Source: Actinomycetota bacterium (GTDB lineage: Bacteria > Actinomycetota > UBA4738 > HRBIN12). From it: a stretch of DNA of 64,000 bases. The notes under the pieces were generated by a model. The model was not told where the DNA came from. It saw nothing but the letters and a program-made list of their open reading frames with translations, and did not search any database. Each line of letters starts with the position of its first letter. Positions within the stretch are counted from its first letter, which is position 1. The position numbers and the translations under genes were made by a program. Where the stretch lies: assembly GCA_035762085.1 (NCBI GenBank), contig DASTPT010000072.1, positions 3,956 to 67,955 on the forward strand, read 5' to 3'. Below, piece by piece: positions 1-64,000 of the stretch.

Positions 1-414
1 CGGCATCCCGGCGAGATCTCGTTCCCGGGCGGGCTGGTGGATCCCGGGGACGCAGACCTGGCCTCGACCGCACTGCGGGAGGCTCGCGAGGAGATCGGCC
101 TGGACCCCGCGCTGCCCGAGATCCTCGGCGCGCTGCCGCCCGTCCACACGACCGTGAGCGGGATCCTCGTCGTGCCGTTCGTGGGCATGCTCGTGGACCC
201 CCCGGTGTTGTCCGTGGATGGACGGGAGACCGATCGGGTGCTGACGTTCCCCGTGGACCGGTTGCTCGAGGCCGAGGCCGTCCACGAGCTGGAGCGCCCG
301 GACGGCCGGCGGTGGCGCGGTTGGCTGTACGAGGTCGAGGGAACGACGGTCTGGGGCGCCACCGGGCGCATGCTGCACGACCTGCTCGAGATCCTGCGGA
401 AGGAGGAGCCGTGA
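1..414 (+). CDS. NUDIX hydrolase, CoA pyrophosphatase-like (5' end outside window)
   Basis: Frame-1 ORF open from base 1 to TGA 412-414. Nudix-box-like FPGGLVDPGDADLASTALREAREEIGL. Confidence 0.8.
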   Translation, partial: RHPGEISFPGGLVDPGDADLASTALREAREEIGLDPALPEILGALPPVHTTVSGILVVPFVGMLVDPPVLSVDGRETDRVLTFPVDRLLEAEAVHELERPDGRRWRGWLYEVEGTTVWGATGRMLHDLLEILRKEEP

Positions 415-845
415 ACGGGACCGCGTACGGACCCACCGATGCCGAGCTCCGCTCGATCCTCGGCGACGCCAAGACGATCGCCGTCGTCGGGCTGTCCTCG
501 AACCCGTTCAAGGACTCGTTCGAGATAGCGGAATACCTGCAGCGCAAGGGTTACCGGATCATCCCGGTGAACCCGAACGAGACCGAGGTGCTCGGCGAGA
601 CGGCCTATCCGTCCCTCCTGGACGTGCCGGAGGACGTCCAGATCGACGTCGTCGACGTCTTCCGCCGGGCCGCCGACACGCCTCCGGTCGCCGAGCAGGC
701 CGTCCGGGTCGGCGCGAAGGTGCTGTGGCTCCAGGACGGGATCGTGAACGACGAGGCCCGGCGTATCGCGGAGGAGGGCGGGCTCACGGTGATCATGGGG
801 GTCTGCATCCGAACGACGAACCGCCGGCTGGAACGGGAGGCATGA
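411..845 (+). CDS. CoA-binding domain protein (YccU/YneT-like)
   Basis: GTG 411 overlaps the upstream stop (GTGA), with AGGAGG at 401-406. TIAVVGLSSNPFKDSFEIAEYLQRKGYRIIPVNP is typical of the CoA-binding fold. Confidence 0.8.
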   Translation: MNGTAYGPTDAELRSILGDAKTIAVVGLSSNPFKDSFEIAEYLQRKGYRIIPVNPNETEVLGETAYPSLLDVPEDVQIDVVDVFRRAADTPPVAEQAVRVGAKVLWLQDGIVNDEARRIAEEGGLTVIMGVCIRTTNRRLEREA

Positions 846-848
846 GGC

Positions 849-1013
849 ATGCAGAGGTGGGAGTACTTCGTCGCGCCGGTCCTCGAGCACAACCCGGCCG
901 AGATCCTGGACTCGTTCGGCGAGGACGGATGGGAGCTCGTCTCGATCGTGGCCCAGCCGACGCCGATGGGCGGACAGTCGCTCGTCGCGTACCTCAAGCG
1001 CCCGAAGGGCTGA
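849..1013 (+). CDS. small conserved protein, DUF4177-like
   Basis: 54-codon ORF below the ORF-track cutoff, ATG 849 to TGA 1011-1013, with G/C-rich third positions. MQRWEYFVAP...EDGWELVSIV resembles DUF4177 proteins. Confidence 0.55.
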   Translation: MQRWEYFVAPVLEHNPAEILDSFGEDGWELVSIVAQPTPMGGQSLVAYLKRPKG

Positions 1014-1043
1014 TCGCCGGAAGGGCGGACGAGGCGCCGAGCG

Positions 1044-1265
1044 CTAGTGTCCGGCGCGGCCCATCCGGGTCCGGAACAGCAGGACGGCCGCGATCAGGAC
1101 CAGCCCGATCAGGATCGTCGCCGGCGAGAGCCCCTCGGAGCCGGGGGTGGGGCTCGGCGAGGCGCTCGGCGAGCCCGTGGGCGTCTGCGCCCACGCGACC
1201 CCGTCGTTCAGGGTCGTCAGGGCGAGGACCAGGAGCGGGACGAGCGGCGCTCGGGGACGGGGCAT
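1044..1265 (-). CDS. small secreted/membrane-anchored protein, no recognised domain
   Basis: ATG at 1265. Signal peptide (LVPLLVLALTTLNDGVAWA/Q), Ser/Pro-rich linker, then a C-terminal TM helix plus basic tail (ILIGLVLIAAVLLFRTRMGR). Confidence 0.45.
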   Translation of the reverse strand: MPRPRAPLVPLLVLALTTLNDGVAWAQTPTGSPSASPSPTPGSEGLSPATILIGLVLIAAVLLFRTRMGRAGH

Positions 1266-1315
1266 CCACCCGAGTGTAGGCAGCGGCGGCCGGGCGTGTG
1301 CGGTACCGTCGCCCG

Positions 1316-1942
1316 ATGATCCGGATCGACCACGTCGTCTACGCGGCTCGCGACCTCGACCGCGCCGCCGAGCGCTTCCGCGACGAGCTCGGCCTGGGCT
1401 CCGTCGCCGGCGGCCGCCACGCCGGCTGGGGCACGGGGAACCGGATCGTGCCGCTCGGCGAGCAGTACGTCGAGCTGATCTCGGTCGTCGACCGCGACGA
1501 GGCGGCGGGGAGCGGGTTCGGCCGCACGATGCTCGCGTTCCTCGAGGGCGGGGACCGGCCCTGGACGATCGTCTGCCGCACCGACGAGCTGGATGCGATC
1601 GCCACCCGCCTGAACCTGGAGGTCACCGAGGGGTCGCGCACCCGTCCCGACGGCCAGGTGGTGGCCTGGCGCGCGGCGGGCTTCGAGGATCCGCGGCGGG
1701 AGCGACACATGCCGTTCTTCATCGAGTGGCGGCTCCCGAGCTCCGAGGCCTACCCCGGGCGCACGGAGGCGGCCCACCGGGTCGAGCCCTCCGGCATCGC
1801 CTGGGTGGAGGGCACCGGGGACGGCGCCCGCCTCGCCGAGTGGCTCGGGGGCGCCGAGCTGCCGATCCGCGTCTCGGACGGCGATCCGGCCGTGACCGCG
1901 TTCGCGGTCGCGACCGCGGGCGGCGAGGTGGTCGTCACCTGA
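1316..1942 (+). CDS. VOC/glyoxalase-like domain protein
   Basis: MIRIDHVVYAARDLDRAAERFRDELGL is a typical N-terminus of the glyoxalase-like family. I prefer ATG 1316 over the upstream 1298 start. Confidence 0.75.
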   Translation: MIRIDHVVYAARDLDRAAERFRDELGLGSVAGGRHAGWGTGNRIVPLGEQYVELISVVDRDEAAGSGFGRTMLAFLEGGDRPWTIVCRTDELDAIATRLNLEVTEGSRTRPDGQVVAWRAAGFEDPRRERHMPFFIEWRLPSSEAYPGRTEAAHRVEPSGIAWVEGTGDGARLAEWLGGAELPIRVSDGDPAVTAFAVATAGGEVVVT

Positions 1943-1951
1943 CCGGCGGGA

Positions 1952-3100
1952 TCACCCGAGCGCGAGCTCGAGGTCGGCGATCAGGTCGTCCGGGTGCTCG
2001 ATCCCGATCGAGAGCCGGATCAGCGTCTCGGGGACCGCGAGCGGCGAGCCGGCGACGCTCGCGTGCGTCATCGGCGCGGGGACCTCGATCAGGGACTCCA
2101 CGCCACCGAGCGATTCCGCCAGGAAGAACAGCTCGGTCGACTCCGAGACGCGGATCGCCTCCTCGCGCGACGCGACCTCGAAGCTCACCATGCCGCCGAA
2201 GTCCCGCATCTGGCGCGCCGCGATCCGCCGCCCGGGATGGTCCGGCAGGCCCGGGTAGTGGACCGCGGCCACCTTCGGGTGGCCGGCCAGGAACCCGGCG
2301 ACCGCCTGGGCCCCGGCGCAGTGTGCGCGCATCCGGACCGCGAGGGTCTTCAGGCCGCGAAGCGCGAGGTAGGCGTCCATCGGTCCGGGCACCGCGCCGA
2401 CCGCGTTCTGCAGGTAGGCCAGGCGCTCGGCGAGCCCGACGTCGCTCGTGACGACCGCGCCCATGACCAGGTCGGAGTGGCCGCCGAGATACTTCGTGAC
2501 CGAGTGCACGACCACGTCGGCACCGAGCTCGAGCGGACGCTGCAGGTACGGCGTCGCGAACGTGTTGTCGACGACGCACCGGGCGCCGGCGTCGTGGGCG
2601 ACCCGGGCGACGGCCTCGATGTCGATCACCTTCAGGAGCGGGTTCGTCGGGGTCTCGACCCAGACGATGCGCGTCTCGGGCAGAACGGCCGCGCGCACCG
2701 CGTCGAGGTCCGTCATCTCGACCACGTCGTGCACGAGCCCCCAGTCCTGCAGGACGCGCGCCAGCAGCCGGTACGTGCCCCCGTACACGTCGTTCGAGAG
2801 CAGGACGTGGTCGCCGGGCCGCAGCGTCAGCAGCAGCGTGGTCTCGGCGCCCATCCCCGAGGAGAACGCGACGCCGTGCGTCCCGCCCTCGAGCGACGCG
2901 AGCGCCGTCTGGAACGCCTCGCGCGTCGGGTTGCCGCCCCGCGCGTAGTCGTATCGCTTCGGCGCGCCGACGGCCGGTTGCGCGTAGGTGGACGTCTGGT
3001 AGATCGGGACGTTGACGGCGCCGAACGGCTCGTCGGGCTCCTGGCCGGCGTGGATCGCGCGGGTCTCGAACCTCAGCGCATCTCGGGAGGGATCGCCCAT
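1952..3100 (-). CDS. cystathionine gamma-lyase/gamma-synthase (Cys/Met-metabolism PLP enzyme)
   Basis: FETRAIHAGQ, YQTSTY and the PLP-lysine motif HSVTKYLGGHSD. GAAGGAG lies 5 nt upstream of ATG 3100. Confidence 0.92.
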   Translation of the reverse strand: MGDPSRDALRFETRAIHAGQEPDEPFGAVNVPIYQTSTYAQPAVGAPKRYDYARGGNPTREAFQTALASLEGGTHGVAFSSGMGAETTLLLTLRPGDHVLLSNDVYGGTYRLLARVLQDWGLVHDVVEMTDLDAVRAAVLPETRIVWVETPTNPLLKVIDIEAVARVAHDAGARCVVDNTFATPYLQRPLELGADVVVHSVTKYLGGHSDLVMGAVVTSDVGLAERLAYLQNAVGAVPGPMDAYLALRGLKTLAVRMRAHCAGAQAVAGFLAGHPKVAAVHYPGLPDHPGRRIAARQMRDFGGMVSFEVASREEAIRVSESTELFFLAESLGGVESLIEVPAPMTHASVAGSPLAVPETLIRLSIGIEHPDDLIADLELALG

Positions 3101-3921
3101 CCTCGCTCCTTCAGCTCGTCGAGCGCGTCCTGGCCGGCACGGGCCTGTCGCCAGAGCGCGGACTTGCGCTTCGCGTCGTGTCCCGGCGCGAACTCACTGG
3201 CCGTGAGCGACACGCACGCCGCGTCGCCGCACGCGCAGCGAGCCATGCCGGGGAGCGGCGGCTGCTCGTCCCGACCCCTCGGCAGCTCGCCGCGGCGGAA
3301 CGGATGCGCGGGAAGGGCGACGGCGGGCACGACGATCTGCCCCTCGAGCGGGTCGCCCGGCGCGCTGAACCGGCGCTCGAGCGCGAAGAGCCCGGTCAGG
3401 GCGGCGAGCGCCGCGTCGACCTGATCGGCCGAGCGCAGCGCGTCCGCGTCGACCTGCCGATCCTGCAGCACCCGGCGCCGCCAGGCGTGGGGCGAGATCC
3501 CCTTCGGCGGCAGGCAGCCGGCGAGGACCACGGCCGAGGCGTGCGGGAACACCTCGATCGACGTCCCGTTCACGCGCCCCCCCCCGTAGCGCGGGTAGCG
3601 GTCCTCGACCGCGGCGAACGCGGCGAACCCGACGGTCATCCACTCGAAGAACGGGTGCTCGGCCATGCGCTCGTCGCTCGGCGTGTTGAAGCACTGGATC
3701 CCGAACCATCGGAGCTCGCGCTCGGTCAGGCGGGAGCGGCCCGAGCTCGCCCACGTGGGAGGCGCATCGATCGCGACGACGTCGGGCTCCAGGACCCGGA
3801 CGAGCGCCGGCAGGTCCTCGGGGTGCGCGCGGCGGTGGGTGTCGACGATCGCGCGGTCCGCGTCGAGCGTCACGAGGTCGAGCCCCTTGCGGACCCCGAT
3901 ATCGACCCCGAGCGCGCGCAC
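3073..3921 (-). CDS. DUF429 (RNase H-like fold) protein with Cys-rich C-terminal tail
   Basis: N-terminus ALGVDIGVRKGLDLVTLD...VVAIDAPP is typical of DUF429. C-terminal CACGDAAC...FAPGHDAKRKS. Lies 4 nt after cbs and overlaps the next gene by 28 nt. Confidence 0.7.
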   Translation of the reverse strand: MRALGVDIGVRKGLDLVTLDADRAIVDTHRRAHPEDLPALVRVLEPDVVAIDAPPTWASSGRSRLTERELRWFGIQCFNTPSDERMAEHPFFEWMTVGFAAFAAVEDRYPRYGGGRVNGTSIEVFPHASAVVLAGCLPPKGISPHAWRRRVLQDRQVDADALRSADQVDAALAALTGLFALERRFSAPGDPLEGQIVVPAVALPAHPFRRGELPRGRDEQPPLPGMARCACGDAACVSLTASEFAPGHDAKRKSALWRQARAGQDALDELKERGWAIPPEMR

Positions 3922-3925
3922 GGGC

Positions 3926-5296
3926 CTACTCGGTCCTCGGCCGGTGCGCGAGGAACTCGAGGAGGTCGCTGCGGGTGATCACGCCGAGCGCCTCCCCGCC
4001 GCGCGAGACGAGGACGGCGGGCCCGCGCTGGAGCTCGCCGAAGGCGACCTCGACGGGGTCGTGCGCCTCGACCATCGCGATCGGCGGCCCCATGACCTCG
4101 GCGACGTCGGCCTGCAGGGCGTCGGGGTCGCGGAAGATGCGATCCAGGAGCGCCCGCTCCTGGATGGAGCCGACGACCTGCGCCACGTCCGAGGAGGGCT
4201 CGCGCACGACGGGGGCCTGGGAGATCCCGTACTCCTGCAAGACGTCGATCGCCTGCCGGACCTTGTCGCGGGCGACCACGGTCACGAGCGACGGCACCTG
4301 TCCCTGCTTGGCCGCGAGGACCTCCTCGATCCGCACGACCTCCGGCCGGTCGAGCAGCCCGTACTGGAGCAGCCACGGATCCGAGTAGACCTTCGAGAGG
4401 TAGTTGCGGCCCGTATCGGGCAGGATCACGACGACGGTCGTCCCCTCGTCCATCTCGGCCGAGACCTCGAGGGCCGCCACGACGGCGGTGCCGGCGGAGC
4501 CGCCGACGAGGATCCCCTCCTCGCGCGTGATCCGTCGCGCCATCCGGAAGGCGTCGCGGTCCGAGACGCGCACCCACCGGTCGACGAGCGAGGGGTCGAA
4601 CGTCTCGGGCCAGAAGTCCTCGCCGATGCCCTCGGTGAGGTACGGGTGCACGTCGCCCGAGTAGATCGAGCCCTCGGGGTCGGCCCCGACGACCAGCAGG
4701 TCCGGCCTCTGCTCCTTCAGGTAGCGGGCCGTGCCGGTGATCGTGCCGCCGGTGCCGACGCCGCAGACGAAGACGTCGATCGTGCCGTCGGTCTGACGCC
4801 AGATCTCGGGGCCCGTCGTGGCGTAGTGGGCCGCGGGGTTCTCCTGGTTGAAGTACTGGTTCGGCTGGAAGGCGCCGGGGATCTCCTCCGTCAGGCGGTC
4901 GGCGACGCGGTAGTAGGACTCGGGCGATTCCGGGGCGACGGCCGTGGGCGTGATCACGACCTCGGCGCCGTACGCGCGCAGGAGCGCGATCTTCTCGGCG
5001 CTCATCTTGTCCGGCATCACGAAGATGCACTTGTAGCCCTTGATCGCCGCCGCGATCGCGAGCCCGTGCCCGGTGTTGCCCGATGTCGGCTCGACGATCG
5101 TCCCGCCCGGGCCGAGGAGCCCCGCCCGCTCGGCGGCCTCGATCATGCGGGGGGCGATCCGGTCCTTCACGCTGCCGCCCGGGTTCAGCATCTCGAGCTT
5201 CGCGAGCACGGTCGGGGCGACCCCGCGCGCGACCGAGCGGAGCCGTACGAGCGGCGTATCGCCGACCGCGTCCAGGAAGGAATCGAGGATCTCCAC
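3926..5296 (-). CDS. cbs: cystathionine beta-synthase (PLP domain plus C-terminal CBS pair)
   Basis: LNPGGSVKDR and PTSGNTGHGLA motifs, with a CBS pair at the C-terminus. I chose GTG 5296 (GAGGGGG upstream). The track start at 5389 adds an Arg/Pro-rich extension that I consider non-coding. Confidence 0.9.
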   Translation of the reverse strand: MEILDSFLDAVGDTPLVRLRSVARGVAPTVLAKLEMLNPGGSVKDRIAPRMIEAAERAGLLGPGGTIVEPTSGNTGHGLAIAAAIKGYKCIFVMPDKMSAEKIALLRAYGAEVVITPTAVAPESPESYYRVADRLTEEIPGAFQPNQYFNQENPAAHYATTGPEIWRQTDGTIDVFVCGVGTGGTITGTARYLKEQRPDLLVVGADPEGSIYSGDVHPYLTEGIGEDFWPETFDPSLVDRWVRVSDRDAFRMARRITREEGILVGGSAGTAVVAALEVSAEMDEGTTVVVILPDTGRNYLSKVYSDPWLLQYGLLDRPEVVRIEEVLAAKQGQVPSLVTVVARDKVRQAIDVLQEYGISQAPVVREPSSDVAQVVGSIQERALLDRIFRDPDALQADVAEVMGPPIAMVEAHDPVEVAFGELQRGPAVLVSRGGEALGVITRSDLLEFLAHRPRTE

Positions 5297-5409
5297 GCGT
5301 GCCCCCTCAGCCTGCGGCCGCCATATCGTGCCACGCGGACGGCCGGGCGTCCGGGCCGCCGGATCCGCGGACCGCCATCCGACCTTCAACCCGGCCCCGA
5401 TGCGTGCCG

Positions 5410-6420
5410 ATGCCCATGGGGATGGCCAAGGAGCTTGCCGAGACCCGGTCGGAGCGCGAGAACGCCGGGGGCCTGTTCGAGGCGTCCGGGGGTGAGTCGA
5501 TCCTCGTGGTCGACGACGACCCGTTCATCGCGCGCCTGCTCGAGATCGAGCTGCGGGCCGCCGGGTACGACGTGCGCGTCGCGAACGACGGCGAGCGCGG
5601 GCTCGAGCTCGCGCGCGAGCGCAGCCCCGAGCTCGTCCTGGCGGACGTGATGATGCCGAACATGGACGGCTTCGAGCTCACGCGACACCTGCGGATGGAC
5701 TCGAGGACGGCCTCGGTCAGCGTGATCATGCTCACGGCTCGAGGGCTCTCGGCCGACAAGCTCGAGGGCTTCGCGGTGGGCGCGGACGACTACATCGTGA
5801 AGCCCTTCGATACGCCCGAGCTCCTGGCCAGGATCCGGGGCGCGCTCCGGCGCTCGCGCGAGATGCGGGCGCAGTCGCCGCTCACCGGCCTGCCCGGCAA
5901 CGTCCGGATCGCCGACGAGATCGAGCAGCGCTGCGCATCGCAGACGGCGTTCGCGGTCCTGTACGCGGACCTCGACCACTTCAAGGCGTACAACGACCAC
6001 TACGGGTTCATGCGTGGCGACGAGGTGATCCAGGCGACGGCCCGGCTCCTGCAGGACGTCGCGATGGAGGTCGCCGGCGAAGGTGCGTTCGTCGGCCACG
6101 TGGGCGGCGACGACTTCGTCATCGTCTGCGACGCGACGATCGCCGCGCCGCTCGCGGAGCGAGCGATCGAGCGCTTCGACGCGCAGGTCGGCCAGCTCTA
6201 CGACGACGCCGAGCGGGAGCGCGGGGGGATCGAGGTGGTCACCCGCCGCGGCGAGACCCAGCTGTACCCGGTGATCACGATCTCGATCGGCGTGGCGACG
6301 ACCGAGCGCCGGACGTACTCCCACTACGCCGAGGCGGTCGCCGTCGCGAGCGAGATGAAGTCCTACGCGAAGAAGGCGCACGAGGGCTCCTCGTGGGCCG
6401 TCGACCGCCGCACCTCCTGA
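5410..6420 (+). CDS. response regulator with GGDEF output domain (diguanylate cyclase-like)
   Basis: REC domain (ILVVDDDPF...[14 protein letters not shown]...[10 protein letters not shown]) followed by a GGDEF domain with A-site [10 protein letters not shown]. Start could be ATG 5410, 5416 or 5422. Confidence 0.9.
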
Positions 6421-6478
6421 GATCCTCCACGGCGGCCGCCTCACCGAGCCAACTATCATCGGCGTGGAGGTGAGCTCG

Positions 6479-8137
6479 ATGAGCGCACGCGAGATCCGAG
6501 CTCCCCGCGGGCTCGAGCGGTCGTGCCGATCCTGGCCGCAGGAGGCCGCCCTGCGGATGCTGATGAACAACCTCGACCCCGAGGTCGCCGAGCGCCCGGC
6601 CGACCTGGTCGTCTACGGCGGGACGGGCCGCGCCGCGCGCTCCTGGGAGGCGTTCGACGCGATCGTGCGATCGCTGCGCGAGCTCGGCGACGACGAGACG
6701 CTCCTGGTGCAGTCGGGCAAGCCGGTGGGCGTGTTCCGCACGCATGCGATGGCGCCCCGCGTTCTGATCTCGAACGCGATGCTCGTGCCGAGGTGGGCCG
6801 ACTGGGACACGTTCCGAGACCTGGAGCACCAGGGCCTCACGATGTACGGACAGATGACGGCGGGGTCGTGGATCTACATCGGCACGCAGGGCATCCTCCA
6901 GGGCACGTACGAGACGCTCGCCGAGGCCGCGACGCAGAGCTTCGGCGGCTCGCTCGCCGGCACGATCACGCTGACCGGCGGGCTCGGTGGGATGGGCGGG
7001 GCCCAGCCGCTCGCCGTGACGATGAACGGCGGGGTCGCGCTGTGCGTCGAGGTCGACCCCGCGCGGATCGAGCGCCGGATCAAGACGCGCTACCTGGATC
7101 GCGAGACCGAGGACCTGGACCAGGCCGTCCGCTGGGCGGAGGAGGCGCGGGCCTCGGGGGAGGCGGTCTCGATCGGCCTCCTCGGCAACTGCGCCGAGAC
7201 GCATCCCGAGCTGCTCCGGCGCGGGTTCCGTCCCGATGTCGTCACCGACCAGACGAGCGCGCACGACCCGCTCGGCGGGTACGTGCCCGCGGGGCTGTCG
7301 CTCGAGGCCGCCGCCGAGCTGCGCGCGGCCGACTCGGGCGAGTACGAGCGCCGCGCGTACGCGTCGATGGCCACCCACGTCGACGCGATGGTCGGCTTCC
7401 TCGAGGCCGGCGCGGTCGTGTTCGACTACGGCAACAACCTCCGCGCGGGTGCCGAGATCGGGGGCCTGGCGCGTGACCGCGCCTTCGCCTACCCGGGGTT
7501 CGTGCCCGCGTTCGTCCGCCCGATGTTCTGCGAGGGCAAGGGGCCGTTCCGCTGGGCGGCGCTCTCGGGCGAGGCCGAGGACATCGAGCGGACCGACCGC
7601 GCCGTCGCCGAGCTGTTCCCCGAGAACGAGCGCCTGCGCCGCTGGCTGGACCTGGCGGAGGAGCGGGTCGCGTACCAGGGCCTGCCTGCCCGGATCTGCT
7701 GGCTCGGCTACGGCGAGCGCGCGAGGGCGGGGCTGCGCTTCAACGAGATGGTGGCGACCGGCGAGCTCTCGGCACCGATCGTGATCGGGCGCGACCACCT
7801 GGACAGCGGCAGCGTCGCCAGCCCATACCGGGAGACCGAGGCGATGCGCGACGGCTCCGACGCGATCGCGGACTGGCCGATCCTCAACGCGCTGGTGAAC
7901 ACCGCGGCCGGCGCGCACTGGGTGAGCGTCCACCACGGCGGCGGGGTCGGCATCGGCTACTCGATCCACGCCGGCATGGTGGTGGTGGCCGACGGCTCTC
8001 CGGAGGCCGCCGAGCGCCTGGAGCGCGTCCTCACGACCGACCCCGGAACGGGGGTCGTCCGCCACGCCGACGCCGGGTACGGGCGGGCGCTCGAGGTCGC
8101 GAGAGAGCGGGGCGTCCGGCTGCCCTGGCTCGGGTAG
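6479..8137 (+). CDS. hutU: urocanate hydratase
   Basis: [34 protein letters not shown] and full-length similarity to HutU. ATG 6479 lies 7 nt after GGAGG. The track start is 6464. Confidence 0.95.
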
Positions 8138-8141
8138 CCGG

Positions 8142-8636
8142 TCAGAACCGGCCGCCGTTGCCCTCGGCGCGTTCGCCGGCGTCGCGCGCGTACTCGGGGC
8201 TCGAGCGGTACACGAGGTAGTCGACCGCCGTCCAGATCGTCTTCGCGAAGGGGAAGAACAGCAGCGGGACGACCGCGGCGATCGTGAGCGACGCGATCGT
8301 GAGCGCGGCGACGTGGACGTCCGGGAGGTCGACGACGAGCCACACGACGAGCGTGGCGAGCCAGATGCCCGCGGTGACGACGTAGTTGATCGTCATCGCG
8401 CCGAGGAACCCGCCCTCCTCGCGCTGGAGCCGCAGCCGGCACCGCGGGCAGCGGTCGCGGATCGTGAACCAGCCGGCGAACAGGCCGCCCGAGCCACACC
8501 GAGGGCACCGGCGCGTGACGCCGCGCCACAACGCCGACACCGCGCCCGGCTCGTTCCCGGGGGCTGCCGGCTCGGGTCGCGGGCGCTCGGGCTCCAGGCC
8601 GTCGTAGGGGCCGGGGGGTTCGGACACGGGCGCCAC
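8142..8636 (-). CDS. DUF983 membrane protein with zinc-ribbon
   Basis: CPRCGSGGLF...CPRCRLRL followed by two TM helices, the typical DUF983 layout. Confidence 0.75.
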   Translation of the reverse strand: MAPVSEPPGPYDGLEPERPRPEPAAPGNEPGAVSALWRGVTRRCPRCGSGGLFAGWFTIRDRCPRCRLRLQREEGGFLGAMTINYVVTAGIWLATLVVWLVVDLPDVHVAALTIASLTIAAVVPLLFFPFAKTIWTAVDYLVYRSSPEYARDAGERAEGNGGRF

Positions 8637-8677
8637 CGTAGCAGCCGACGGTCGGCGCGCCGGGGTAGCCTGACGCC

Positions 8678-10204
8678 GTGGTCACGCTCGGCGAGCCGCT
8701 CACGCTGCGCGACGTCGTGGAGGTCGCCCGGGGAGCGCCGGTCGAGCTCTCGGCCACCGCGGCCGAGCGCGTACGCGCCGCCCGAGCGGTCGTCGAGGAC
8801 GAGGTCGCGAGCGGGCGGACGGTCTACGGCGTGACGACGGGCTTCGGCAGCCTCGCGAACGTGCGGATCGACCCGGCGGAGACCGACCAGCTGCAGATGG
8901 CGATCGTCCGGTCGCACGCGACCGCGGTCGGGCCGCTCCTGTCACGCGAGGAGGCGCGCGCGATGCTCCTGCTCCGCGCGCACGTGCTGGCCCTCGGGAA
9001 CTCGGGCGTGCGGGTCGAGCTCGTCGAGCGGATGGTCCAGATGCTGAACCGCGACCTGGTGCCGGCCGTTCCCCAGCAGGGCTCGCTCGGCGCGTCGGGC
9101 GACCTGGCGCCCTTGGCGAACCTGGCCCTCCCGCTGCTCGGCCGGGGCGAGCTGCTCGGCCCCGACGGCGCCGTGCCCGCCGGACCCGTCCTCGAGGCGG
9201 CTGGGCTCTCAGCGCTCGCGTTGGAGGCCAAGGAGGGCCTCGCGCTCGTGAACGGGACGCAGGGGATGCTCGCGATCGGCATCCTCGCGGCGGAGCGCGC
9301 CGCGAACCTGGTCCGCACCGCGGACGTGGTGGCCGCCATGACGATCGAGGCCGCGATGGGCTCGGACCGCGTGTTCGACGAGCGGCTGCAGGCGCTGCGG
9401 CCGCACGCCGGACCGACGGACTCGGCGGCGAACCTGCGGAGCCTCCTCGCGGGGAGCCAGATCGTGGCCTCGCACCGCGAGAGCCCGCATCTGGTGCAGG
9501 ACGCGTACTCGCTGCGGTGTGCCCCCCAGGTGCACGGCGCCACGCGCGAGGCGATCCGTTTCGCCCTCGGCGTGCTCCAGGTCGAGGCGAACGCGGTCTC
9601 GGACAACCCGATCGTGCTCGCCGAGACCGGCGAGGTGCTCTCGGGCGGCAACTTCCACGGGCAGCCGGTCGCGGTGGCGCTCGACGCGCTCGCGCTCGCC
9701 GTCGTCCCGACCGCGAGCATCTCCGAGCGTCGGCTCTACCGCCTGCTCGACCCGACGATGAACCACGGGCTGCCGGCGTTCCTCGTCGAGCGGAGCGGGC
9801 TGAACTCGGGCTTCATGCTGGCCCAGTACACGGCCGCCTCCCTCGTGTCCGAGAGCAAGACGCTCGCGCACCCGGCGTCGGTGGATTCGATCGCGTCGTC
9901 GGCCGGACAGGAGGACCACGTGAGCATGGGGATGACCTCGGCGCGGCACGCGCGCGACGTCGTCGCGAACGCGGAGGTGGTGTTGGGGCTGGAGGCGCTC
10001 GCGGCGGCGCAGGCGCTGGATCTGCGCGCGCCGCTCCGGCCGTCGCCCGCGACCGGCGCCGCCAGGGACGCCGTGCGCGAGGTCGTTCCGTTCCTGGACG
10101 CCGACCGCGAACTCGGGCCCGACGTCGCGGCGGTGACGGCGCTCGTGCGCTCGGGGGCGCTCGCCGGAGCCGCCGAGGCCGCGCTCGGCGCGCCGCTGCG
10201 CTGA
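8678..10204 (+). CDS. hutH: histidine ammonia-lyase
   Basis: MIO-forming GSLGASGDLAPLA motif and full-length HAL similarity. Confidence 0.95.
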   Translation: MVTLGEPLTLRDVVEVARGAPVELSATAAERVRAARAVVEDEVASGRTVYGVTTGFGSLANVRIDPAETDQLQMAIVRSHATAVGPLLSREEARAMLLLRAHVLALGNSGVRVELVERMVQMLNRDLVPAVPQQGSLGASGDLAPLANLALPLLGRGELLGPDGAVPAGPVLEAAGLSALALEAKEGLALVNGTQGMLAIGILAAERAANLVRTADVVAAMTIEAAMGSDRVFDERLQALRPHAGPTDSAANLRSLLAGSQIVASHRESPHLVQDAYSLRCAPQVHGATREAIRFALGVLQVEANAVSDNPIVLAETGEVLSGGNFHGQPVAVALDALALAVVPTASISERRLYRLLDPTMNHGLPAFLVERSGLNSGFMLAQYTAASLVSESKTLAHPASVDSIASSAGQEDHVSMGMTSARHARDVVANAEVVLGLEALAAAQALDLRAPLRPSPATGAARDAVREVVPFLDADRELGPDVAAVTALVRSGALAGAAEAALGAPLR

Positions 10205-10232
10205 GCGTCCTCCCCGGTGAGCGCCGCTCGAC

Positions 10233-11390
10233 CTACGAGTGGTAGACGGCGACCCGCGTGCCGATGTCCGCCAGGCGGTAGATCCACTTCGCGTGCCAGT
10301 ACGGCACCCGGACGCACCCGTGGCTGGCGGGGTACGTGGGGACCTCGGTCCACCCGTGGATCGCGCGGAGCCCGTCGAAGTAGCTGGGGTAGTACAGGCG
10401 GTTCGGGCTGTAGCCGGCGACCTTGCGGTACACGCGGAAGCGGCCGTCGCGCGTGGCGCCGCCCGCCCCGGTCGAGACGTGGATCACGTTCGTGACCTTC
10501 CGGTTCACGACGGTGTAGAGGACCTGCCGTGTCTGGTCGACCTCGATGTGGAAACGACGCATGTCCAGACGTGGCCTGGGGATCCGCGGACCGGCGAGCC
10601 GACGCCAGACGCCCTCGGTGACGGTGAACTCGCGCGCCATGCCCTGCACCTTGCGGAAGGCCACCACGGCGTCGCCGGTGCGGTGGTCGAACGTCTGGTC
10701 GATCCCGACGATCCGGTAGTGGAGCTCGCGCAGGCGGGTCTCGAGGAGGCGGACGTAGACCCCCTTCGAGCCCGAGCGCAGTCGGGGCAGGGGCGTGGTG
10801 TCGGAGCCGGTGGTGGCCACGCCGCGCAGGTGGTCGGCGTCCGCGAACACCGCGCGCGCCCGGTACGTCCCGGGGTGCATCACGCGGAAGCGCACCGAGA
10901 AGCCGCCGGCCGAGCCGATCCGCGCCTGCTTCGTCTCGACGCGCTTGCCCGAGCGCAGCATCGTCACGTCGACCGTCCCGCCCGTCACGGTCGGGGCGAC
11001 GGTCCCGCGGACCAGGACCGTGTCGAACAGCCGGACCGCGCCCATCCGGGCGGTGACGATCGCGCGGACCTTGACCGTCACTGGGTCGCTGACGGCGTCC
11101 CCCCAGACTGCACGCATCCGTGTGGTCCGGTCGAGGGCGAGCTTGACCGAGAACGACCCGTCGGCGTCGGTCGTGACGGTCTCCAGGACCGCGTCGGCGT
11201 CGTCGCGGATCTCGACCGTCTCGCCACCGGCGGCCGGGGAGATCGCGCCCGAGAGCGTGACGGGGTCCCCGTAGACGACGGTCGCCGCCGACGCCTCGAG
11301 GGTGACGATCGTCTCCTGCGCCGCGGCGGCGCCCGACATGACGCTCGCGATCAGCGCGGCCGCGACGAGCGCGACGACGGCCTTCCTCAC
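10233..11390 (-). CDS. L,D-transpeptidase (YkuD domain) with signal peptide and N-terminal Ig-like region
   Basis: C-terminal catalytic HGWTEVPTYPASHGCVRVP. GTG 11390 overlaps the hutI stop (GTGA) and gives the signal peptide VRKAVVALVAAALIASVMSGAAAAQ. Confidence 0.85.
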   Translation of the reverse strand: MRKAVVALVAAALIASVMSGAAAAQETIVTLEASAATVVYGDPVTLSGAISPAAGGETVEIRDDADAVLETVTTDADGSFSVKLALDRTTRMRAVWGDAVSDPVTVKVRAIVTARMGAVRLFDTVLVRGTVAPTVTGGTVDVTMLRSGKRVETKQARIGSAGGFSVRFRVMHPGTYRARAVFADADHLRGVATTGSDTTPLPRLRSGSKGVYVRLLETRLRELHYRIVGIDQTFDHRTGDAVVAFRKVQGMAREFTVTEGVWRRLAGPRIPRPRLDMRRFHIEVDQTRQVLYTVVNRKVTNVIHVSTGAGGATRDGRFRVYRKVAGYSPNRLYYPSYFDGLRAIHGWTEVPTYPASHGCVRVPYWHAKWIYRLADIGTRVAVYHS

Positions 11391-12649
11391 CGCTCCCACA
11401 CCACCCTCCCTCCGACGATCGTCCGGACGACGGCGTTGTGGCCCGGCCGGTACGGGACGAGACGGAACGCGTCGCCGTCGAGCACCACCAGGTCGGCCCG
11501 GGCACCGACCGAGAGCGTACCGTGCGTCGGGTCCAGGCCGAGCACCCTGGCCGGGTTCGCGGTGGCGGCCGTGAGCGCCTCGAGCGGCGTGAGCCCATAC
11601 AGCGAGCACGCGGTGGCGATCGCCTCCTGCATCGACAGGACGGGCGACGTGCCCGGGTTGAAGTCGGTCGCGACCGAGGCGACGGCGCCCGCGCCGAGGA
11701 GCGCCGGGACGTCGGGTGGCCGCGAGCGCAGCATCAGCGTCGAGGTCGGGAGCAACACGGCCACCGTCCGGCCCTCGCCGAGCGCCGAGATCCCGAGCGG
11801 CGAGACGTGGTTCAGGTGGTCGGCGCTCCGCGCGTGGAGAGCGACCGCGGTCTCGGCCGTGGCCGAGGGACCGAGCTGGTCGGCGTGGCACCGCAGCGGC
11901 AGGCCCGCGGAGCGCGCGGCGTCCGCGACCGCGTGCAGGTCGTCGAGCGTGAACGCGATGTCCTCGACGTACACGTCGACGGCGTCGGCCAGGCCCTCGG
12001 CCGCCGCCGCCGGGATCAGGTCCTCGCAGACCCTGCGCACCCAGTGCTCGCGCTCCACGCCCTCGGGCACGGCGTGGCAGGGGAGCAGGGTCACGGTGCA
12101 GGTCTGGACGGCCTCGGCGGCCAGGCGTCTCGCGAGCCGCGCCTGCCGGAGCTCGCGCTCGACCGTCAGGCCGTACCCCGTTTTGAGGTCGAGCGCCGTG
12201 GTCCCGTGCGCGAGCATCTCGGCGAGGAGCGGTCGGCAGAACGCGAGCACCTCGGCGTCGCTCGCGTCCGCGAACAACCGGGCGCTGCGGTAGATGCCGC
12301 CCCCACCGTGGAGGTCCCGGTAGGTGGCGCCGCTCAGCCGCGCCTCGAACTCGTCCGCGCGCCAGCCGACGAACGGCAGGTGGGTGTGGCAGTCCACGAA
12401 CCCCGGCGCGATCGTGCGACCCTCGAGCCAGTCCGGCTCCCCGGGAAGGTCCTCGGCCGGCCCGACGTACGTGATCACGCCGTCCTCCCACGCGACCGCG
12501 CCACCGTGGATCCGGATCGGCGGCTCCGCACGACCGCCCCGGAGCGGCCCGGCGCCGCGTGGGGTGACGAGCGTCGTCGCGGCGACCGCGCCGCTCGCTC
12601 CGTCCGTCATGGCCCCATGCAACCCGAGCCCCGGCCGGTCCGCAAGCAT
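11387..12649 (-). CDS. hutI: imidazolonepropionase
   Basis: GFVDCHTHLPF metal-binding motif, DFNPGTSP, and full-length HutI similarity. Alternative start at ATG 12610. Confidence 0.9.
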   Translation of the reverse strand: MLADRPGLGLHGAMTDGASGAVAATTLVTPRGAGPLRGGRAEPPIRIHGGAVAWEDGVITYVGPAEDLPGEPDWLEGRTIAPGFVDCHTHLPFVGWRADEFEARLSGATYRDLHGGGGIYRSARLFADASDAEVLAFCRPLLAEMLAHGTTALDLKTGYGLTVERELRQARLARRLAAEAVQTCTVTLLPCHAVPEGVEREHWVRRVCEDLIPAAAAEGLADAVDVYVEDIAFTLDDLHAVADAARSAGLPLRCHADQLGPSATAETAVALHARSADHLNHVSPLGISALGEGRTVAVLLPTSTLMLRSRPPDVPALLGAGAVASVATDFNPGTSPVLSMQEAIATACSLYGLTPLEALTAATANPARVLGLDPTHGTLSVGARADLVVLDGDAFRLVPYRPGHNAVVRTIVGGRVVWER

Positions 12650-12670
12650 GCCGCCCGTAGACTGCCAGCC

Positions 12671-13888
12671 GTGAGCGAGGGGGAGCGACTGGGGATCCGC
12701 GAGATCCTACGGATCCCGGAGATCCGCACCTCGATGGTCGGCACGTTCATCATCATGGTCGGCTTCGGGATCCTCTCGCCGATCCTGCCGCTCTACGCCC
12801 GGACGTTCGGGGTCGGTCTGGATTCGGTCGGCGTCCTGATCGCCGCGTTCTCGATCACGCGCCTCGCCGTCGACCCGTTCACCGGCGCGATCATCGGACG
12901 GCTCGGCGAGCGTCGCGCCGTCACCCTCGGGGCGGTGGTGGTCGGGGTCAGCACCGCCCTGTCCGCCATCGCGCCGACGTTCACGCTCCTCGTGGTCTTC
13001 CGAGGCCTCGGGGGCGCCGGGTCGGCAGTGTTCTTCACCGGACTGCTCTCGTACATGCTCCGCACGATCCCCGGCGACCGCGTCGGGCGCGTGATGAGCG
13101 TGTGGTACGCGTCGTTCAACGTCGGGATCATCGCCGGGCAGCCGCTGGGCGGGATCTTCGCCCATCTGTTCGGGCCGGTGAGCACCCTGTGGATCTACGC
13201 CGGGACGTGCTTCGTGGCTGCGGCGGTGTTCGATCGGACGATGCACGGCCCGGACACGGGGCCGCGACCTGAGCGCACCACGGGCCTCCGGCGCCTCCCG
13301 TGGCAACGCCCGTTCGTTGCCGTGCTCCTTGCGAACGGGTCGTACGCATGGATCATCGCGGGGGTCTACAGCACGCTGATCCCGCTCTTCGGCAACGAGG
13401 AGGTCGGGCTGAGCGAGCTCGGGATCGGTCTCGCCCTGGCGGTCGCCTCGCTCACCGAGTTCGCGGTCCTGTTTCCGGCGGGGAAAGCGACCGACCGGAT
13501 CGGACGCAAGGCCGTGCTCATCCCGGGGTACGTCGCCATGACCATCGCGCTCGTCCTGTGGCCGTTCGCGACGACGGCCGCGCTGTTCTTCCTTGCGAGC
13601 GGCGTGTTCGGTGTCGTCTCCGGGTACGCCGGCGTCCCGCAGGCGCCGATGCTGTCCGACGTCACGGATGACGACATCAGAGGAACGGCCGTGGCGGTGT
13701 TCCGGTTCATGGGCGACCTGGGGTTCGTCCTCGGGCCCCTCGTCGCCGGGGTGACGGCGGACGCCTGGGGGTACGGCGGGGCGTTCTCGATCTCGGCGAT
13801 CCCGCTCGTCGTGACCCTGCTGTTCGTCCTCACGGTGCCCGAGACGATGCGTGCGCTGCCGCGCACGGGCGAGGCGCCGGGGTTCTGA
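12671..13888 (+). CDS. MFS transporter
   Basis: About 12 predicted TM segments. MFS motif GAIIGRLGERR between TM2 and TM3. GTG 12671 is in frame with the long track ORF 11438-13888. Confidence 0.85.
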   Translation: MSEGERLGIREILRIPEIRTSMVGTFIIMVGFGILSPILPLYARTFGVGLDSVGVLIAAFSITRLAVDPFTGAIIGRLGERRAVTLGAVVVGVSTALSAIAPTFTLLVVFRGLGGAGSAVFFTGLLSYMLRTIPGDRVGRVMSVWYASFNVGIIAGQPLGGIFAHLFGPVSTLWIYAGTCFVAAAVFDRTMHGPDTGPRPERTTGLRRLPWQRPFVAVLLANGSYAWIIAGVYSTLIPLFGNEEVGLSELGIGLALAVASLTEFAVLFPAGKATDRIGRKAVLIPGYVAMTIALVLWPFATTAALFFLASGVFGVVSGYAGVPQAPMLSDVTDDDIRGTAVAVFRFMGDLGFVLGPLVAGVTADAWGYGGAFSISAIPLVVTLLFVLTVPETMRALPRTGEAPGF

Positions 13889-13899
13889 GGGGGTATCGG

Positions 13900-14337
13900 A
13901 TGAAGGTTTCTTCGGAGATCGTGCTGCCGGTCCCGCCCGAGCGGGTCTGGGAGCTGCTCCTGCGCTGGGAGGAGCAGCCGCGGTGGATGCGGGACGCGGA
14001 CTCGGTGCGCGTGATCGGCACACAGCGCGACGGCGTCGGCACGACGATCGCCGTCCGCACGCGGGTGCTGAACGTGCCGCTGTTCACCGAGCGACTCGAG
14101 GTCACCGTCTGGGAGCCGCCGCGTCGGCTCGTGATGGCCCACCGCAGCTTCGTCCGCGGCGTCGGCACGTGGCGCCTCCAACCGGTCGAGGGCGGGACCT
14201 GGTTCTCGTGGGTCGAGGCCCTTCGGCTCCCCGTGCCGATCCTCGGCGAGCTCGCGCTGCGGGTCTACCGGCCCTTCATGCGCCGGCTCATGCGCGAGGC
14301 GCTCGCCGCGCTCCGCGAGCTCTCGGCGGCGGCCTGA
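13900..14337 (+). CDS. SRPBCC (START/polyketide cyclase-like) family protein
   Basis: SSEIVLPVPPERVWELLLRWEEQPRWM is a typical SRPBCC N-terminus. Confidence 0.75.
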   Translation: MKVSSEIVLPVPPERVWELLLRWEEQPRWMRDADSVRVIGTQRDGVGTTIAVRTRVLNVPLFTERLEVTVWEPPRRLVMAHRSFVRGVGTWRLQPVEGGTWFSWVEALRLPVPILGELALRVYRPFMRRLMREALAALRELSAAA

Positions 14338-14394
14338 CGCTCCCGAGACCGCCAGGCGACGGCGCGCCCGCCCCCCGCCCGCGCTAGCATGGCG

Positions 14395-14490
14395 CGGCAA
14401 GCGGGGGAGCCCGGTGCCACCGGGCTGAGAGGGCGGGTGTCACCCGCCGACCCTTCGAACCTGATCCGGTTCGTACCGGCGGAGGGAGCG
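14395..14490 (+). promoter_or_regulatory. TPP (THI-box) riboswitch
   Basis: GGGGAGCCCGGUGCCACCGGGCUGAGAGGGCGGGUGUCACCCGCCGACCCUUCGAACCUGAUCCGGUUCGUACCGGCGGAGGGAG contains the conserved CUGAGA and ACCUGAUCCGG..UACCGGCG.AGGGA cores. The 3' arm contains the GGAGGGAG Shine-Dalgarno of the downstream ATG 14494. Confidence 0.9.
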
Positions 14491-14493
14491 AGC

Positions 14494-15897
14494 ATGGCGA
14501 GCGTCACCGATCGGATCGAGGCGGTCCTCGAGCGCGAGGCGCCGACGTGGGGGATCCGGCCGGTCCCGCCGGACCGGCGACGGCTTTCGGGACTGGATCT
14601 GGCGGTCCTGTGGGGCGACCTGTCGGTCGGCCTCCTCGTGATGGTCACCGGGGCGCTCCTCGTCCCGGCGCTCGGGTTCCCCAGGGCGCTGCTCGCGATC
14701 GTGGTCGGGAGCGTGATCGGGTGCGTGCCGCTCGCGCTCGTCGGGCTGGCGGGGGAGCGCGAGGGCGTGCCGTCGATGGTGCTGTTCCGCCCGGTCCTCG
14801 GGCACAAGGGCTCGTTCATCCCGTCGGCGCTCAACCTGCTTCAGCTCGTGGGCTGGACCGCGGTCGAGTTCTGGGCGATGGGCCAGGTGGCCAACGTCGC
14901 CGCGAGCGAGCTGTTCGGGCTCGACGCGCCGTGGGTCTGGACCGTGGTCGTCGCGGCGCTGTGCACGGGGCTCGCGCTCGGCGGGCCGGTGCTGGTCGTA
15001 CGGCGGTGGCTCGAGCGCTTCGGGATCTACGTGCTCCTCGCGACGGCGCTGTGGATCACGGTCCGGGCGCTCGGGGCAGGCGACCTCGGCGCGATCTGGC
15101 GCGGCCCGGGCGAGGGCGGTCTCCCGTTCTGGCTGGCCGTCGACCTGGTCATCGTGATGCCGGTCTCGTGGCTGCCGCTCGTGGCGGACTACACGCGGTT
15201 CGCGCGACCCGGCAGCGGCGGCGTCGCCGGCACGTACCTCGGGTACCTGATCGGCAACGCGTGGTTCTACGCGCTCGGCGCGCTGCTGGTGCTCGGCGCG
15301 GGGGCGGCGGCCGACGTCCTCGGCATCGGAACGGCGATCGTCGGGGCGGCCGGTGGGGCGCTCCTGCTCATCGCGCTGCTGGTGGGCGAGAGCGACAACG
15401 CGTTCGCGGACCTGTACTCGGCGGCCGTCTCGATCCAGAACGTGGCGCCGGAGGCGCCCCAGCGGTGGCTCGTCGGGGCGCTCGGCGCGATCGCGCTCGG
15501 GCTGGCGCTCACGCTGTCGATGGAGCGGTACGAGCTGTTCCTGCTGCTGATCGGCTCGGTATTCGTGCCGCTGTTCGGCGTGTTCGTCGCCGACTGGCTG
15601 GTCCGGGCCGGCGGTCGGTACGGCCCCGGGCGCCTGTTCGCCGCGACCGGCGTCCGGTGGCTCGCGCTGCTGCCGTGGCTGGCCGGCTTCCTCGTGTACC
15701 ACTGGAGCGTTCCGACCGGCCCGCAGGCGTGGGTGGACGGCGTCCGCACCGTGTTCGGCGACTGGCTGGGGCTCCCGTTCCCGCTGTTCGACTCGGCGGT
15801 CGGGGCGAGCCTGCCGAGCTTCGCGATCGCGTTCGTCCTGGCGCTGGCGTTGCCTCGGCAGCGCGCCGACGGACGCGCGCCCGCGGCTACTGGGTGA
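14494..15897 (+). CDS. NCS1-family permease, CytX-like (putative hydroxymethylpyrimidine/thiamine-precursor transporter)
   Basis: Purine-cytosine permease-like 12-TM protein (LSGLDLAVLWGDLSVGLL..., GVPSMVLFRPVLG) directly behind a TPP riboswitch. Confidence 0.85.
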   Translation: MASVTDRIEAVLEREAPTWGIRPVPPDRRRLSGLDLAVLWGDLSVGLLVMVTGALLVPALGFPRALLAIVVGSVIGCVPLALVGLAGEREGVPSMVLFRPVLGHKGSFIPSALNLLQLVGWTAVEFWAMGQVANVAASELFGLDAPWVWTVVVAALCTGLALGGPVLVVRRWLERFGIYVLLATALWITVRALGAGDLGAIWRGPGEGGLPFWLAVDLVIVMPVSWLPLVADYTRFARPGSGGVAGTYLGYLIGNAWFYALGALLVLGAGAAADVLGIGTAIVGAAGGALLLIALLVGESDNAFADLYSAAVSIQNVAPEAPQRWLVGALGAIALGLALTLSMERYELFLLLIGSVFVPLFGVFVADWLVRAGGRYGPGRLFAATGVRWLALLPWLAGFLVYHWSVPTGPQAWVDGVRTVFGDWLGLPFPLFDSAVGASLPSFAIAFVLALALPRQRADGRAPAATG

Positions 15898-16225
15898 CGG
15901 CGCGCGAGGTGGGTGGGGGCGCGGCGACCAGCAGGACGACGGCCGGCTCGATCGACGCGTTACGGATCGTCAGCTCGGACCCGGCCGGGACGAGGACCGT
16001 CCCCCATTGATCCAGGCGCGTGCGGCCTCGGCCGACCTGGATCGCGACCTGGCCGGCGAGCAGCACGCAAAGGCCGTCCGAGTCCGGGTCCGCGATCGGT
16101 CCGAGCTCCTGGGCGCGCTCGAGGCACACGACCTCGGACCACAGGTGCCGCGACTCGAAGATCGTCCCGTGGTGCGGGCCGTGCTCGGCGAACCGGACGA
16201 GGTCGCGCAGGTCCTTCGACTCCAT
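15887..16225 (-). CDS. cupin domain protein
   Basis: Small beta-barrel-type sequence (CVLLAGQVAIQVGRGRTRLDQWGTVLVPAGSELTIRN). Its 3' end overlaps the permease convergently by 11 nt. Confidence 0.7.
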   Translation of the reverse strand: MESKDLRDLVRFAEHGPHHGTIFESRHLWSEVVCLERAQELGPIADPDSDGLCVLLAGQVAIQVGRGRTRLDQWGTVLVPAGSELTIRNASIEPAVVLLVAAPPPTSRAVTQ

Positions 16226-16308
16226 GAGCCCCAGCCTACCGGGCGTGGGGAGCGCGTCGGTCCACGGATAGACTGCCCTGGCTCGAGTCCGGACCCGAAG
16301 GAGCCCAC

Positions 16309-17799
16309 GTGACCACGTTCGACTACTCCACCGACGCGCCGGCCTTGGCCCGCGTCGACGTCCTCGTCCTGCCGGTGTTCGAGGGACCCGAGGCCGGTCC
16401 CGGCGTCAAGGACGTGAAGGGCGTCGATCTGCTCGGCCTGTACCGCGACGCTGCCCTCGAGGGCGAGCGCGGCCAGACGCTGCTCGTGCCGAACACCGGC
16501 ATCGATGGCCTGGCCGCCCGGTCCGTCCTCCTGGTGGGCATGGGGAAGCGGTCCGACGCCGGCGTGGACGCCGTGCGGCGCGCGGCGGGCACCGTGGCGC
16601 GTCAACTCTCGAAGCGGGGCTCGGTGGCGACCACGCTCGCACAGGCGGGCGGACGGAACGCGACCGAGGCGGTCCAGGCCGTCGTCGAGGGCCTGATCCT
16701 CGGCGCCTACCGGTTCGACCGGTACAAGTCGAAGAAGGACGACCCGCCGGCGCTCGAGCGGGTGACGGCGCTCGGTCCGGCCCGGTGGGACGCCAAGGCG
16801 ACGAAGGCCGCGATCGAGCGCGCCCGGATCGTGAGCGAGGCGGCGTCGTGGGCCCGCGACCTCGTGAACACGCCCGCGCGCGACATGACGCCGGCGGCCC
16901 TCGCGGAGGCCGCCGAGGCGATGGCGAAGGAGGTCGGTCTCCAGGTCAAGGTCTGGGACGAGAAGCAGCTCGAGCGGGGCGGGTTCGGCGGGATCCTCGG
17001 CGTGGGCCAGGGGAGCGTCAACCCGCCGCGGATGATCGAACTCACGTACCGCGGCGCCGCCGCCTCGAGCGCCCCGATCGCGCTGAGCGGCAAGGGGATC
17101 TCCTTCGACTCGGGCGGCCTGTCGATCAAGCCGGCCGACGGCATGGAGACGATGAAGGGCGACATGGGCGGTGCCGCCTCGATCCTCGGGGCGATGCGCG
17201 CGATCGCGCTCCTGAAGCCGAAGGTCAACGTGATCGCCGCGATCCCCTCGGCCGAGAACATGCCGAGCGGCTCGGCGACCAGGCCCGGCGACGTGCTCCA
17301 CCACCGCGGCGGCAGGACGTCCGAGGTGCTGAACACGGACGCCGAGGGCCGTCTGGTCCTCGCGGACGCGCTCGCGTATCTCTCCGAGAAAGGGCCGCGC
17401 GCGATCGTGGACACGGCGACGCTCACGGGCGCGTGCATGGTCGCCCTCGGCGAGGAGATCTGGGGCGTCTTCGGGACCGACCGCGGGCTCGTCCGCGACC
17501 TGCTCGCGGCGGGCGAGGCCGCCGGCGAGCCGGGATGGGAGCTGCCCCTCCACCGTCCGTACCGGAAGCTGATCGACTCGCCGGTCGCCGACGTGAAGAA
17601 CATCGGCAAGCGCTACGGCGGGGCGATCACCGCGGCGCTGTTCCTGTCCGAGTTCGTCGGCGACGTACCGTGGGCCCACGTGGACATCGCCGGGCCCGCG
17701 TTCGCCGAGAAGGCGGGCGACCTCTACCCGAAGGGCGCGACGGGCGTCCCGGTTCGCACGCTCGTCGCGTACGTGCTCGGGCAGGCTCCGAAGCGCTGA
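16309..17799 (+). CDS. pepA: leucyl aminopeptidase (M17)
   Basis: M17 signature NTDAEGRLVLAD and GKGISFDSGG. AAGGAG lies upstream of GTG 16309. Confidence 0.93.
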   Translation: MTTFDYSTDAPALARVDVLVLPVFEGPEAGPGVKDVKGVDLLGLYRDAALEGERGQTLLVPNTGIDGLAARSVLLVGMGKRSDAGVDAVRRAAGTVARQLSKRGSVATTLAQAGGRNATEAVQAVVEGLILGAYRFDRYKSKKDDPPALERVTALGPARWDAKATKAAIERARIVSEAASWARDLVNTPARDMTPAALAEAAEAMAKEVGLQVKVWDEKQLERGGFGGILGVGQGSVNPPRMIELTYRGAAASSAPIALSGKGISFDSGGLSIKPADGMETMKGDMGGAASILGAMRAIALLKPKVNVIAAIPSAENMPSGSATRPGDVLHHRGGRTSEVLNTDAEGRLVLADALAYLSEKGPRAIVDTATLTGACMVALGEEIWGVFGTDRGLVRDLLAAGEAAGEPGWELPLHRPYRKLIDSPVADVKNIGKRYGGAITAALFLSEFVGDVPWAHVDIAGPAFAEKAGDLYPKGATGVPVRTLVAYVLGQAPKR

Positions 17800-17804
17800 A
17801 GACC

Positions 17805-18518
17805 GTGGAGGTTCAAGGGCGCACCGGCCCGGTCCTCGCGATCTTCGCGCACCCCGACGACGCCGAGATCTGCGCGGGTGGCACGCTCGCGAAGTGGGTC
17901 GACGCCGGGCGCGAGGTCCACCTGCTCGTCCTGACGAACGGCGACCGAGGGTCGACCGACCCGTGGCGCGATCGCGCCGAGCTCGCCGCCACGCGCGCCG
18001 CCGAGACGCAGGCCGCGGCCCGGATCCTCGGGCTCACGACCGCCCACATCCTGGACGTGCACGACGGTGAGCTGGAGAACACCACCGAGATCCGCGAGGC
18101 GGTGATCCGCCGGATCCGGATGATGCGGGCGGAGACGGTGGCGAGTTGCGACCCCACCGCCTGGTTCTTCGAGGAGCGGTACTACAACCACTCCGATCAC
18201 CGGCGGGCGGGCGAGATCGCGCTCGACGCCGTGTTCCCCGGCGCCGGGAACCCGCACTACTTCGCCGAGCAGCTGTCCGAGGGCCTCGACGTTCGGGAGG
18301 TGCACGACGTGTGGCTCGGGTGGACGAACGAGCCGAACCACGTGGAGGACGTCACCGGGCACTTCCGGACGAAGATGGACGCACTCGCGGTGCACGCCAG
18401 CCAGATCGAGGAGGGCATCGCCTTCTTCCAGGAGGAGCTCGAGCGCGAGGCCACCGCGTCCGGCGCGAAGATCGGCGTCGAGCACGCGGAGGAGTTCCGC
18501 GTCCTGGCGCTCGACTAG
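17805..18518 (+). CDS. PIG-L/LmbE family deacetylase
   Basis: VLAIFAHPDDAEICAGGTLA and HSDHRRAG motifs. GTG 17805 is in frame with track ORF 16785-18518. Confidence 0.85.
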   Translation: MEVQGRTGPVLAIFAHPDDAEICAGGTLAKWVDAGREVHLLVLTNGDRGSTDPWRDRAELAATRAAETQAAARILGLTTAHILDVHDGELENTTEIREAVIRRIRMMRAETVASCDPTAWFFEERYYNHSDHRRAGEIALDAVFPGAGNPHYFAEQLSEGLDVREVHDVWLGWTNEPNHVEDVTGHFRTKMDALAVHASQIEEGIAFFQEELEREATASGAKIGVEHAEEFRVLALD

Positions 18519-18525
18519 CGTTGCA

Positions 18526-19323
18526 TCACGGCTTCGTGCCGACCGCGACCAGGACGTCGCGGAAGTCGAGCACGGGGTCGGCGAACCGCTCGCCGAACGT
18601 GTCGCGGGCGCGCGCGAGGAAGGACTCGAACCGGCCGTCGCCGAGCATCTGGCGCACGAAGCGGCCCGTCGCCCACGTGCCGAGGCCCTCGACGTACTCG
18701 TCCAGCGGGTAGGTGAACCGGTACTGCCGGCGCTCGGTCCGCACGTGCCGAAGCCCCGCGTCGAGCAGCGTCTCCTCCATCGTGTCCCGGCGGCGGAACC
18801 GGTCGCGCCAGGGGATCGCGTCGGCCATCGCCGCCTCGAGGATGTCGCGCGGCACCACGCTCCAGACCAGCTCGAGCCACGTGCGCGTGAGCTCGTCCTG
18901 CCCATCCGACCACGCGGTCATCGCGAGCCGGCCGCCGGGTCGCAGCACGCGGAGGAGGTCGTGCAGGGCGGTCTGGTACTTCGTGAAGTGGGCGATCACG
19001 AAGTTGCCGACGACGGTGTCGAACGTCGCGTCGCGGAACGGCAGGTCGATCACCACGGCGGCGATCGTGCGGACCTGCGGCCGCACGCGCCTGCCGACCG
19101 CCAACATACCGGTCGACCCGTCGATCCCGATGACCGCGCCGTCCCCGACCGCCGAGACGGCCTCGGCCGCGGCCACGCCGGTCCCGGTGCCGACGTCGAG
19201 CACGCGCGCCCCCGGCGCCGGGTCGGCGGCGAGGATCAGGTCGCGCGCGGGCTCGCGCAGGCGGGGGGCGTGGATCCGCTCGTAGGTCTCGGCCACGGCG
19301 TCGTAGGAGCGCCAGTCGGACAT
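18526..19323 (-). CDS. class I SAM-dependent methyltransferase
   Basis: SAM-binding motif VLDVGTGTGVAA and RPGGRLAM. ATG 19323 (MSDWRSYD). The rest of the 965-aa track ORF is shadow sequence. Confidence 0.85.
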   Translation of the reverse strand: MSDWRSYDAVAETYERIHAPRLREPARDLILAADPAPGARVLDVGTGTGVAAAEAVSAVGDGAVIGIDGSTGMLAVGRRVRPQVRTIAAVVIDLPFRDATFDTVVGNFVIAHFTKYQTALHDLLRVLRPGGRLAMTAWSDGQDELTRTWLELVWSVVPRDILEAAMADAIPWRDRFRRRDTMEETLLDAGLRHVRTERRQYRFTYPLDEYVEGLGTWATGRFVRQMLGDGRFESFLARARDTFGERFADPVLDFRDVLVAVGTKP

Positions 19324-19398
19324 GCGTCCCAGCGTACCGGGCGCGTCCACGTACGGACGCTCGCGCCGGTACCCTGGGGCAGGCATGAGGCAGCTCCG

Positions 19399-20175
19399 AT
19401 GACGGGACCCGCGGGCGTGACGGCCCTGGTGCTCGCCGAGACCGTGGCCGGCAGCCTGTGGCTGCTGTTCCTCACGCCGCTCTGGGGGGAGGTCCGGCGG
19501 GGGTTCTTCAAGCTCACCGGCGCCGTGCTGCTCGTGCTCTCCGGCAGCATGTGGTACTCGATCTCCGTGGGGCTGGTCGAGGGCGACGACGCCGGCCGCT
19601 GGTCGCTGTGGCTCGCGGGCGTCCTGACGGCCATGATCCTCGCGTGGGTCGTGCTGATGTTCACCGCCTGGCAGCCGGCCGGCCGCATCCTCGGGATCGC
19701 CTCGGTGCCGGTCTCGGTCGCGCTGCTGATCGCGATGGCGGGGACGGCCGAGGGCTCGGGCGTCGTCGCCGCGATCCAGCTGCTCGCCGGTGCCGCGTTC
19801 CTGGGCGCGGTGCTGGCCGGGTTGCTGCTCGGGCACTGGTACCTCACGGACCGGGGGCTGACGCGGACGCCGATCAACCGGTTCACGACGGTGCTGCTCG
19901 TGGCCGTGGGGCTCGAGATCGCGGCGCTGCTCCTCGGCGGCTTCGGCGCGACGGCCGACGACTCGCAGTTCAACCCGCTGCTCACCTCGGCGGGGCTCGC
20001 GGCCTGGATCGCGCTCGGCATGGCCGGGACGACCCTCCTGATCGCCGTGCTGATCCGCGCGGCGCTCAAGGGTCAGCGCTCCTCGGCGGTCCAGGCGGCC
20101 ACGGGATTCTTCTACCTGGCGGTGATCACGGCGATGACCGCCGAGTTCGCGGCGAAGGTCCGCTTCCTGCCGTGA
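19399..20175 (+). CDS. polytopic membrane protein, unknown function
   Basis: 258 aa with about 8 hydrophobic segments. ATG 19399. No family recognised. A 4-nt gap separates it from the CPBP gene. Confidence 0.6.
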   Translation: MTGPAGVTALVLAETVAGSLWLLFLTPLWGEVRRGFFKLTGAVLLVLSGSMWYSISVGLVEGDDAGRWSLWLAGVLTAMILAWVVLMFTAWQPAGRILGIASVPVSVALLIAMAGTAEGSGVVAAIQLLAGAAFLGAVLAGLLLGHWYLTDRGLTRTPINRFTTVLLVAVGLEIAALLLGGFGATADDSQFNPLLTSAGLAAWIALGMAGTTLLIAVLIRAALKGQRSSAVQAATGFFYLAVITAMTAEFAAKVRFLP

Positions 20176-20179
20176 GCCG

Positions 20180-20812
20180 ATGAACCTCACGATCATGCTG
20201 CTCGGGATGGTCGTGGAGGGGGCGGCGTGGTGGTGGATCTCGAGCCGTGGGGCGAGCGTCTGGTCGACGATGACCCCGGTGCTCGTCGGGATGGGGTTCG
20301 CGGCGCTCCTCACCGGCCGCCCCGAGTTGGCCGAGGACGTGACCCCGGTCGCGGCGGTCGGGGTCGGGCTCGCGGCGGCCGTGGCGCTGTACCTGGCGAC
20401 CCGGGCGTTCGTCGCCGTGGTCGCTCCGCGGTGGGGCGCGTTCCGCGAGCAGTCCGTCGCGATGTACGGGCGACGCGGGTCACGCCCGATCGGCGCCGTG
20501 GTCGCGCTCTCCGCGCTGCTCATGGTGCCGGGGGAGGAGCTGTTCTGGCGCGGTCTGTTCCTGTCCGAGCTGCAGGTCCGGCTCGACGGCGCCGCGCTCG
20601 CCGCCGCGCTCGCGTGGGCCGGATTCCTGGTGGCGAACGCGCCGAGCCGCAACCTCGCGATCGTCGCCGGCGCCGCCGTCGGTGGGGCGGTCTGGGTCAC
20701 CCTGGCCGCGTGGTCGGGCGGGGTCCTCGCCGGCCTCGTGTGCCACGTGGGCTGGACCGCGCTGATGCTCGCGCTCCCGCCGCTGCAGGCGCCGTTCCCG
20801 GAGGGCGTGTGA
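20180..20812 (+). CDS. CPBP family intramembrane glutamic endopeptidase (CAAX protease-like)
   Basis: Motif 1 EELFWRGLF and a distal His motif (LVCHVGWTALM) within a multi-TM protein. Confidence 0.8.
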   Translation: MNLTIMLLGMVVEGAAWWWISSRGASVWSTMTPVLVGMGFAALLTGRPELAEDVTPVAAVGVGLAAAVALYLATRAFVAVVAPRWGAFREQSVAMYGRRGSRPIGAVVALSALLMVPGEELFWRGLFLSELQVRLDGAALAAALAWAGFLVANAPSRNLAIVAGAAVGGAVWVTLAAWSGGVLAGLVCHVGWTALMLALPPLQAPFPEGV

Positions 20813-21762
20813 GCGACCGACTGCCGCAGGAAGCCGTGGAGGTCCTCGAACGCGCCGACTTCTGCTACGTCGCCGCGGCGACGCGGCGCGGGCCCCACGT
20901 GACGCCGATGGTGTTCGCGCACGCCGAAGGCCGCATCTGGGTCACGACCTCCCGCGGCTCGGCGAAGGCGCGGGCGTGGCGGGTCGACCCAGCCGTGGCC
21001 GGGATGGTGCGGACCGCCCATGCCGCCGTGACCTTCGCCGGCTCCGTGCGGACGTACGACCTGTTCGAGGTCGGGTCGTGGGTCCGAGGGGTGGTCGACG
21101 CGCCGGCACTCGCGAGCGCCTCCACGCGGTTCACACGGAAGAACGCCCGATTCTTCGCCGGCTACGCGGTCGACGCCCGGCACGTCCCGCTCTCGTGGAC
21201 GCCGCCCGGGCGCGTGTTCGCGGCGATCGACGTCGAGCGCGCGGCGGTCGTCGGACCCGGCGGCGTGGTCGAGACGATCGGCGCGTGGCCCCGCCGGCTC
21301 CCGTCGATCGAGCGGTTCCGGGCGGCGCCGGCCGGCCCGAGCCCGCTGGCCGGTCTGCCGGACGACGTGCACTCGCCCGTCGGGGAGCGCGGCGAGGGGG
21401 CGCTCGCGCTCGAGGGCGCGCACGGGCTCTCCGTCCTGCCCGTCGCGTGGACGGTGCAGCGCGCCGGCCTCTACACGGCGCTGCCGCCGATGGCGCTCGA
21501 GCTTGCCGGCCTCGACGGTCCGCGGGCCGGGGCGGCGCTCGCGATCGACCGATCCTCGTGGTGGCGTGCCCGTGACATGACCGGGGCGATGGTCCGGGGC
21601 GACGCCGAGGTCGCCGTGCCCGAGGCGCTGACCTCGGGCGCCGCTTCGGCGGCCCGGATCGCGCGCGCCGCCGGGGCCGCCGAGGGCGAGGCGATCGTGC
21701 GCCTGCGTGCCGAGGAGCTGGTCTGGTGGCGCGGCTGGACCAGCGGGACGGTCGTCGCGTGA
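20809..21762 (+). CDS. pyridoxamine 5'-phosphate oxidase-like (split-barrel) family protein, apparently two domains
   Basis: FCYVAAATRRGPHVTPMVFAHAEGRIWVTTSRGSAKA is typical of PNPOx-like proteins. GTG 20809 overlaps the upstream stop. Confidence 0.65.
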   Translation: MSDRLPQEAVEVLERADFCYVAAATRRGPHVTPMVFAHAEGRIWVTTSRGSAKARAWRVDPAVAGMVRTAHAAVTFAGSVRTYDLFEVGSWVRGVVDAPALASASTRFTRKNARFFAGYAVDARHVPLSWTPPGRVFAAIDVERAAVVGPGGVVETIGAWPRRLPSIERFRAAPAGPSPLAGLPDDVHSPVGERGEGALALEGAHGLSVLPVAWTVQRAGLYTALPPMALELAGLDGPRAGAALAIDRSSWWRARDMTGAMVRGDAEVAVPEALTSGAASAARIARAAGAAEGEAIVRLRAEELVWWRGWTSGTVVA

Positions 21763-22208
21763 GCGTCGTCGAGGTCCTCGTCGAGGTCGAGGCGCCGCCC
21801 GAGCGCGTGTGGGAGGTGGTCTCGGACCCCCGCAAGCTGTCGCACTGGGACCGTCACGTCGAGTCGGTCGAGGGGGTTCCGGCGGGTGGGCTCGCGGAGG
21901 GGGTCCGGTACACGACCGTGATGCGGTTCATGGCGGTCCGGGGGCACGTGGCCGCGGAGGTCCTCGAGTTCGACCCGCCGCATCGTGCGGTGATCATGCT
22001 GACCGGGCTGATCGACGCGATCGTCACGACGACCGTCGAGCCGCTCCCGGGCGACCGCAGCCTGCTGAAGCACGTCGTCGACTACCACTTCCGCGGGGGG
22101 TTCATCGGCGACTTCGCGGCGCGCAGCCTGCAGCTGCTCGGCGGTGCGCAGCTCGCGCTGCGGCACGGCACGCACGCACAGAAGCGCGAGATCGAGCGGC
22201 GGTCCTAG
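21759..22208 (+). CDS. SRPBCC family protein
   Basis: VEVEAPPERVWEVVSDPRKLSHWD. GTG 21759 overlaps the upstream stop (GTGA). Confidence 0.7.
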   Translation: MSVVEVLVEVEAPPERVWEVVSDPRKLSHWDRHVESVEGVPAGGLAEGVRYTTVMRFMAVRGHVAAEVLEFDPPHRAVIMLTGLIDAIVTTTVEPLPGDRSLLKHVVDYHFRGGFIGDFAARSLQLLGGAQLALRHGTHAQKREIERRS

Positions 22209-22513
22209 CCCTCCATCCCGCGGCGCATCGCCCGACGCTCGGCGCGCTTCGGTCGCCCGACGGCCCAGCCGACGACGAACCCCAGCACGGCGGCGATCAG
22301 GATCACGACGACGACGCGGACCTGCGCGTCGAAGAACAGGAAGTCCACGTCGACCTTGTCCGAGTTCTGGATCGCGAAGATCGCGAGCAGGACCAGGCCG
22401 ATCCCGCCCAGGATCCAACGGATCCCGATCCCGCCGCGTGGCACCGATTGCGGTTCGATCGGCTCCCGGCCCTCGTCGTCCCTGCCCGGGTCGAAGTCCT
22501 CGTGGCGTCGCAT
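22205..22513 (-). CDS. LapA/DUF1049-like small membrane protein
   Basis: Two TM helices flanking NSDKVDVDFLFFDAQV. ATG 22513 with GGGGAGG upstream. Confidence 0.6.
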   Translation of the reverse strand: MRRHEDFDPGRDDEGREPIEPQSVPRGGIGIRWILGGIGLVLLAIFAIQNSDKVDVDFLFFDAQVRVVVVILIAAVLGFVVGWAVGRPKRAERRAMRRGMEG

Positions 22514-22585
22514 CGCGCCTCCCCTAAGCGTCCCGCCCATCGTGCCACACCGGTGGGACCTGTACCTCGCGTAGAGTGGGCGGCC

Positions 22586-23173
22586 GTGGACGTGCGCAGG
22601 GTCTCGAGGGTCGTCGGGCTCGTCGGGGCCGCGCTCGCCGTCGGCGTGGCGGTCACGGGCGGCCGGGCGCGCCGGACGGACGAGCGCGCGTTCTTCGCGC
22701 TGAACCGCCTCGCGGACGAGCGCGTCGACGGCGTCGCCTCGGCGATCACGGAGTTCGGCTCGATCTGGGCCTCGGTCGGCGCCGCGGCCGTGCTGGCGGC
22801 GAGGGGGCATCGGCGGGCGGCGGCCCGCGGCCTGACGGCCGCGGGCCTCACCTGGCTCGCCGGGCAGGCGCTGAAGCGGCTGTTCGAGCGCCAGCGGCCG
22901 TACGAGGCCGAGGCCGAGGGCACGCGCCTGCTGATCGGCCCGCCGAAGGCCTCGTCGTGGCCGAGCAGTCACCCGGCCGTCCTGCTGTCGTTCGTGGAGG
23001 TCGCCGGGCGCGAGGCGGGGCTGAGGCGCTCGGTCCGCGCCGCGCTCGCGGGGCTCGCCGGCGCCGTCGGGGTCTCCCGCGTCGTGGTCGGCGTCCACTA
23101 CCCAGGCGACGTGGCCGGCGGCCTGCTCCTCGGGCGGGCGGTCGCCGAGGGCGTCGCCGGGAACGGCCGGTAG
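22586..23173 (+). CDS. PAP2 superfamily phosphatase
   Basis: PAP2 motifs KRLFERQRP, SWPSSH and SRVVVGVHYPGD. Confidence 0.78.
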   Translation: MDVRRVSRVVGLVGAALAVGVAVTGGRARRTDERAFFALNRLADERVDGVASAITEFGSIWASVGAAAVLAARGHRRAAARGLTAAGLTWLAGQALKRLFERQRPYEAEAEGTRLLIGPPKASSWPSSHPAVLLSFVEVAGREAGLRRSVRAALAGLAGAVGVSRVVVGVHYPGDVAGGLLLGRAVAEGVAGNGR

Positions 23174-23183
23174 ACTCGCGCCC

Positions 23184-24107
23184 GTGCTGCTCGCGACGAT
23201 CGGCTGGCCGGTCCTGGACCGGATCCACCTGTTCGGCGACTTCGCGGTGTCGCCCCACGGGATCGGGATCGCGATCGGGGTCCTCTTCGGCGCGTGGATC
23301 TGGAGCGTCGAGGGGCCCAAGCGCGGCGTCACCGTCGACCACATCAACACGATGCTGTTCTGGGTGCTGGTCGGCGCCATCGTCGGCGCGCGCCTATTCT
23401 GGGTGATCGGGCACTGGTCGGAGCTGGACGAGCCGCTCGACGCGCTGCGCGTATGGGAGGGGGGGCTGACGCTCCTCGGCGGCATCGCCGGCGCGGTGCT
23501 CGTGAACATCCCGAACATCCGCCGCTACGGCTACTCGTTCTTCCAGGTGCTGGATGGCGCCATGATGGGCCTGGCCTTCGGCATCGCCTTCGGTCGGATC
23601 GGCGACCTCATCATCGGCGACCACCTCGGCAAGCCGACCAGCTGGCTCCTCGCATGGCAGTACGACGGCGGCACGCCCGCGGGGTTCAGCTGCGTGGCCG
23701 ACGCGTGCCGGACCACCCTGCAGGGCGGGAAGGAGCTCCTGCTCACGACCACCGGGTCGACGCTCTACGGGAGCGGGGGCGAGGTGCTCGGCACCGGCAC
23801 GGGGGTGCATCAGACGGCGCTGTACGACATGGCCTTCGCCACGCTGCTGTTCCTGTTCCTGTACGGGATGTCGCGCGTGCCACGGCGGCTGGGCGTCCTG
23901 ACCCTGACGTTCGGCGCCTGGTACGGCGCGACCCGGGTGATCGAGGACTTCCTGCGCGTCGACAAGCGGATCTTCGGGCTCACGGGGAGCCAGTGGACCG
24001 GGCTCACGGTCTCGCTCCTCAGCCTGACGGTCCTCGCGGTCTGGGCGCTCCGAGCGCGCTCGGGCCCGCGCGAGCCCGAGACCGTGGAGGCCGACGCCTC
24101 TCCCTAG
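23184..24107 (+). CDS. lgt: prolipoprotein diacylglyceryl transferase
   Basis: HGIGIAIGVLFGAWIW and FGRIGDLIIGDHLGKP, with full-length Lgt-like topology. Confidence 0.9.
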   Translation: MLLATIGWPVLDRIHLFGDFAVSPHGIGIAIGVLFGAWIWSVEGPKRGVTVDHINTMLFWVLVGAIVGARLFWVIGHWSELDEPLDALRVWEGGLTLLGGIAGAVLVNIPNIRRYGYSFFQVLDGAMMGLAFGIAFGRIGDLIIGDHLGKPTSWLLAWQYDGGTPAGFSCVADACRTTLQGGKELLLTTTGSTLYGSGGEVLGTGTGVHQTALYDMAFATLLFLFLYGMSRVPRRLGVLTLTFGAWYGATRVIEDFLRVDKRIFGLTGSQWTGLTVSLLSLTVLAVWALRARSGPREPETVEADASP

Positions 24108-25246
24108 TGCGCGTGCCCGTGTCCCGCGGGCGCCCCCGGACCGGCGAGCAGCGTCAGCGGCTTGCCCACCTTGCTCCGAACGGCCTGCGCCAGGCCGCGG
24201 GCGGCCTCGCGGAAGGCCGCCCCGGCCGGGGAGTCGGGGTCCGAGGCAACGATCGGCGTGCCGGTGTCGCCGCCCTCGCGCAGCGCGACCATCAGGGGGA
24301 TCTCGGCCATCAGCGGCACGCCGAGCGTGCGGGCCGCCTCCGCGCCCCCGCCCTCCCCGAAGATCCGCGTGGCCTCGCCGCAGTGCGGGCAGAGGAAGCT
24401 CGACATGTTCTCGATCACGCCGACCGGACGCAGGTTCGTGCGCTCGGCCATCTTGCCGGCGCGCTCGGCGACGCGGCGGGCGGCCTCCTGGGGGGTCGTC
24501 ACGACCAGCATCGAGGCGCCGGGTAGGAACGAGGCCAGGCTGATCGACACGTCGCCGGTCCCCGGCGGCAGGTCCACGAGCAGGAAGTCCAGGTCGCCCC
24601 AGTAGACGTCGCCGAGGAACTGCTCGATCGCCTTGTGCAGCATGGGTCCTCGCCAGATGACCGGCGTCTCCTCCGGTACGAAGAAGCCCATCGAGATCAC
24701 CTTCACCCCGTGCGACTCGAGCGGCAGGATCATGTCGTTGAACCCGACCGGCCGTCCCGAGACGCCGAGCATCCGCGGGATCGAGAAGCCCCACACGTCC
24801 GCGTCCAGGACGCCGACGCGGTGCCCCTCGGCCGCGAGTGCGACCGCCAGGTTCACGGTCACGCTCGACTTGCCGACGCCGCCCTTGCCCGAGGCGATCG
24901 CGATCACGCTGGTCGTGCCATCCGTGAAGAACGTCCGCTGCTGCGCCTGCGCCGCCGCCGCGCCGGGCCCACGGAGCCTGGCGACGAGCGCCGCGCGCTG
25001 CTGCTCGCTCATCGGCGTCATCCGGACGTCGACCTGGCTGACGCCGAGCGGCGCGAGCGCCGCCTTCACGTCGCCGGTGATGCGGTCCTGCAGGGGACAG
25101 CCCGCGATCGTGAGCAGGACGTGGACGCGGACGAGGTCGCCGTCCACCTCCACACCCTCGAGCATGTCGAGGTCCTCGATCGGCTTGCCGATCTCGGGGT
25201 CGAGGACGTTGCGCAGCGCTTGTCGGACCTGCTCCTCGGTCACCAC
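24104..25246 (-). CDS. Mrp/NBP35/ApbC family Fe-S cluster carrier ATPase
   Basis: N-terminal DUF59-like domain (VRQALRNVLDPEIGKPI), deviant Walker A SGKGGVGKSS, and CPHCG motif. GTG 25246 lies 8 nt after AAGGAG. Confidence 0.92.
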   Translation of the reverse strand: MVTEEQVRQALRNVLDPEIGKPIEDLDMLEGVEVDGDLVRVHVLLTIAGCPLQDRITGDVKAALAPLGVSQVDVRMTPMSEQQRAALVARLRGPGAAAAQAQQRTFFTDGTTSVIAIASGKGGVGKSSVTVNLAVALAAEGHRVGVLDADVWGFSIPRMLGVSGRPVGFNDMILPLESHGVKVISMGFFVPEETPVIWRGPMLHKAIEQFLGDVYWGDLDFLLVDLPPGTGDVSISLASFLPGASMLVVTTPQEAARRVAERAGKMAERTNLRPVGVIENMSSFLCPHCGEATRIFGEGGGAEAARTLGVPLMAEIPLMVALREGGDTGTPIVASDPDSPAGAAFREAARGLAQAVRSKVGKPLTLLAGPGAPAGHGHAH

Positions 25247-25334
25247 CAGGCGTGCTCCTTCTGGATATGCAAGATTAGGACCGTGCGAACCGTGGTCTTC
25301 CATCCCATGGTACGGCCGGGCCGCGAGACCGTCG

Positions 25335-26069
25335 ATGCCCCGGCGTGAGCCGACGCCGCTCGAGGTGCACAAGGCCCTCGCGGACGACACGCGGTTCCGG
25401 CTGTATCGGTACCTCCGGCTCTCGGGCCGGCCGGTGTCGGTACGAGAGCTGTCGGCTCGGCTATCGCTGCACCCGAACACGCTGCGTCCCCACCTGCGCC
25501 GGCTCGAGGAGGTCGGCCTGGTCGAGAGCGAGATCCGCAAGGGCGCGACCGTCGGCCGTCCCCAGACCCTCTACACCGTCGCGGTCCGCGAGGAGCCCGA
25601 GATGGGCGACTACCGCCTGCTCGCCGGGATCCTGGCGGGCCTGCTGACCGGTCAGCGCTCGCGCGACCGAGCGCAGGAGCTCGCGCGGGAGTGGGGGGAG
25701 TACCTGGTCGTCCAGGGCGGGCCGAAGCCCGGCACGCGGCTGCCCGCCCGTCGGAACCTCGCGATCCTCCAGGATGCGATGGCCCGCGCGGGGTTCGACC
25801 CGCGGTTCCGTCGGCTGACGCCGACCACGGTCGAGGTGTCCCTCCGCGCCTGTCCCTTCCGGGACCTCGTCGACGACCACCGCGACCTGGTGTGTGCGAT
25901 CCACCGAGGCCTGCTCGAGGGGATGCTCCGGGGCCTGAAGCCGCCGCTCGCGCTCGCCGAGTTCGCGCCGCTCGCCGAGCGGGGGGTGTGCCGGCTGGTC
26001 GCCCGCGGCCGGAACTCCTCCCCGGGCGCTCAGGAGCGGGCCGGCGGCCGCCGATACAAGCGGGAGTAG
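25335..26069 (+). CDS. ArsR-type winged-helix regulator with C-terminal Cys-containing domain (COG2345/SufR-like)
   Basis: LADDTRFRLYRYL...VSVRELSARLSLHPNTLRPHLRRLEEVGLV, followed by CPFRDLVDDHRDLVC...C. Confidence 0.8.
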   Translation: MPRREPTPLEVHKALADDTRFRLYRYLRLSGRPVSVRELSARLSLHPNTLRPHLRRLEEVGLVESEIRKGATVGRPQTLYTVAVREEPEMGDYRLLAGILAGLLTGQRSRDRAQELAREWGEYLVVQGGPKPGTRLPARRNLAILQDAMARAGFDPRFRRLTPTTVEVSLRACPFRDLVDDHRDLVCAIHRGLLEGMLRGLKPPLALAEFAPLAERGVCRLVARGRNSSPGAQERAGGRRYKRE

Positions 26070-26122
26070 GGACCGCCCGAACAGCGGTCCGGCACCCGTC
26101 CGCGCTCGAGGAGGCCCAACGC

Positions 26123-27265
26123 GTGTTGACCGCACGGGAGTTCGAAGACACGTCCGCGCACGCAGCCGCCGTGGCGGACCTGATGACGCAGTTCAACGGA
26201 TGGCTCCGACTGGTCGTCGAGCGCGACGCCTCGGACCTGCATCTGAAGGTAGGCGTCCCACCGAAGATCCGCGACACGGGCGTGCTGTCACCGATCGACG
26301 GATACCCACGCCTCGAGCACGCCGAGACCGAGCGGATCGCGGGCGCCATCGTCCCGGATGACCGCCGCGAGCGGCTCCGCGAGGTCGGGGAGGTCGACTT
26401 CGCGTACTCGGTACCCGGGGTCGGACGGTTCCGCGCCAATGTGTTCCGGCAGCGGGGCTCGCTCAGCATGGTGTTCCGCAAGCTCCGGTTCGGCGGTCCG
26501 ACCTTCGCCCAGATGCGCCTGCCGGACACGATCCGCGTGCTCTCCGAGGAGCCCCGCGGCCTGGTCCTCGTCACCGGGCCGACGGGTTCGGGCAAGACGA
26601 CCACGCTGGCCGCGATGATCGAGCACCTGAACCACACGCGTCCCTGCCACGTCGTGACGATCGAGGATCCGATCGAGGTGCTGTTCGAGGACGACACGGC
26701 CTCGATCAACCAGCGCGAGGTCGGCAACGACACCGAGAGCTTCCTGTCGGCGCTGCGGGCCGCGCTCCGTCAGGACCCCGACGTGATCCTGATCGGCGAG
26801 ATGCGCGACACCGAGACGGTCCGCGCCGCCCTGCAGGCCGCCGAGACCGGCCATCTGGTGCTCTCGACGCTGCACACGGTGGACACGACCGAGACCGTGA
26901 ACCGCGTGATCGACTTCTTCCCGCCCTACCAGCAGAGCCAGATCCGCCTGACGCTCGCGGGGGCCCTCCGCGGCATCGTCTGCCAGCGTCTGGTCCCGGA
27001 CACGGCCGGCGGCCTGGTCCCCAGCCACGAGATCCTCGTGAACACCGGGCGCGTGGCCGAGCGGATCGCCGACGAGGAGAAGACCGCCGAGATCCACGAC
27101 GTGATCGCCGAGGGCAGCTACTACGGCATGACGACGTTCGACCAGTCCCTGCTCTCGCTCGTGCAGGCCGGCACGGTCACCGTCGAGCACGCGCTCACCG
27201 CCTCGTCGAACCCGCACGACCTCCAGCTGCAGCTCCAGCAGGCGGGCGTCGCGCTCCCGCTCTAG
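26123..27265 (+). CDS. pilT: PilT-type secretion/twitching ATPase
   Basis: ASDLHL, Walker A GPTGSGKTTT, Walker B DVILIGEMRD, His box GHLVLSTLHT. GTG 26123 lies 9 nt after GAGGAG. Alternative start at ATG 26183. Confidence 0.9.
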   Translation: MLTAREFEDTSAHAAAVADLMTQFNGWLRLVVERDASDLHLKVGVPPKIRDTGVLSPIDGYPRLEHAETERIAGAIVPDDRRERLREVGEVDFAYSVPGVGRFRANVFRQRGSLSMVFRKLRFGGPTFAQMRLPDTIRVLSEEPRGLVLVTGPTGSGKTTTLAAMIEHLNHTRPCHVVTIEDPIEVLFEDDTASINQREVGNDTESFLSALRAALRQDPDVILIGEMRDTETVRAALQAAETGHLVLSTLHTVDTTETVNRVIDFFPPYQQSQIRLTLAGALRGIVCQRLVPDTAGGLVPSHEILVNTGRVAERIADEEKTAEIHDVIAEGSYYGMTTFDQSLLSLVQAGTVTVEHALTASSNPHDLQLQLQQAGVALPL

Positions 27266-27861
27266 ATCTCGCTGCGAAGGCGGCCCGGCCCGCTCCGTCG
27301 GCGTGCCGTGAGTCCGATACCCACGCCGGCCGCCAGGCCGAGCGCTCCACCGCCCAGCCAGCCGACCGCCTGGCTCGAGGATGCGGGGGTCGTCGCGGCG
27401 ACGACCTCGGTCGGGGGGTCCGCGGGATCGAACTCGCTCGCCGCGTCGGGGACCGCGATCGGCTCGACGGTCACGGCCTCGCCGCTGCCCGCGCCCCTGC
27501 CGTCGCCGACCACGATCGCGCCGGACATCCCCGGGTGGATCGAGCAGGCGAACGGGTAGACGCCCGGCTCGGCGAACGACGCCCGGAACGCATCCCCGCC
27601 GAGGATGTCCTCGAAATGGCCCCACTGGTTCGCGGTGACGTTGTGCGCCATGTCGCTGCGGTTCACGAACGTGATGGACTCCGCCGTGTGGTCGACGTAC
27701 AGGACCGTCGGCGTGAAGCAGGCCTCGACCATCTCGACCGTGGTGCCCGACCCCTGGGTGACCCCGAGGTGACAGCCGCCGCCCGCGGCCGCCGGGACCG
27801 CGGGTAGGACGAGCCAGACCAGGATCGAGACCGCTGATGCGTAGGCTGCTCGGCGCGCCAT
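27262..27861 (-). CDS. membrane-anchored cupredoxin (amicyanin-like type-1 copper protein)
   Basis: Signal peptide, Cu ligands H (MAHNV) and C-x2-H-x2-M (FACSIHPGM), and a C-terminal TM helix plus basic tail. ATG 27861 with GGAGGG upstream. Confidence 0.8.
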   Translation of the reverse strand: MARRAAYASAVSILVWLVLPAVPAAAGGGCHLGVTQGSGTTVEMVEACFTPTVLYVDHTAESITFVNRSDMAHNVTANQWGHFEDILGGDAFRASFAEPGVYPFACSIHPGMSGAIVVGDGRGAGSGEAVTVEPIAVPDAASEFDPADPPTEVVAATTPASSSQAVGWLGGGALGLAAGVGIGLTARRRSGPGRLRSEI

Positions 27862-27932
27862 GTCGCTCCCTCCGATCGGGTCGATGCCTGCTCTACACCG
27901 CGCGGAGGCGATGGGTTCCCCGACCTCCCGCG

Positions 27933-28688
27933 TCACCGCACGGTCTCGGCCAGGGCGATCGCCTCCCGCAGCGGCAGCGCGGTCTCCATCCGCAGCACGA
28001 GCCGGTCGCCGGCGGCCCAGACCAGCACGTTCCCGGTAACGGAGAAGGTCTGGACCTCGGTCGCTGTCTCGAGCACGAGCTGGTGCGGCTCGCCGAGCCA
28101 GTACCCCCGGCGCCCGGCCACCTCGACGTCGCGAACGGCGCCCTGCCCGGCCACGAGCTTGAAGGCGTATTCCTGGTCCCCGGGGAGCTCGAGGAGGACG
28201 AGCGTCCACGGGACCCCATCGATCGGAGGCAGCGATGGATCGGTCCACGCGAGGAGGACCGATCGGTCCCCGAACGGGGTGGGGAGGGTCCGGACCGTGT
28301 CGGGTTCGGCGGAACCGGCCGGCAACAGGATCCGGAACCCGACGTCCGCCTGCGCCTCCTCGAGCGTCACCGAGTCCCCCACCGCCTCGGGGAGGGGGGT
28401 CACCGTGGGGTTCGGGGGCAGCATCCGGACCGTGCGGATCTCGAGCGCGCCGATCACGACGCGGGTCGCGGCGGCGATCCCCAGGATGGCGAGCACGCCG
28501 ATCGCAACCGCGACGAGGAGCCTTCGACGCGGCCACAGCGCGAGGCCCGGCAGGGGCGGCCGGACGCCGCTCTGCCGGGCGGCCGACAGCCGTGAGACCA
28601 CCGCCGGGGCGATCGCCGGCGTTGGCGGGTACGCCAACCGAGGCGTCAGCCCGGCGAGCGCCCGCTCGAGGTCCGCGGGCTCACGCAT
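27933..28688 (-). CDS. putative anti-sigma factor, single TM, DUF4367-like extracytoplasmic domain
   Basis: Overlaps the upstream ECF sigma gene by 8 nt. Short cytoplasmic N-terminus, one TM (LLVAVAIGVLAILGIAAA), then an extracytoplasmic domain. Confidence 0.6.
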   Translation of the reverse strand: MREPADLERALAGLTPRLAYPPTPAIAPAVVSRLSAARQSGVRPPLPGLALWPRRRLLVAVAIGVLAILGIAAATRVVIGALEIRTVRMLPPNPTVTPLPEAVGDSVTLEEAQADVGFRILLPAGSAEPDTVRTLPTPFGDRSVLLAWTDPSLPPIDGVPWTLVLLELPGDQEYAFKLVAGQGAVRDVEVAGRRGYWLGEPHQLVLETATEVQTFSVTGNVLVWAAGDRLVLRMETALPLREAIALAETVR

Positions 28689-29268
28689 CGGCGGCCTCCC
28701 TCCGGTTCGTGGCCAGCGTCGAGGGCAGGCGCTCGCGCAACCGGCCGAGGGCGCGGGACAGGCGCGACTTCACGGTTCCGGGACGCACGCCGAGGATCTG
28801 GGCCGTCTCGGCCTCCGAGAGCTCCAACAGGTAGCGGTACGCGATCACGAGCCTGTCCTCCTCCCGCAGCGCGCCGAGCGCCGCGAGCAGCGCCTCCTGC
28901 GTCTCGCGCAGGGCGACGGCGGCCTCGGGGGACGGGCCGGCGTCCCCCGGCGGACCGCCCTCGGCCAGGCGGAGGGCCAGGCCCTCGCGCCGCCTGGCCG
29001 ACCGAGCCCGGTTCCTCGCCTCGTTCGAGACGATCCGCAGGAGCCACGGCCGGAACGGCTCGCCCCGGCGGAACCGGTGCAGCGCGTAATACGCCTTCAC
29101 GAACGCGTCCTGCGCGGCGTCCTCGGCGTCGGCGGCGTTGCGCGTGATCAGGTACGCGGTCCGGAAGGCGATCTGCCGGTACCGCTCGACCAGCTCCCCG
29201 TACGCCTGGACGTCGCCATCCTTCGCGAGCTCGATCAGCTCGGGATCCTGCAGTGGCCGGCCCTCCAC
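28681..29268 (-). CDS. ECF (sigma-70 family group 4) sigma factor
   Basis: Region 2 (DAEDAAQDAFVKAY...FRPWLLRIVSNEARN) and region 4 (LSEAETAQILGVRPGTVKSRLSRA). Confidence 0.9.
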   Translation of the reverse strand: MEGRPLQDPELIELAKDGDVQAYGELVERYRQIAFRTAYLITRNAADAEDAAQDAFVKAYYALHRFRRGEPFRPWLLRIVSNEARNRARSARRREGLALRLAEGGPPGDAGPSPEAAVALRETQEALLAALGALREEDRLVIAYRYLLELSEAETAQILGVRPGTVKSRLSRALGRLRERLPSTLATNRREAADA

Positions 29269-29332
29269 CTCGGGTGCCCGACCGTTCTACACCGCCGGGG
29301 ACCGCCGGGTTCCGCGGTCGAGGCTTGGGGGG

Positions 29333-30226
29333 TCAGGCCCGCTCGGCGGGCGCTCCCTTGCCGTCGGAGAACGTGTGCTCGGCGAAGTCGGTGATGCCCG
29401 AGAGCAGGTTCGTGAACTCCATCGGGATCACGAACTTCGTCGACGGGGACGCCCCGATCTGCTTCAGCGCCTCGAGGTACTGCAGGCTCATCGTCTTCGC
29501 GTCGACGTTCTGCGCCGCCTCGAAGATCTTCGTGAGGGCGAGCGCGAAGCCCTCGGCGCGCAGGATCGCCGCCTGACGGTCGCCCTCGGCGTTCAGGATC
29601 GCGGACTGCTTGTTGCCCTCCGCGACGGTGATCGCCGCCTGCTTGCTGCCCTCGGCCTCGGTGACGACGGCGCGGCGGGTGCGCTCGGCTGACATCTGCC
29701 GGGTCATCGCGTCCTGGACCTGCGGCGGCGGCATGATCTCGCGGATCTCGACGTTCGTGACCTTCACGCCCCAGCGCTCGGTGACCTCGTCGAGCTTCAC
29801 GCGCAGCACCTGGTTCATGTGCTCGCGCTTGGCGAGCACCTCGTCGAGCGCCATGTCGCCGACGACCGATCGCAGCGTCGTCGAGGCGATGTTCTGCGCC
29901 GCGCCGGCGAAGTTCGCGACCTCGATGACCGACATCGCGGCGTTCACGACCCGATAGAAGACGATGAAGTCGATCGAGATCGTGGCGTTGTCCTCGGTGA
30001 TCGCCGTCTGGTGCGGGATCTCGAGGTAGAGCTCCCGCAGGTCGACCCACACGACGCGGTCGACGAACGGGATCAGGAGCACGAGTCCCGGCCCCTTCGC
30101 GCCGAGCGCTCGCCCCAGCCGGAAGACCATGACCCGCTGGTACTCGCGGACGATCTTGATCGCCTGCGGGATCAGCAGGATCAGCACGATCAGTACCAGG
30201 GCGATGCCGATGAGGAGCTCGATCAC
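29333..30226 (-). CDS. SPFH/band 7 (stomatin-like) protein
   Basis: N-terminal TM plus PHB domain (IVREYQRVMVFRLGR...LIPFVDRV...DLREL) and a coiled-coil tail. GTGA overlap with nfeD. Confidence 0.92.
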   Translation of the reverse strand: MIELLIGIALVLIVLILLIPQAIKIVREYQRVMVFRLGRALGAKGPGLVLLIPFVDRVVWVDLRELYLEIPHQTAITEDNATISIDFIVFYRVVNAAMSVIEVANFAGAAQNIASTTLRSVVGDMALDEVLAKREHMNQVLRVKLDEVTERWGVKVTNVEIREIMPPPQVQDAMTRQMSAERTRRAVVTEAEGSKQAAITVAEGNKQSAILNAEGDRQAAILRAEGFALALTKIFEAAQNVDAKTMSLQYLEALKQIGASPSTKFVIPMEFTNLLSGITDFAEHTFSDGKGAPAERA

Positions 30227-31557
30227 GCCTGCCTCCCTTCACCGCCGCCGGGGACGGCCGGGGTGGCCGCGCCGACGGGTTCGACCTTCAGCGTGAGACC
30301 CTCGACCTCGACGACCCGGACGCGATCGCCGCGGATCGGCGTCCCGCGGACGGCCTCGGCCGTCCACTCCTCGGACGCGATCTGGATCACGCCCGTCGGC
30401 ACGAGGTCGTACACGACGATCCCCTCCTTGCCCACGAGCGTGTCGTCCCGCATCTCGACGGTGCTGCGGCGCATGCGGATCGCCGCGCGGACGACGATCA
30501 GGAAGAAGGCGGCGGCGCCAGCCGCGACCGGGACGATCAGGAAGGGCGAGACGCGCGCGTAGTCCTCGAACAGGAGCCAGCCGCCCGCGACGAGGCAGAC
30601 GACGCCGGCCACCGCCATCGCGCCCAGCCCCGGATGCTTGAGCTCGAGCACGAAGAACACGACCGATGCCAGCAGGAGCACGACGCCGATCAGCTGCACG
30701 GGCAGCATGCCGAGCGCGGCGATCGAGGCGACGAGCATGAGGCCGCCGATCGTGCCGACCACCCCGCCGGGGACGAACAGCTCGGTGACGAGGAACGCAA
30801 GCCCGAGCCAGAAGAACACGAACGCCAGCTCGGGCGTGAGCAGCGCGTGGAGGAACCGCTGGAACCCGCTCATCTCCTCGACGACGACGGGCGCGCCCGT
30901 CGTCTCGAGCGTCACGGTGCTGCCGTCGGCCAGGGTCACGTCCGTCCCATCCAGCTCGCGCAGGAGCGACGGGACGTCGTTCGCGATCAGGTCGATCACG
31001 TCGAGCTCGAGCGCCTCCTGCGCGGACGCGCTCACCGACTCGCGGACCGCGCGCTCGGCCCAGTCGGCGTTGCGGCCGTGCGCCTCGGCCAGGCTCTGGA
31101 TGTACGCCGCGGCGTCGTTCGTCGCCTTCTCCGAGGCGACGGCGCCGGACAGGCCGACGGGATGGGCCGCGCCGACGTTCGTCCCCGGCGCCATCGCGGC
31201 CACGTGCGCCGACAGGAGGATGAACGTGCCGGCGGACGCGGCCCGCGCGCCGGCGGGTGAGACGAAGGCGATCACGGGGAGCTCGGCGTTCAGCACGGCC
31301 TGCGTGATCTCGCGCATCGACGAGTCCAGGCCGCCGGGCGTGTCGATCGTCAGCAGCGCGGCGGTGGCCCCATCGCTCTCTGCGCGGCCGATCTCGCTCG
31401 TGATGTGGTCCGCGACGAACGGGTCGACGACGCCGTCGAGCGGGATCTGCACGATCGCGCCAGCGCGGGTCTCCTGCGCGACCGCGGGGGCGGCCAGGAA
31501 CGCCGCGATCGACAGCGCGACCGCAGCGAACGGCACCAGCCGCAGGGTGATCCCCAC
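30223..31557 (-). CDS. NfeD family membrane-bound ClpP-class serine protease
   Basis: ClpP-like domain (TIDTPGGLDSSMREI...SAGTFILLSAH), a TM bundle, and a C-terminal NfeD OB domain. GTG 31557 gives a clean signal peptide. The track start is TTG 31581. Confidence 0.88.
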   Translation of the reverse strand: MGITLRLVPFAAVALSIAAFLAAPAVAQETRAGAIVQIPLDGVVDPFVADHITSEIGRAESDGATAALLTIDTPGGLDSSMREITQAVLNAELPVIAFVSPAGARAASAGTFILLSAHVAAMAPGTNVGAAHPVGLSGAVASEKATNDAAAYIQSLAEAHGRNADWAERAVRESVSASAQEALELDVIDLIANDVPSLLRELDGTDVTLADGSTVTLETTGAPVVVEEMSGFQRFLHALLTPELAFVFFWLGLAFLVTELFVPGGVVGTIGGLMLVASIAALGMLPVQLIGVVLLLASVVFFVLELKHPGLGAMAVAGVVCLVAGGWLLFEDYARVSPFLIVPVAAGAAAFFLIVVRAAIRMRRSTVEMRDDTLVGKEGIVVYDLVPTGVIQIASEEWTAEAVRGTPIRGDRVRVVEVEGLTLKVEPVGAATPAVPGGGEGRQA

Positions 31558-31688
31558 GACGTCATCATCGCACCCCCACAACGGTTCTGCGATGGTATGG
31601 CCCGGTCCGCCGCCGCGGTGCGATGATGGGTGCTCGGGGCCGCAAGCTCGCGGACGGACGTCCCGCGTATACCCGGAAGGAGAACCGA

Positions 31689-32264
31689 GTGGCCGGACGA
31701 GGTGACGGCCCGCTCCTCGCTCGCGAGGAGCTGCAACTGGTGGAGGGGCTCCTTGCTGGGAACGAAGACGCGGTGCGGGCGCTCTACGCCCGCTACGCCA
31801 GGCCGATCTTCACGCTCGGCCTTCGGTTGCTCGGCAGCCCCGAGGCCGCGGAGGAGCTCACCCAGGACGTCTTCCTCGCCGCGTGGCGGAAGGCGGCCAC
31901 CTTCGACCCGAGCCGTGGCCGGCTCTCGACGTGGCTCATGACGATCGCGCACAACCTCGCCGTGGATCGGCTGCGCCGCGAGACCGGCGCCACCCGCCCG
32001 CACCTCGTGTTGGTCGACGAGGTGCCCGAGGTCATCGGCGCGGACGAGGACGAGCCGTTCATGGAGCGGGACGAGGCGATCCGCGCGCTGTCCTCGCTCT
32101 CGGACGCCGAGCGCCGGCTGCTCGCGCGTGCCTACTTCGGCGGCCTCACGGCGCGCGAGATCGCGGAGGCCGACGGCATCCCGCTCGGCACGGTGAAGAC
32201 GCGCCTGCGGACGGCCCTGATCAAGGTCCGCAAGGCGAACCAGGACAAGGAGCGCACGCTGTGA
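31689..32264 (+). CDS. ECF sigma factor
   Basis: GGAAGGAG lies 6 nt upstream of GTG 31689. Region 2 (ELTQDVFLAAW...STWLMTIAHNLAVDRLRR) and region 4 (LTAREIAEADGIPLGTVKTRLR). Confidence 0.9.
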   Translation: MAGRGDGPLLAREELQLVEGLLAGNEDAVRALYARYARPIFTLGLRLLGSPEAAEELTQDVFLAAWRKAATFDPSRGRLSTWLMTIAHNLAVDRLRRETGATRPHLVLVDEVPEVIGADEDEPFMERDEAIRALSSLSDAERRLLARAYFGGLTAREIAEADGIPLGTVKTRLRTALIKVRKANQDKERTL

Positions 32265-33037
32265 CCTGCGTCGAGGTCCGCGAGCATCTGCCGGAGTTCG
32301 CCGTCGGCGTGCTGGCCGAGCCCGACCGTACGGCGGTCGAGCGGCACCTGCGCTGGTGCGCCGGCTGCCGGAAGGAGGCCGCCGAGCTCGGCTCGGCCGC
32401 CGCGACCGTCGGCTTCGCCCTGCCGCAGGCGCGCGTCCCGACGGGGCTCGCGGACCGCGTCGTCGGGAGGATCCGGCAGGCAGCTGGCGCCCCGGGCTCG
32501 GCGCGCCGGATGCGGACGGCGGCGTCGGCGGCGGTCGCCGCGCTCGTCGCCGTCAGCGCCCTCGGATGGGGCGCGGTGATGGCCGGTCGCGCGGAGCGCT
32601 TCGCCGACCGCGCGGCCCTGGCCGAGCAGCGTCAGGCCGAGGCCCTCGCCGATTTCCGGGAGGTCGTCCGGCAGCTCGTCCCCGGGCAGGAGATCCCCAC
32701 GCAGGAGACGTTCCTGACGCAGCTGACGCCGAGCCAGGGGGGCAGCGGGGGTGGGTTCGCGCTCGAGCTGGTGTCGGAGACCCGCATCGACTTCGTGATC
32801 GTGACGGTGAACGGGCTGGACCCGCTCGACCCGGGGGCGCTGCCCTACCGGGTCACGCTCGCGAACGCGGCCGGGGACGTCCTTCGCGTGGGCAGGATCG
32901 CCGAACTCGATGACGACGGCGTCGCGGACGTGATCCGCCAGTTCGACGACCGCGACCTCTCGGGGTTCACCGAGGTGCAGGTCACGAACGCTCGTGGCGA
33001 CGTCGTCCTGGCGGGCACGATCGACCAGACGCCCTAA
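32261..33037 (+). CDS. anti-sigma factor with zf-HC2 domain
   Basis: GTGA overlap with the sigma gene. H-x3-C-x2-C motif (HLRWCAGC), one TM, and an extracytoplasmic domain. Confidence 0.8.
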   Translation: MTCVEVREHLPEFAVGVLAEPDRTAVERHLRWCAGCRKEAAELGSAAATVGFALPQARVPTGLADRVVGRIRQAAGAPGSARRMRTAASAAVAALVAVSALGWGAVMAGRAERFADRAALAEQRQAEALADFREVVRQLVPGQEIPTQETFLTQLTPSQGGSGGGFALELVSETRIDFVIVTVNGLDPLDPGALPYRVTLANAAGDVLRVGRIAELDDDGVADVIRQFDDRDLSGFTEVQVTNARGDVVLAGTIDQTP

Positions 33038-33061
33038 TCGCCGGCCGGCTGACGCGGGCCG

Positions 33062-34108
33062 TCACTCCTGGGTCAGGTCCTGCGTGAAGTCCCCGGCGAA
33101 CCCGACCTCCGCCGCGTCCACGGCCGGGACGCCCTCGAACGCCATCGTCATGTCGAAGGACCCGGAGGAGGACATCTTCAGCATCTCCTTGGCCTCGAGG
33201 GCGATCCACGAGGTCATGTCGAACGACCCCTCGCCCCGATAGGAGATCGACGCCCCGGCCATGCCGGTGGCGCCCGCGATGCCCTCGGCGCCGCCCATCG
33301 ACTCGAGGAGCTCCCCGAACTCGATGCGGAAGTCCATCGGCACCGTGTACCGACTGGTGACGACCGCCGCCTCGACGCCGTTCACGTCCTCGTAGCGCTC
33401 CAGCGTGCTCGTCGACGTGTACTCGATCGTGCCCTCGCCGAACGGGATGTCCTGCGTGAACTCCTCGGTCCACGTGTCGCCCGGCGCGACCGGCCCGTCG
33501 GGCAGCAGCGGCGTCAACTGCCCCATGCCGGGGAAGCCGGCACCGCCGGTCTGGTCGAACCCCGCGAACGAGAGCCCGCCCGCGGTGAGGACCTTGCCGT
33601 CCGGCGCGATCTGCATGTCGATCGACGGCATGTCCTTCACGCCGTCGCTCGGCATCTCGATCCCGTTGAGGGACCCCGAGATCTCGTCGATCGTGACGCG
33701 AACCGTCGCGACGCCGTCCGGGTTCACGGACACGACCCTCCACGTCATCGTCTCGGTCATGTCCATCTGGAGCTGCTGGGATCCGCCGAGCGCCTCCCCG
33801 GCCTCCAACCGGCCGTCCAGGGTCATGTGGATCGTGTAGGTGCGGCTCTCGCCCTCGGTGAACACGAGCGAGAGCGGCTGCGCGTTCGCGCTCTCCCCGT
33901 CGCCGCCGAGCGTCGTGAACGCGACGAAGCCCGCGAGGAGCGCGAGGACGACGACGACCGCCCCAGCGATGAGGCCGACCGGACGTCGGCGGGTCTGCGG
34001 CGCCCGCGCGGCCCACGCCTCGGGGGCCGGTGGCGTCTGCTGCGGTGCCGCGGGAGCCGGCGGCGGCGGAAGCGTCGCGGGCTCGTGCGGGGTTCGCTCA
34101 TCGCTCAT
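33062..34108 (-). CDS. membrane-anchored extracytoplasmic protein, unknown function
   Basis: ATG 34108 lies behind AGGAGG. Pro-rich N-terminus, one TM (GLIAGAVVVVLALLAGFVAF), and an Asp/Gly/Met-rich beta-type domain. No family recognised. Confidence 0.6.
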   Translation of the reverse strand: MSDERTPHEPATLPPPPAPAAPQQTPPAPEAWAARAPQTRRRPVGLIAGAVVVVLALLAGFVAFTTLGGDGESANAQPLSLVFTEGESRTYTIHMTLDGRLEAGEALGGSQQLQMDMTETMTWRVVSVNPDGVATVRVTIDEISGSLNGIEMPSDGVKDMPSIDMQIAPDGKVLTAGGLSFAGFDQTGGAGFPGMGQLTPLLPDGPVAPGDTWTEEFTQDIPFGEGTIEYTSTSTLERYEDVNGVEAAVVTSRYTVPMDFRIEFGELLESMGGAEGIAGATGMAGASISYRGEGSFDMTSWIALEAKEMLKMSSSGSFDMTMAFEGVPAVDAAEVGFAGDFTQDLTQE

Positions 34109-34180
34109 CGTCGGTTCCTCCTGCAGGTCGACGGGCCTCACGGGCCTTCCGAAGGAACATCGGCCCACGGCCACCGTACC

Positions 34181-35209
34181 TCAAGCGGGTCGAGACAGGG
34201 CTTCCGCGAGGAAGGCCAGGCTCATCGGGTACCGATAGCCGATCGACATGTGCCCCCCGTCGAAGAGCTCGAGCCGATGATCGACGCCGAGCGCCTCGAG
34301 CTCGCGCGAGACGGCCGTCATGCCGAGGTCCAGGAAGAACTCGTCCCGCCTGCCCGCGTCGAGCCACACCGCGCGCATCGAGCGCCAGGTGTCGGCGTGA
34401 CCCGGGATCATCCGCACGGGGTCCCAGGCCAGCCAGCGGGCCCAGACCTCGTCGATCATGCCGCCGGTCTGCGGGTCGAACGGCAGGCGGACCGTCCCGT
34501 CCGGGTCCGCCGAGTAGCATGCTGCGTACCCCCAGGCCTCGAGCAGCTCCAGGTCCGTGCGCTTCGTCCCGAACGGTCGCGTCCGCACGTCCTGCCAGAA
34601 CCGGTCGTAGGAGCCGTGGTACTCGTCGCGGAGCGCTCGCACGACCTTCGCGAAGTCGGACGGGTAGCACACCTCGAACAGCGAGTCGCCGCAGTGGCAC
34701 GCGACGCCGGCGAACAGGTCCGGCCGGAGCATCGGCGTCACGAGAGCGCCGTAGCCGCCGCTCGACTTGCCCTGGATGCCCCGATGCTCCCGGCTCGAGA
34801 GCGTGCGGTAGCGTGCGTCGACGAAGGGAACGGCCTCCCCGCACAGGTACGTGTGGTAGTTGCCGGTCCCGGGCGAGTCCAGGAACTGGCTCCCGCCGAC
34901 CGAGGTCCAGCAATCGACGAACGCGACGATGCAGGACGGGGCCTCGCCCGCGGCGAACATCGCGTCCAGCGCCTCGACGTACGTGGGCCGCAGGACCTCA
35001 CGGTTCCGCCACATGTCGATCTGGCCGGTGTACCCCTGGATGACGAAGACGGCGGGATACCGGCGCTCGGGCTCGTCCTCGTAGCCCGGGGGGACGTAGA
35101 CCCACAGCGGCCGGACGGCGGGGTCCCCGAGGGGGTTGCCCCGTAGCGCCTCGCTCTCGATCTCGAGCTCGTCCAGCCGTCCGCTCAGGTCTCGGCTCCA
35201 TGGGTCCAT
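34181..35209 (-). CDS. esterase family alpha/beta hydrolase (enterochelin esterase-like)
   Basis: Nucleophile elbow GKSSGGYGAL. GGAAGGAG upstream of ATG 35209. Confidence 0.8.
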   Translation of the reverse strand: MDPWSRDLSGRLDELEIESEALRGNPLGDPAVRPLWVYVPPGYEDEPERRYPAVFVIQGYTGQIDMWRNREVLRPTYVEALDAMFAAGEAPSCIVAFVDCWTSVGGSQFLDSPGTGNYHTYLCGEAVPFVDARYRTLSSREHRGIQGKSSGGYGALVTPMLRPDLFAGVACHCGDSLFEVCYPSDFAKVVRALRDEYHGSYDRFWQDVRTRPFGTKRTDLELLEAWGYAACYSADPDGTVRLPFDPQTGGMIDEVWARWLAWDPVRMIPGHADTWRSMRAVWLDAGRRDEFFLDLGMTAVSRELEALGVDHRLELFDGGHMSIGYRYPMSLAFLAEALSRPA

Positions 35210-35276
35210 CGGCTCGACTCCTTCCGTCCGTCCGCTGGCGGATCGCTTCGGCGCAACGCCGATATCATGCAGCCAC

Positions 35277-36626
35277 ATGCCGGGCGTAGCCGACATCGTG
35301 GGGATCGGCCTGGCGGGCGGTCAGGGTGTCCGCGCCCGCCCCCTCACGCTGAAGGCCCCGGGGTACCTGCGCTCGAAGGCCGCGATGTCGTTCCTCGGGC
35401 GCCGGCTGATCCGTTGGGTGATCCAGATCCTGTCGAGCGAGGGCATCGAGCGCTACTACGTCATCGCGCACGGCAAGGAGAACCGGTACCAGATCAAGGT
35501 CATGATCGGGTACGGCGAGAGCTTCGGGATCGACGTGCAGTACTCGCCGGTGAAGTACGACTCCCTCTCGACGGGCAGCGCGGACTCGGCGCTGCGGATG
35601 CTCGAGTACTGGGACATCACCGAGCACGCCCTCGTCTTCCCGACCGACTCGATGATCGACTTCGACCTCGCGCCGATGCTCGAGGCGCACCTGCGGAGCG
35701 GAGCCGTCGCCACGATCGCCGCGATGATGCGCGAGCCGGACGAGGTCGCCGAGAAGTACGGCGTCATGCTCGTGTCCGACGAGGGTCGCATCACCGAGTT
35801 CGTCGAGAAGCCCACGCTCGCCGAGCTCCGGCAGCACTTCCGCGCCGAGACCGACGAGGACTTCCGCCGGCTGCCGCTCATGACCAACGCGGGGTTCTAC
35901 CTGATCGACACGGCCCGGGTCCGCGAGCTGGCCTCGCACCCGGAGATCGACGAGCTCCGCAAGACGCGGCTGGATTTCGGCAAGGACCTGCTGCCGTGGC
36001 TGGTCGGGAACGGGCACCAGGTGATGGTGCACCCGGTTCGGCGGATCGGGGACCTCGGGAACCTGCGCGACTTCATCGACACGATGGTCGACGCGCTCAA
36101 CGGGGACTTCGAGGCGGTCGACCGTCTCCTGGGGCCGCCGTTCGACCCCGACCAGCACGTGTGGATCGCGCCCGAGTCGCTCGCGATGCGCGACTCGACG
36201 AGCGGGCTCACGTTGGCGGAGAAGATCGCCGAGGGCCAGGTGAAGATCGGGCCGGCCGTGCGGATCGGGCGCTTCTGCGAGATCCACCCCGGCGTCCAGA
36301 TCCGTGAGTCGAACCTGGACGACGACATCGAGATCTACCGCGACGCGATCATCGAGCGCTCGCAGATCCGGGACGGCGCGATCGTCGGGGCCGCCGCTCG
36401 GTTGTCCGAGGTCTTCGTCGGCTCGATGACCGAGATCCGCTCCGAGCCCTACAACCAGACGACGATCGAGGGCTGCGTCGCGCTCGGCGACGAGGTGACG
36501 GTCTATCCCGGCGTGTTCCTGTCCGACGAGATCTCGGTCTACCCGCGGCTGAAGCTCCCCGGCGGGATCCAGATCCCGCCGGGCGTCGACCTCACCGGTC
36601 CGGCCGACGTCCTGCGCTACCTGTAA
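35277..36626 (+). CDS. sugar-phosphate nucleotidyltransferase with C-terminal left-handed beta-helix
   Basis: LAGGQGVRARPLT signature (G-x-G-x-R-x-x-P-L-T type) and hexapeptide-like repeats at the C-terminus. Confidence 0.8.
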   Translation: MPGVADIVGIGLAGGQGVRARPLTLKAPGYLRSKAAMSFLGRRLIRWVIQILSSEGIERYYVIAHGKENRYQIKVMIGYGESFGIDVQYSPVKYDSLSTGSADSALRMLEYWDITEHALVFPTDSMIDFDLAPMLEAHLRSGAVATIAAMMREPDEVAEKYGVMLVSDEGRITEFVEKPTLAELRQHFRAETDEDFRRLPLMTNAGFYLIDTARVRELASHPEIDELRKTRLDFGKDLLPWLVGNGHQVMVHPVRRIGDLGNLRDFIDTMVDALNGDFEAVDRLLGPPFDPDQHVWIAPESLAMRDSTSGLTLAEKIAEGQVKIGPAVRIGRFCEIHPGVQIRESNLDDDIEIYRDAIIERSQIRDGAIVGAAARLSEVFVGSMTEIRSEPYNQTTIEGCVALGDEVTVYPGVFLSDEISVYPRLKLPGGIQIPPGVDLTGPADVLRYL

Positions 36627-36637
36627 GGTCCCGGGCG

Positions 36638-37645
36638 ATGCGCGTCGGCCTGGCCCTGCCCCACTACGACTTCTCGCTCCCCGGCGCCGACCCCGTGTCG
36701 TTCGCGCGGGTCGCCGAGGTCGCCACGACGGCGGAGCGCCTCGGGTTCGACTCGGTCTGGATGAGCGACCACTTCTTCACCTCCCTCGAGCGCTACGGGG
36801 GCGACGAGCGCCGCCAGGGCTCGCTCGAGCCCCTCACGACGCTCGCCGCGCTCGCGCCGCTCACCGAGCGGGTCCGGCTCGGGACGCTGGTGCTCTCCGC
36901 CGGGTTCCGGCACCCGGCCGTCGTCGCCAAGTCGGCGGCGGCGATCGACCTGCTCTCGGGCGGGCGGCTCGACCTGGGGATGGGCGCCGGATGGTACGCA
37001 CCCGAGTTCGAGGCCTTCGGTTACCCGTTCGGCTCGACGGGGGAACGGTTCCGCGCGCTCGAGGAGACGTTGGAGGTCCTCGTGCGCTTGCTCGGCGAGG
37101 GACCGGCGTCGTTCGAGGGGGAGCGCTTCCGGCTCCACGACGCCTACAACCACCCCCGCCCGGCGCAGTCGCCGCGCCCCCCGATCTGGCTGGGCGGCAA
37201 GGGCGGGCCGCGGCTCCTCGGGCTGGTCGCGCGTCTGGCCGATGGCTGGAACACGGCGTGGCGCTGGACGCCGGAGGCCTACGCCGAGCGTGTCGCGGCC
37301 GCTCGCCGGGCCTGCGAGCGAGCGGGCAGGGATCCCGCGACGCTGCGGCTGTCGCTGGGGCTGTTCACCGTGCTCGGAGCCGACGACGCCGACCTCGATC
37401 GGCGGTACGCGCTCATGGCCGAGCGGCTGCCGGCCGGCGTCGCCGCGGCGATGCCCCTCGAGACGCTCCGGCGCGAGTGCCTGGCGGGCACGCCCGAGCA
37501 GGCCGTCGAGCGCCTGGGCCGGTTCGCCGAGCTCGGCGTCGAGGAGCTGATCGTGTCCCCGGCGCCGATCTGGTTCGCCCTGCCCGATCCCTCGATGCTC
37601 GACCTGCTGGCCGAGGCGTTCCTGCCCGGGGCTCACGCGCTCTGA
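36638..37645 (+). CDS. luciferase-like monooxygenase family oxidoreductase (probably F420-dependent)
   Basis: FDSVWMSDHF, GRLDLGMGAGW and the length are typical of LLM-class enzymes. Confidence 0.88.
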   Translation: MRVGLALPHYDFSLPGADPVSFARVAEVATTAERLGFDSVWMSDHFFTSLERYGGDERRQGSLEPLTTLAALAPLTERVRLGTLVLSAGFRHPAVVAKSAAAIDLLSGGRLDLGMGAGWYAPEFEAFGYPFGSTGERFRALEETLEVLVRLLGEGPASFEGERFRLHDAYNHPRPAQSPRPPIWLGGKGGPRLLGLVARLADGWNTAWRWTPEAYAERVAAARRACERAGRDPATLRLSLGLFTVLGADDADLDRRYALMAERLPAGVAAAMPLETLRRECLAGTPEQAVERLGRFAELGVEELIVSPAPIWFALPDPSMLDLLAEAFLPGAHAL

Positions 37646-37854
37646 TGGAGGTCCTCGAGGCCGCGCTGACCGTCCTGCGCGAGGAGGGTGAGCCGCTGCA
37701 CTGGACGAGGATCCAGGACCTGGCGTTGCGCCGCGGGTACCTCGACCCGTTCACGCAGCCCGACATCCGGAAGCACCTGCTGGCGGCGCTCGCCCGCGCC
37801 GCGCGGGACGGCGCGGTGGTGAAGGACTCCACCGGCGTGTACCGGCTGCCATAG
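37645..37854 (+). CDS. stand-alone HARE-HTH-like small protein
   Basis: ATG 37645 shares one base with the upstream TGA (TGATG). MEVLEAALTVLREEGEPLHWTRI...STGVYRL resembles the HARE-HTH domain. Confidence 0.55.
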   Translation: MEVLEAALTVLREEGEPLHWTRIQDLALRRGYLDPFTQPDIRKHLLAALARAARDGAVVKDSTGVYRLP

Positions 37855-37909
37855 AGTCTCGGTCGTCGCGGACCCGGGCCACGGAGAGCCCGAGCCCGGG
37901 GCGGCGGGC

Positions 37910-38905
37910 CTAGCGGTACTCGATCCGGGTGAAGTGCTCGAGCTTCTCGAAGCTGTGCTCGGCCTCGATCCAGCGGACGGTCCCGGTCCGGGAGCGCATC
38001 ACGAGCGAATACGTCGTGGCGCCGTCGGGCCAGTACTTCACCCCTCGGAGCAGAGAGCCGGTCGTGATGCCGGTCGCGGCGAAGAACACGTCGTCCCCCG
38101 ACACCAGTTCGTCCGTCGTGAGGATCTTGTCGAGGTCGTAGCCCTGGTCCTCGAGCAGGCGGTGCTCGTCGTCGTTCCGGGGGAACAGGCGGCCCTGGAT
38201 CGCGCCGCCGAGGCACTTCATCGCGGCCGCGGCGATGACGCCCTCTGGCGTCCCGCCGATGCCGAGCAGCAGGTCGATGCCGGAGCGCCGGGTGGTCGCC
38301 GCGGCGATCGCGCCGGCGACGTCGCCGTCGGTGATCAGGAAGACCTTCGCGCCGATCTCGCGCACCGCCTTGATCATGTCGGTGTGGCGGTCACGGTCCA
38401 AGATCGTGACGGCCATCTCCTCGACGCGCTTCGCCTTCGCCTTCGCGACAAGGCGAACGTTCTCCTCCGGGGGCGCGGTGATGTCGATGACGTCGGCCGC
38501 CTCCGGGCCTGCCGCGACCTTTTCCATGTAGACGGCCGCGCCGGGGAAGAACATCGTGCCGCGCTCGGCGAGCGCGATGACCGAGAGCGCGTTCGGCTGC
38601 CCGACCGAGGTCAGGCGCGTGCCGTCGATCGGGTCGACGGCGACGTCGACGGCCGGTCCGTCGCCGTTGCCGACGGACTCGCCGTTGTAGAGCATCGGCG
38701 CCTCGTCCTTCTCGCCCTCGCCGATCACCACCACACCCTGCATCGAGACGGTGTCGACCATGAGTCGCATGCCGTCAACGGCGGCCTGGTCGGCGGCGAT
38801 CTTGTCCCCGCGGCCGATGAACGGGCCGGCGGCGAGGGCGGCCGCCTCGGTCACGCGGACCAGCTCGATGGCGAGGTTCCGGTCGGGTCGTTGCTCGTCG
38901 GACAT
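37910..38905 (-). CDS. glpX: class II fructose-1,6-bisphosphatase
   Basis: Full-length GlpX similarity ([33 protein letters not shown]). ATG 38905 lies behind AGGAGGGA. This is only the last 332 codons of the 1856-aa track ORF. Confidence 0.93.
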
Positions 38906-38946
38906 CGCGATCCCTCCTGCGCGGACGGGGAGCCGATGGGCCAATC

Positions 38947-39951
38947 CTATGCCGGTGGCTCGAACGGCGCCGGGGCGAGCCCGCGCTTCGCGTACCAGGC
39001 CAGCGTGCGACGGACCGTCGTCTCCATCGGCGTGTACGCGAGCCCCAGCTCGCGCTCGGCGCGCGAGCCGTCGTACCGGTGTCCGTGGAGCAGCGTGCGC
39101 ACCGCCTCGCGGCACAGCGGGAGGTCGCGGCGGACGAGGGCGCCGACCGCCTGTGCCACCTCGCCGGCGGCGGGCACCAGCCAGCGCGGCAGGAAGCGAA
39201 CGTGTTCGGGTCGACCGGTCAGGCCTCGGAGCACCGCGACGGCCTCGCGCACGCCGACCGTGAAGCCGTTCAGCAGATAGCGCTCGCCGGCCACGCCGTC
39301 GGCCTCGGCCAGGAGGTGACCCGCGGTGCAATCCTCGACGTCGACGACCGACAGGGCGGTCTCGACGACCACGGGGAGCCTGCCGTTGACCAGGTCCAGC
39401 AGCAGACGCGCCGAGCCGCTGAGGCGGCCGGGCCCCTGAACCGAGGAGGGGTTCACGCACACGACGTCCAGCTCGAGCTGTCGCGCCCAGCTCGTCACGC
39501 GACGCTCGGCCAGGTGCTTCGAGCGCTCGTAGTGCGAGAGGTACGAGCCGCGATGCGGTGAGTCCTCGCGCCCGACGGTGCCGCGCACCTCGCCGATCGC
39601 GGAGGCCGAGGACGTGTAGACCATGCGGCGTAGGCCGGCCGCGACGGCGGCTCGAACGACGTTGCCCGACCCCTCGACGTTCACACGGTACATCGGGCGC
39701 GGGTCCCGGACGCACATCGCGTTCACGCCGGCGGCATGGAACACGACCTCGCACCCCCGCATCGCCTCGACGAGCGACTCGAGGTGGAGCACGTCGCCCC
39801 GCGCCGGCGTCGCCCCGAGCGATGCGGCGCGCGCGGTCGCGTCCGGGGACCGGGCGAGCGCCCGGACGTCGCGCCCCTGGGCGACCAGGCGCTCGAGGAG
39901 CGCGCCGCCGACGAACCCCGAGCCGCCGGTCACGAGGACGGGACCGGCCAC
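38947..39951 (-). CDS. NAD-dependent epimerase/dehydratase (extended SDR)
   Basis: [14 protein letters not shown] Rossmann motif and YxxxK (YERSKHLAE). Confidence 0.85.
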
Positions 39952-39954
39952 CGA

Positions 39955-40542
39955 CTACTTCTTCGCCGCCCGGGCGGAGCGCGGGATCGAGCCCACGAAC
40001 CGCATCAGGTACTCGACCCCCGAGCCGATCGTCACGAATGCGGCGGCGAGCATCGCCCACTGGTCCAGGTACAGGTCGCCGATCGGCTCGCCCAGGCGCC
40101 AGATCGCGAGCGTGATCGCGACGAACTGGACGTTCGCCTTCAGCTTCCCCCAGATCGATGGCTTCATCACCTCGCCGCCGGCGGCCACCACGCCGCGGAG
40201 GCCGAGGATCAGGAGCTCGCGGCCGACGATGATGAACGCGATCCACGGCGACGCACGACCGACCGCGACGAGCGCCACGAGCACGCCCGAGACGAGCAGC
40301 TTGTCCGCGGTCGTGTCGAGGAAGTTGCCGAGGACCGTGACGCGCTTCCATCGCCGCGCCAGATACCCGTCGAAGAAGTCGGTGATCGCGGCAAAGGCGA
40401 ACAGCCAGCCGGCGATCGCGTAGGCGTGCTCGGTGTCGTCGCCGATCAGGACGAGCCACATGATCACCGGGACGAGGATCGCCCGTAGATAGGTGATCCC
40501 CTCCAGGAAGATCGCGGCGCGTCGATCGGCGGCTTCGCTCAC
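39955..40542 (-). CDS. pgsA: CDP-alcohol phosphatidyltransferase (PgsA-like)
   Basis: D-x2-DG-x2-AR-x8-G-x3-D-x3-D motif present as [26 protein letters not shown]. Confidence 0.85.
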
Positions 40543-40584
40543 GGGCGCTCCGCCCGCATCCTACCCCGCGGGGCGCGGCGGCCC

Positions 40585-43059
40585 TCAGTCGGCCTCGCGT
40601 GCAACCAGCTCGCGTACGGCCTCCGCGCTCGGGAGCTCGAGGGCGTGGGCCGCGAGCTCGCGCGCCCGACCGAGGTCGACGCCCCGCACGACCCGCTTCA
40701 CGCCGGGGATCGCCGGGGCGCTCATCGAGAGCTCGGTCACGCCCAGGCCGAGGAGCAATGGCGTCGCCGCCTCGTCGCCGGCCAGCTCGCCGCAGACGCC
40801 GACCCACCGACCGTGCTCCACCGCCGCCGCGCACGTCGACCCGATCAGGCGCAGCACGGCGGGGTGCAACGCGTCCGAGAGCGCGGCCACGCGCTCGTTC
40901 CCGCGGTCGGCCGCGAGCGTGTACTGCGTGAGGTCGTTCGTCCCGATGGAGAAGAAGTCGGCCTCCGGCGCGAGCGCCGACGCGGTGAGCGCGGCCGACG
41001 GAACCTCGACCATGATGCCGACCTGCAACCCCGCCGGAAGCGGGACGCCGAGACCTTCCGCCGCAGCGCCCACCGCCGCACGCGCCGCACGGAGCTCCTC
41101 GACCGTGGCGACCATCGGGAACATCAGGCGGATGGGATGGTCGGCCGCAACCCGGAGGATCGCGCGCAGCTGCGTCACCAACAGCTCGGGGCGCTCGAGC
41201 CCGAGCCGCAGGCCGCGCATCCCGAGGAAGGGGTTCGCCTCGCGCGGCTGCGCCAGGTACGGGAGCGGCTTGTCCGCGCCGACGTCGAGCGTACGCACGA
41301 CCATCGGCCGCCCGCGGAGCGTTTCCGCCGCTCGCCGGTACGCCGCCTCCTGCTCGTCCTCCGAGGGCATCTGCCCGCGCTCCATGAACAGGAACTCGGT
41401 GCGGAAGAGCCCGACGCCGTCGCAGCCCGCCTCGACGGCGGCACCGACCTCCTCCGGGGAGCCGACGTTCGCCGCCACCTCCACCGTCACGCCGTCGACG
41501 GTGACCGCCGGCGCCTGCGCCTCCGCGCGGGCCGAGCGGTCCGCCTCGGCGCGGGCGCGCCGGCGCTCCTCGAGTTCGGCGGTCACTTCGGCCGAGGGCT
41601 CCACGTGCAACAGCCCGGCGTCGCCGTCGAGCGCGAGCGCGGTCCCCTCGGCGATCTCCAGCGCGCGGTCTCCGAGACCCACGACCGCCGGGATCCCGAG
41701 CGATCGCGCCAGGATCGCGGCGTGCGACGTGGGCCCGCCGAACGCGGTCGCGATGCCGAGCGCGAGCGCCGGGTCGAGCCCGGCCGCATCGGCCGGCGTG
41801 AGATCGGGGGCCACGAGGATGCCCGGCCCCTCGAGCCTCGGCCTCGGCGCCGGCACCCCGAGGAGGTGCGCGAGCACCTGCAGGCCGACGCTGCGGAGGT
41901 CGGCCGCACGGGCGCGCATGTAGTCGTCCTCGAGCGCCTCCCACTCGGCCGCCATCGCCTCGACCGCCGCGCTCCACGCGGTCGGCGCGTCGCGGCCCCG
42001 GTCCCGGATCTCGGCGCGGACGGGGTCGAGCAGCATCTCGTCCTGCAGGAACAACCGGTGGGCGTCGAAGATCGCCGCCTGGTACTCGCCGGCGCGGCCG
42101 GCCACGGCCGCGCGCTGCGCGTCGATGTCCACCGCCGTGGCCTCGAGCGCATCCTGCAGCGCCCGGGCCTCGACGGCGGGATCCGTCGCCTCGCGCTCGG
42201 GGAACTCGAGGACCGGCGGCCGGAACCGCCGTGCGACGCCGAGCGCCACGCCCGGCGAGGTGGCCACGCCGGCGAGCGCGCCGGCGGGCGCCGCGGGTCC
42301 CGACGCGGTCACGACCGGCTCCTCGACGGTCCGCTCGTCGAAGCCGCGGTCGGCGAGCCCGCGCACGGCCTCGAGCGCCCGATCCGCCTCGGGGCCCGTT
42401 GCGAAGACCTCGATCTCGTCCCCCCTGGCGACGCCGAGCGTGGCGACCGCGTTCAGGCTCCGCGCGGTCACCGGCCCGCGCCCGCCGCTCACGTTGGCGA
42501 CACGGACGTCGGCGTCGAACCCCGAGGCGATCTGGACGAACCGGGCCGCCGGCCGGGCGTGCAGGCCGTGCGGGTTCTCGACGACGAGGCGGACCGAGCG
42601 GGCCTGCCCCGCGTCGAAGGCCGCCGGCGCCTCGGTCGGCGCGGCTTCGCCGCCGCCGAGGTGGGCGATCTTCGGCGCCAGCCCGCCGCGCGCCTCCGCG
42701 GCCACCTGCTCGGCGCTCGCGCCGAGCTTGGCCGTGACGGCCGCCGCGACTGCCCCCTCGACGAACGGCGCCTCGCAGAGGAGGACCTTCCCGCGCTTGT
42801 CCTCGGGCAGCATCTCGAGGGCCATCTCGGCCGACAGGACCGCGCTGCCCAGGTCCATGAGGACGACCACGCCGTCGTCGGACCATGCGCGCTCGATCGC
42901 GGCTACGACCAGGACGGCATCGGTTCCAACGGGGTGATCGGGCGCGTCCAGTCCGCCGGCGGTCTCGAGCTTGACCTCGGGCCCGCCCATCTCGCGCGCC
43001 AGCTCGGCCGCGCCCTCGGCCAGCTTCCAGCTGTGCGAGACGAGGACGAGCCCGACCAC
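40585..43059 (-). CDS. dhaM: DhaM multiphosphoryl transfer protein: EIIA(Man)-like + HPr + complete Enzyme I
   Basis: N-terminal [13 protein letters not shown] (DhaM/EIIA-Man). HPr domain [16 protein letters not shown] domain with [21 protein letters not shown] and C-terminal PEP-utilising [12 protein letters not shown]. Confidence 0.9.
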
Positions 43060-43068
43060 GGCGAGGCC

Positions 43069-43470
43069 TCAGGCGCGCGTCGCGAGCGTGCCGACGAGGA
43101 AGAAGCCGTACGCGACCGTCGCGATGCCGAGCACCCACAGCCCCAGGTCGATCCGGCGCCGGGCGCGCCCGCTGAACCCCATGTCCAACAGGACGGCGCG
43201 GAGGCCCAGCAGGGCGTGGGTCGTGACGGTGACGAGGAAGAAGCACTCCACCGTGAAGATCAGCGGGCTGGCGATGTAGTCCAGCACCTGCTGGTACGAG
43301 CGCAGCCCCCCCACCTCCTGGACGACGAAGTGATGGGCGATCATGTGCACGACCAGCAGCACGAGCAGCGCCACGCCCGTGATGACGGTCCAGCGCCACA
43401 CGCGGACGGACTTGCCGCCGGGGATCGGGCGACGCTTCGTGGGGACGGGGCGGGTCGGGGCGACGTCCAT
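43069..43470 (-). CDS. SdhD-like hydrophobic membrane anchor subunit
   Basis: 133 aa with three TM segments and His residues inside helices ([18 protein letters not shown]). A 2-nt gap separates it from the upstream anchor gene. Confidence 0.7.
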
Positions 43471-43472
43471 CC

Positions 43473-43922
43473 CTACTCACCCCCCAGGACGTGGATCGCG
43501 CTGTAGACCAGGAGGGTCGTCCCGATCACGGTGAAGGCCCAGAACAGGGCCTTCTGCCGGTCGGGGACGACCCCCGTGCCGACGAGCGCGACGCGCACGC
43601 CGTTCAGGCCGTGGAACAGGATGCCGAAGATGAGCAGGACGTCGAGCAGCAGGAACACCGTGTTCGTCGCCAGCTCGACGAAGTCGTTCCACATCGACTC
43701 CCCGACGAGCAGCATCGAGAGCACGGCGAGGTGCAGGTAGAGGTAGAAGACGAGGCCGAGGCCCGTGATCCGGTTCGCCGCGAACGCCCACGACCCGATC
43801 GTGCGGCCGCGCGGGTCGAACCAGCCGGTCGGCGTGACCCCGATACCCTTGCGCAGCACCGGCCCTCGGCGTGACCGCTCCTCGCTGCCCGGGATCTGAT
43901 CGGTGGTCGTCGGCTGGCTCAT
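43473..43922 (-). CDS. SdhC-like cytochrome b membrane anchor subunit
   Basis: 149 aa with three TM segments containing His ([19 protein letters not shown]). ATG 43922 overlaps the Fe-S subunit stop (ATGA), with GGAGGG upstream. Confidence 0.7.
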
Positions 43923-44686
43923 CGGATTCCCTCCATCCGATCCGGGGTCACGAGCGCGCCGCCGGTGAGCACGCCGCGGAGCGCCATGATCCGGGCGGCG
44001 GGGTTCACGTTCGAGGGGCAGGCCTCGCTGCACTCGAAGGCCGCGTGGCAGCGCCACACGCCGTCCGGCTCGTCGGCCCAGTTGAGCAGCCCGGTGATGT
44101 CGGCGCCGCGTGGCTCCTCGTGCATCCGCTGTGCAGCGGCGAGCGCGGCCGGGCCGACGTAGCGGTCGGTCGTCGCCGCGATCGGACACGCGGACAGGCA
44201 CAGGCCGCACTCGATGCAGTCCTCGTAGCGGATGTACGTGGGGATGCCGTCCGGCGTCGTGGCCTCGGCGTTGAACTCGCTCGAGCGCACGTACGGGTAC
44301 TCGTCCGGGAATCGCGCGTAGAACTCGTCCATGTCCACCACGAGATCGGCCAGCACGGGGACGTTCGCGATCGGCTCGACGGTGATGTCCAGCCCGAGGT
44401 CGTGCACGTCCGTCACGCACATCAGGACCTCGCGGCCGTTCACGCGCACACCGCAGGTGCCGCACGAGGCGTGGAAGCACGAGTGCCGCAGCATCAACGA
44501 CGGGTCCTGGTGGAGCTGGATCCACTTCAGCGCGTCGAGGAGCGTCATCCGCTCGGCGAGCGGCACGTCGAACGTGTCGACGTGCGAGGCCTCGTCGCCT
44601 CGCTTGTACCGGAAGACGTGGAACCGCCGGGACTCGGTCGCCCCGGCTGCGGCTGGCTGGTCGGTTGCGGTCTGCACGGCGCTCAC
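43919..44686 (-). CDS. succinate dehydrogenase/fumarate reductase-type iron-sulfur subunit
   Basis: 2Fe-2S motif SCFHASCGTCGVRVNGREVLMC, 4Fe-4S motif CIECGLCLSACP, 3Fe-4S motif CHAAFECSEACP. Confidence 0.9.
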   Translation of the reverse strand: MSAVQTATDQPAAAGATESRRFHVFRYKRGDEASHVDTFDVPLAERMTLLDALKWIQLHQDPSLMLRHSCFHASCGTCGVRVNGREVLMCVTDVHDLGLDITVEPIANVPVLADLVVDMDEFYARFPDEYPYVRSSEFNAEATTPDGIPTYIRYEDCIECGLCLSACPIAATTDRYVGPAALAAAQRMHEEPRGADITGLLNWADEPDGVWRCHAAFECSEACPSNVNPAARIMALRGVLTGGALVTPDRMEGIR

Positions 44687-44687
44687 C

Positions 44688-45869
44688 TCAGGCGGCGGAG
44701 TAGTAGGCGGTGTGGGGGAGCAGGACGGTGTCGCGGGTCCTGCACTCGGCCTCGATGCCGAGCTTGCCGCAGATCACGTTCGCGCAGAGCTCGGCCATGC
44801 CTCGGAGCGTGGTGCCCTTGCCTCCCGTGATCGTGACGAACCCCTCGACGCCGTCGGACTCCCTGTGATCGAAGGTCTTGAAGGTGCGAGACAGCTCGCG
44901 TCCGGTGTCGGCCTCGCCCCGCGAGCCGATGAGGGGCCGGGCGGCCGACCACGCTGCACGGAACTCGGCGCGGCTCACGGCGGGGACGAGCTTCGCGCCC
45001 TCCTCGTACATCCGCTGCACGTGGTCCTCCGGCACCCCGAGGTCGTCCGGATCCTCCACGGTCCAGGAGCTGGTCCCGACGACCGAGAGCCCGCGCTGCG
45101 GAACGATGATGTCGCCGTCGCCCGACTTGTGGAGCCGGTTCAGCACCATGTTGCACAGGCGGCCCCGCAACGCCAGGAGCACACCTGGCGACGGGCGGAT
45201 CGGGACGTCCACTCCGGCCATCCGCGCGATGTGCTCGGACCACGGCCCGGTGGCGTTCACGACGATGTCGGCGCGGATCGTCCCCTCCTTGCCGGTGACG
45301 TGATCGCGCACCACGGCGCCGGACACGACGCGATCGGTGACGACCAGGTCCAGCACCTCGATGTAGGGATGGATCGATGCCCCGTTGTGTTTGGCCGTGG
45401 CGAAGAACCGCAGTGGCATCCGCATAGCGTCCATCGTGCCGTCCGGGATCCGCACGGCAGCCTTCAGCTCCGGGTTCAGGTTCGGCTCGAGCGCGAGCGC
45501 CTCGGAGGGTGTGAGCTGCTGCGTCGGGATGCCGCTCTCGGCGCACCCCTTGAGGAAGGGCTCGAGGTACTCCATGTCCTCGTCGTCGATCGCCACGAAC
45601 AGGCCGTCGTTCTCCTCGAACGAGCCGGGGCAGATCCGGCGGAGGATCATGTTCTCCTCGATGCACTCGACGGCGGACTCCTGGTCCCCGACGGCGTAGC
45701 GCGCCCCGCTGTGGAGGAGCCCGTGGTGGCGGCCCGTCGTCCCCGAGGTCACCTCCCCGCGCTCGACGAGCGTGACCTTCAGGCCGCGGAGCGTGAGGTC
45801 GTGCGCGAGCGCCCCCCCGGTCCCTCCGCCGCCGACGATCAGGATGTGTGCGGGCGCGGTGACGGACAC
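44688..45869 (-). CDS. glpA: FAD-dependent glycerol-3-phosphate dehydrogenase, GlpA-like short form
   Basis: ILIVGGGGTGGALAHDL and TSGTTGRHHGLLHSGARYAV match the GlpA/GlpD N-terminal signatures. 393 aa with no C-terminal Cys-rich domain. GTG 45869 lies behind GGGAGG. Confidence 0.88.
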   Translation of the reverse strand: MSVTAPAHILIVGGGGTGGALAHDLTLRGLKVTLVERGEVTSGTTGRHHGLLHSGARYAVGDQESAVECIEENMILRRICPGSFEENDGLFVAIDDEDMEYLEPFLKGCAESGIPTQQLTPSEALALEPNLNPELKAAVRIPDGTMDAMRMPLRFFATAKHNGASIHPYIEVLDLVVTDRVVSGAVVRDHVTGKEGTIRADIVVNATGPWSEHIARMAGVDVPIRPSPGVLLALRGRLCNMVLNRLHKSGDGDIIVPQRGLSVVGTSSWTVEDPDDLGVPEDHVQRMYEEGAKLVPAVSRAEFRAAWSAARPLIGSRGEADTGRELSRTFKTFDHRESDGVEGFVTITGGKGTTLRGMAELCANVICGKLGIEAECRTRDTVLLPHTAYYSAA

Positions 45870-45927
45870 GGCTCATCGACCTCCCGAGCGCCCCGGCGCC
45901 GAGGCGACCCGAGGCCCGACGTGCGAA

Positions 45928-45950
45928 GGGGCGGGCAGATCGCCCGCCCC
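45928..45950 (-). terminator. GC hairpin (9-bp stem GGGGCGGGC/GCCCGCCCC, 5-nt loop) between the small repeat-protein gene and the glpA-like gene
   Basis: Perfect inverted repeat read directly from the sequence. No U-tract, so terminator function is uncertain. Confidence 0.35.
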
Positions 45951-46056
45951 ACCACGGACGACGCCCCCGAACTCTCCGGACGTGCGTCCCATACGGACCG
46001 AGTGTGCCATCGGCGTCGGGGAGCGACGCGGGACGGTCGCCCCCTCCGGCGCCGGA

Positions 46057-46260
46057 CTATCGCTCCTTCTGGCCCTCGGCGAACCCGGTCTTGCGGTGCG
46101 CCTCCTCGTCGTGATCCATCTCCTGGCCCTCGGCGAAGTTGCCGTGGTGCTCGTCGTGCTCCTGATGGCCCGATTGCTGCCCCTCGGCGAAGTCGCCGTC
46201 GTGGCGCTTCTCGTCGCGGGACTCCTGTCCCTCGGCGAAGTTCCCGTGCTCGTCGCCCAT
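46057..46260 (-). CDS. 67-aa His/Asp/Glu-rich protein with four G-x-FAEGQ repeats, unknown function
   Basis: ATG 46260 lies 6 nt after GGAGGTGG. Third codon positions are G/C-rich. Sequence: MGDEHGNFAEGQESRDEKRHDGDFAEGQQSGHQEHDEHHGNFAEGQEMDHDEEAHRKTGFAEGQKER. Confidence 0.65.
   Translation of the reverse strand: MGDEHGNFAEGQESRDEKRHDGDFAEGQQSGHQEHDEHHGNFAEGQEMDHDEEAHRKTGFAEGQKER
46069..46239 (-). repeat. in-frame coding tandem repeat (units spaced 54/54/48 nt) encoding FAEGQ
   Basis: Plus-strand core CTG(G/C/T)CCCTCGGCGAA starts at 46069, 46123, 46177 and 46225. Confidence 0.8.
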
Positions 46261-46374
46261 GTTCCACCTCCGTCGTCGATGCGACACGTGTCCGTATACC
46301 CGGGGTGGCCGGGCGTTACGCGCTCGGGACGGGTTCGTGCGTGGCGGTACGTCACGGTTGCGTCTCCCGCTCGG

Positions 46375-46438
46375 GCGACCGGCCCCGAGCCGGTCGCGCC
46401 GCCGGCGGGGGCGGCGGCGCAGTGGCCGCCCCCGCCGG
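46375..46438 (-). terminator. tandem GC hairpins directly downstream of glpK
   Basis: 14-bp perfect stem 46402-46415/46425-46438 (CCGGCGGGGGCGGC...GCCGCCCCCGCCGG, 9-nt loop) plus an 8-bp stem GCGACCGG/CCGGTCGC at 46375-46397. The first hairpin begins 11 nt after the glpK stop. No U-tract. Confidence 0.5.
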
Positions 46439-46448
46439 GCGCGCGTCC

Positions 46449-47951
46449 CTACTCCTGCTCGACCCAGTCGAACGTGCGGGTGACGGCCTTCTTCCACAGG
46501 CCGTACTCCCGCTCGACCTCGTCCTTGGGCATCTTGGGGTCCCACTCCTTGTCCTTGCCCCAGTTCGCCCGCAGGTCCTCGACCTCCTTCCAGAACCCGA
46601 CCGCGAGTCCCGCGGCGTATGCGGCTCCGAGCGCGGTCGTCTCCGCGACCGTCGGACGGATCACCGGCACGCCGAGGACGTCGGCCTGGAACTGCATCAG
46701 GAGCTCGTTGTAGACCATGCCGCCGTCGACCTTGAGGGCCGTCAGCGCGACGCCGGAGTCGGCGTTCATCGCGTCGAGCACCTCACGGGTCTGCCACGCG
46801 GTGGCCTCGAGGGTCGCCCGGGCGATGTGCCCCTTGTTGACGTACCGGGTGAGGCCCGCGATGACGCCGCGAGCGTCGTTCTTCCAGTACGGGGCGAACA
46901 GGCCCGAGATCCACGGAACGAAGTAGATCCCGCCGTTGTCCTCGACGGTCGCGGCGAGTGCCTCGATGTCGGGGGACTTCTCGATCATCCCGAGGTTATC
47001 GCGCAGCCACTGCACGAGCGCTCCGGTGATGGCGATCGAACCCTCCAGGCAGTACACGGCTGGCTGGTCGCCGATCTTGTAGCCGAGCGTCGTGAGCAGA
47101 CCGCTCTTCGACGGCACGGGCGAGGTGCCCGTGTTGAGCAGCATGAAGCAGCCCGTCCCGTACGTGTTCTTCGCCTCACCGGTGGAGAAGCACGTCTGGC
47201 CGAACAGGGCCGCCTGCTGGTCGCCGAGGTCTCCGGCGACGGGGATGCCGGCGAGGTCGCCGACGGCCGTGCCGTAGACATCGCTCGAGGGACGGACGGC
47301 GGGCAGCATCGCCCGCGGGATCCCCATGACGCCGAGGATCTCGTCGTCCCAATCCAGCGTCTCCAGGTTCATGAGCATGGTCCGGCTGGCGTTCGACACG
47401 TCGGTGACGTGCGCGCCACCGTCGGGGCCACCCGTCAGGTTCCAGATGCACCATGTGTCGATGTTGCCGAACAGGACCTCGCCGGCCTCGGCCTTGGCCC
47501 GCACACCCTCGACGTTGTCGAGGATCCACTTGACCTTCGGCCCCGAGAAGTAGGTCGCGAGCGGCAGACCGGTCTTCGGGCGAAGCCGGTCCTGGCCCCC
47601 GTCCTTGGCGAGCTCGTTGCAGATCTGATCGGTCCGGGTGTCCTGCCAGACGATCGCGTTGTGGACGGGCTTGCCGGTGGCCTTCTCCCACACCACGGTG
47701 GTCTCGCGCTGGTTCGTGATGCCGACGGCGGCGAGATCGCTCGCCTTCAGCTTCGTGTTCGCCAGCCCGCCCTTGATGACCTCCTGGCTGCGCGTCCAGA
47801 TCTCGTCCGCGTCGTGCTCCACCCAGCCCGGCTTCGGGTAGATCTGCTCGTGCTCCTTCTGGTCGATCCCGACCACCTTGCCCGAGTGGTCGAAGATCAT
47901 GAACCTGGTGCTGGTGGTGCCCTGGTCCAGGGCGCCTACGTAATCAGCCAT
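46449..47951 (-). CDS. glpK: glycerol kinase
   Basis: [15 protein letters not shown] and full-length FGGY-family GlpK similarity (500 aa). Confidence 0.97.
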
Positions 47952-47979
47952 CTGTCCTCCTTTTCCGGTCGGGTCGTCT

Positions 47980-48618
47980 TCATCCGCCGCCGCTCCAGGA
48001 ATCCGCCGCCGCCTTCAGGAGCAGGTAGGAAGACGTGGCGCCCGGGTCCTGGTGGCCGGCGCTGCGTTCGCCCAGGTAGCTCGCCCGACCCTTCCGAGCC
48101 ACCCATGGGATGGTTGCCTTCATGCCCTCCTCGGCCGCCTCGGCCGAGCGCCGGAGGGCCTCGGGGAACGCCTCGCCCTCGTCGACGGCCTTGCGGAAGG
48201 CGTCGCGCGCGGGGATGAGCGCGTCGACCATCGTCTTGTCGCCCGGCTCCGCCTTGCCGCGCATCTGCACGCCCTCCACGCCCTTCTCCAGCGCGAGCGC
48301 CCAGTCGGCCGGCTCCAGGTCGGCCTTGCCGGCCGTGGCCGTGCCGAACTGGAGGAACAGCGTCCCGTACAGCGGACCGCCGGCGCCCCCGACGGTCGAG
48401 ACCAGCGTCATCCCGACCGTCTTCAGCAGCCCGCCGATGTCGCCGTTCGGCACGCCCTCGACCTTGCCGAGCACGGCCTGCATGCCGCGGTTCATGTTGA
48501 TCCCGTGGTCTGCGTCCCCGATCGCCGAGTCGAGCTGGGTGAGGTACTCCTTGTTCTCCGCGATGACGTCGGCGAACGACCGCACCCAGCGGACCGCGTC
48601 CTCGAAGGACACGCTCAC
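47980..48618 (-). CDS. dhaL: dihydroxyacetone kinase ADP-binding subunit
   Basis: [27 protein letters not shown] and [24 protein letters not shown] 48618 lies behind GGGGGTGG. Confidence 0.93.
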
Positions 48619-48640
48619 CTGCCACCCCCTATCGAGGGAC

Positions 48641-48671
48641 CCCGCCCCCGCGGCGGAGCCGCGGGGGCGGG
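48641..48671 (-). other. perfect 13-bp GC hairpin in the dhaK-dhaL intergenic spacer
   Basis: CCCGCCCCCGCGG cggag CCGCGGGGGCGGG lies between the dhaK stop (48689) and the dhaL Shine-Dalgarno. Confidence 0.5.
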
Positions 48672-48688
48672 ACCGCGCTCGGTGTCGA

Positions 48689-49690
<1,002 letters not shown>

Positions 49691-49748
49691 CTGTGTGCTC
49701 TCACCTCCGAACTCGACGGGGCCCCTCGGTTCGGAAAGCCCGAGCCTC

Positions 49749-50480
49749 TTACCACGTCACCGCCGTCAGCAGCCAATCCGCTGCGAGCGCGCCAAGCACG
49801 CCGCCGATGATCGGGCCGACGACCGGCACCCAGCTGTAGCCCCAGTCCGAGTCACCCTTGCCGGCGATCGGCAGGATGAAGTGCATGATGCGCGGACCGA
49901 GGTCTCGAGCCGGGTTGATCGCGTACCCCGTGGGGCCGCCGAGCGACATGCCGATGACGAGGACGAGGATGCCGACCGCGAACGGGCCACCGACATTTCC
50001 GCCGAGGCCCTGGGGCGCGAGCGCGATCACACCGAACACCAGCACGAACGTCCCGATGATCTCGGTGATCAGGTTCATGCCGTAGTTGCGGATCGCCGGG
50101 CCCGTCGAGAAGACGGCCAGCTTGAGCCCCGGGTCCTCGGTCTCCGGCCAGTGCGGCAGGTAGGCGAGCCAGACCAACAGCGCGCCGATGAACGCCCCGA
50201 CGAACTCGCCGGCGATCAGCTCGAGCACCTCGCTGAACTCGTCGATGCCCCCGAACTCGACCGCGAAGAAGCCCAGCGTGACCGCGGGGTTCAGGTGGGC
50301 GACGCCGTCGGTCACGGCGATGCTCGCGATCACGCCCATGAACACGGCCATGCCCCACGCCCAGGTGATGACGACCCAGCCGGAGTTCTGCGCCTTCGAC
50401 TTGTTGAGCAGGACACCGGCGACCACGCCGTCACCGAGCAGGATCAGCACGGCTGTGCCAACCACTTCGCCCATGAACAT
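49749..50480 (-). CDS. glpF: aquaglyceroporin / glycerol uptake facilitator
   Basis: Two NPA boxes ([17 protein letters not shown]) and six TM segments. ATG 50480 lies behind GAGGGGGTGG. The track start is 50519. Confidence 0.92.
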
Positions 50481-50677
50481 GGCGACCAACCACCCCCTCG
50501 TCGGTGCCCGGGCGGGCACCCGGGGTAAATGAACCTTGTTCGAATACCCATGTCAAATCCAACCGGCCCTCGAAACTCGGGCAAGATGACCGATTGTCGT
50601 TCGACTGCGCTGAACAGGGACGACGGCTTGCGCCGCAATTGTTGACAGGGAACCGGCGCCGGGGCAGGGTTGCGTCC
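50481..50677. promoter_or_regulatory. divergent promoter/operator region between glpF and the dhaL paralogue
   Basis: The longest and visibly most AT-rich intergenic stretch of the window. Contains TTGACA at 50642-50647 and several TTCGA-containing half-site-like words (TTGTTCGAATA, TTGTCGTTCGAC, TGAACAG). No transcription start can be assigned. Confidence 0.4.
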
Positions 50678-51370
50678 GTGAGCGGTTCGGCGCCGCGCCG
50701 TGGCGGGACGGGGACCGACGAGGGAGCGCTCCTCCTGGACGCCTCGTTCGTCCGCTCCTGGATCCGGGCCGCGGCCGTCGACCTGGCCGCTCATCGAGAC
50801 TACCTGACCCAGCTCGACGCCGCGATCGGCGACGCGGACCATGGCGTGAACATGGACCGCGGCTTCTCCTCGGCGCTCCTCGCCCTGGAGGGCGACGATG
50901 CCTCGCCGCCGGGGCGCCTGCTCGAGGCGGTCGGCAACGCGATCGTGTTCAAGGTGGGTGGCGCCTCCGGGCCGCTCTACGGGACGGCGTTCCGCGGCGC
51001 CGCCTCCGCGCTGGGGGAGGCCGAGAGCTTCGGCGGGGAGGACCTGCTCCTCGCGCTCCGCTCGGCGCTCGATGGCATCCAGCGTCTGGGCGCGGCCGTC
51101 GAGGGCGACAAGACGATCGTGGACGCATGGATCCCCGCCGTGGCCGCGTTCGAGCGCGAGCTCCGCAGCGGCGGCTCGGTGGCCGACGCGTCCGCAAGGG
51201 CCGCGGTCGCCGCCGAGGAGGGCGCCCGCGAGACCGTGCCGATGCAGGCCCGGAAGGGCCGCGCCTCGTACCTGGGGCCGCGCAGCGTCGGGCACCAGGA
51301 TCCGGGGGCGACCTCGTCCGCGATGCTGTTCTCGGCGCTCGGGCGGACCACGCGCGAGCTGGCCGTCTGA
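50678..51370 (+). CDS. DhaL-domain paralogue (orphan, no adjacent DhaK)
   Basis: [27 protein letters not shown] and [21 protein letters not shown] are all retained. The start (GTG 50678) is uncertain. Confidence 0.85.
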   Translation: MSGSAPRRGGTGTDEGALLLDASFVRSWIRAAAVDLAAHRDYLTQLDAAIGDADHGVNMDRGFSSALLALEGDDASPPGRLLEAVGNAIVFKVGGASGPLYGTAFRGAASALGEAESFGGEDLLLALRSALDGIQRLGAAVEGDKTIVDAWIPAVAAFERELRSGGSVADASARAAVAAEEGARETVPMQARKGRASYLGPRSVGHQDPGATSSAMLFSALGRTTRELAV

Positions 51371-51449
51371 CCTCCGGTCGGTCGCGGGGCACGTCGCGGC
51401 CGCGGAGGGTCTAGTCTGGCTCCGATGGTCGGGGCGGCCAGGTGACGGG

Positions 51450-52250
51450 GTGACGGCGGAGCGCGGAACGATCCAGTCGGTGGAGCGCGCCGCGCGCATC
51501 CTCCGCGAGCTCGGGTCCGGAGCCGCCCGCCTCGGCGTCACCGAGCTCTCCGAGCATCTGCATATCGCGAAGGGGACGGTCCACGGGCTCCTGCGCACGC
51601 TCGAACGGCAGGAGTTCGTGGAGCAGGACCCCGAGACCGGCAAGTATCGGCTCGGCCCCGCGATGCTGCAGCTCGGGAACGCCTACCTGGACGCGCATGA
51701 GCTCCGCTCGCGGTCGCTGCTGTGGGCCGACTCGCTCGCGGGACGCGTCACCGAGGCGGTGCGAGTGGGCGTGCTGAACGGCCCCAGCGTCCTGATCGTC
51801 CACCACGTCTTCCGGCCCGACGACTCGGTGCAGATCCTGGAGGTCGGGGCCTCGATCCCGTGGAACGCCAGCGCCCTCGGCAAGGCCATCGTCGCGTACG
51901 TCGAGCCCGAACGACGGGCGGCGCTCCTGTCGGGCGAGCTCCGCCGGCTCACGGGCAGGACGATCGTGGACGGGGCGGAGCTCGGCGCGTCCCTCGAGCA
52001 GGTCGTCGAGACCGGCCTCGCGACCGAGGATCAGGAGGGCATCGTCGGCGAGGCCGAGATCGCCGCCCCGATCTTCGACCACCGCGGCGCGCCGATCGGG
52101 GCGATCGGGATCGCCGGCCCGGTCGAGCGGTTGCTCCCCGACGGCCCGGACGAGCAGCTCGCGGCGGCGGTCAAGCAGGCGGCCCGCGGTCTCTCGCGCG
52201 AGATGGGCGCGGGGCGCGGGGCGCCGCGCGCGGCCGGACGCGGCGGGTAG
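51450..52250 (+). CDS. IclR family transcriptional regulator (GylR-like by context)
   Basis: IQSVERAARILRELG...GVTELSEHLHIAKGTVHGLLRTL HTH plus an IclR effector domain. GTG 51450. Confidence 0.9.
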   Translation: MTAERGTIQSVERAARILRELGSGAARLGVTELSEHLHIAKGTVHGLLRTLERQEFVEQDPETGKYRLGPAMLQLGNAYLDAHELRSRSLLWADSLAGRVTEAVRVGVLNGPSVLIVHHVFRPDDSVQILEVGASIPWNASALGKAIVAYVEPERRAALLSGELRRLTGRTIVDGAELGASLEQVVETGLATEDQEGIVGEAEIAAPIFDHRGAPIGAIGIAGPVERLLPDGPDEQLAAAVKQAARGLSREMGAGRGAPRAAGRGG

Positions 52251-52258
52251 CCTCGAGC

Positions 52259-53188
52259 GTGGCCGAGCCGACCTCGGCGACGCGGACCGGCGGCGCGACC
52301 CGGCTGCCTCCCGCACGCCTGCTCGGGTTGCTCGTCCTAGGCGTCGTCTCGGTCGCGTTCTCGTCGATCCTCATCCGGGCCGCCGAGGCCCCGGCGATGT
52401 CCATCGCCTTCTACCGGAACGCCATCGCCGCAGCCATCCTGCTGCCGATCGCGCTCGTGCGGCACCGCGACGAGTTCCGGTCGCTCGATCGGCGCGGATG
52501 GGGGACGGCGCTGCTCGCGGGGGCGCTCCTGGCGGCTCACTTCGCGTTGTGGATCCCCTCGCTCTCGTACACGACCGTGGCCGCGAGCACCGTGCTCGTG
52601 ACGACGACGCCGGTCTGGGTAGCACTCGTGGGCCGGGCGATGGGGGAGCGCGTCAGCCGGAGCACCGGCGTCGGGATCGGGCTCGCGCTCGCGGGCGCTG
52701 TGCTGATCTCGGGTGGCGACTACGGCGTGTCGGCCCGAGCTGCGTTCGGCGATCTGCTGGCGCTCGCGGGGGCCGTGGCGGCCGCAGGCTACCTGCTCGC
52801 TGGGCGATCGCTGCGCCAACGGATCTCGCTCACGACGTACACGGGGATCGCGTACACGACGACGGCGGCGATCCTGGCGCTCGTCGTGGCCGCGAGCGAG
52901 GCCTCGTTCACCGGGTTCGAGCCGCGCGTCTGGGCCTTGTTCGTCCTCATGGCGCTGGTCCCCCAGATCGGCGGGCACACGGTGTTCAACTACCTGCTCG
53001 GGCACGTCCCGGCCGGCACGGTCGCGATCGCCGTGACGGGGGAGCCCGTGGTCGCCTCGGCGCTCGCGCTCGCGTTCTTCGGCGAGGTGCCGGCGTGGAG
53101 CGCGGTCGCCGGCGGCGCCGCGATCCTCGCCGGGATCTGGGTCGTGATCCGGACCGAGGCACGCGCGCGGAGCGGCCCGACGGGCTGA
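52259..53188 (+). CDS. DMT/EamA family transporter
   Basis: About 10 TM segments in two EamA-like halves. GTG 52259 lies 8 nt after the IclR stop. Confidence 0.85.
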   Translation: MAEPTSATRTGGATRLPPARLLGLLVLGVVSVAFSSILIRAAEAPAMSIAFYRNAIAAAILLPIALVRHRDEFRSLDRRGWGTALLAGALLAAHFALWIPSLSYTTVAASTVLVTTTPVWVALVGRAMGERVSRSTGVGIGLALAGAVLISGGDYGVSARAAFGDLLALAGAVAAAGYLLAGRSLRQRISLTTYTGIAYTTTAAILALVVAASEASFTGFEPRVWALFVLMALVPQIGGHTVFNYLLGHVPAGTVAIAVTGEPVVASALALAFFGEVPAWSAVAGGAAILAGIWVVIRTEARARSGPTG

Positions 53189-53239
53189 CGCGCGGGGATG
53201 CTTGCTCGACCCCACCCGCGGTCGTAGCGTCGCGGGGGC

Positions 53240-54058
53240 ATGACCCCCCAGACCCGTACGTCGGTCCTCATCGCCGTCGCCGCGGCGGCCGTGTTCACCG
53301 TGGGCGCGCTCACCGGGTACGCGATCGGCCGCTCCGGCGACGTCGAGGTCGTGGGGCCGGCCACGCCGGCCCCGAGTCCCTCCGCGGTCGTCTCGACGCT
53401 GCCGCCCGCGGTCCAGACCCCCGCGCCCGGCGAGGTCCCGGCGATCGGCACCGAGGGCCGGGTGCTCGCCGAGGGGACCCGGGCCGTCGTCGCGGTGGCG
53501 CCGAACGCGCAGTGCGTCGCGCTGATCACCGCGGGCGTGCTCGGCGAGTGCGGCGATGTGCCCGTCGCCGGCAACCGGGTCGTCTGGGTCGTCGAGTCCT
53601 CGCCCACGACCGCGGCGACGCGGGCGTTCACGGTCCGAGTGTTCACGTTCGTCCCCGACGAGAGCGGCTGGGTGGAATGGCTCCGCGCCGAGGATGCCGC
53701 CGGCGAGCGCTGGACGGACGTGAGCGTCGTCGGGCGCGACCTCACGAGCGACGGCGTCCCGGAGCTCGTCGTCGCCTTCCACGGGCAGGGCGAGACCCAG
53801 CCGTTGTCGGTGGACGTGGTCTCGTACTCGGAGGTCGGGGTCCCGCAGGTCGTCGCGCACGTGCCCGACGCCGATCACGGGTCGCTCGTGTTCGCGACCG
53901 GGGGTTTCGACATGTACGCGGGGCGCTACCCGTCGAACGAGCCGGCGTGCTGCCCGCCGGTGTTCGCGCGGCAGACGATCGCGTTCGTCGAGGGGTTCTT
54001 CCGGATCACCGCCACCGAGGACGTCGTGCCGAACGCCGTGCCGCCGTCGCAGGTGTAG
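53240..54058 (+). CDS. membrane-anchored protein, unknown function
   Basis: N-terminal TM (VLIAVAAAAVFTVGALTGYAI), Pro-rich linker, and an FG-GAP-like DLTSDGVPELVV motif. No family recognised. Confidence 0.55.
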   Translation: MTPQTRTSVLIAVAAAAVFTVGALTGYAIGRSGDVEVVGPATPAPSPSAVVSTLPPAVQTPAPGEVPAIGTEGRVLAEGTRAVVAVAPNAQCVALITAGVLGECGDVPVAGNRVVWVVESSPTTAATRAFTVRVFTFVPDESGWVEWLRAEDAAGERWTDVSVVGRDLTSDGVPELVVAFHGQGETQPLSVDVVSYSEVGVPQVVAHVPDADHGSLVFATGGFDMYAGRYPSNEPACCPPVFARQTIAFVEGFFRITATEDVVPNAVPPSQV

Positions 54059-54061
54059 GGG

Positions 54062-55276
54062 TCACGCGGGCAGCTCGAACCGCTCGGCCGCGTGCGCCGC
54101 CAGCACGCGCCCGATCGCGAGGCTGGCCGTCGCCGCGGGCGACGGTGCGTTGCGCACGTGCAGGATGCGCTCGGAGGCCTGGACCGAGAAGTCGTCGGCC
54201 AGCTCGCCGCCCTCGAGCACCGTCTGCGCCCGGATGCCGCTCGGTCCCCACGCCACGTCGGACTCGCCCAGCTCGGGCACGAGGCGCCGGCACGCCGCGA
54301 CGAAGGCGGCCTTCGAGACGTCTCGCCGCATCTCGGCCAGGCCGGCGCGCCAGTAGCGGCGCGCCAGACGGAGGAACCCCGGGTACACGAGGGTCGCGGC
54401 GGCGTCTCGAGGATCGAGGGCGAGGCGCGAGTATCGCTCGCGCGCGAGCGCCAGCACGGCGTTCGGCCCGGCCCACACCTCGCCGTCGATCCGCCTGGTG
54501 AAGTGCACGCCCAGGAACGGGAAGGCGGGGTCGGGGACCGGGTACAGGAGTCCGCGGACGAGCTCGCGCGCGTGGGGGAGCAACGCGAGGTAGTCGCCGC
54601 GGAACGGCACGATGCGCATGAGCTCGGGCGCGCCGCTCATCCGCGCCACGCGGTCGGACTGCAGCCCGGCGCACGAGATCACGTTGTGGGTGAGGATCGG
54701 ACCGCGCGAGGTCTCGACGACGATCTCGTGCTCCATCCGCTCGATGTCGGTGACGCGATGCCCGAGCAGGACCCGTCCGCCGCGCGACCGGATCTCGTCC
54801 GCGTAGGCCAGGGCGACACGCCGGAAGTCCACGATGCCGGTCTCGGCGAGGTGGAGCGCGCGGACGCCCGCCGCGTACGGCTCGATCTCGCGGATGCGCT
54901 CGGGGCCGATCTCCTCCAGGCCGCGCAGGCCGTTCGCCTCGCCCCGAGCCTTCAGGTCGGCCAGGCGCGACAGCTCGCCCCCGTCGACCGCCACGACGAG
55001 CTTGCCGCAGCGCTCGAACGGGATGTCGTGCTCCTCGCAGAAGCGCTCGAGGGCGTCCTTGCCCTCCCGGCAGAGGCGCGCCTTCAGCGAGCCCGGGGCG
55101 TAGTACAGCCCGGCGTGGATGACCCCGGAGTTGCGTCCGCTCTGGTGGAGCGCGAGGTCGTGCTCCTTCTCGATCACCGCGAGGCGGAGACCGGGCCGAC
55201 TTGCGAGGAGCCGGTAGGCGGTCGCGAGGCCGACGATCCCCCCGCCCACGATCACCACGTCGTATCGCTCGCTCAC
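54062..55276 (-). CDS. lhgO: L-2-hydroxyglutarate oxidase/dehydrogenase (FAD)
   Basis: YDVVIVGGGIVGLATAY and HQSGRNSGVIHAGLYYAPGSLKA match LhgO. GTG 55276. Confidence 0.88.
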   Translation of the reverse strand: MSERYDVVIVGGGIVGLATAYRLLASRPGLRLAVIEKEHDLALHQSGRNSGVIHAGLYYAPGSLKARLCREGKDALERFCEEHDIPFERCGKLVVAVDGGELSRLADLKARGEANGLRGLEEIGPERIREIEPYAAGVRALHLAETGIVDFRRVALAYADEIRSRGGRVLLGHRVTDIERMEHEIVVETSRGPILTHNVISCAGLQSDRVARMSGAPELMRIVPFRGDYLALLPHARELVRGLLYPVPDPAFPFLGVHFTRRIDGEVWAGPNAVLALARERYSRLALDPRDAAATLVYPGFLRLARRYWRAGLAEMRRDVSKAAFVAACRRLVPELGESDVAWGPSGIRAQTVLEGGELADDFSVQASERILHVRNAPSPAATASLAIGRVLAAHAAERFELPA

Positions 55277-55429
55277 ACCGAGAGCGTAGACGCCGACGAT
55301 GCGCTCGCGAGCGACGAGACGAGCCCACGATGCTCGAAGGCCTCTCGCCGTACGGGGAACATCCGATCGTCCCCGCCGTTCGGCCTCTCGACATGGGACA
55401 GCGTCGCCCGCGTCTGGGAGCATCGCGGC

Positions 55430-56263
55430 ATGCCCGGCATCGACCTGCACACCCACTCGAACCGCTCCGACGGGACGTTCACGCCCGCCGAGGTCGTCGG
55501 TCGCGCCGCCGAGCTCGGCCTCGAGGTCGTCGCGCTGACCGATCACGACACGACGGCGGGGCTCGACGAGGCGATCGCGACGGCCGTCGAGCTCGGCGTG
55601 GAGGTCGTCCCCGGTGTCGAGCTCTCGGCCGAGTACGACCGGACCTCGGTCCACGTCCTGTGCTACTGGCCGGATGTGACCGACCCCGATCTCCAGGCGG
55701 AGCTTCAGCGCCTGCGCGACGACCGGTTCCGGCGGGGCGAGCGCATGGTCGAGAAACTCCGAGCGCTCGGGTTCGAGATCTCGTTCGAGCGCGTGGCCCA
55801 GATCGCGGGCGGTGGGAACATCGTGCGTCCGCACGTCGCCCAGGCGATGGTCGAGGCCGGCATCGTCGATACCGAGCGCGAAGCGTTCGACCTCTACATC
55901 GCGGACGGAGGGCCGGCGCACGTCCCGAAGCACGCTCTCGACCCGGTCGACGCCGTCGGGCTGATCCTCCAGGCGGGCGGGATCTGCGTGCTCGCGCACC
56001 CGGGCATGTGGGGCCACCAGAGCTCCGTGCCCGAGGAGCTGATCGAACGCATGGCCGCCGCGGGGATGCAGGGCCTCGAGGTGGACCACACCGACCACGA
56101 CGAGGACACCCGGGCGCACTACGGGCGGCTCGCGCGACGCCTGGGCGTGATCCCCACGGGTGGCTCGGACTGCCACGGGGACCGGTACGACCCGATCCGG
56201 CTCGGCACGTCCGTGTGCGCCCCGGACCCCTTCACCGAGCTCCGGTCACTCGCGAAGCGGTAG
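55430..56263 (+). CDS. PHP domain metal-dependent phosphoesterase (TrpH/YciV-like)
   Basis: IDLHTHSNRSDGT, ALTDHDT and GGSDCHG motifs. Confidence 0.88.
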   Translation: MPGIDLHTHSNRSDGTFTPAEVVGRAAELGLEVVALTDHDTTAGLDEAIATAVELGVEVVPGVELSAEYDRTSVHVLCYWPDVTDPDLQAELQRLRDDRFRRGERMVEKLRALGFEISFERVAQIAGGGNIVRPHVAQAMVEAGIVDTEREAFDLYIADGGPAHVPKHALDPVDAVGLILQAGGICVLAHPGMWGHQSSVPEELIERMAAAGMQGLEVDHTDHDEDTRAHYGRLARRLGVIPTGGSDCHGDRYDPIRLGTSVCAPDPFTELRSLAKR

Positions 56264-56272
56264 GACGTCACG

Positions 56273-56303
56273 CGGAAGGGGCGGCCGAAGGCCGCCCCTT
56301 CCG
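56273..56303. terminator. bidirectional GC hairpin between convergent PHP and M6 protease genes
   Basis: 14-bp perfect stem CGGAAGGGGCGGCC gaa GGCCGCCCCTTCCG. Confidence 0.55.
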
Positions 56304-56323
56304 AACGACCGGCGGTGGTCGCC

Positions 56324-58519
56324 CTAGGCGCCGCCGGGCTGCACGATCCCGTTCACCGTCAGGCTGTACGAGGCCGTCTGGGTCGTGAGCTCGGTCGGCT
56401 CGTGGAACGTCACGATCGCGGCGGCGATCTTCCCGTGTTTGCCGAGCGCCCCCTCGATCTCGGATGCGGACATCGAGCCGTCGTTCTCCCCGTCCAGCGC
56501 GAGCTTGGCGAGGTGGATCCTCTCTGACGCGGCGTTGTAGCCGATGAGCCGGACCGTGAAGTCGGCGTCGATCGGGTTGATCTCGGTCATCGAGGACCAC
56601 CCCGCGAGCGTCGAGCCGTCGGTCAGCACCGTGCTGTCGACGTGCACGTTGTCCACCCAGAACCCGGGCTCGGTCACGCCGCCGTCGGTCACGTAGCGGA
56701 ACGACAGCAGCACGGTCTCACCGGACCATGGCGACAGGTCGCAGGTCTCCGAGACCCAGCCGCCAGACGATCCGTCGAACCCGTCGCCGAGCGGCGCTGG
56801 GACCGAATCGGTGCACGTGACGCTGACGTAGGTCTCGCCGCCGTCGGTCGAGACCTGGACGTAGGCGTAGTCGTATCCCTCCTCGGTGTCCCACTGCGTG
56901 TCGAACGTGAGGACGCCGTCCCCGACGACGACCTCCTGGATGATCGCGCGATCCAGGTTGTCACCCGCGCCCGAGTACAGGCTGGGCGGCGGGCTCCCCT
57001 CGGTGTTGTCGACGGTCCACTCCACCGGCATCGAGGGCAGCTCCGTCGCCCCGTCGAACGCGATGTCGGTCAGGGCGGACACCGGCAGGAACGCGTCGAG
57101 GTCGTCGCGGAACCGGACGTAGTCCGAACCGTTCGGCGGGGCGCCGGGGTTCTCGTACGCTTGGTCCGTCGACCAGTTGACGTTGCCGTGGATCAGGCCG
57201 AGCCGGAACTTCTTCTGTCCGGTCCCGACCAGCGTCGCCCCCCGATCGAGCCACTTGTCGATCGCGACCATCGTGGCCCACCGGTCGAGCACCGTCATCG
57301 CATCCACGCCGCCCTCGAGCTTGTTCAGCAGGAACTGCAGGCCACGCAGCCCCGGCCGCGCGTTGCGGTGCAGCTTCGAGATGAACGGCTCGCCGAACTG
57401 CTGTGCGAGGTACCCGGTGAAGATCCCCACGGCCCCGTAGTCGCAGAGAATCTCTGATTGGTCGTCGATCTGATCACCCCAGACCGTGAGCGAGTTCTCG
57501 GGTCCGCCGGGGAACGGGAACACGTTCGCGGGCGTGGCCTTCACGATATGGCCGAGGAAGCATTGCACGCTCCCCTCGAACCCGATGTCGTTCACGCTGA
57601 GCTTCCAGTCGCCGTAGCCCGTCGCGGGCTCGGCGTACATCGACAGGCCCTCGTTCACCCACGCGACCTCGTCCCAGTCCTCGTACGCCTCGAGCAGATG
57701 CTGGTACTCGTGCGCGAACGTCCCTTCGTACACGTTCGGGCGTGCTGGTGCATGGGTGCACGGGTCGCTGCTCGGGTCGTTGGGCGGGTCATCGCCCGTT
57801 CGATGCAGCCAGTCCCACCCGTCGATGTTCATGACGAGCCGGTTCAGGTAGAAGTCGTAAAGGCCCCAGTAGAAGCCGGCGACGTACGAGAACGTGTTCG
57901 CGTTGTCCGTGTCGTAGAAGTTGTCGTCGCGGAAGTTGTCGACGAGCACGACGATCCGGTCACCCTTGCCCGCGTAGTAGTCCGGCGGCAACGTCAGCTC
58001 TTCCGCGAGCGGCGCGTCCATGCCGTCCCTCGGCGGCGGAACGCTGTAGAGGTTGGACTCGCGCGGGTAGATGTTGTTATCGAGCTCGGAGAGGAGATAC
58101 TCGACCTGCTCGTCGGTCACCTCCGTCCGCACGCCGTCGTCGTTCCGGCAGTCGCCGGCCGGGAACTCGAGGGCCGTGGACGTGTCGTCCGAGTCGCTCG
58201 CCACCCAGATCTCGGCGTGCTTGCCGACCGCGCGGAGCGTGTACTCCTTCACGTACACGACGTCGTTGAAGAAGTCGTACGCGAGCCAGAACTTCGTCTC
58301 GCCGACGGCGGCCGCGGCGACGGTCTTCCCGCTCAGCCGCTTCACCTCCTGTGCGAGGCCGGGCGCGTCCTTCACCAGCTTCGCGTCCTTCGGCATCTGA
58401 GCCTCGCGCGTGTCGTCGATCGGGAGCCGGTCCCTCCCCGGCGCGGCGCTGCCGACGGTCGGAACGAGGATCATCGCCGTCAGGAGCAGCGCCGTCATCG
58501 CGATCGCGATGCGTCGCAT
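56324..58519 (-). CDS. secreted M6 (immune inhibitor A-like) metalloprotease
   Basis: Signal peptide MRRIAIAMTALLLTAMILVPTVGSAAP. Zinc motif FAHEYQHLL. Large C-terminal beta-rich region. Confidence 0.8.
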   Translation of the reverse strand: MRRIAIAMTALLLTAMILVPTVGSAAPGRDRLPIDDTREAQMPKDAKLVKDAPGLAQEVKRLSGKTVAAAAVGETKFWLAYDFFNDVVYVKEYTLRAVGKHAEIWVASDSDDTSTALEFPAGDCRNDDGVRTEVTDEQVEYLLSELDNNIYPRESNLYSVPPPRDGMDAPLAEELTLPPDYYAGKGDRIVVLVDNFRDDNFYDTDNANTFSYVAGFYWGLYDFYLNRLVMNIDGWDWLHRTGDDPPNDPSSDPCTHAPARPNVYEGTFAHEYQHLLEAYEDWDEVAWVNEGLSMYAEPATGYGDWKLSVNDIGFEGSVQCFLGHIVKATPANVFPFPGGPENSLTVWGDQIDDQSEILCDYGAVGIFTGYLAQQFGEPFISKLHRNARPGLRGLQFLLNKLEGGVDAMTVLDRWATMVAIDKWLDRGATLVGTGQKKFRLGLIHGNVNWSTDQAYENPGAPPNGSDYVRFRDDLDAFLPVSALTDIAFDGATELPSMPVEWTVDNTEGSPPPSLYSGAGDNLDRAIIQEVVVGDGVLTFDTQWDTEEGYDYAYVQVSTDGGETYVSVTCTDSVPAPLGDGFDGSSGGWVSETCDLSPWSGETVLLSFRYVTDGGVTEPGFWVDNVHVDSTVLTDGSTLAGWSSMTEINPIDADFTVRLIGYNAASERIHLAKLALDGENDGSMSASEIEGALGKHGKIAAAIVTFHEPTELTTQTASYSLTVNGIVQPGGA

Positions 58520-58611
58520 CCCGTGTCACCCCCCTCTCGTCGCGGGCATTCCGCTGCCGAGTCTAGGCCGGTCGTGGGTGCAGCGGAAGGGAGTGGGCGG
58601 GTCTGAGTAGC

Positions 58612-59313
58612 ATGCGTTGCCTGGGTCCCTTGCACCTGGACGGAGCGGTGAGCCTGGAGGTCGTGTTCCTCGATATCGGCGGCGTGATCTACGACGACCG
58701 GACGTACCGCAGGGCGGTGCTGCGCGGCCTGCGCGACCTCGGCGCGACGGTGACGCAGGACGAGTACGACGTGGCGTACGAGGAGCTGCGCCGTGCGCAG
58801 GACGGCTCGTTCCGAGATGCGCTCGCGGAGCGCTTCCTCGACGGCCGCGTCGGACGCGAGGTCGTCACCCGCGCCGTCGCGCCCCACTGGTCGAACCCGC
58901 CCGACGCGCTGCACGAGGACGTCCACCCCTGCCTGGAGGGCCTCGTCGCCGCGGGATTCCGCCTCGGCGTCATCGCGAACCAACCGAGCGAGGTGCGCCG
59001 GGCCATGGTCCGCGATCACCTCACCGGCTACTTCGAGTTCCTCGGCGTGTCGGACGATCTCGGCCTGGAGAAGCCCGACCCGCGCATCTTCGCCCATGCC
59101 GTGGAGGCCGTCGGCGTGGAGCCGTCGGCGTGCGCGATGGTGGGGGATCGGCTCGACCACGACGTCCGCCCGGCGAAGGCCGCGGGGATGCGCGCGGTCT
59201 GGGTCCTCCGCGGAGAGGCGCCCGAACGTCCCACGCCCGAGCAGCTGGCCGAGCCCGACGCGTGGGTCCGGACGCTCGCCGAGCTCCCGGCCGCGCTCGA
59301 GGCGATCGCGTGA
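58612..59313 (+). CDS. HAD superfamily hydrolase
   Basis: Motif I-like VVFLDIGGVIYDD, and motif IV MVGDRLDHDV. Alternative start at GTG 58648. Confidence 0.8.
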   Translation: MRCLGPLHLDGAVSLEVVFLDIGGVIYDDRTYRRAVLRGLRDLGATVTQDEYDVAYEELRRAQDGSFRDALAERFLDGRVGREVVTRAVAPHWSNPPDALHEDVHPCLEGLVAAGFRLGVIANQPSEVRRAMVRDHLTGYFEFLGVSDDLGLEKPDPRIFAHAVEAVGVEPSACAMVGDRLDHDVRPAKAAGMRAVWVLRGEAPERPTPEQLAEPDAWVRTLAELPAALEAIA

Positions 59314-60602
59314 CCGGGCGCCGTGTCCTCGTGGTCGGCGCCGGGTTCGCCGGCCTGTACGCGGCGATGGAGATCCGACGCTCGGCGCCATCCGCCACGC
59401 GCATCACGGTGGTGAATCTCGAGAACTTCATGCAGTACCAGCCGTTCCTGCCCGAGGTGGCCTCGGGGACGATCGACCCGAGGGCGGTGGTGGTCCCGCT
59501 GCGGCGGGTGCTGCGGGGGTGTGAGGTGATCGTGGGCGAGGTCGAGCGCGTCGACCACGGGGCCCGGACCGCCCGGGTCCGCCTCGCCGAGGGGCGGACC
59601 GTCGACGTCCACTACGACGAGGTCGTGCTCGCGGCCGGGTCGCGCTCGCGCGTCCTCCCCGTCCCCGGCCTGGCCGAGCACGGGGTCGGGTTCAAGACGG
59701 TCCAGGAGGCGATCTACCTGCGGAACCGGGTCCTCTCGCGCCTGGACGTCGCGGCGGAGACCCGGGATCTTGAGCGCCGGCGCTCGGCGCTCACGTTCGT
59801 GTTCGTCGGCGCCGGGTACGCGGGCGTGGAGGCCCTCGGGGAGCTCGAGGACCTGGCTCGGGATGCGATCGCGAGCTACCCGGCGCTCCGGGCCGCCGAG
59901 ATGCGGTGGGTCCTCGTCGAGGCGGCCGGCAAGATCCTGCCCGAGCTCGGCGAGGACCTGGCACGGTACGCGCAGGACCGGCTCGAGGAGCGGGGGATCG
60001 AGGTCCTCCTGGAGACGCGGCTGGAGTCCGCGGAGGGCGGCACGATCCGGCTCTCGGACGGTCAGGTGTTCGCGGCCGACACGCTGGTCTGGACCGCCGG
60101 CGTGAAGCCGATGGCCCTGGCCGCCGCGTCCGGGTTCCCCGTGGACGATGCCGGGCGTGTGCTCGTGGACGAGCGCCTGCGCGTGGTGGGCGTGCAGCAC
60201 GCGTGGGCGGCGGGCGACGGCGCCGCGGTCCCCGATCGCACGACCGGCGGCCTGTGCCCGCCCACCGCCCAGCACGCGATGCGTCAGGGCCGGCGCCTGG
60301 GCCGGAACCTCGTCTCGATGCTCCGCGGCGGGTCGACCGAGCCGTTCGTGTACCGGAGCATCGGGGGGGTCTGCTCGCTCGGCCGGTACAAGGGGGTGGC
60401 GCTCGTCTGGGGCATCCGGTTCAGGGGGTTCCCCGGCTGGTTCCTGCACCGCTCGTACCACCTCCTGGCCATGCCGACCATCGCGCGGCGCGTGAAGATC
60501 GCGATGGACTGGACGGTCGCGCTGTTGTTCCCGCGCGACATCGCGCAGCTCGGCTCGCTCCAGCATCCGCGAGAGCCGTTCGAGCGCGCGGCCGAGGGGT
60601 GA
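59310..60602 (+). CDS. ndh: type II NADH dehydrogenase (NDH-2)
   Basis: Two dinucleotide folds (VLVVGAGFAGLYAA, FVFVGAGYAGVE). GTGA overlap with the HAD gene. Confidence 0.9.
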   Translation: MTGRRVLVVGAGFAGLYAAMEIRRSAPSATRITVVNLENFMQYQPFLPEVASGTIDPRAVVVPLRRVLRGCEVIVGEVERVDHGARTARVRLAEGRTVDVHYDEVVLAAGSRSRVLPVPGLAEHGVGFKTVQEAIYLRNRVLSRLDVAAETRDLERRRSALTFVFVGAGYAGVEALGELEDLARDAIASYPALRAAEMRWVLVEAAGKILPELGEDLARYAQDRLEERGIEVLLETRLESAEGGTIRLSDGQVFAADTLVWTAGVKPMALAAASGFPVDDAGRVLVDERLRVVGVQHAWAAGDGAAVPDRTTGGLCPPTAQHAMRQGRRLGRNLVSMLRGGSTEPFVYRSIGGVCSLGRYKGVALVWGIRFRGFPGWFLHRSYHLLAMPTIARRVKIAMDWTVALLFPRDIAQLGSLQHPREPFERAAEG

Positions 60603-60608
60603 GCGGGC

Positions 60609-61076
60609 CTACGCCTTGCGCCGCTGCCGGCTGAGCTCGGTCGCGGCCTTCAGGGCCTTGTGGCTCCGGGCGATGTCGGGCATCTCGTGGCCGCCCGCGA
60701 GCTCCTCCGCGGCCCACCGCGTGAGGTCGCGGATCGAGATGATGCCCACCACCTTGCCGCGTGTGTCGGTCACCGGCAGGTGGCGGATGTTGCGGTTGAC
60801 CATGTGCTCGGCGGCCTCGGCGATGTCGGTCTTCGGCGAGACCGTCTCGAGGTCCCGGCGGGTCATGCCGTGAGCGACCCGGACGTCGTGCGGGTCGCCG
60901 CCCGCGGCGACCAGATTCACGATGTCGCGCTCGGTCACGATCCCCTGCAGCTTCGAGCCGTCCAGGACCACGACCGAGGAGATCCCGTGCAGGCGCATGA
61001 CCTTCGCGACGTCGGCGAACGTGTCGTCGGGGCTGGCCGTCTTCACGTCGGTGTGCATGATGTCGCCGACCTGCAT
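60609..61076 (-). CDS. CBS-pair domain protein
   Basis: Two CBS motifs (ISSVVVLD...GIVTERDI; RHLPVTD...GIISIRDL). Confidence 0.85.
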   Translation of the reverse strand: MQVGDIMHTDVKTASPDDTFADVAKVMRLHGISSVVVLDGSKLQGIVTERDIVNLVAAGGDPHDVRVAHGMTRRDLETVSPKTDIAEAAEHMVNRNIRHLPVTDTRGKVVGIISIRDLTRWAAEELAGGHEMPDIARSHKALKAATELSRQRRKA

Positions 61077-61145
61077 GATGCGTGACCTCCACCTCGGTGA
61101 CCGGGCCGGAAGCCTAACGCAGCCGGATCGGAAGTCACCAGCCGC

Positions 61146-62495
61146 TCAGTGATCGGAGCGGCCGCTGAAGTGGAAGCCCTCGATCCGAAGCGCGGGGACC
61201 CTGCTGGCGGAGTAGAAGAACTCGCTCGCGAGCTCGGTCTCCCGCCCGATCGCCGTGGTGTTCGCGAGCGCCTCGAGGATCGACTGCGTGAACCGGAGGT
61301 TGCGGACGGGGTGCGCGACCTCGCCGTCGCGGATCAGGAACGTGCCGTCGCGAGTCATGCCGGTGATCGTGGACTCGACCGGATGCACGACGTTCGAGTA
61401 GTGGAACCTCGTGACGAGCAGGCCGCGGCCGGTCGCCGAGATCATCTCGGGCACGCTCGAGTCGCCCGGCTCCATGAACAGGTTGAGCGGGAACGGGCCC
61501 TCGGGGTTCGGCGGTGGGAGCGCGTGCCCGGTGGTGGTCGTGCCGACCTGCTTGGCGGTGCGCATGTCGTAGACCGCGTCGCGGAAGACACCGCGCTCGA
61601 TGAGGTCCACCCGTCTGCGGGGGACACCCTCGAAGTCGAACGGGATGCCCAGGGTCCCGGGCGCCGTGGCGTCGTCGTAGATCGTGATCCCCGGCGCGGC
61701 GACCCGCTCGCCCGACCTGCCCGACAGGCACGAGCGTCCCTCCGCGACCAGCCGCCCGCCGAAGCCGATCCAGGCGAGGAACCCGACGAGCGTCGAGACC
61801 GCCGCCGGCTCGAGCACGACCGTGTACCTGCCGGGGTCGAGCGCCCTCGGGGATCTCGAGGCGGTGGCCTTGTCGGCGGCCCGACGGCCGATCGCGGCCG
61901 GATCCACCTCGGCGGCGCTCGCGGCGAAGCTCTCGGCGAACCCGCTGCCTCCGTCGCCGCCGGTCACCACCGTGGTGATCGAGGCCTGGGAAGCCGGCGC
62001 CCAGCAGAACTGGCCCTCGGTGTTCGCCACGGCCACCTCGGAGGCCCGCGTCTCGTAGGCCCCGGCAGCCGAGAAGCCGGGGGGCGGCTGAGCCACGAGC
62101 TCGGCGACGCTCGCGGCACGCTCCTCGGGCGTCGTCCCGGCGGTCGTCTCGTCGAAGCCGTCGCGCTCCGGCACCGGCCGGGGCGGCGCCAGGCCCGGGA
62201 ACAGCGGATCGGGCGAGACGACCGAGGCGATCTCGCGCGCGCGCTCGGCGACCGCGCGCGCACCCTCGGGCGTGAACTCGTTCGTGGCCGCCACGCCGAT
62301 CCTGCCGCCGCGGACGACACGGACCCGGATCCCCGTGTCCTCGCTCCAGGTGCTCTGATGGATCGCCGAGGAGGCGAACCGGGTCAGCCCGCCCCACTCG
62401 TGGACGAACAGGACCTCGACGCCGTCCGCCCCCGGCAGCTCGAGCGCCGCATCGGCGACGCGACGCACCTCGTCCGGGCCGATGAGGCCGGGCAT
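61146..62495 (-). CDS. pmbA: TldE/PmbA family metalloprotease subunit
   Basis: PmbA_TldD family similarity along the full length. ATG 62495 shares one base with the tldD stop (TGATG). Confidence 0.88.
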   Translation of the reverse strand: MPGLIGPDEVRRVADAALELPGADGVEVLFVHEWGGLTRFASSAIHQSTWSEDTGIRVRVVRGGRIGVAATNEFTPEGARAVAERAREIASVVSPDPLFPGLAPPRPVPERDGFDETTAGTTPEERAASVAELVAQPPPGFSAAGAYETRASEVAVANTEGQFCWAPASQASITTVVTGGDGGSGFAESFAASAAEVDPAAIGRRAADKATASRSPRALDPGRYTVVLEPAAVSTLVGFLAWIGFGGRLVAEGRSCLSGRSGERVAAPGITIYDDATAPGTLGIPFDFEGVPRRRVDLIERGVFRDAVYDMRTAKQVGTTTTGHALPPPNPEGPFPLNLFMEPGDSSVPEMISATGRGLLVTRFHYSNVVHPVESTITGMTRDGTFLIRDGEVAHPVRNLRFTQSILEALANTTAIGRETELASEFFYSASRVPALRIEGFHFSGRSDH

Positions 62496-63937
62496 CAGCC
62501 GTGCACCCCGATCTGCACGTTCCGGAACCGCGCCGGCGGGACGCCGTGACCGACCCGGGCGACCTGACCGGGCTGGCCCTTGCCGCAGTTCGGGGTGCCC
62601 CACAGCGTCCAGTCCTCGCGCCCCCCGACGGCGTCGCACGAGCCCCAGAACTCGGTCGTGATGCCCGTGTAGTTCGGGTTCCGGTACATCTCCGTCAGGC
62701 GGCCGTCCTCGATCCGCCAGGCGACCTCGCAGCCGAACTGGAAGTTCACGCGCTTGTCGTCGATCGACCACGACGTGTTCGTCGACATGAACACGCCGTC
62801 CTTCGTGTCCCCGATGATCTCGGCCAGCGAGCCCTCGCGCGGCTCGAGGTTGATGTTCGTCATCCGGATCAGCGGCAGGTGCTGCCAGCCGTCCGCCCGC
62901 ATCGCGCCCGACGAGGGCAGCCCGAGGACGCTCGCCGTCTCGCGCGAGGACAGGAAGTCCTGGAAGACGCCGTCGACGATCAGCGGCACCCTTTGGGCCG
63001 GCACGCCCTCGTCGTCCCACGCGAACGTGCCGAGCCCACCCGGAACGGTGGCGTCGGCGGTGATCGAGACGAGCGGGCTGCCGTACCGGAGCGTCCCGCG
63101 ATCGTCGGGGCGGACGAACGAGGACCCCGCGTAGGCCTCCTCCATGCCGAGCACGCGGTCCAGCTCCAGCGGGTGGCCGACGGACTCGTGCACCTGGAGC
63201 TCGACCTGTCCCGAGTCGAGCACGAGGGTGGTCACCTCGCTCGGGCAGGGCTTGGCGGACAGGAGCTCGACGGCCTCCGTGGCGGTCCGCTCCGCCTCCT
63301 CGATCAGGCCGAGCCGCGCCACGTGCTCCCATCCGGCCGCGGCGATGTGCCCCCGGAAGGAGTTCGGGTGCGAGCGGCGCTGGAGCTCGCCGTCGCCGAT
63401 CGCGCTGGCCTCGATCCCCCCGCCCGAGTGCACGATCGTCTGGTCGACCGCCGTGCCCTCGCTGGTCACGAGCCACGTCTGCCGCCGGTACAGGTCGGTG
63501 GCCGCCTCCGCGAACGCGAGGCCGCGCACCGCCTGCATCCGTCGGGTGGCCTCCACGAGCAGCCCGACCTTCTCCTCGAGCGCGACCTCGAAGGGGTCCT
63601 GCTGCATCGGCGAGCGCCACGAACCGACGACCGGCTCCGCCTCCCCCATCCGGACCGGCTCCATCGGCAGCCGGGCCGCCGCCTTCGCGACGTGGACCGC
63701 GAGCTCGGCCGTGCGCGCGATCCGCCCCTCGTCCATCCTTGCGGTCGCCGCGAACCCCCAGTACCCGCCGGCGAGCACGCGGATGCCGATGCCCTCGGTG
63801 GTTGCGCGGTCCAGGCCCTCCATCTCCTGGTTGCGCACGGTGATCGACTCGGAGTCCTCGAGCACGACCCGTGCATCGGCGTAGTCGGCGCCGGCCCTCA
63901 TCGCGGCGTCGACCGCCTGCTTCGCACGCTCCTGCAA
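62495..63937 (-). CDS. tldD: TldD family metalloprotease
   Basis: GADYADARV N-terminus and the HESVGHPLELD metal motif. Apparent TTG start at 63937. Confidence 0.9.
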   Translation of the reverse strand: MQERAKQAVDAAMRAGADYADARVVLEDSESITVRNQEMEGLDRATTEGIGIRVLAGGYWGFAATARMDEGRIARTAELAVHVAKAAARLPMEPVRMGEAEPVVGSWRSPMQQDPFEVALEEKVGLLVEATRRMQAVRGLAFAEAATDLYRRQTWLVTSEGTAVDQTIVHSGGGIEASAIGDGELQRRSHPNSFRGHIAAAGWEHVARLGLIEEAERTATEAVELLSAKPCPSEVTTLVLDSGQVELQVHESVGHPLELDRVLGMEEAYAGSSFVRPDDRGTLRYGSPLVSITADATVPGGLGTFAWDDEGVPAQRVPLIVDGVFQDFLSSRETASVLGLPSSGAMRADGWQHLPLIRMTNINLEPREGSLAEIIGDTKDGVFMSTNTSWSIDDKRVNFQFGCEVAWRIEDGRLTEMYRNPNYTGITTEFWGSCDAVGGREDWTLWGTPNCGKGQPGQVARVGHGVPPARFRNVQIGVHG

Positions 63938-64000
63938 CGAACCGCGCCCCTTGGTGCAGCGAGTGTCGCTCCAGCCCGCCGGCCGGAACCGGGCGAAAGG

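Follow-up and report, generated by a model that had tools for sequence, protein, structure and literature searches.

What enzyme is encoded by a glycerol operon in which a short glpA gene is followed by sdhB-, sdhC-, and sdhD-like genes in place of glpB and glpC? Glycerol and lipid-derived carbon enter respiration through glycerol-3-phosphate (G3P) dehydrogenases, for which bacteria have three textbook solutions, namely GlpD, GlpABC, and GlpO. The locus considered here lies in a 64,000-nt stretch of DNA (the window) from an Actinomycetota bacterium (UBA4738; HRBIN12), assembly GCA_035762085.1, contig DASTPT010000072.1, positions 3,956-67,955 of the forward strand. The host is a soil-type actinobacterium, and the short glpA is part of its glycerol operon. 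Sequence comparisons suggest that the four genes, termed glpA', sdhB', sdhC', and sdhD', very probably encode one membrane-bound G3P:menaquinone oxidoreductase, in which a GlpA-type subunit would sit on a complex-II electron-transfer and anchor module.

Organization of the glycerol operon

The operon is located on the minus strand in the order glpF-dhaK-dhaL-glpK-small ORF-glpA'-sdhB'C'D'-dhaM, and glpA'-sdhB'-sdhC'-sdhD' form four closely packed genes at 43069-45869. The features are as follows.

49749-50519, minus strand: glpF, glycerol facilitator, 256 aa, first gene of the operon (PF00230 MIP, 122 bits)
48689-49690, minus strand: dhaK, dihydroxyacetone kinase subunit K, 333 aa (PF02733 Dak1, 449 bits)
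47980-48618, minus strand: dhaL, dihydroxyacetone kinase subunit L, 212 aa (PF02734 Dak2, 195 bits)
46449-47951, minus strand: glpK, glycerol kinase, 500 aa, source of G3P (FGGY_N, 262 bits; FGGY_C, 168 bits)
46057-46260, minus strand: small ORF, 67 aa, with the Shine-Dalgarno sequence GGAGGTGG upstream
44688-45869, minus strand: glpA', truncated GlpA-type FAD subunit, 393 aa (TIGR03377, 440.8 bits)
43919-44686, minus strand: sdhB', SdhB/FrdB-type Fe-S subunit, 255 aa (TIGR00384, 194 bits)
43473-43922, minus strand: sdhC', membrane anchor 1, 149 aa, three TM segments (PF01127, 42.3 bits)
43069-43470, minus strand: sdhD', membrane anchor 2, 133 aa, three TM segments (PF01127, 43.7 bits)
40585-43059, minus strand: dhaM-HPr-EI fusion, 824 aa, last gene of the unit (EIIA-man, PTS-HPr, and PEP-utilizer domains)
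39955-40542: CDP-alcohol phosphatidyltransferase gene, two genes downstream

The junctions read exactly as an earlier note on this DNA had described them (1 nt, ATGA, 2 nt). A 1-nt spacer separates glpA' from sdhB' (TGA-g-GTG), sdhB' and sdhC' overlap by ATGA with GGAGGGA before the overlap, and a 2-nt gap lies between sdhC' and sdhD' (TAG-gg-ATG). The stop codon of sdhD' is followed after 9 nt by the GTG of dhaM, whose fusion product (TIGR01417, 509 bits; TIGR02364, 132 bits) has the role of phosphoryl donor for DhaKL. The surroundings recur in the related loci surveyed below (L numbers). The position of glpF is alike in L004-L013, glpK lies immediately 5' of the short glpA in most four-gene loci, and dhaM comes after the anchor genes in L004-L014, L032, L033, L042, and L056. 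The small ORF, kept between glpK and glpA in L004, L006-L014, and L030, encodes a His/acidic-rich product with four G-x-F-A-E-G-Q repeats and no NCBIfam match. No RNA families were found by Rfam in 42500-51500, and a promoter and terminator scan gave matches at chance level only.

The flavoprotein subunit

GlpA' contains HILIVGGGGTGGALAHDL and TSGTTGRHHGLLHSGARYAV, the GlpA/GlpD signatures for which it had first been noticed, and matches PF01266 DAO with 170 bits. Its alignment with TIGR03377 (E = 6.5e-132) covers model positions 1-378 of 530. The protein stays under the GlpA equivalog cut-offs (NCBIfam TIGR03377 / PRK11101), with 440.8 against 552.8 bits and 382.7 against 425; the former is explained by the absence of the C-terminal third. 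The noted shortness relative to E. coli GlpA (put at about 540 aa) and the lack of a BFD domain were both confirmed. E. coli GlpA has 542 aa with PF04324 Fer2_BFD at residues 432-484, whereas GlpA' has no PF04324 match and thus no C-terminal BFD [2Fe-2S] domain. Only 43 residues follow the lysine of the GGK motif in GlpA', compared with 189 in E. coli GlpA. The AF2 model (pLDDT 91) has a DAO fold that ends in a helix at 387-391, with no additional domain, and is matched to GlpD by Foldseek with a TMq of 0.80-0.83.

The flavoprotein groups with GlpA. It scores 441 bits on the GlpA model and at most 84 bits on any other family, it is 42% identical to E. coli GlpA over 377 residues against 24% to GlpD, and in the tree it lies inside the GlpA radiation and outside GlpD. 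It does not qualify as GlpD, with a GlpD equivalog score of 84 bits against a cut-off of 360, the 24% identity, and the lack of a DAO_C domain. Residues R57, Y58, R311, R328, and K351, each kept in at least 95% of 76 short-clade proteins, align with R54, Y55, R317, R332, and K354 of the GlpD structure 2QCU, which are presumably its G3P/DHAP-binding residues.

The same four-subunit complex might instead act on another substrate, such as a phosphorylated polyol or a 2-hydroxy acid, with the likeness to GlpA reflecting ancestry only. DAO-family specificity is difficult to infer from sequence, and glpK is missing within 8 kb of many of the anchorless two-gene relatives (including the context of P0122). 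However, both the window and most four-gene loci place the module immediately behind glpK in a glpF-glpK operon, and the conserved substrate-site residues and the distance between the GlpA score and those of all other families also speak against this reading, which is considered unlikely. G3P is the predicted substrate of GlpA'.

The earlier note had also reported that no glpB or glpC accompanies the gene. In tblastn searches of the 64-kb window, E. coli GlpB gave no match, and the sole GlpC match was a 75-aa stretch in the ferredoxin region of sdhB'.

The iron-sulfur subunit and membrane anchors

SdhB' carries Fer2_3 (94.7 bits) and Fer4_8 (44.9 bits) domains, exceeds the TIGR00384 cut-off of 88, and matches E. 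coli FrdB (1kf6_B) with 135 bits. On all narrower SdhB/FrdB models it stays below the cut-off (e.g., 193/228, 176/344, and 166/333). The protein is complete, as had been proposed, with all three cluster motifs: C70-x4-C75-x2-C78-x11-C90, C157IEC160GLC163LSAC167P, and C213HAAFEC219SEAC223P. These 11 cysteines are the [2Fe-2S], [4Fe-4S], and [3Fe-4S] ligands and align with those of E. coli SdhB. The alignment of 75 SdhB sequences, made up of 73 loci, the window, and E. coli SdhB, keeps each of them in 73 or more; the exceptions are alignment gaps, one glycine, and the Asp of E. coli SdhB at the third 2Fe-2S position.

Both anchors exceed the PF01127 Sdh_cyt cut-off of 25.8 bits, and three hydrophobic segments per anchor are present in most orthologs. 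The best solved match of both is 6lum_C (SdhC', 47 bits; SdhD', 34.5 bits). The His residues noticed within the TM helices correspond to haem ligands: 6LUM His C47 and C87 are matched in the alignments by H64 and H104 of SdhC' and by H42 and H85 of SdhD', the ligand identities for haems bP and bD being those of PMC7447783. All four, as axial His of helices I/II and IV/V, are invariant in 33-36 orthologs, and the SdhC'/SdhD' dimer is predicted to bind two b haems. Additionally, SdhC' R51 is conserved, and SdhD' H42, H47, H85, and D96 are each invariant or conserved to at least 90%. Only part of the proximal quinone site is kept. SdhB' His214, SdhC' Arg51, and SdhD' Asp96 are present, and the equivalents of E. 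coli SdhB Trp164 and SdhD Tyr83 are missing. His214, the counterpart of E. coli SdhB His207 in the alignment, is retained in 92% of anchored forms and replaced in anchorless SdhBs.

Distribution of the gene set in bacteria

Genome contigs of species-representative genomes were searched, and the best 80 loci, all of them bacterial and drawn from 80 species-level genomes, were surveyed. An SdhB gene directly follows the short GlpA in 73 of 77 cases, and of the four short GlpAs without one, three stop at a contig edge. In 70 of these 73 loci, no more than 118 nt separate the glpA stop from the first conserved SdhB codon. The pairing spans at least four phyla, so the synteny is not unique to the host genome. 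Actinomycetota and Chloroflexota have the four-gene form, and Spirochaetota and Desulfobacterota a two-gene form without anchors. The long GlpAs of the survey have glpB and glpC next to them instead (L080, L081, and L083). GlpA' and SdhB' co-evolve: the correlation between their distance matrices reached a Mantel r of 0.83, a value attained in 0 of 999 permutations. This congruence could partly be due to common vertical descent of adjacent genes.

These data also bear on whether SdhB'C'D' belong to a split succinate dehydrogenase, serving a distant SdhA or FrdA, while GlpA' works separately as a peripheral G3P dehydrogenase and is merely their neighbor. The TIGR00384 score of SdhB', that of a full SdhB/FrdB family member, is what such a split would predict. 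Its failure on every equivalog-level SdhB/FrdB model is not, and a short GlpA paired at near-zero spacing in 73 loci of at least four phyla, with congruent GlpA and SdhB trees, argues against mere adjacency. No SdhA was found in the 64-kb window by tblastn with E. coli SdhA, as the earlier note had stated, and no homolog occurs in the 1,059,775 bases (1.06 Mb) flanking the 80 related loci. Moreover, for a GlpA' that acted alone, without an electron-exit domain, no acceptor is obvious. Judged from the window and the surveyed loci, a split succinate dehydrogenase is very unlikely. The GlpA grouping, the recurring synteny, the co-evolution, and the lack of SdhA in the window and flanks together lend computational support to the four-subunit G3P:quinone oxidoreductase that had been proposed.

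No GlpA-SdhB fusion proteins were found among 150 representatives, in which proteins of 900-1000 aa are GlpA-GlpB fusions. P0255 resembles a fragment chimera. A plasmid collection yielded canonical GlpA only, at no more than 44% identity, and the name Thermofilum did not appear in cluster look-ups of 30 representatives. Among the other short-form clades, P0148 is of the archaeal CoxG type with COXG nearby, P0260 and P0236 stand alone in unrelated surroundings, P0162 has no SdhB neighbor, and the contigs of P0200 and P0124 are too short to reveal neighbors.

Proposed electron pathway

In the proposed pathway, glycerol would enter through GlpF and be phosphorylated by GlpK, and the FAD of GlpA' would oxidize G3P to DHAP. 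GlpA' lacks the BFD-type [2Fe-2S] electron-exit domain, and it is therefore proposed that SdhB' takes up its electrons at the N-terminal [2Fe-2S] domain. They would then move through the [4Fe-4S] and [3Fe-4S] clusters to SdhC'/SdhD', where the two putative b haems would deliver them to menaquinone. To our knowledge, there is no solved precedent for a DAO-fold flavoprotein docked on SdhB. The redox potentials are about -190 mV for G3P/DHAP and about -74 mV for menaquinone; thus, G3P oxidation by menaquinone is exergonic.

Complex II enzymes are reversible, and two genes downstream there is one for a CDP-alcohol phosphatidyltransferase; both points would suit a menaquinol:DHAP reductase that supplies lipid synthesis with G3P. 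The established redox potentials disfavor this direction, and the operon is catabolic (glpF, glpK, and dhaKLM). Bacterial G3P is normally made by the NAD(P)H-dependent GpsA, which also argues against reverse operation. It is thus extremely unlikely.

On a wider scale, it may tentatively be suggested, with considerable doubt, that GlpA'-SdhB'C'D' represents a distinct and widespread class of G3P dehydrogenase in bacterial respiration, formed by a DAO-fold flavoprotein that captured the complex-II Fe-S/di-haem module. If so, the complex-II scaffold would serve unrelated dehydrogenases as a swappable plug-in. Through the di-haem anchor, electrons from G3P could then cross the membrane to a distal menaquinone site, and use of that site would tie the reaction to the membrane potential, unlike in GlpD or GlpABC. 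Lacking anchors and having lost the quinone-site His, the GlpA'-SdhB' pairs of Spirochaetota and Desulfobacterota would be a soluble version with a non-quinone acceptor.

Significance

The module is predicted to be a fourth bacterial solution to G3P oxidation. The survey shows that the short-GlpA module is not an archaeal curiosity and is common in bacteria, where it appears as the standard glycerol-operon enzyme of Actinomycetota and Chloroflexota lineages that are frequent in environmental metagenome assemblies. Annotation pipelines label GlpA' as "FAD-dependent oxidoreductase", and judging from the family scores, SdhB'C'D' are probably labeled "succinate dehydrogenase iron-sulfur/cytochrome b subunit". 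Owing to such labels, MAG reconstructions may miss a G3P dehydrogenase and miscount succinate dehydrogenase. The locus also offers a natural experiment in complex II modularity, since a DAO-fold flavoprotein appears to replace the SdhA-fold one with the Fe-S/haem wire unchanged. The survey includes a cultured carrier, Thermanaerothrix solaris 4228-RoL (L032), and the prediction is therefore directly testable.

Comparison with known systems

The earlier note knew of no characterized enzyme with this architecture. This stands for characterized enzymes, but the architecture itself had already been described in archaea: Schmerling et al. 2025 reported GlpA-SdhBCD synteny in Thermofilum-related archaea by genome comparison only, with Tpen_1127 (A1RZ95) as the example, "GlpA-SdhBCD (T. 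pendens)" (PMC11962113). Precedent is therefore lacking only for characterized enzymes and, within the searchable literature, for bacteria; searches for a bacterial case gave nothing beyond the Sulfolobus paper and its preprint. The same publication states that bacterial glpA always occurs with glpBC (PMC11962113), which the survey contradicts. As in the window, glpA of the Thermofilum type is followed by sdhB-, sdhC-, and sdhD-like genes, known from genomes alone. According to the published description, its GlpA is nearly devoid of a C-terminal extension and ends in a helix of 5-6 residues (PMC11962113, supplement), comparable to the last helix of the GlpA' model. The Thermofilum type is archaeal and the window is bacterial; the latter thus provides a bacterial member of a kind so far only predicted in archaea, and no enzyme of the GlpA-SdhBCD design has been characterized.

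The only truncated GlpA type with biochemical data is GlpA-CoxG of Sulfolobus acidocaldarius (Saci_2032/2031). It also lacks the BFD domain and uses a non-GlpBC partner for membrane attachment, but this partner is a small CoxG protein without Fe-S clusters or haem, and its clade (about 434 aa; P0148) stands apart from the window clade in the tree. E. coli GlpD (2QCU) shares the fold, the substrate-site residues, and the quinone-reducing role, which is predicted for the window. In contrast, GlpD forms a monotopic homodimer whose C-terminal domain reduces quinone itself, with no Fe-S or haem subunits involved.

E. coli GlpABC has a homologous FAD domain, the same substrate context, and an Fe-S electron exit to menaquinone. 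Its partners are the flavoprotein GlpB and GlpC, which has two [4Fe-4S] clusters and CCG domains, with no integral anchor or haem. The window has SdhB-, SdhC-, and SdhD-type subunits in place of the BFD domain, GlpB, and GlpC. These subunits resemble M. smegmatis Sdh2 (6LUM), a likewise actinobacterial, menaquinone-type, di-haem enzyme with three Fe-S clusters and a two-subunit anchor, whose four axial His are matched in position by the window anchors. SdhA is absent from the window, where the dehydrogenase has the DAO fold of GlpA instead of the SdhA/FrdA fold. Menaquinone reduction, endergonic from succinate in Sdh2, would be exergonic from G3P in the proposed enzyme.

Gene organization of the glycerol operon

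Ten minus-strand genes form a single compact unit at 40585-50519 of the window, which has a G+C content of about 72% and whose nearest protein relatives belong to MAGs of Actinomycetota and Solirubrobacteraceae. The genes are as follows, in the order of transcription.

49749-50519, minus strand, glpF
48689-49690, minus strand, dhaK
47980-48618, minus strand, dhaL
46449-47951, minus strand, glpK
46057-46260, minus strand, small repeat-bearing ORF of 67 aa
44688-45869, minus strand, glpA' (GlpA-like)
43919-44686, minus strand, sdhB' (SdhB-like)
43473-43922, minus strand, sdhC' (Sdh_cyt anchor 1)
43069-43470, minus strand, sdhD' (Sdh_cyt anchor 2)
40585-43059, minus strand, DhaM-HPr-EI fusion

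The earlier note had described four packed genes from glpA' to sdhD', and both their identities and their junctions proved exact: TGA-g-GTG, an ATGA overlap with GGAGGGA ahead of it, and TAG-gg-ATG. The dhaM start lies 9 nt past the end of sdhD'. Two glycerol routes share the operon (40585-50519, minus strand): one runs through GlpK with a G3P dehydrogenase, the other through a DhaKLM dihydroxyacetone kinase that depends on PEP and brings its own EI-HPr-EIIA fusion. A glycerol dehydrogenase gene was not seen in the stretch examined for it, 38000-52300.

The short GlpA flavoprotein

GlpA' matches the GlpA equivalog model with 440.8 bits and falls under the 552.8 cut-off because the match spans only model positions 1-378 of 530; the runner-up family is GlpD (84 bits). 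Its identity is 42% to residues 11-386 of E. coli GlpA and 24% to GlpD. The domain search found no BFD-like [2Fe-2S] domain in GlpA'; E. coli GlpA carries one at 432-484. From the GGK lysine to the C-terminus, all intact-ended proteins of the short clade have 40-55 residues, compared with 189 in E. coli GlpA, and one contig-truncated ORF has 12. The AlphaFold2 model of GlpA' is a complete DAO fold (pLDDT 91, pTM 0.90) ending in a five-residue helix (387-391), and its closest structures are GlpD (TMq 0.83) and GlpO (TMq 0.82).

Residues R57, Y58, R311, R328, and K351 of GlpA' align with R54, Y55, R317, R332, and K354 of GlpD, which we take to be the substrate site of PDB 2QCU; the matching numbering agrees with this. 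With these five residues at least 95% conserved over the whole short clade, oxidation of some substrate other than G3P is given a low probability.

The Fe-S protein and the membrane anchors

SdhB' is a full-length member of the SdhB/FrdB family (TIGR00384, 194 bits) but passes none of the narrower SdhB and FrdB models. It scores 135 bits against E. coli FrdB, 119 bits against E. coli SdhB, and 112 bits against SdhB of M. smegmatis Sdh2, and it has 11 cysteines in all, which coincide with the 11 ligands of the clusters. His214, beside a 3Fe-4S ligand, aligns with E. coli SdhB His207, presumably a quinone-site residue. It is kept in 92% of the SdhBs that have anchors, and D, E, or R takes its place in the SdhBs that lack them.

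Both anchors match PF01127, and among solved structures both fit SdhC of M. smegmatis Sdh2 (6LUM) best. The haem ligands in 6LUM are His D107 and His C87 for haem bP, and His D65 and His C47 for haem bD (PMC7447783). H64 and H104 of anchor 1 and H42 and H85 of anchor 2 align with these positions and are invariant in 33-36 orthologs; therefore, the alignment points to a di-haem anchor. The anchors also retain Arg51 and Asp96 (aligned with E. coli SdhC Arg31 and SdhD Asp82, respectively), and equivalents of SdhD Tyr83 and SdhB Trp164 are missing in the module. Quinone may accordingly be reduced at a proximal or at a distal site.

Linkage of glpA and sdhB across genomes

The short-form clade alignment served as the query in a scan of one genome per species, and the top 80 loci (1,059,775 bases) were surveyed. 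An SdhB-like gene lies directly downstream in 73 of the 77 short-type GlpA loci, with at most 118 nt between the glpA stop and the first conserved SdhB codon in 70 of these 73. Three of the other four run out at a contig edge, and one (L077) has an unrelated ORF. After each of the three long GlpAs of the scan come glpB and glpC. An archaeal clade of 434-aa short DAO proteins has CoxG nearby, and other short DAO clades stand alone; hence, the SdhB linkage is specific to the clade of the window. L077 (7986-9961), the sole complete short-glpA locus without sdhB, belongs to an Anaerolineaceae genome (2.68-Mb contig), in which glpK is followed directly by the short glpA and then by a 252-aa ORF.

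GlpA and SdhB have co-evolved: their trees contain the same clades, and their distance matrices are strongly correlated (Mantel r = 0.83; 0 of 999 permutations as high). Neither the window nor the 1.06 Mb of flanks in the 80 loci contains an SdhA/FrdA homolog. Long contigs from carriers of the module include CAVQCI010000001.1 (1.47 Mb), CAVTOC010000005.1, CAWGTU010000001.1, and NZ_JAUHMF010000001.1 of Thermanaerothrix solaris. A split Sdh, in which the Sdh subunits of the module would serve a distant SdhA, is accorded a low likelihood.

The four-gene form occurs in 35-36 loci, exclusively of Actinomycetota or Chloroflexota; the latter include Anaerolineae, Ardenticatenia, Chloroflexia, Limnocylindrales, and the cultured Thermanaerothrix solaris (L032). 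The two-gene glpA'-sdhB' form, with no hydrophobic or TM ORF downstream, is found in Spirochaetota, Desulfobacterota, and a few others, and both forms keep all 11 SdhB cysteines. The anchorless loci are listed here by survey number; many of them have no glpK nearby.

L031, L035-L037, L039-L041, L043, L044, L046-L052, L055, L057-L063, L065-L067, L069-L074, L076, L078, L082, L087

In three genomes, the short glpA-sdhB module lies beside a canonical long glpA-glpB(-glpC) (L022, 8001-15045; L038, 1333-10797; L047, 3692-9906), so the two systems coexist and neither simply replaces the other. Locus L006 (JBLMXP010000126.1) is labelled Planctomycetaceae; the entire glpF-dhaKL-glpK-glpA'-sdhB'C'D'-dhaM cluster there shares about 80% identity with actinobacterial ones and nests within them in the GlpA and SdhB trees, and the contig is probably mis-binned. 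On the 70.7% G+C contig of L090 (7001-9842), a short glpA (P0132, which in the GlpA tree is the full-length outgroup closest to the window clade) follows a four-subunit pyruvate:ferredoxin oxidoreductase. Downstream lie sdhB, a 57-aa ORF, and then a gene for a 96-aa protein with a weak Sdh_cyt match, which may be a reduced anchor.

Other genes in and around the operon

The small ORF at 46057-46260 (minus strand) lies in the 579-bp glpK/glpA' gap behind a strong Shine-Dalgarno (GGAGGTGG). Its 67-aa product (MGDEHGNFAEGQ...) is rich in His, Asp, and Glu, has four G-x-F-A-E-G-Q repeats, and matches no NCBIfam family; a role in metal binding or assembly is possible, as is an unrelated one. Repeat-bearing ORFs also occupy this gap in L004, L006-L014, and L030. 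A second dhaL-like gene (50504-51370, plus strand; TIGR02365, 212 bits), whose product is longer by about 80 aa at the N-terminus, diverges from glpF; L004-L013 carry a minus-strand copy of it immediately upstream of glpF. In the window, the next gene after this dhaL-like one encodes an IclR-family regulator (51468-52247, plus strand; HTH_IclR and IclR_C), a candidate for control of the operon. Outside the glycerol unit, a second DAO-family FAD oxidoreductase (about 54065-55260, minus strand; PF01266, 215 bits) reaches just 27% identity in a 218-aa match with E. coli GlpA.

Proposed function

The anatomy of the subunits, their synteny, co-evolution, and conserved ligands are all shown, and they support the earlier note's reading of the module as one four-subunit G3P:quinone oxidoreductase. 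GlpA'-SdhB'C'D' is most likely a G3P:menaquinone oxidoreductase, for which we infer assembly, substrate, haem content, and acceptor. Electrons would start at the FAD of GlpA', pass through the [2Fe-2S], [4Fe-4S], and [3Fe-4S] clusters of SdhB', and reach haem b and menaquinone in SdhC'D'. The [2Fe-2S] domain of SdhB would replace the lost BFD cluster of GlpA. Operation of the same complex in the reverse direction is considered improbable.

Comparison with known systems

The earlier note named no characterised enzyme with this architecture. The architecture had already been predicted in archaea, as GlpA-SdhBCD (T. pendens), from genome comparison (Schmerling et al. 2025, Commun Biol 8:539, Fig. 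9b; PMC11962113). That study and its preprint were the only relevant work found in full-text searches. In species related to Thermofilum, glpA precedes counterparts of sdhB, sdhC, and sdhD, and the description of their GlpA fits GlpA' (PMC11962113). The novelty claim is reduced and stands only in that the design is uncharacterised anywhere: the full-text literature searched holds no biochemical or structural study of a GlpA-SdhBCD enzyme, and the sole enzyme characterised in PMC11962113 is Sulfolobus GlpA-CoxG. Bacterial canonical glpA is said there to co-occur consistently with glpB and glpC, a rule that is not general given the short-GlpA/SdhB loci surveyed here. After the 2025 paper, the window module would not astonish a specialist. 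It is a bacterial member of a design predicted earlier in archaea, and this design is much commoner than previously reported. Its bacterial breadth, predicted di-haem anchor, anchorless variant, and cultured carrier make it a concrete, testable target.
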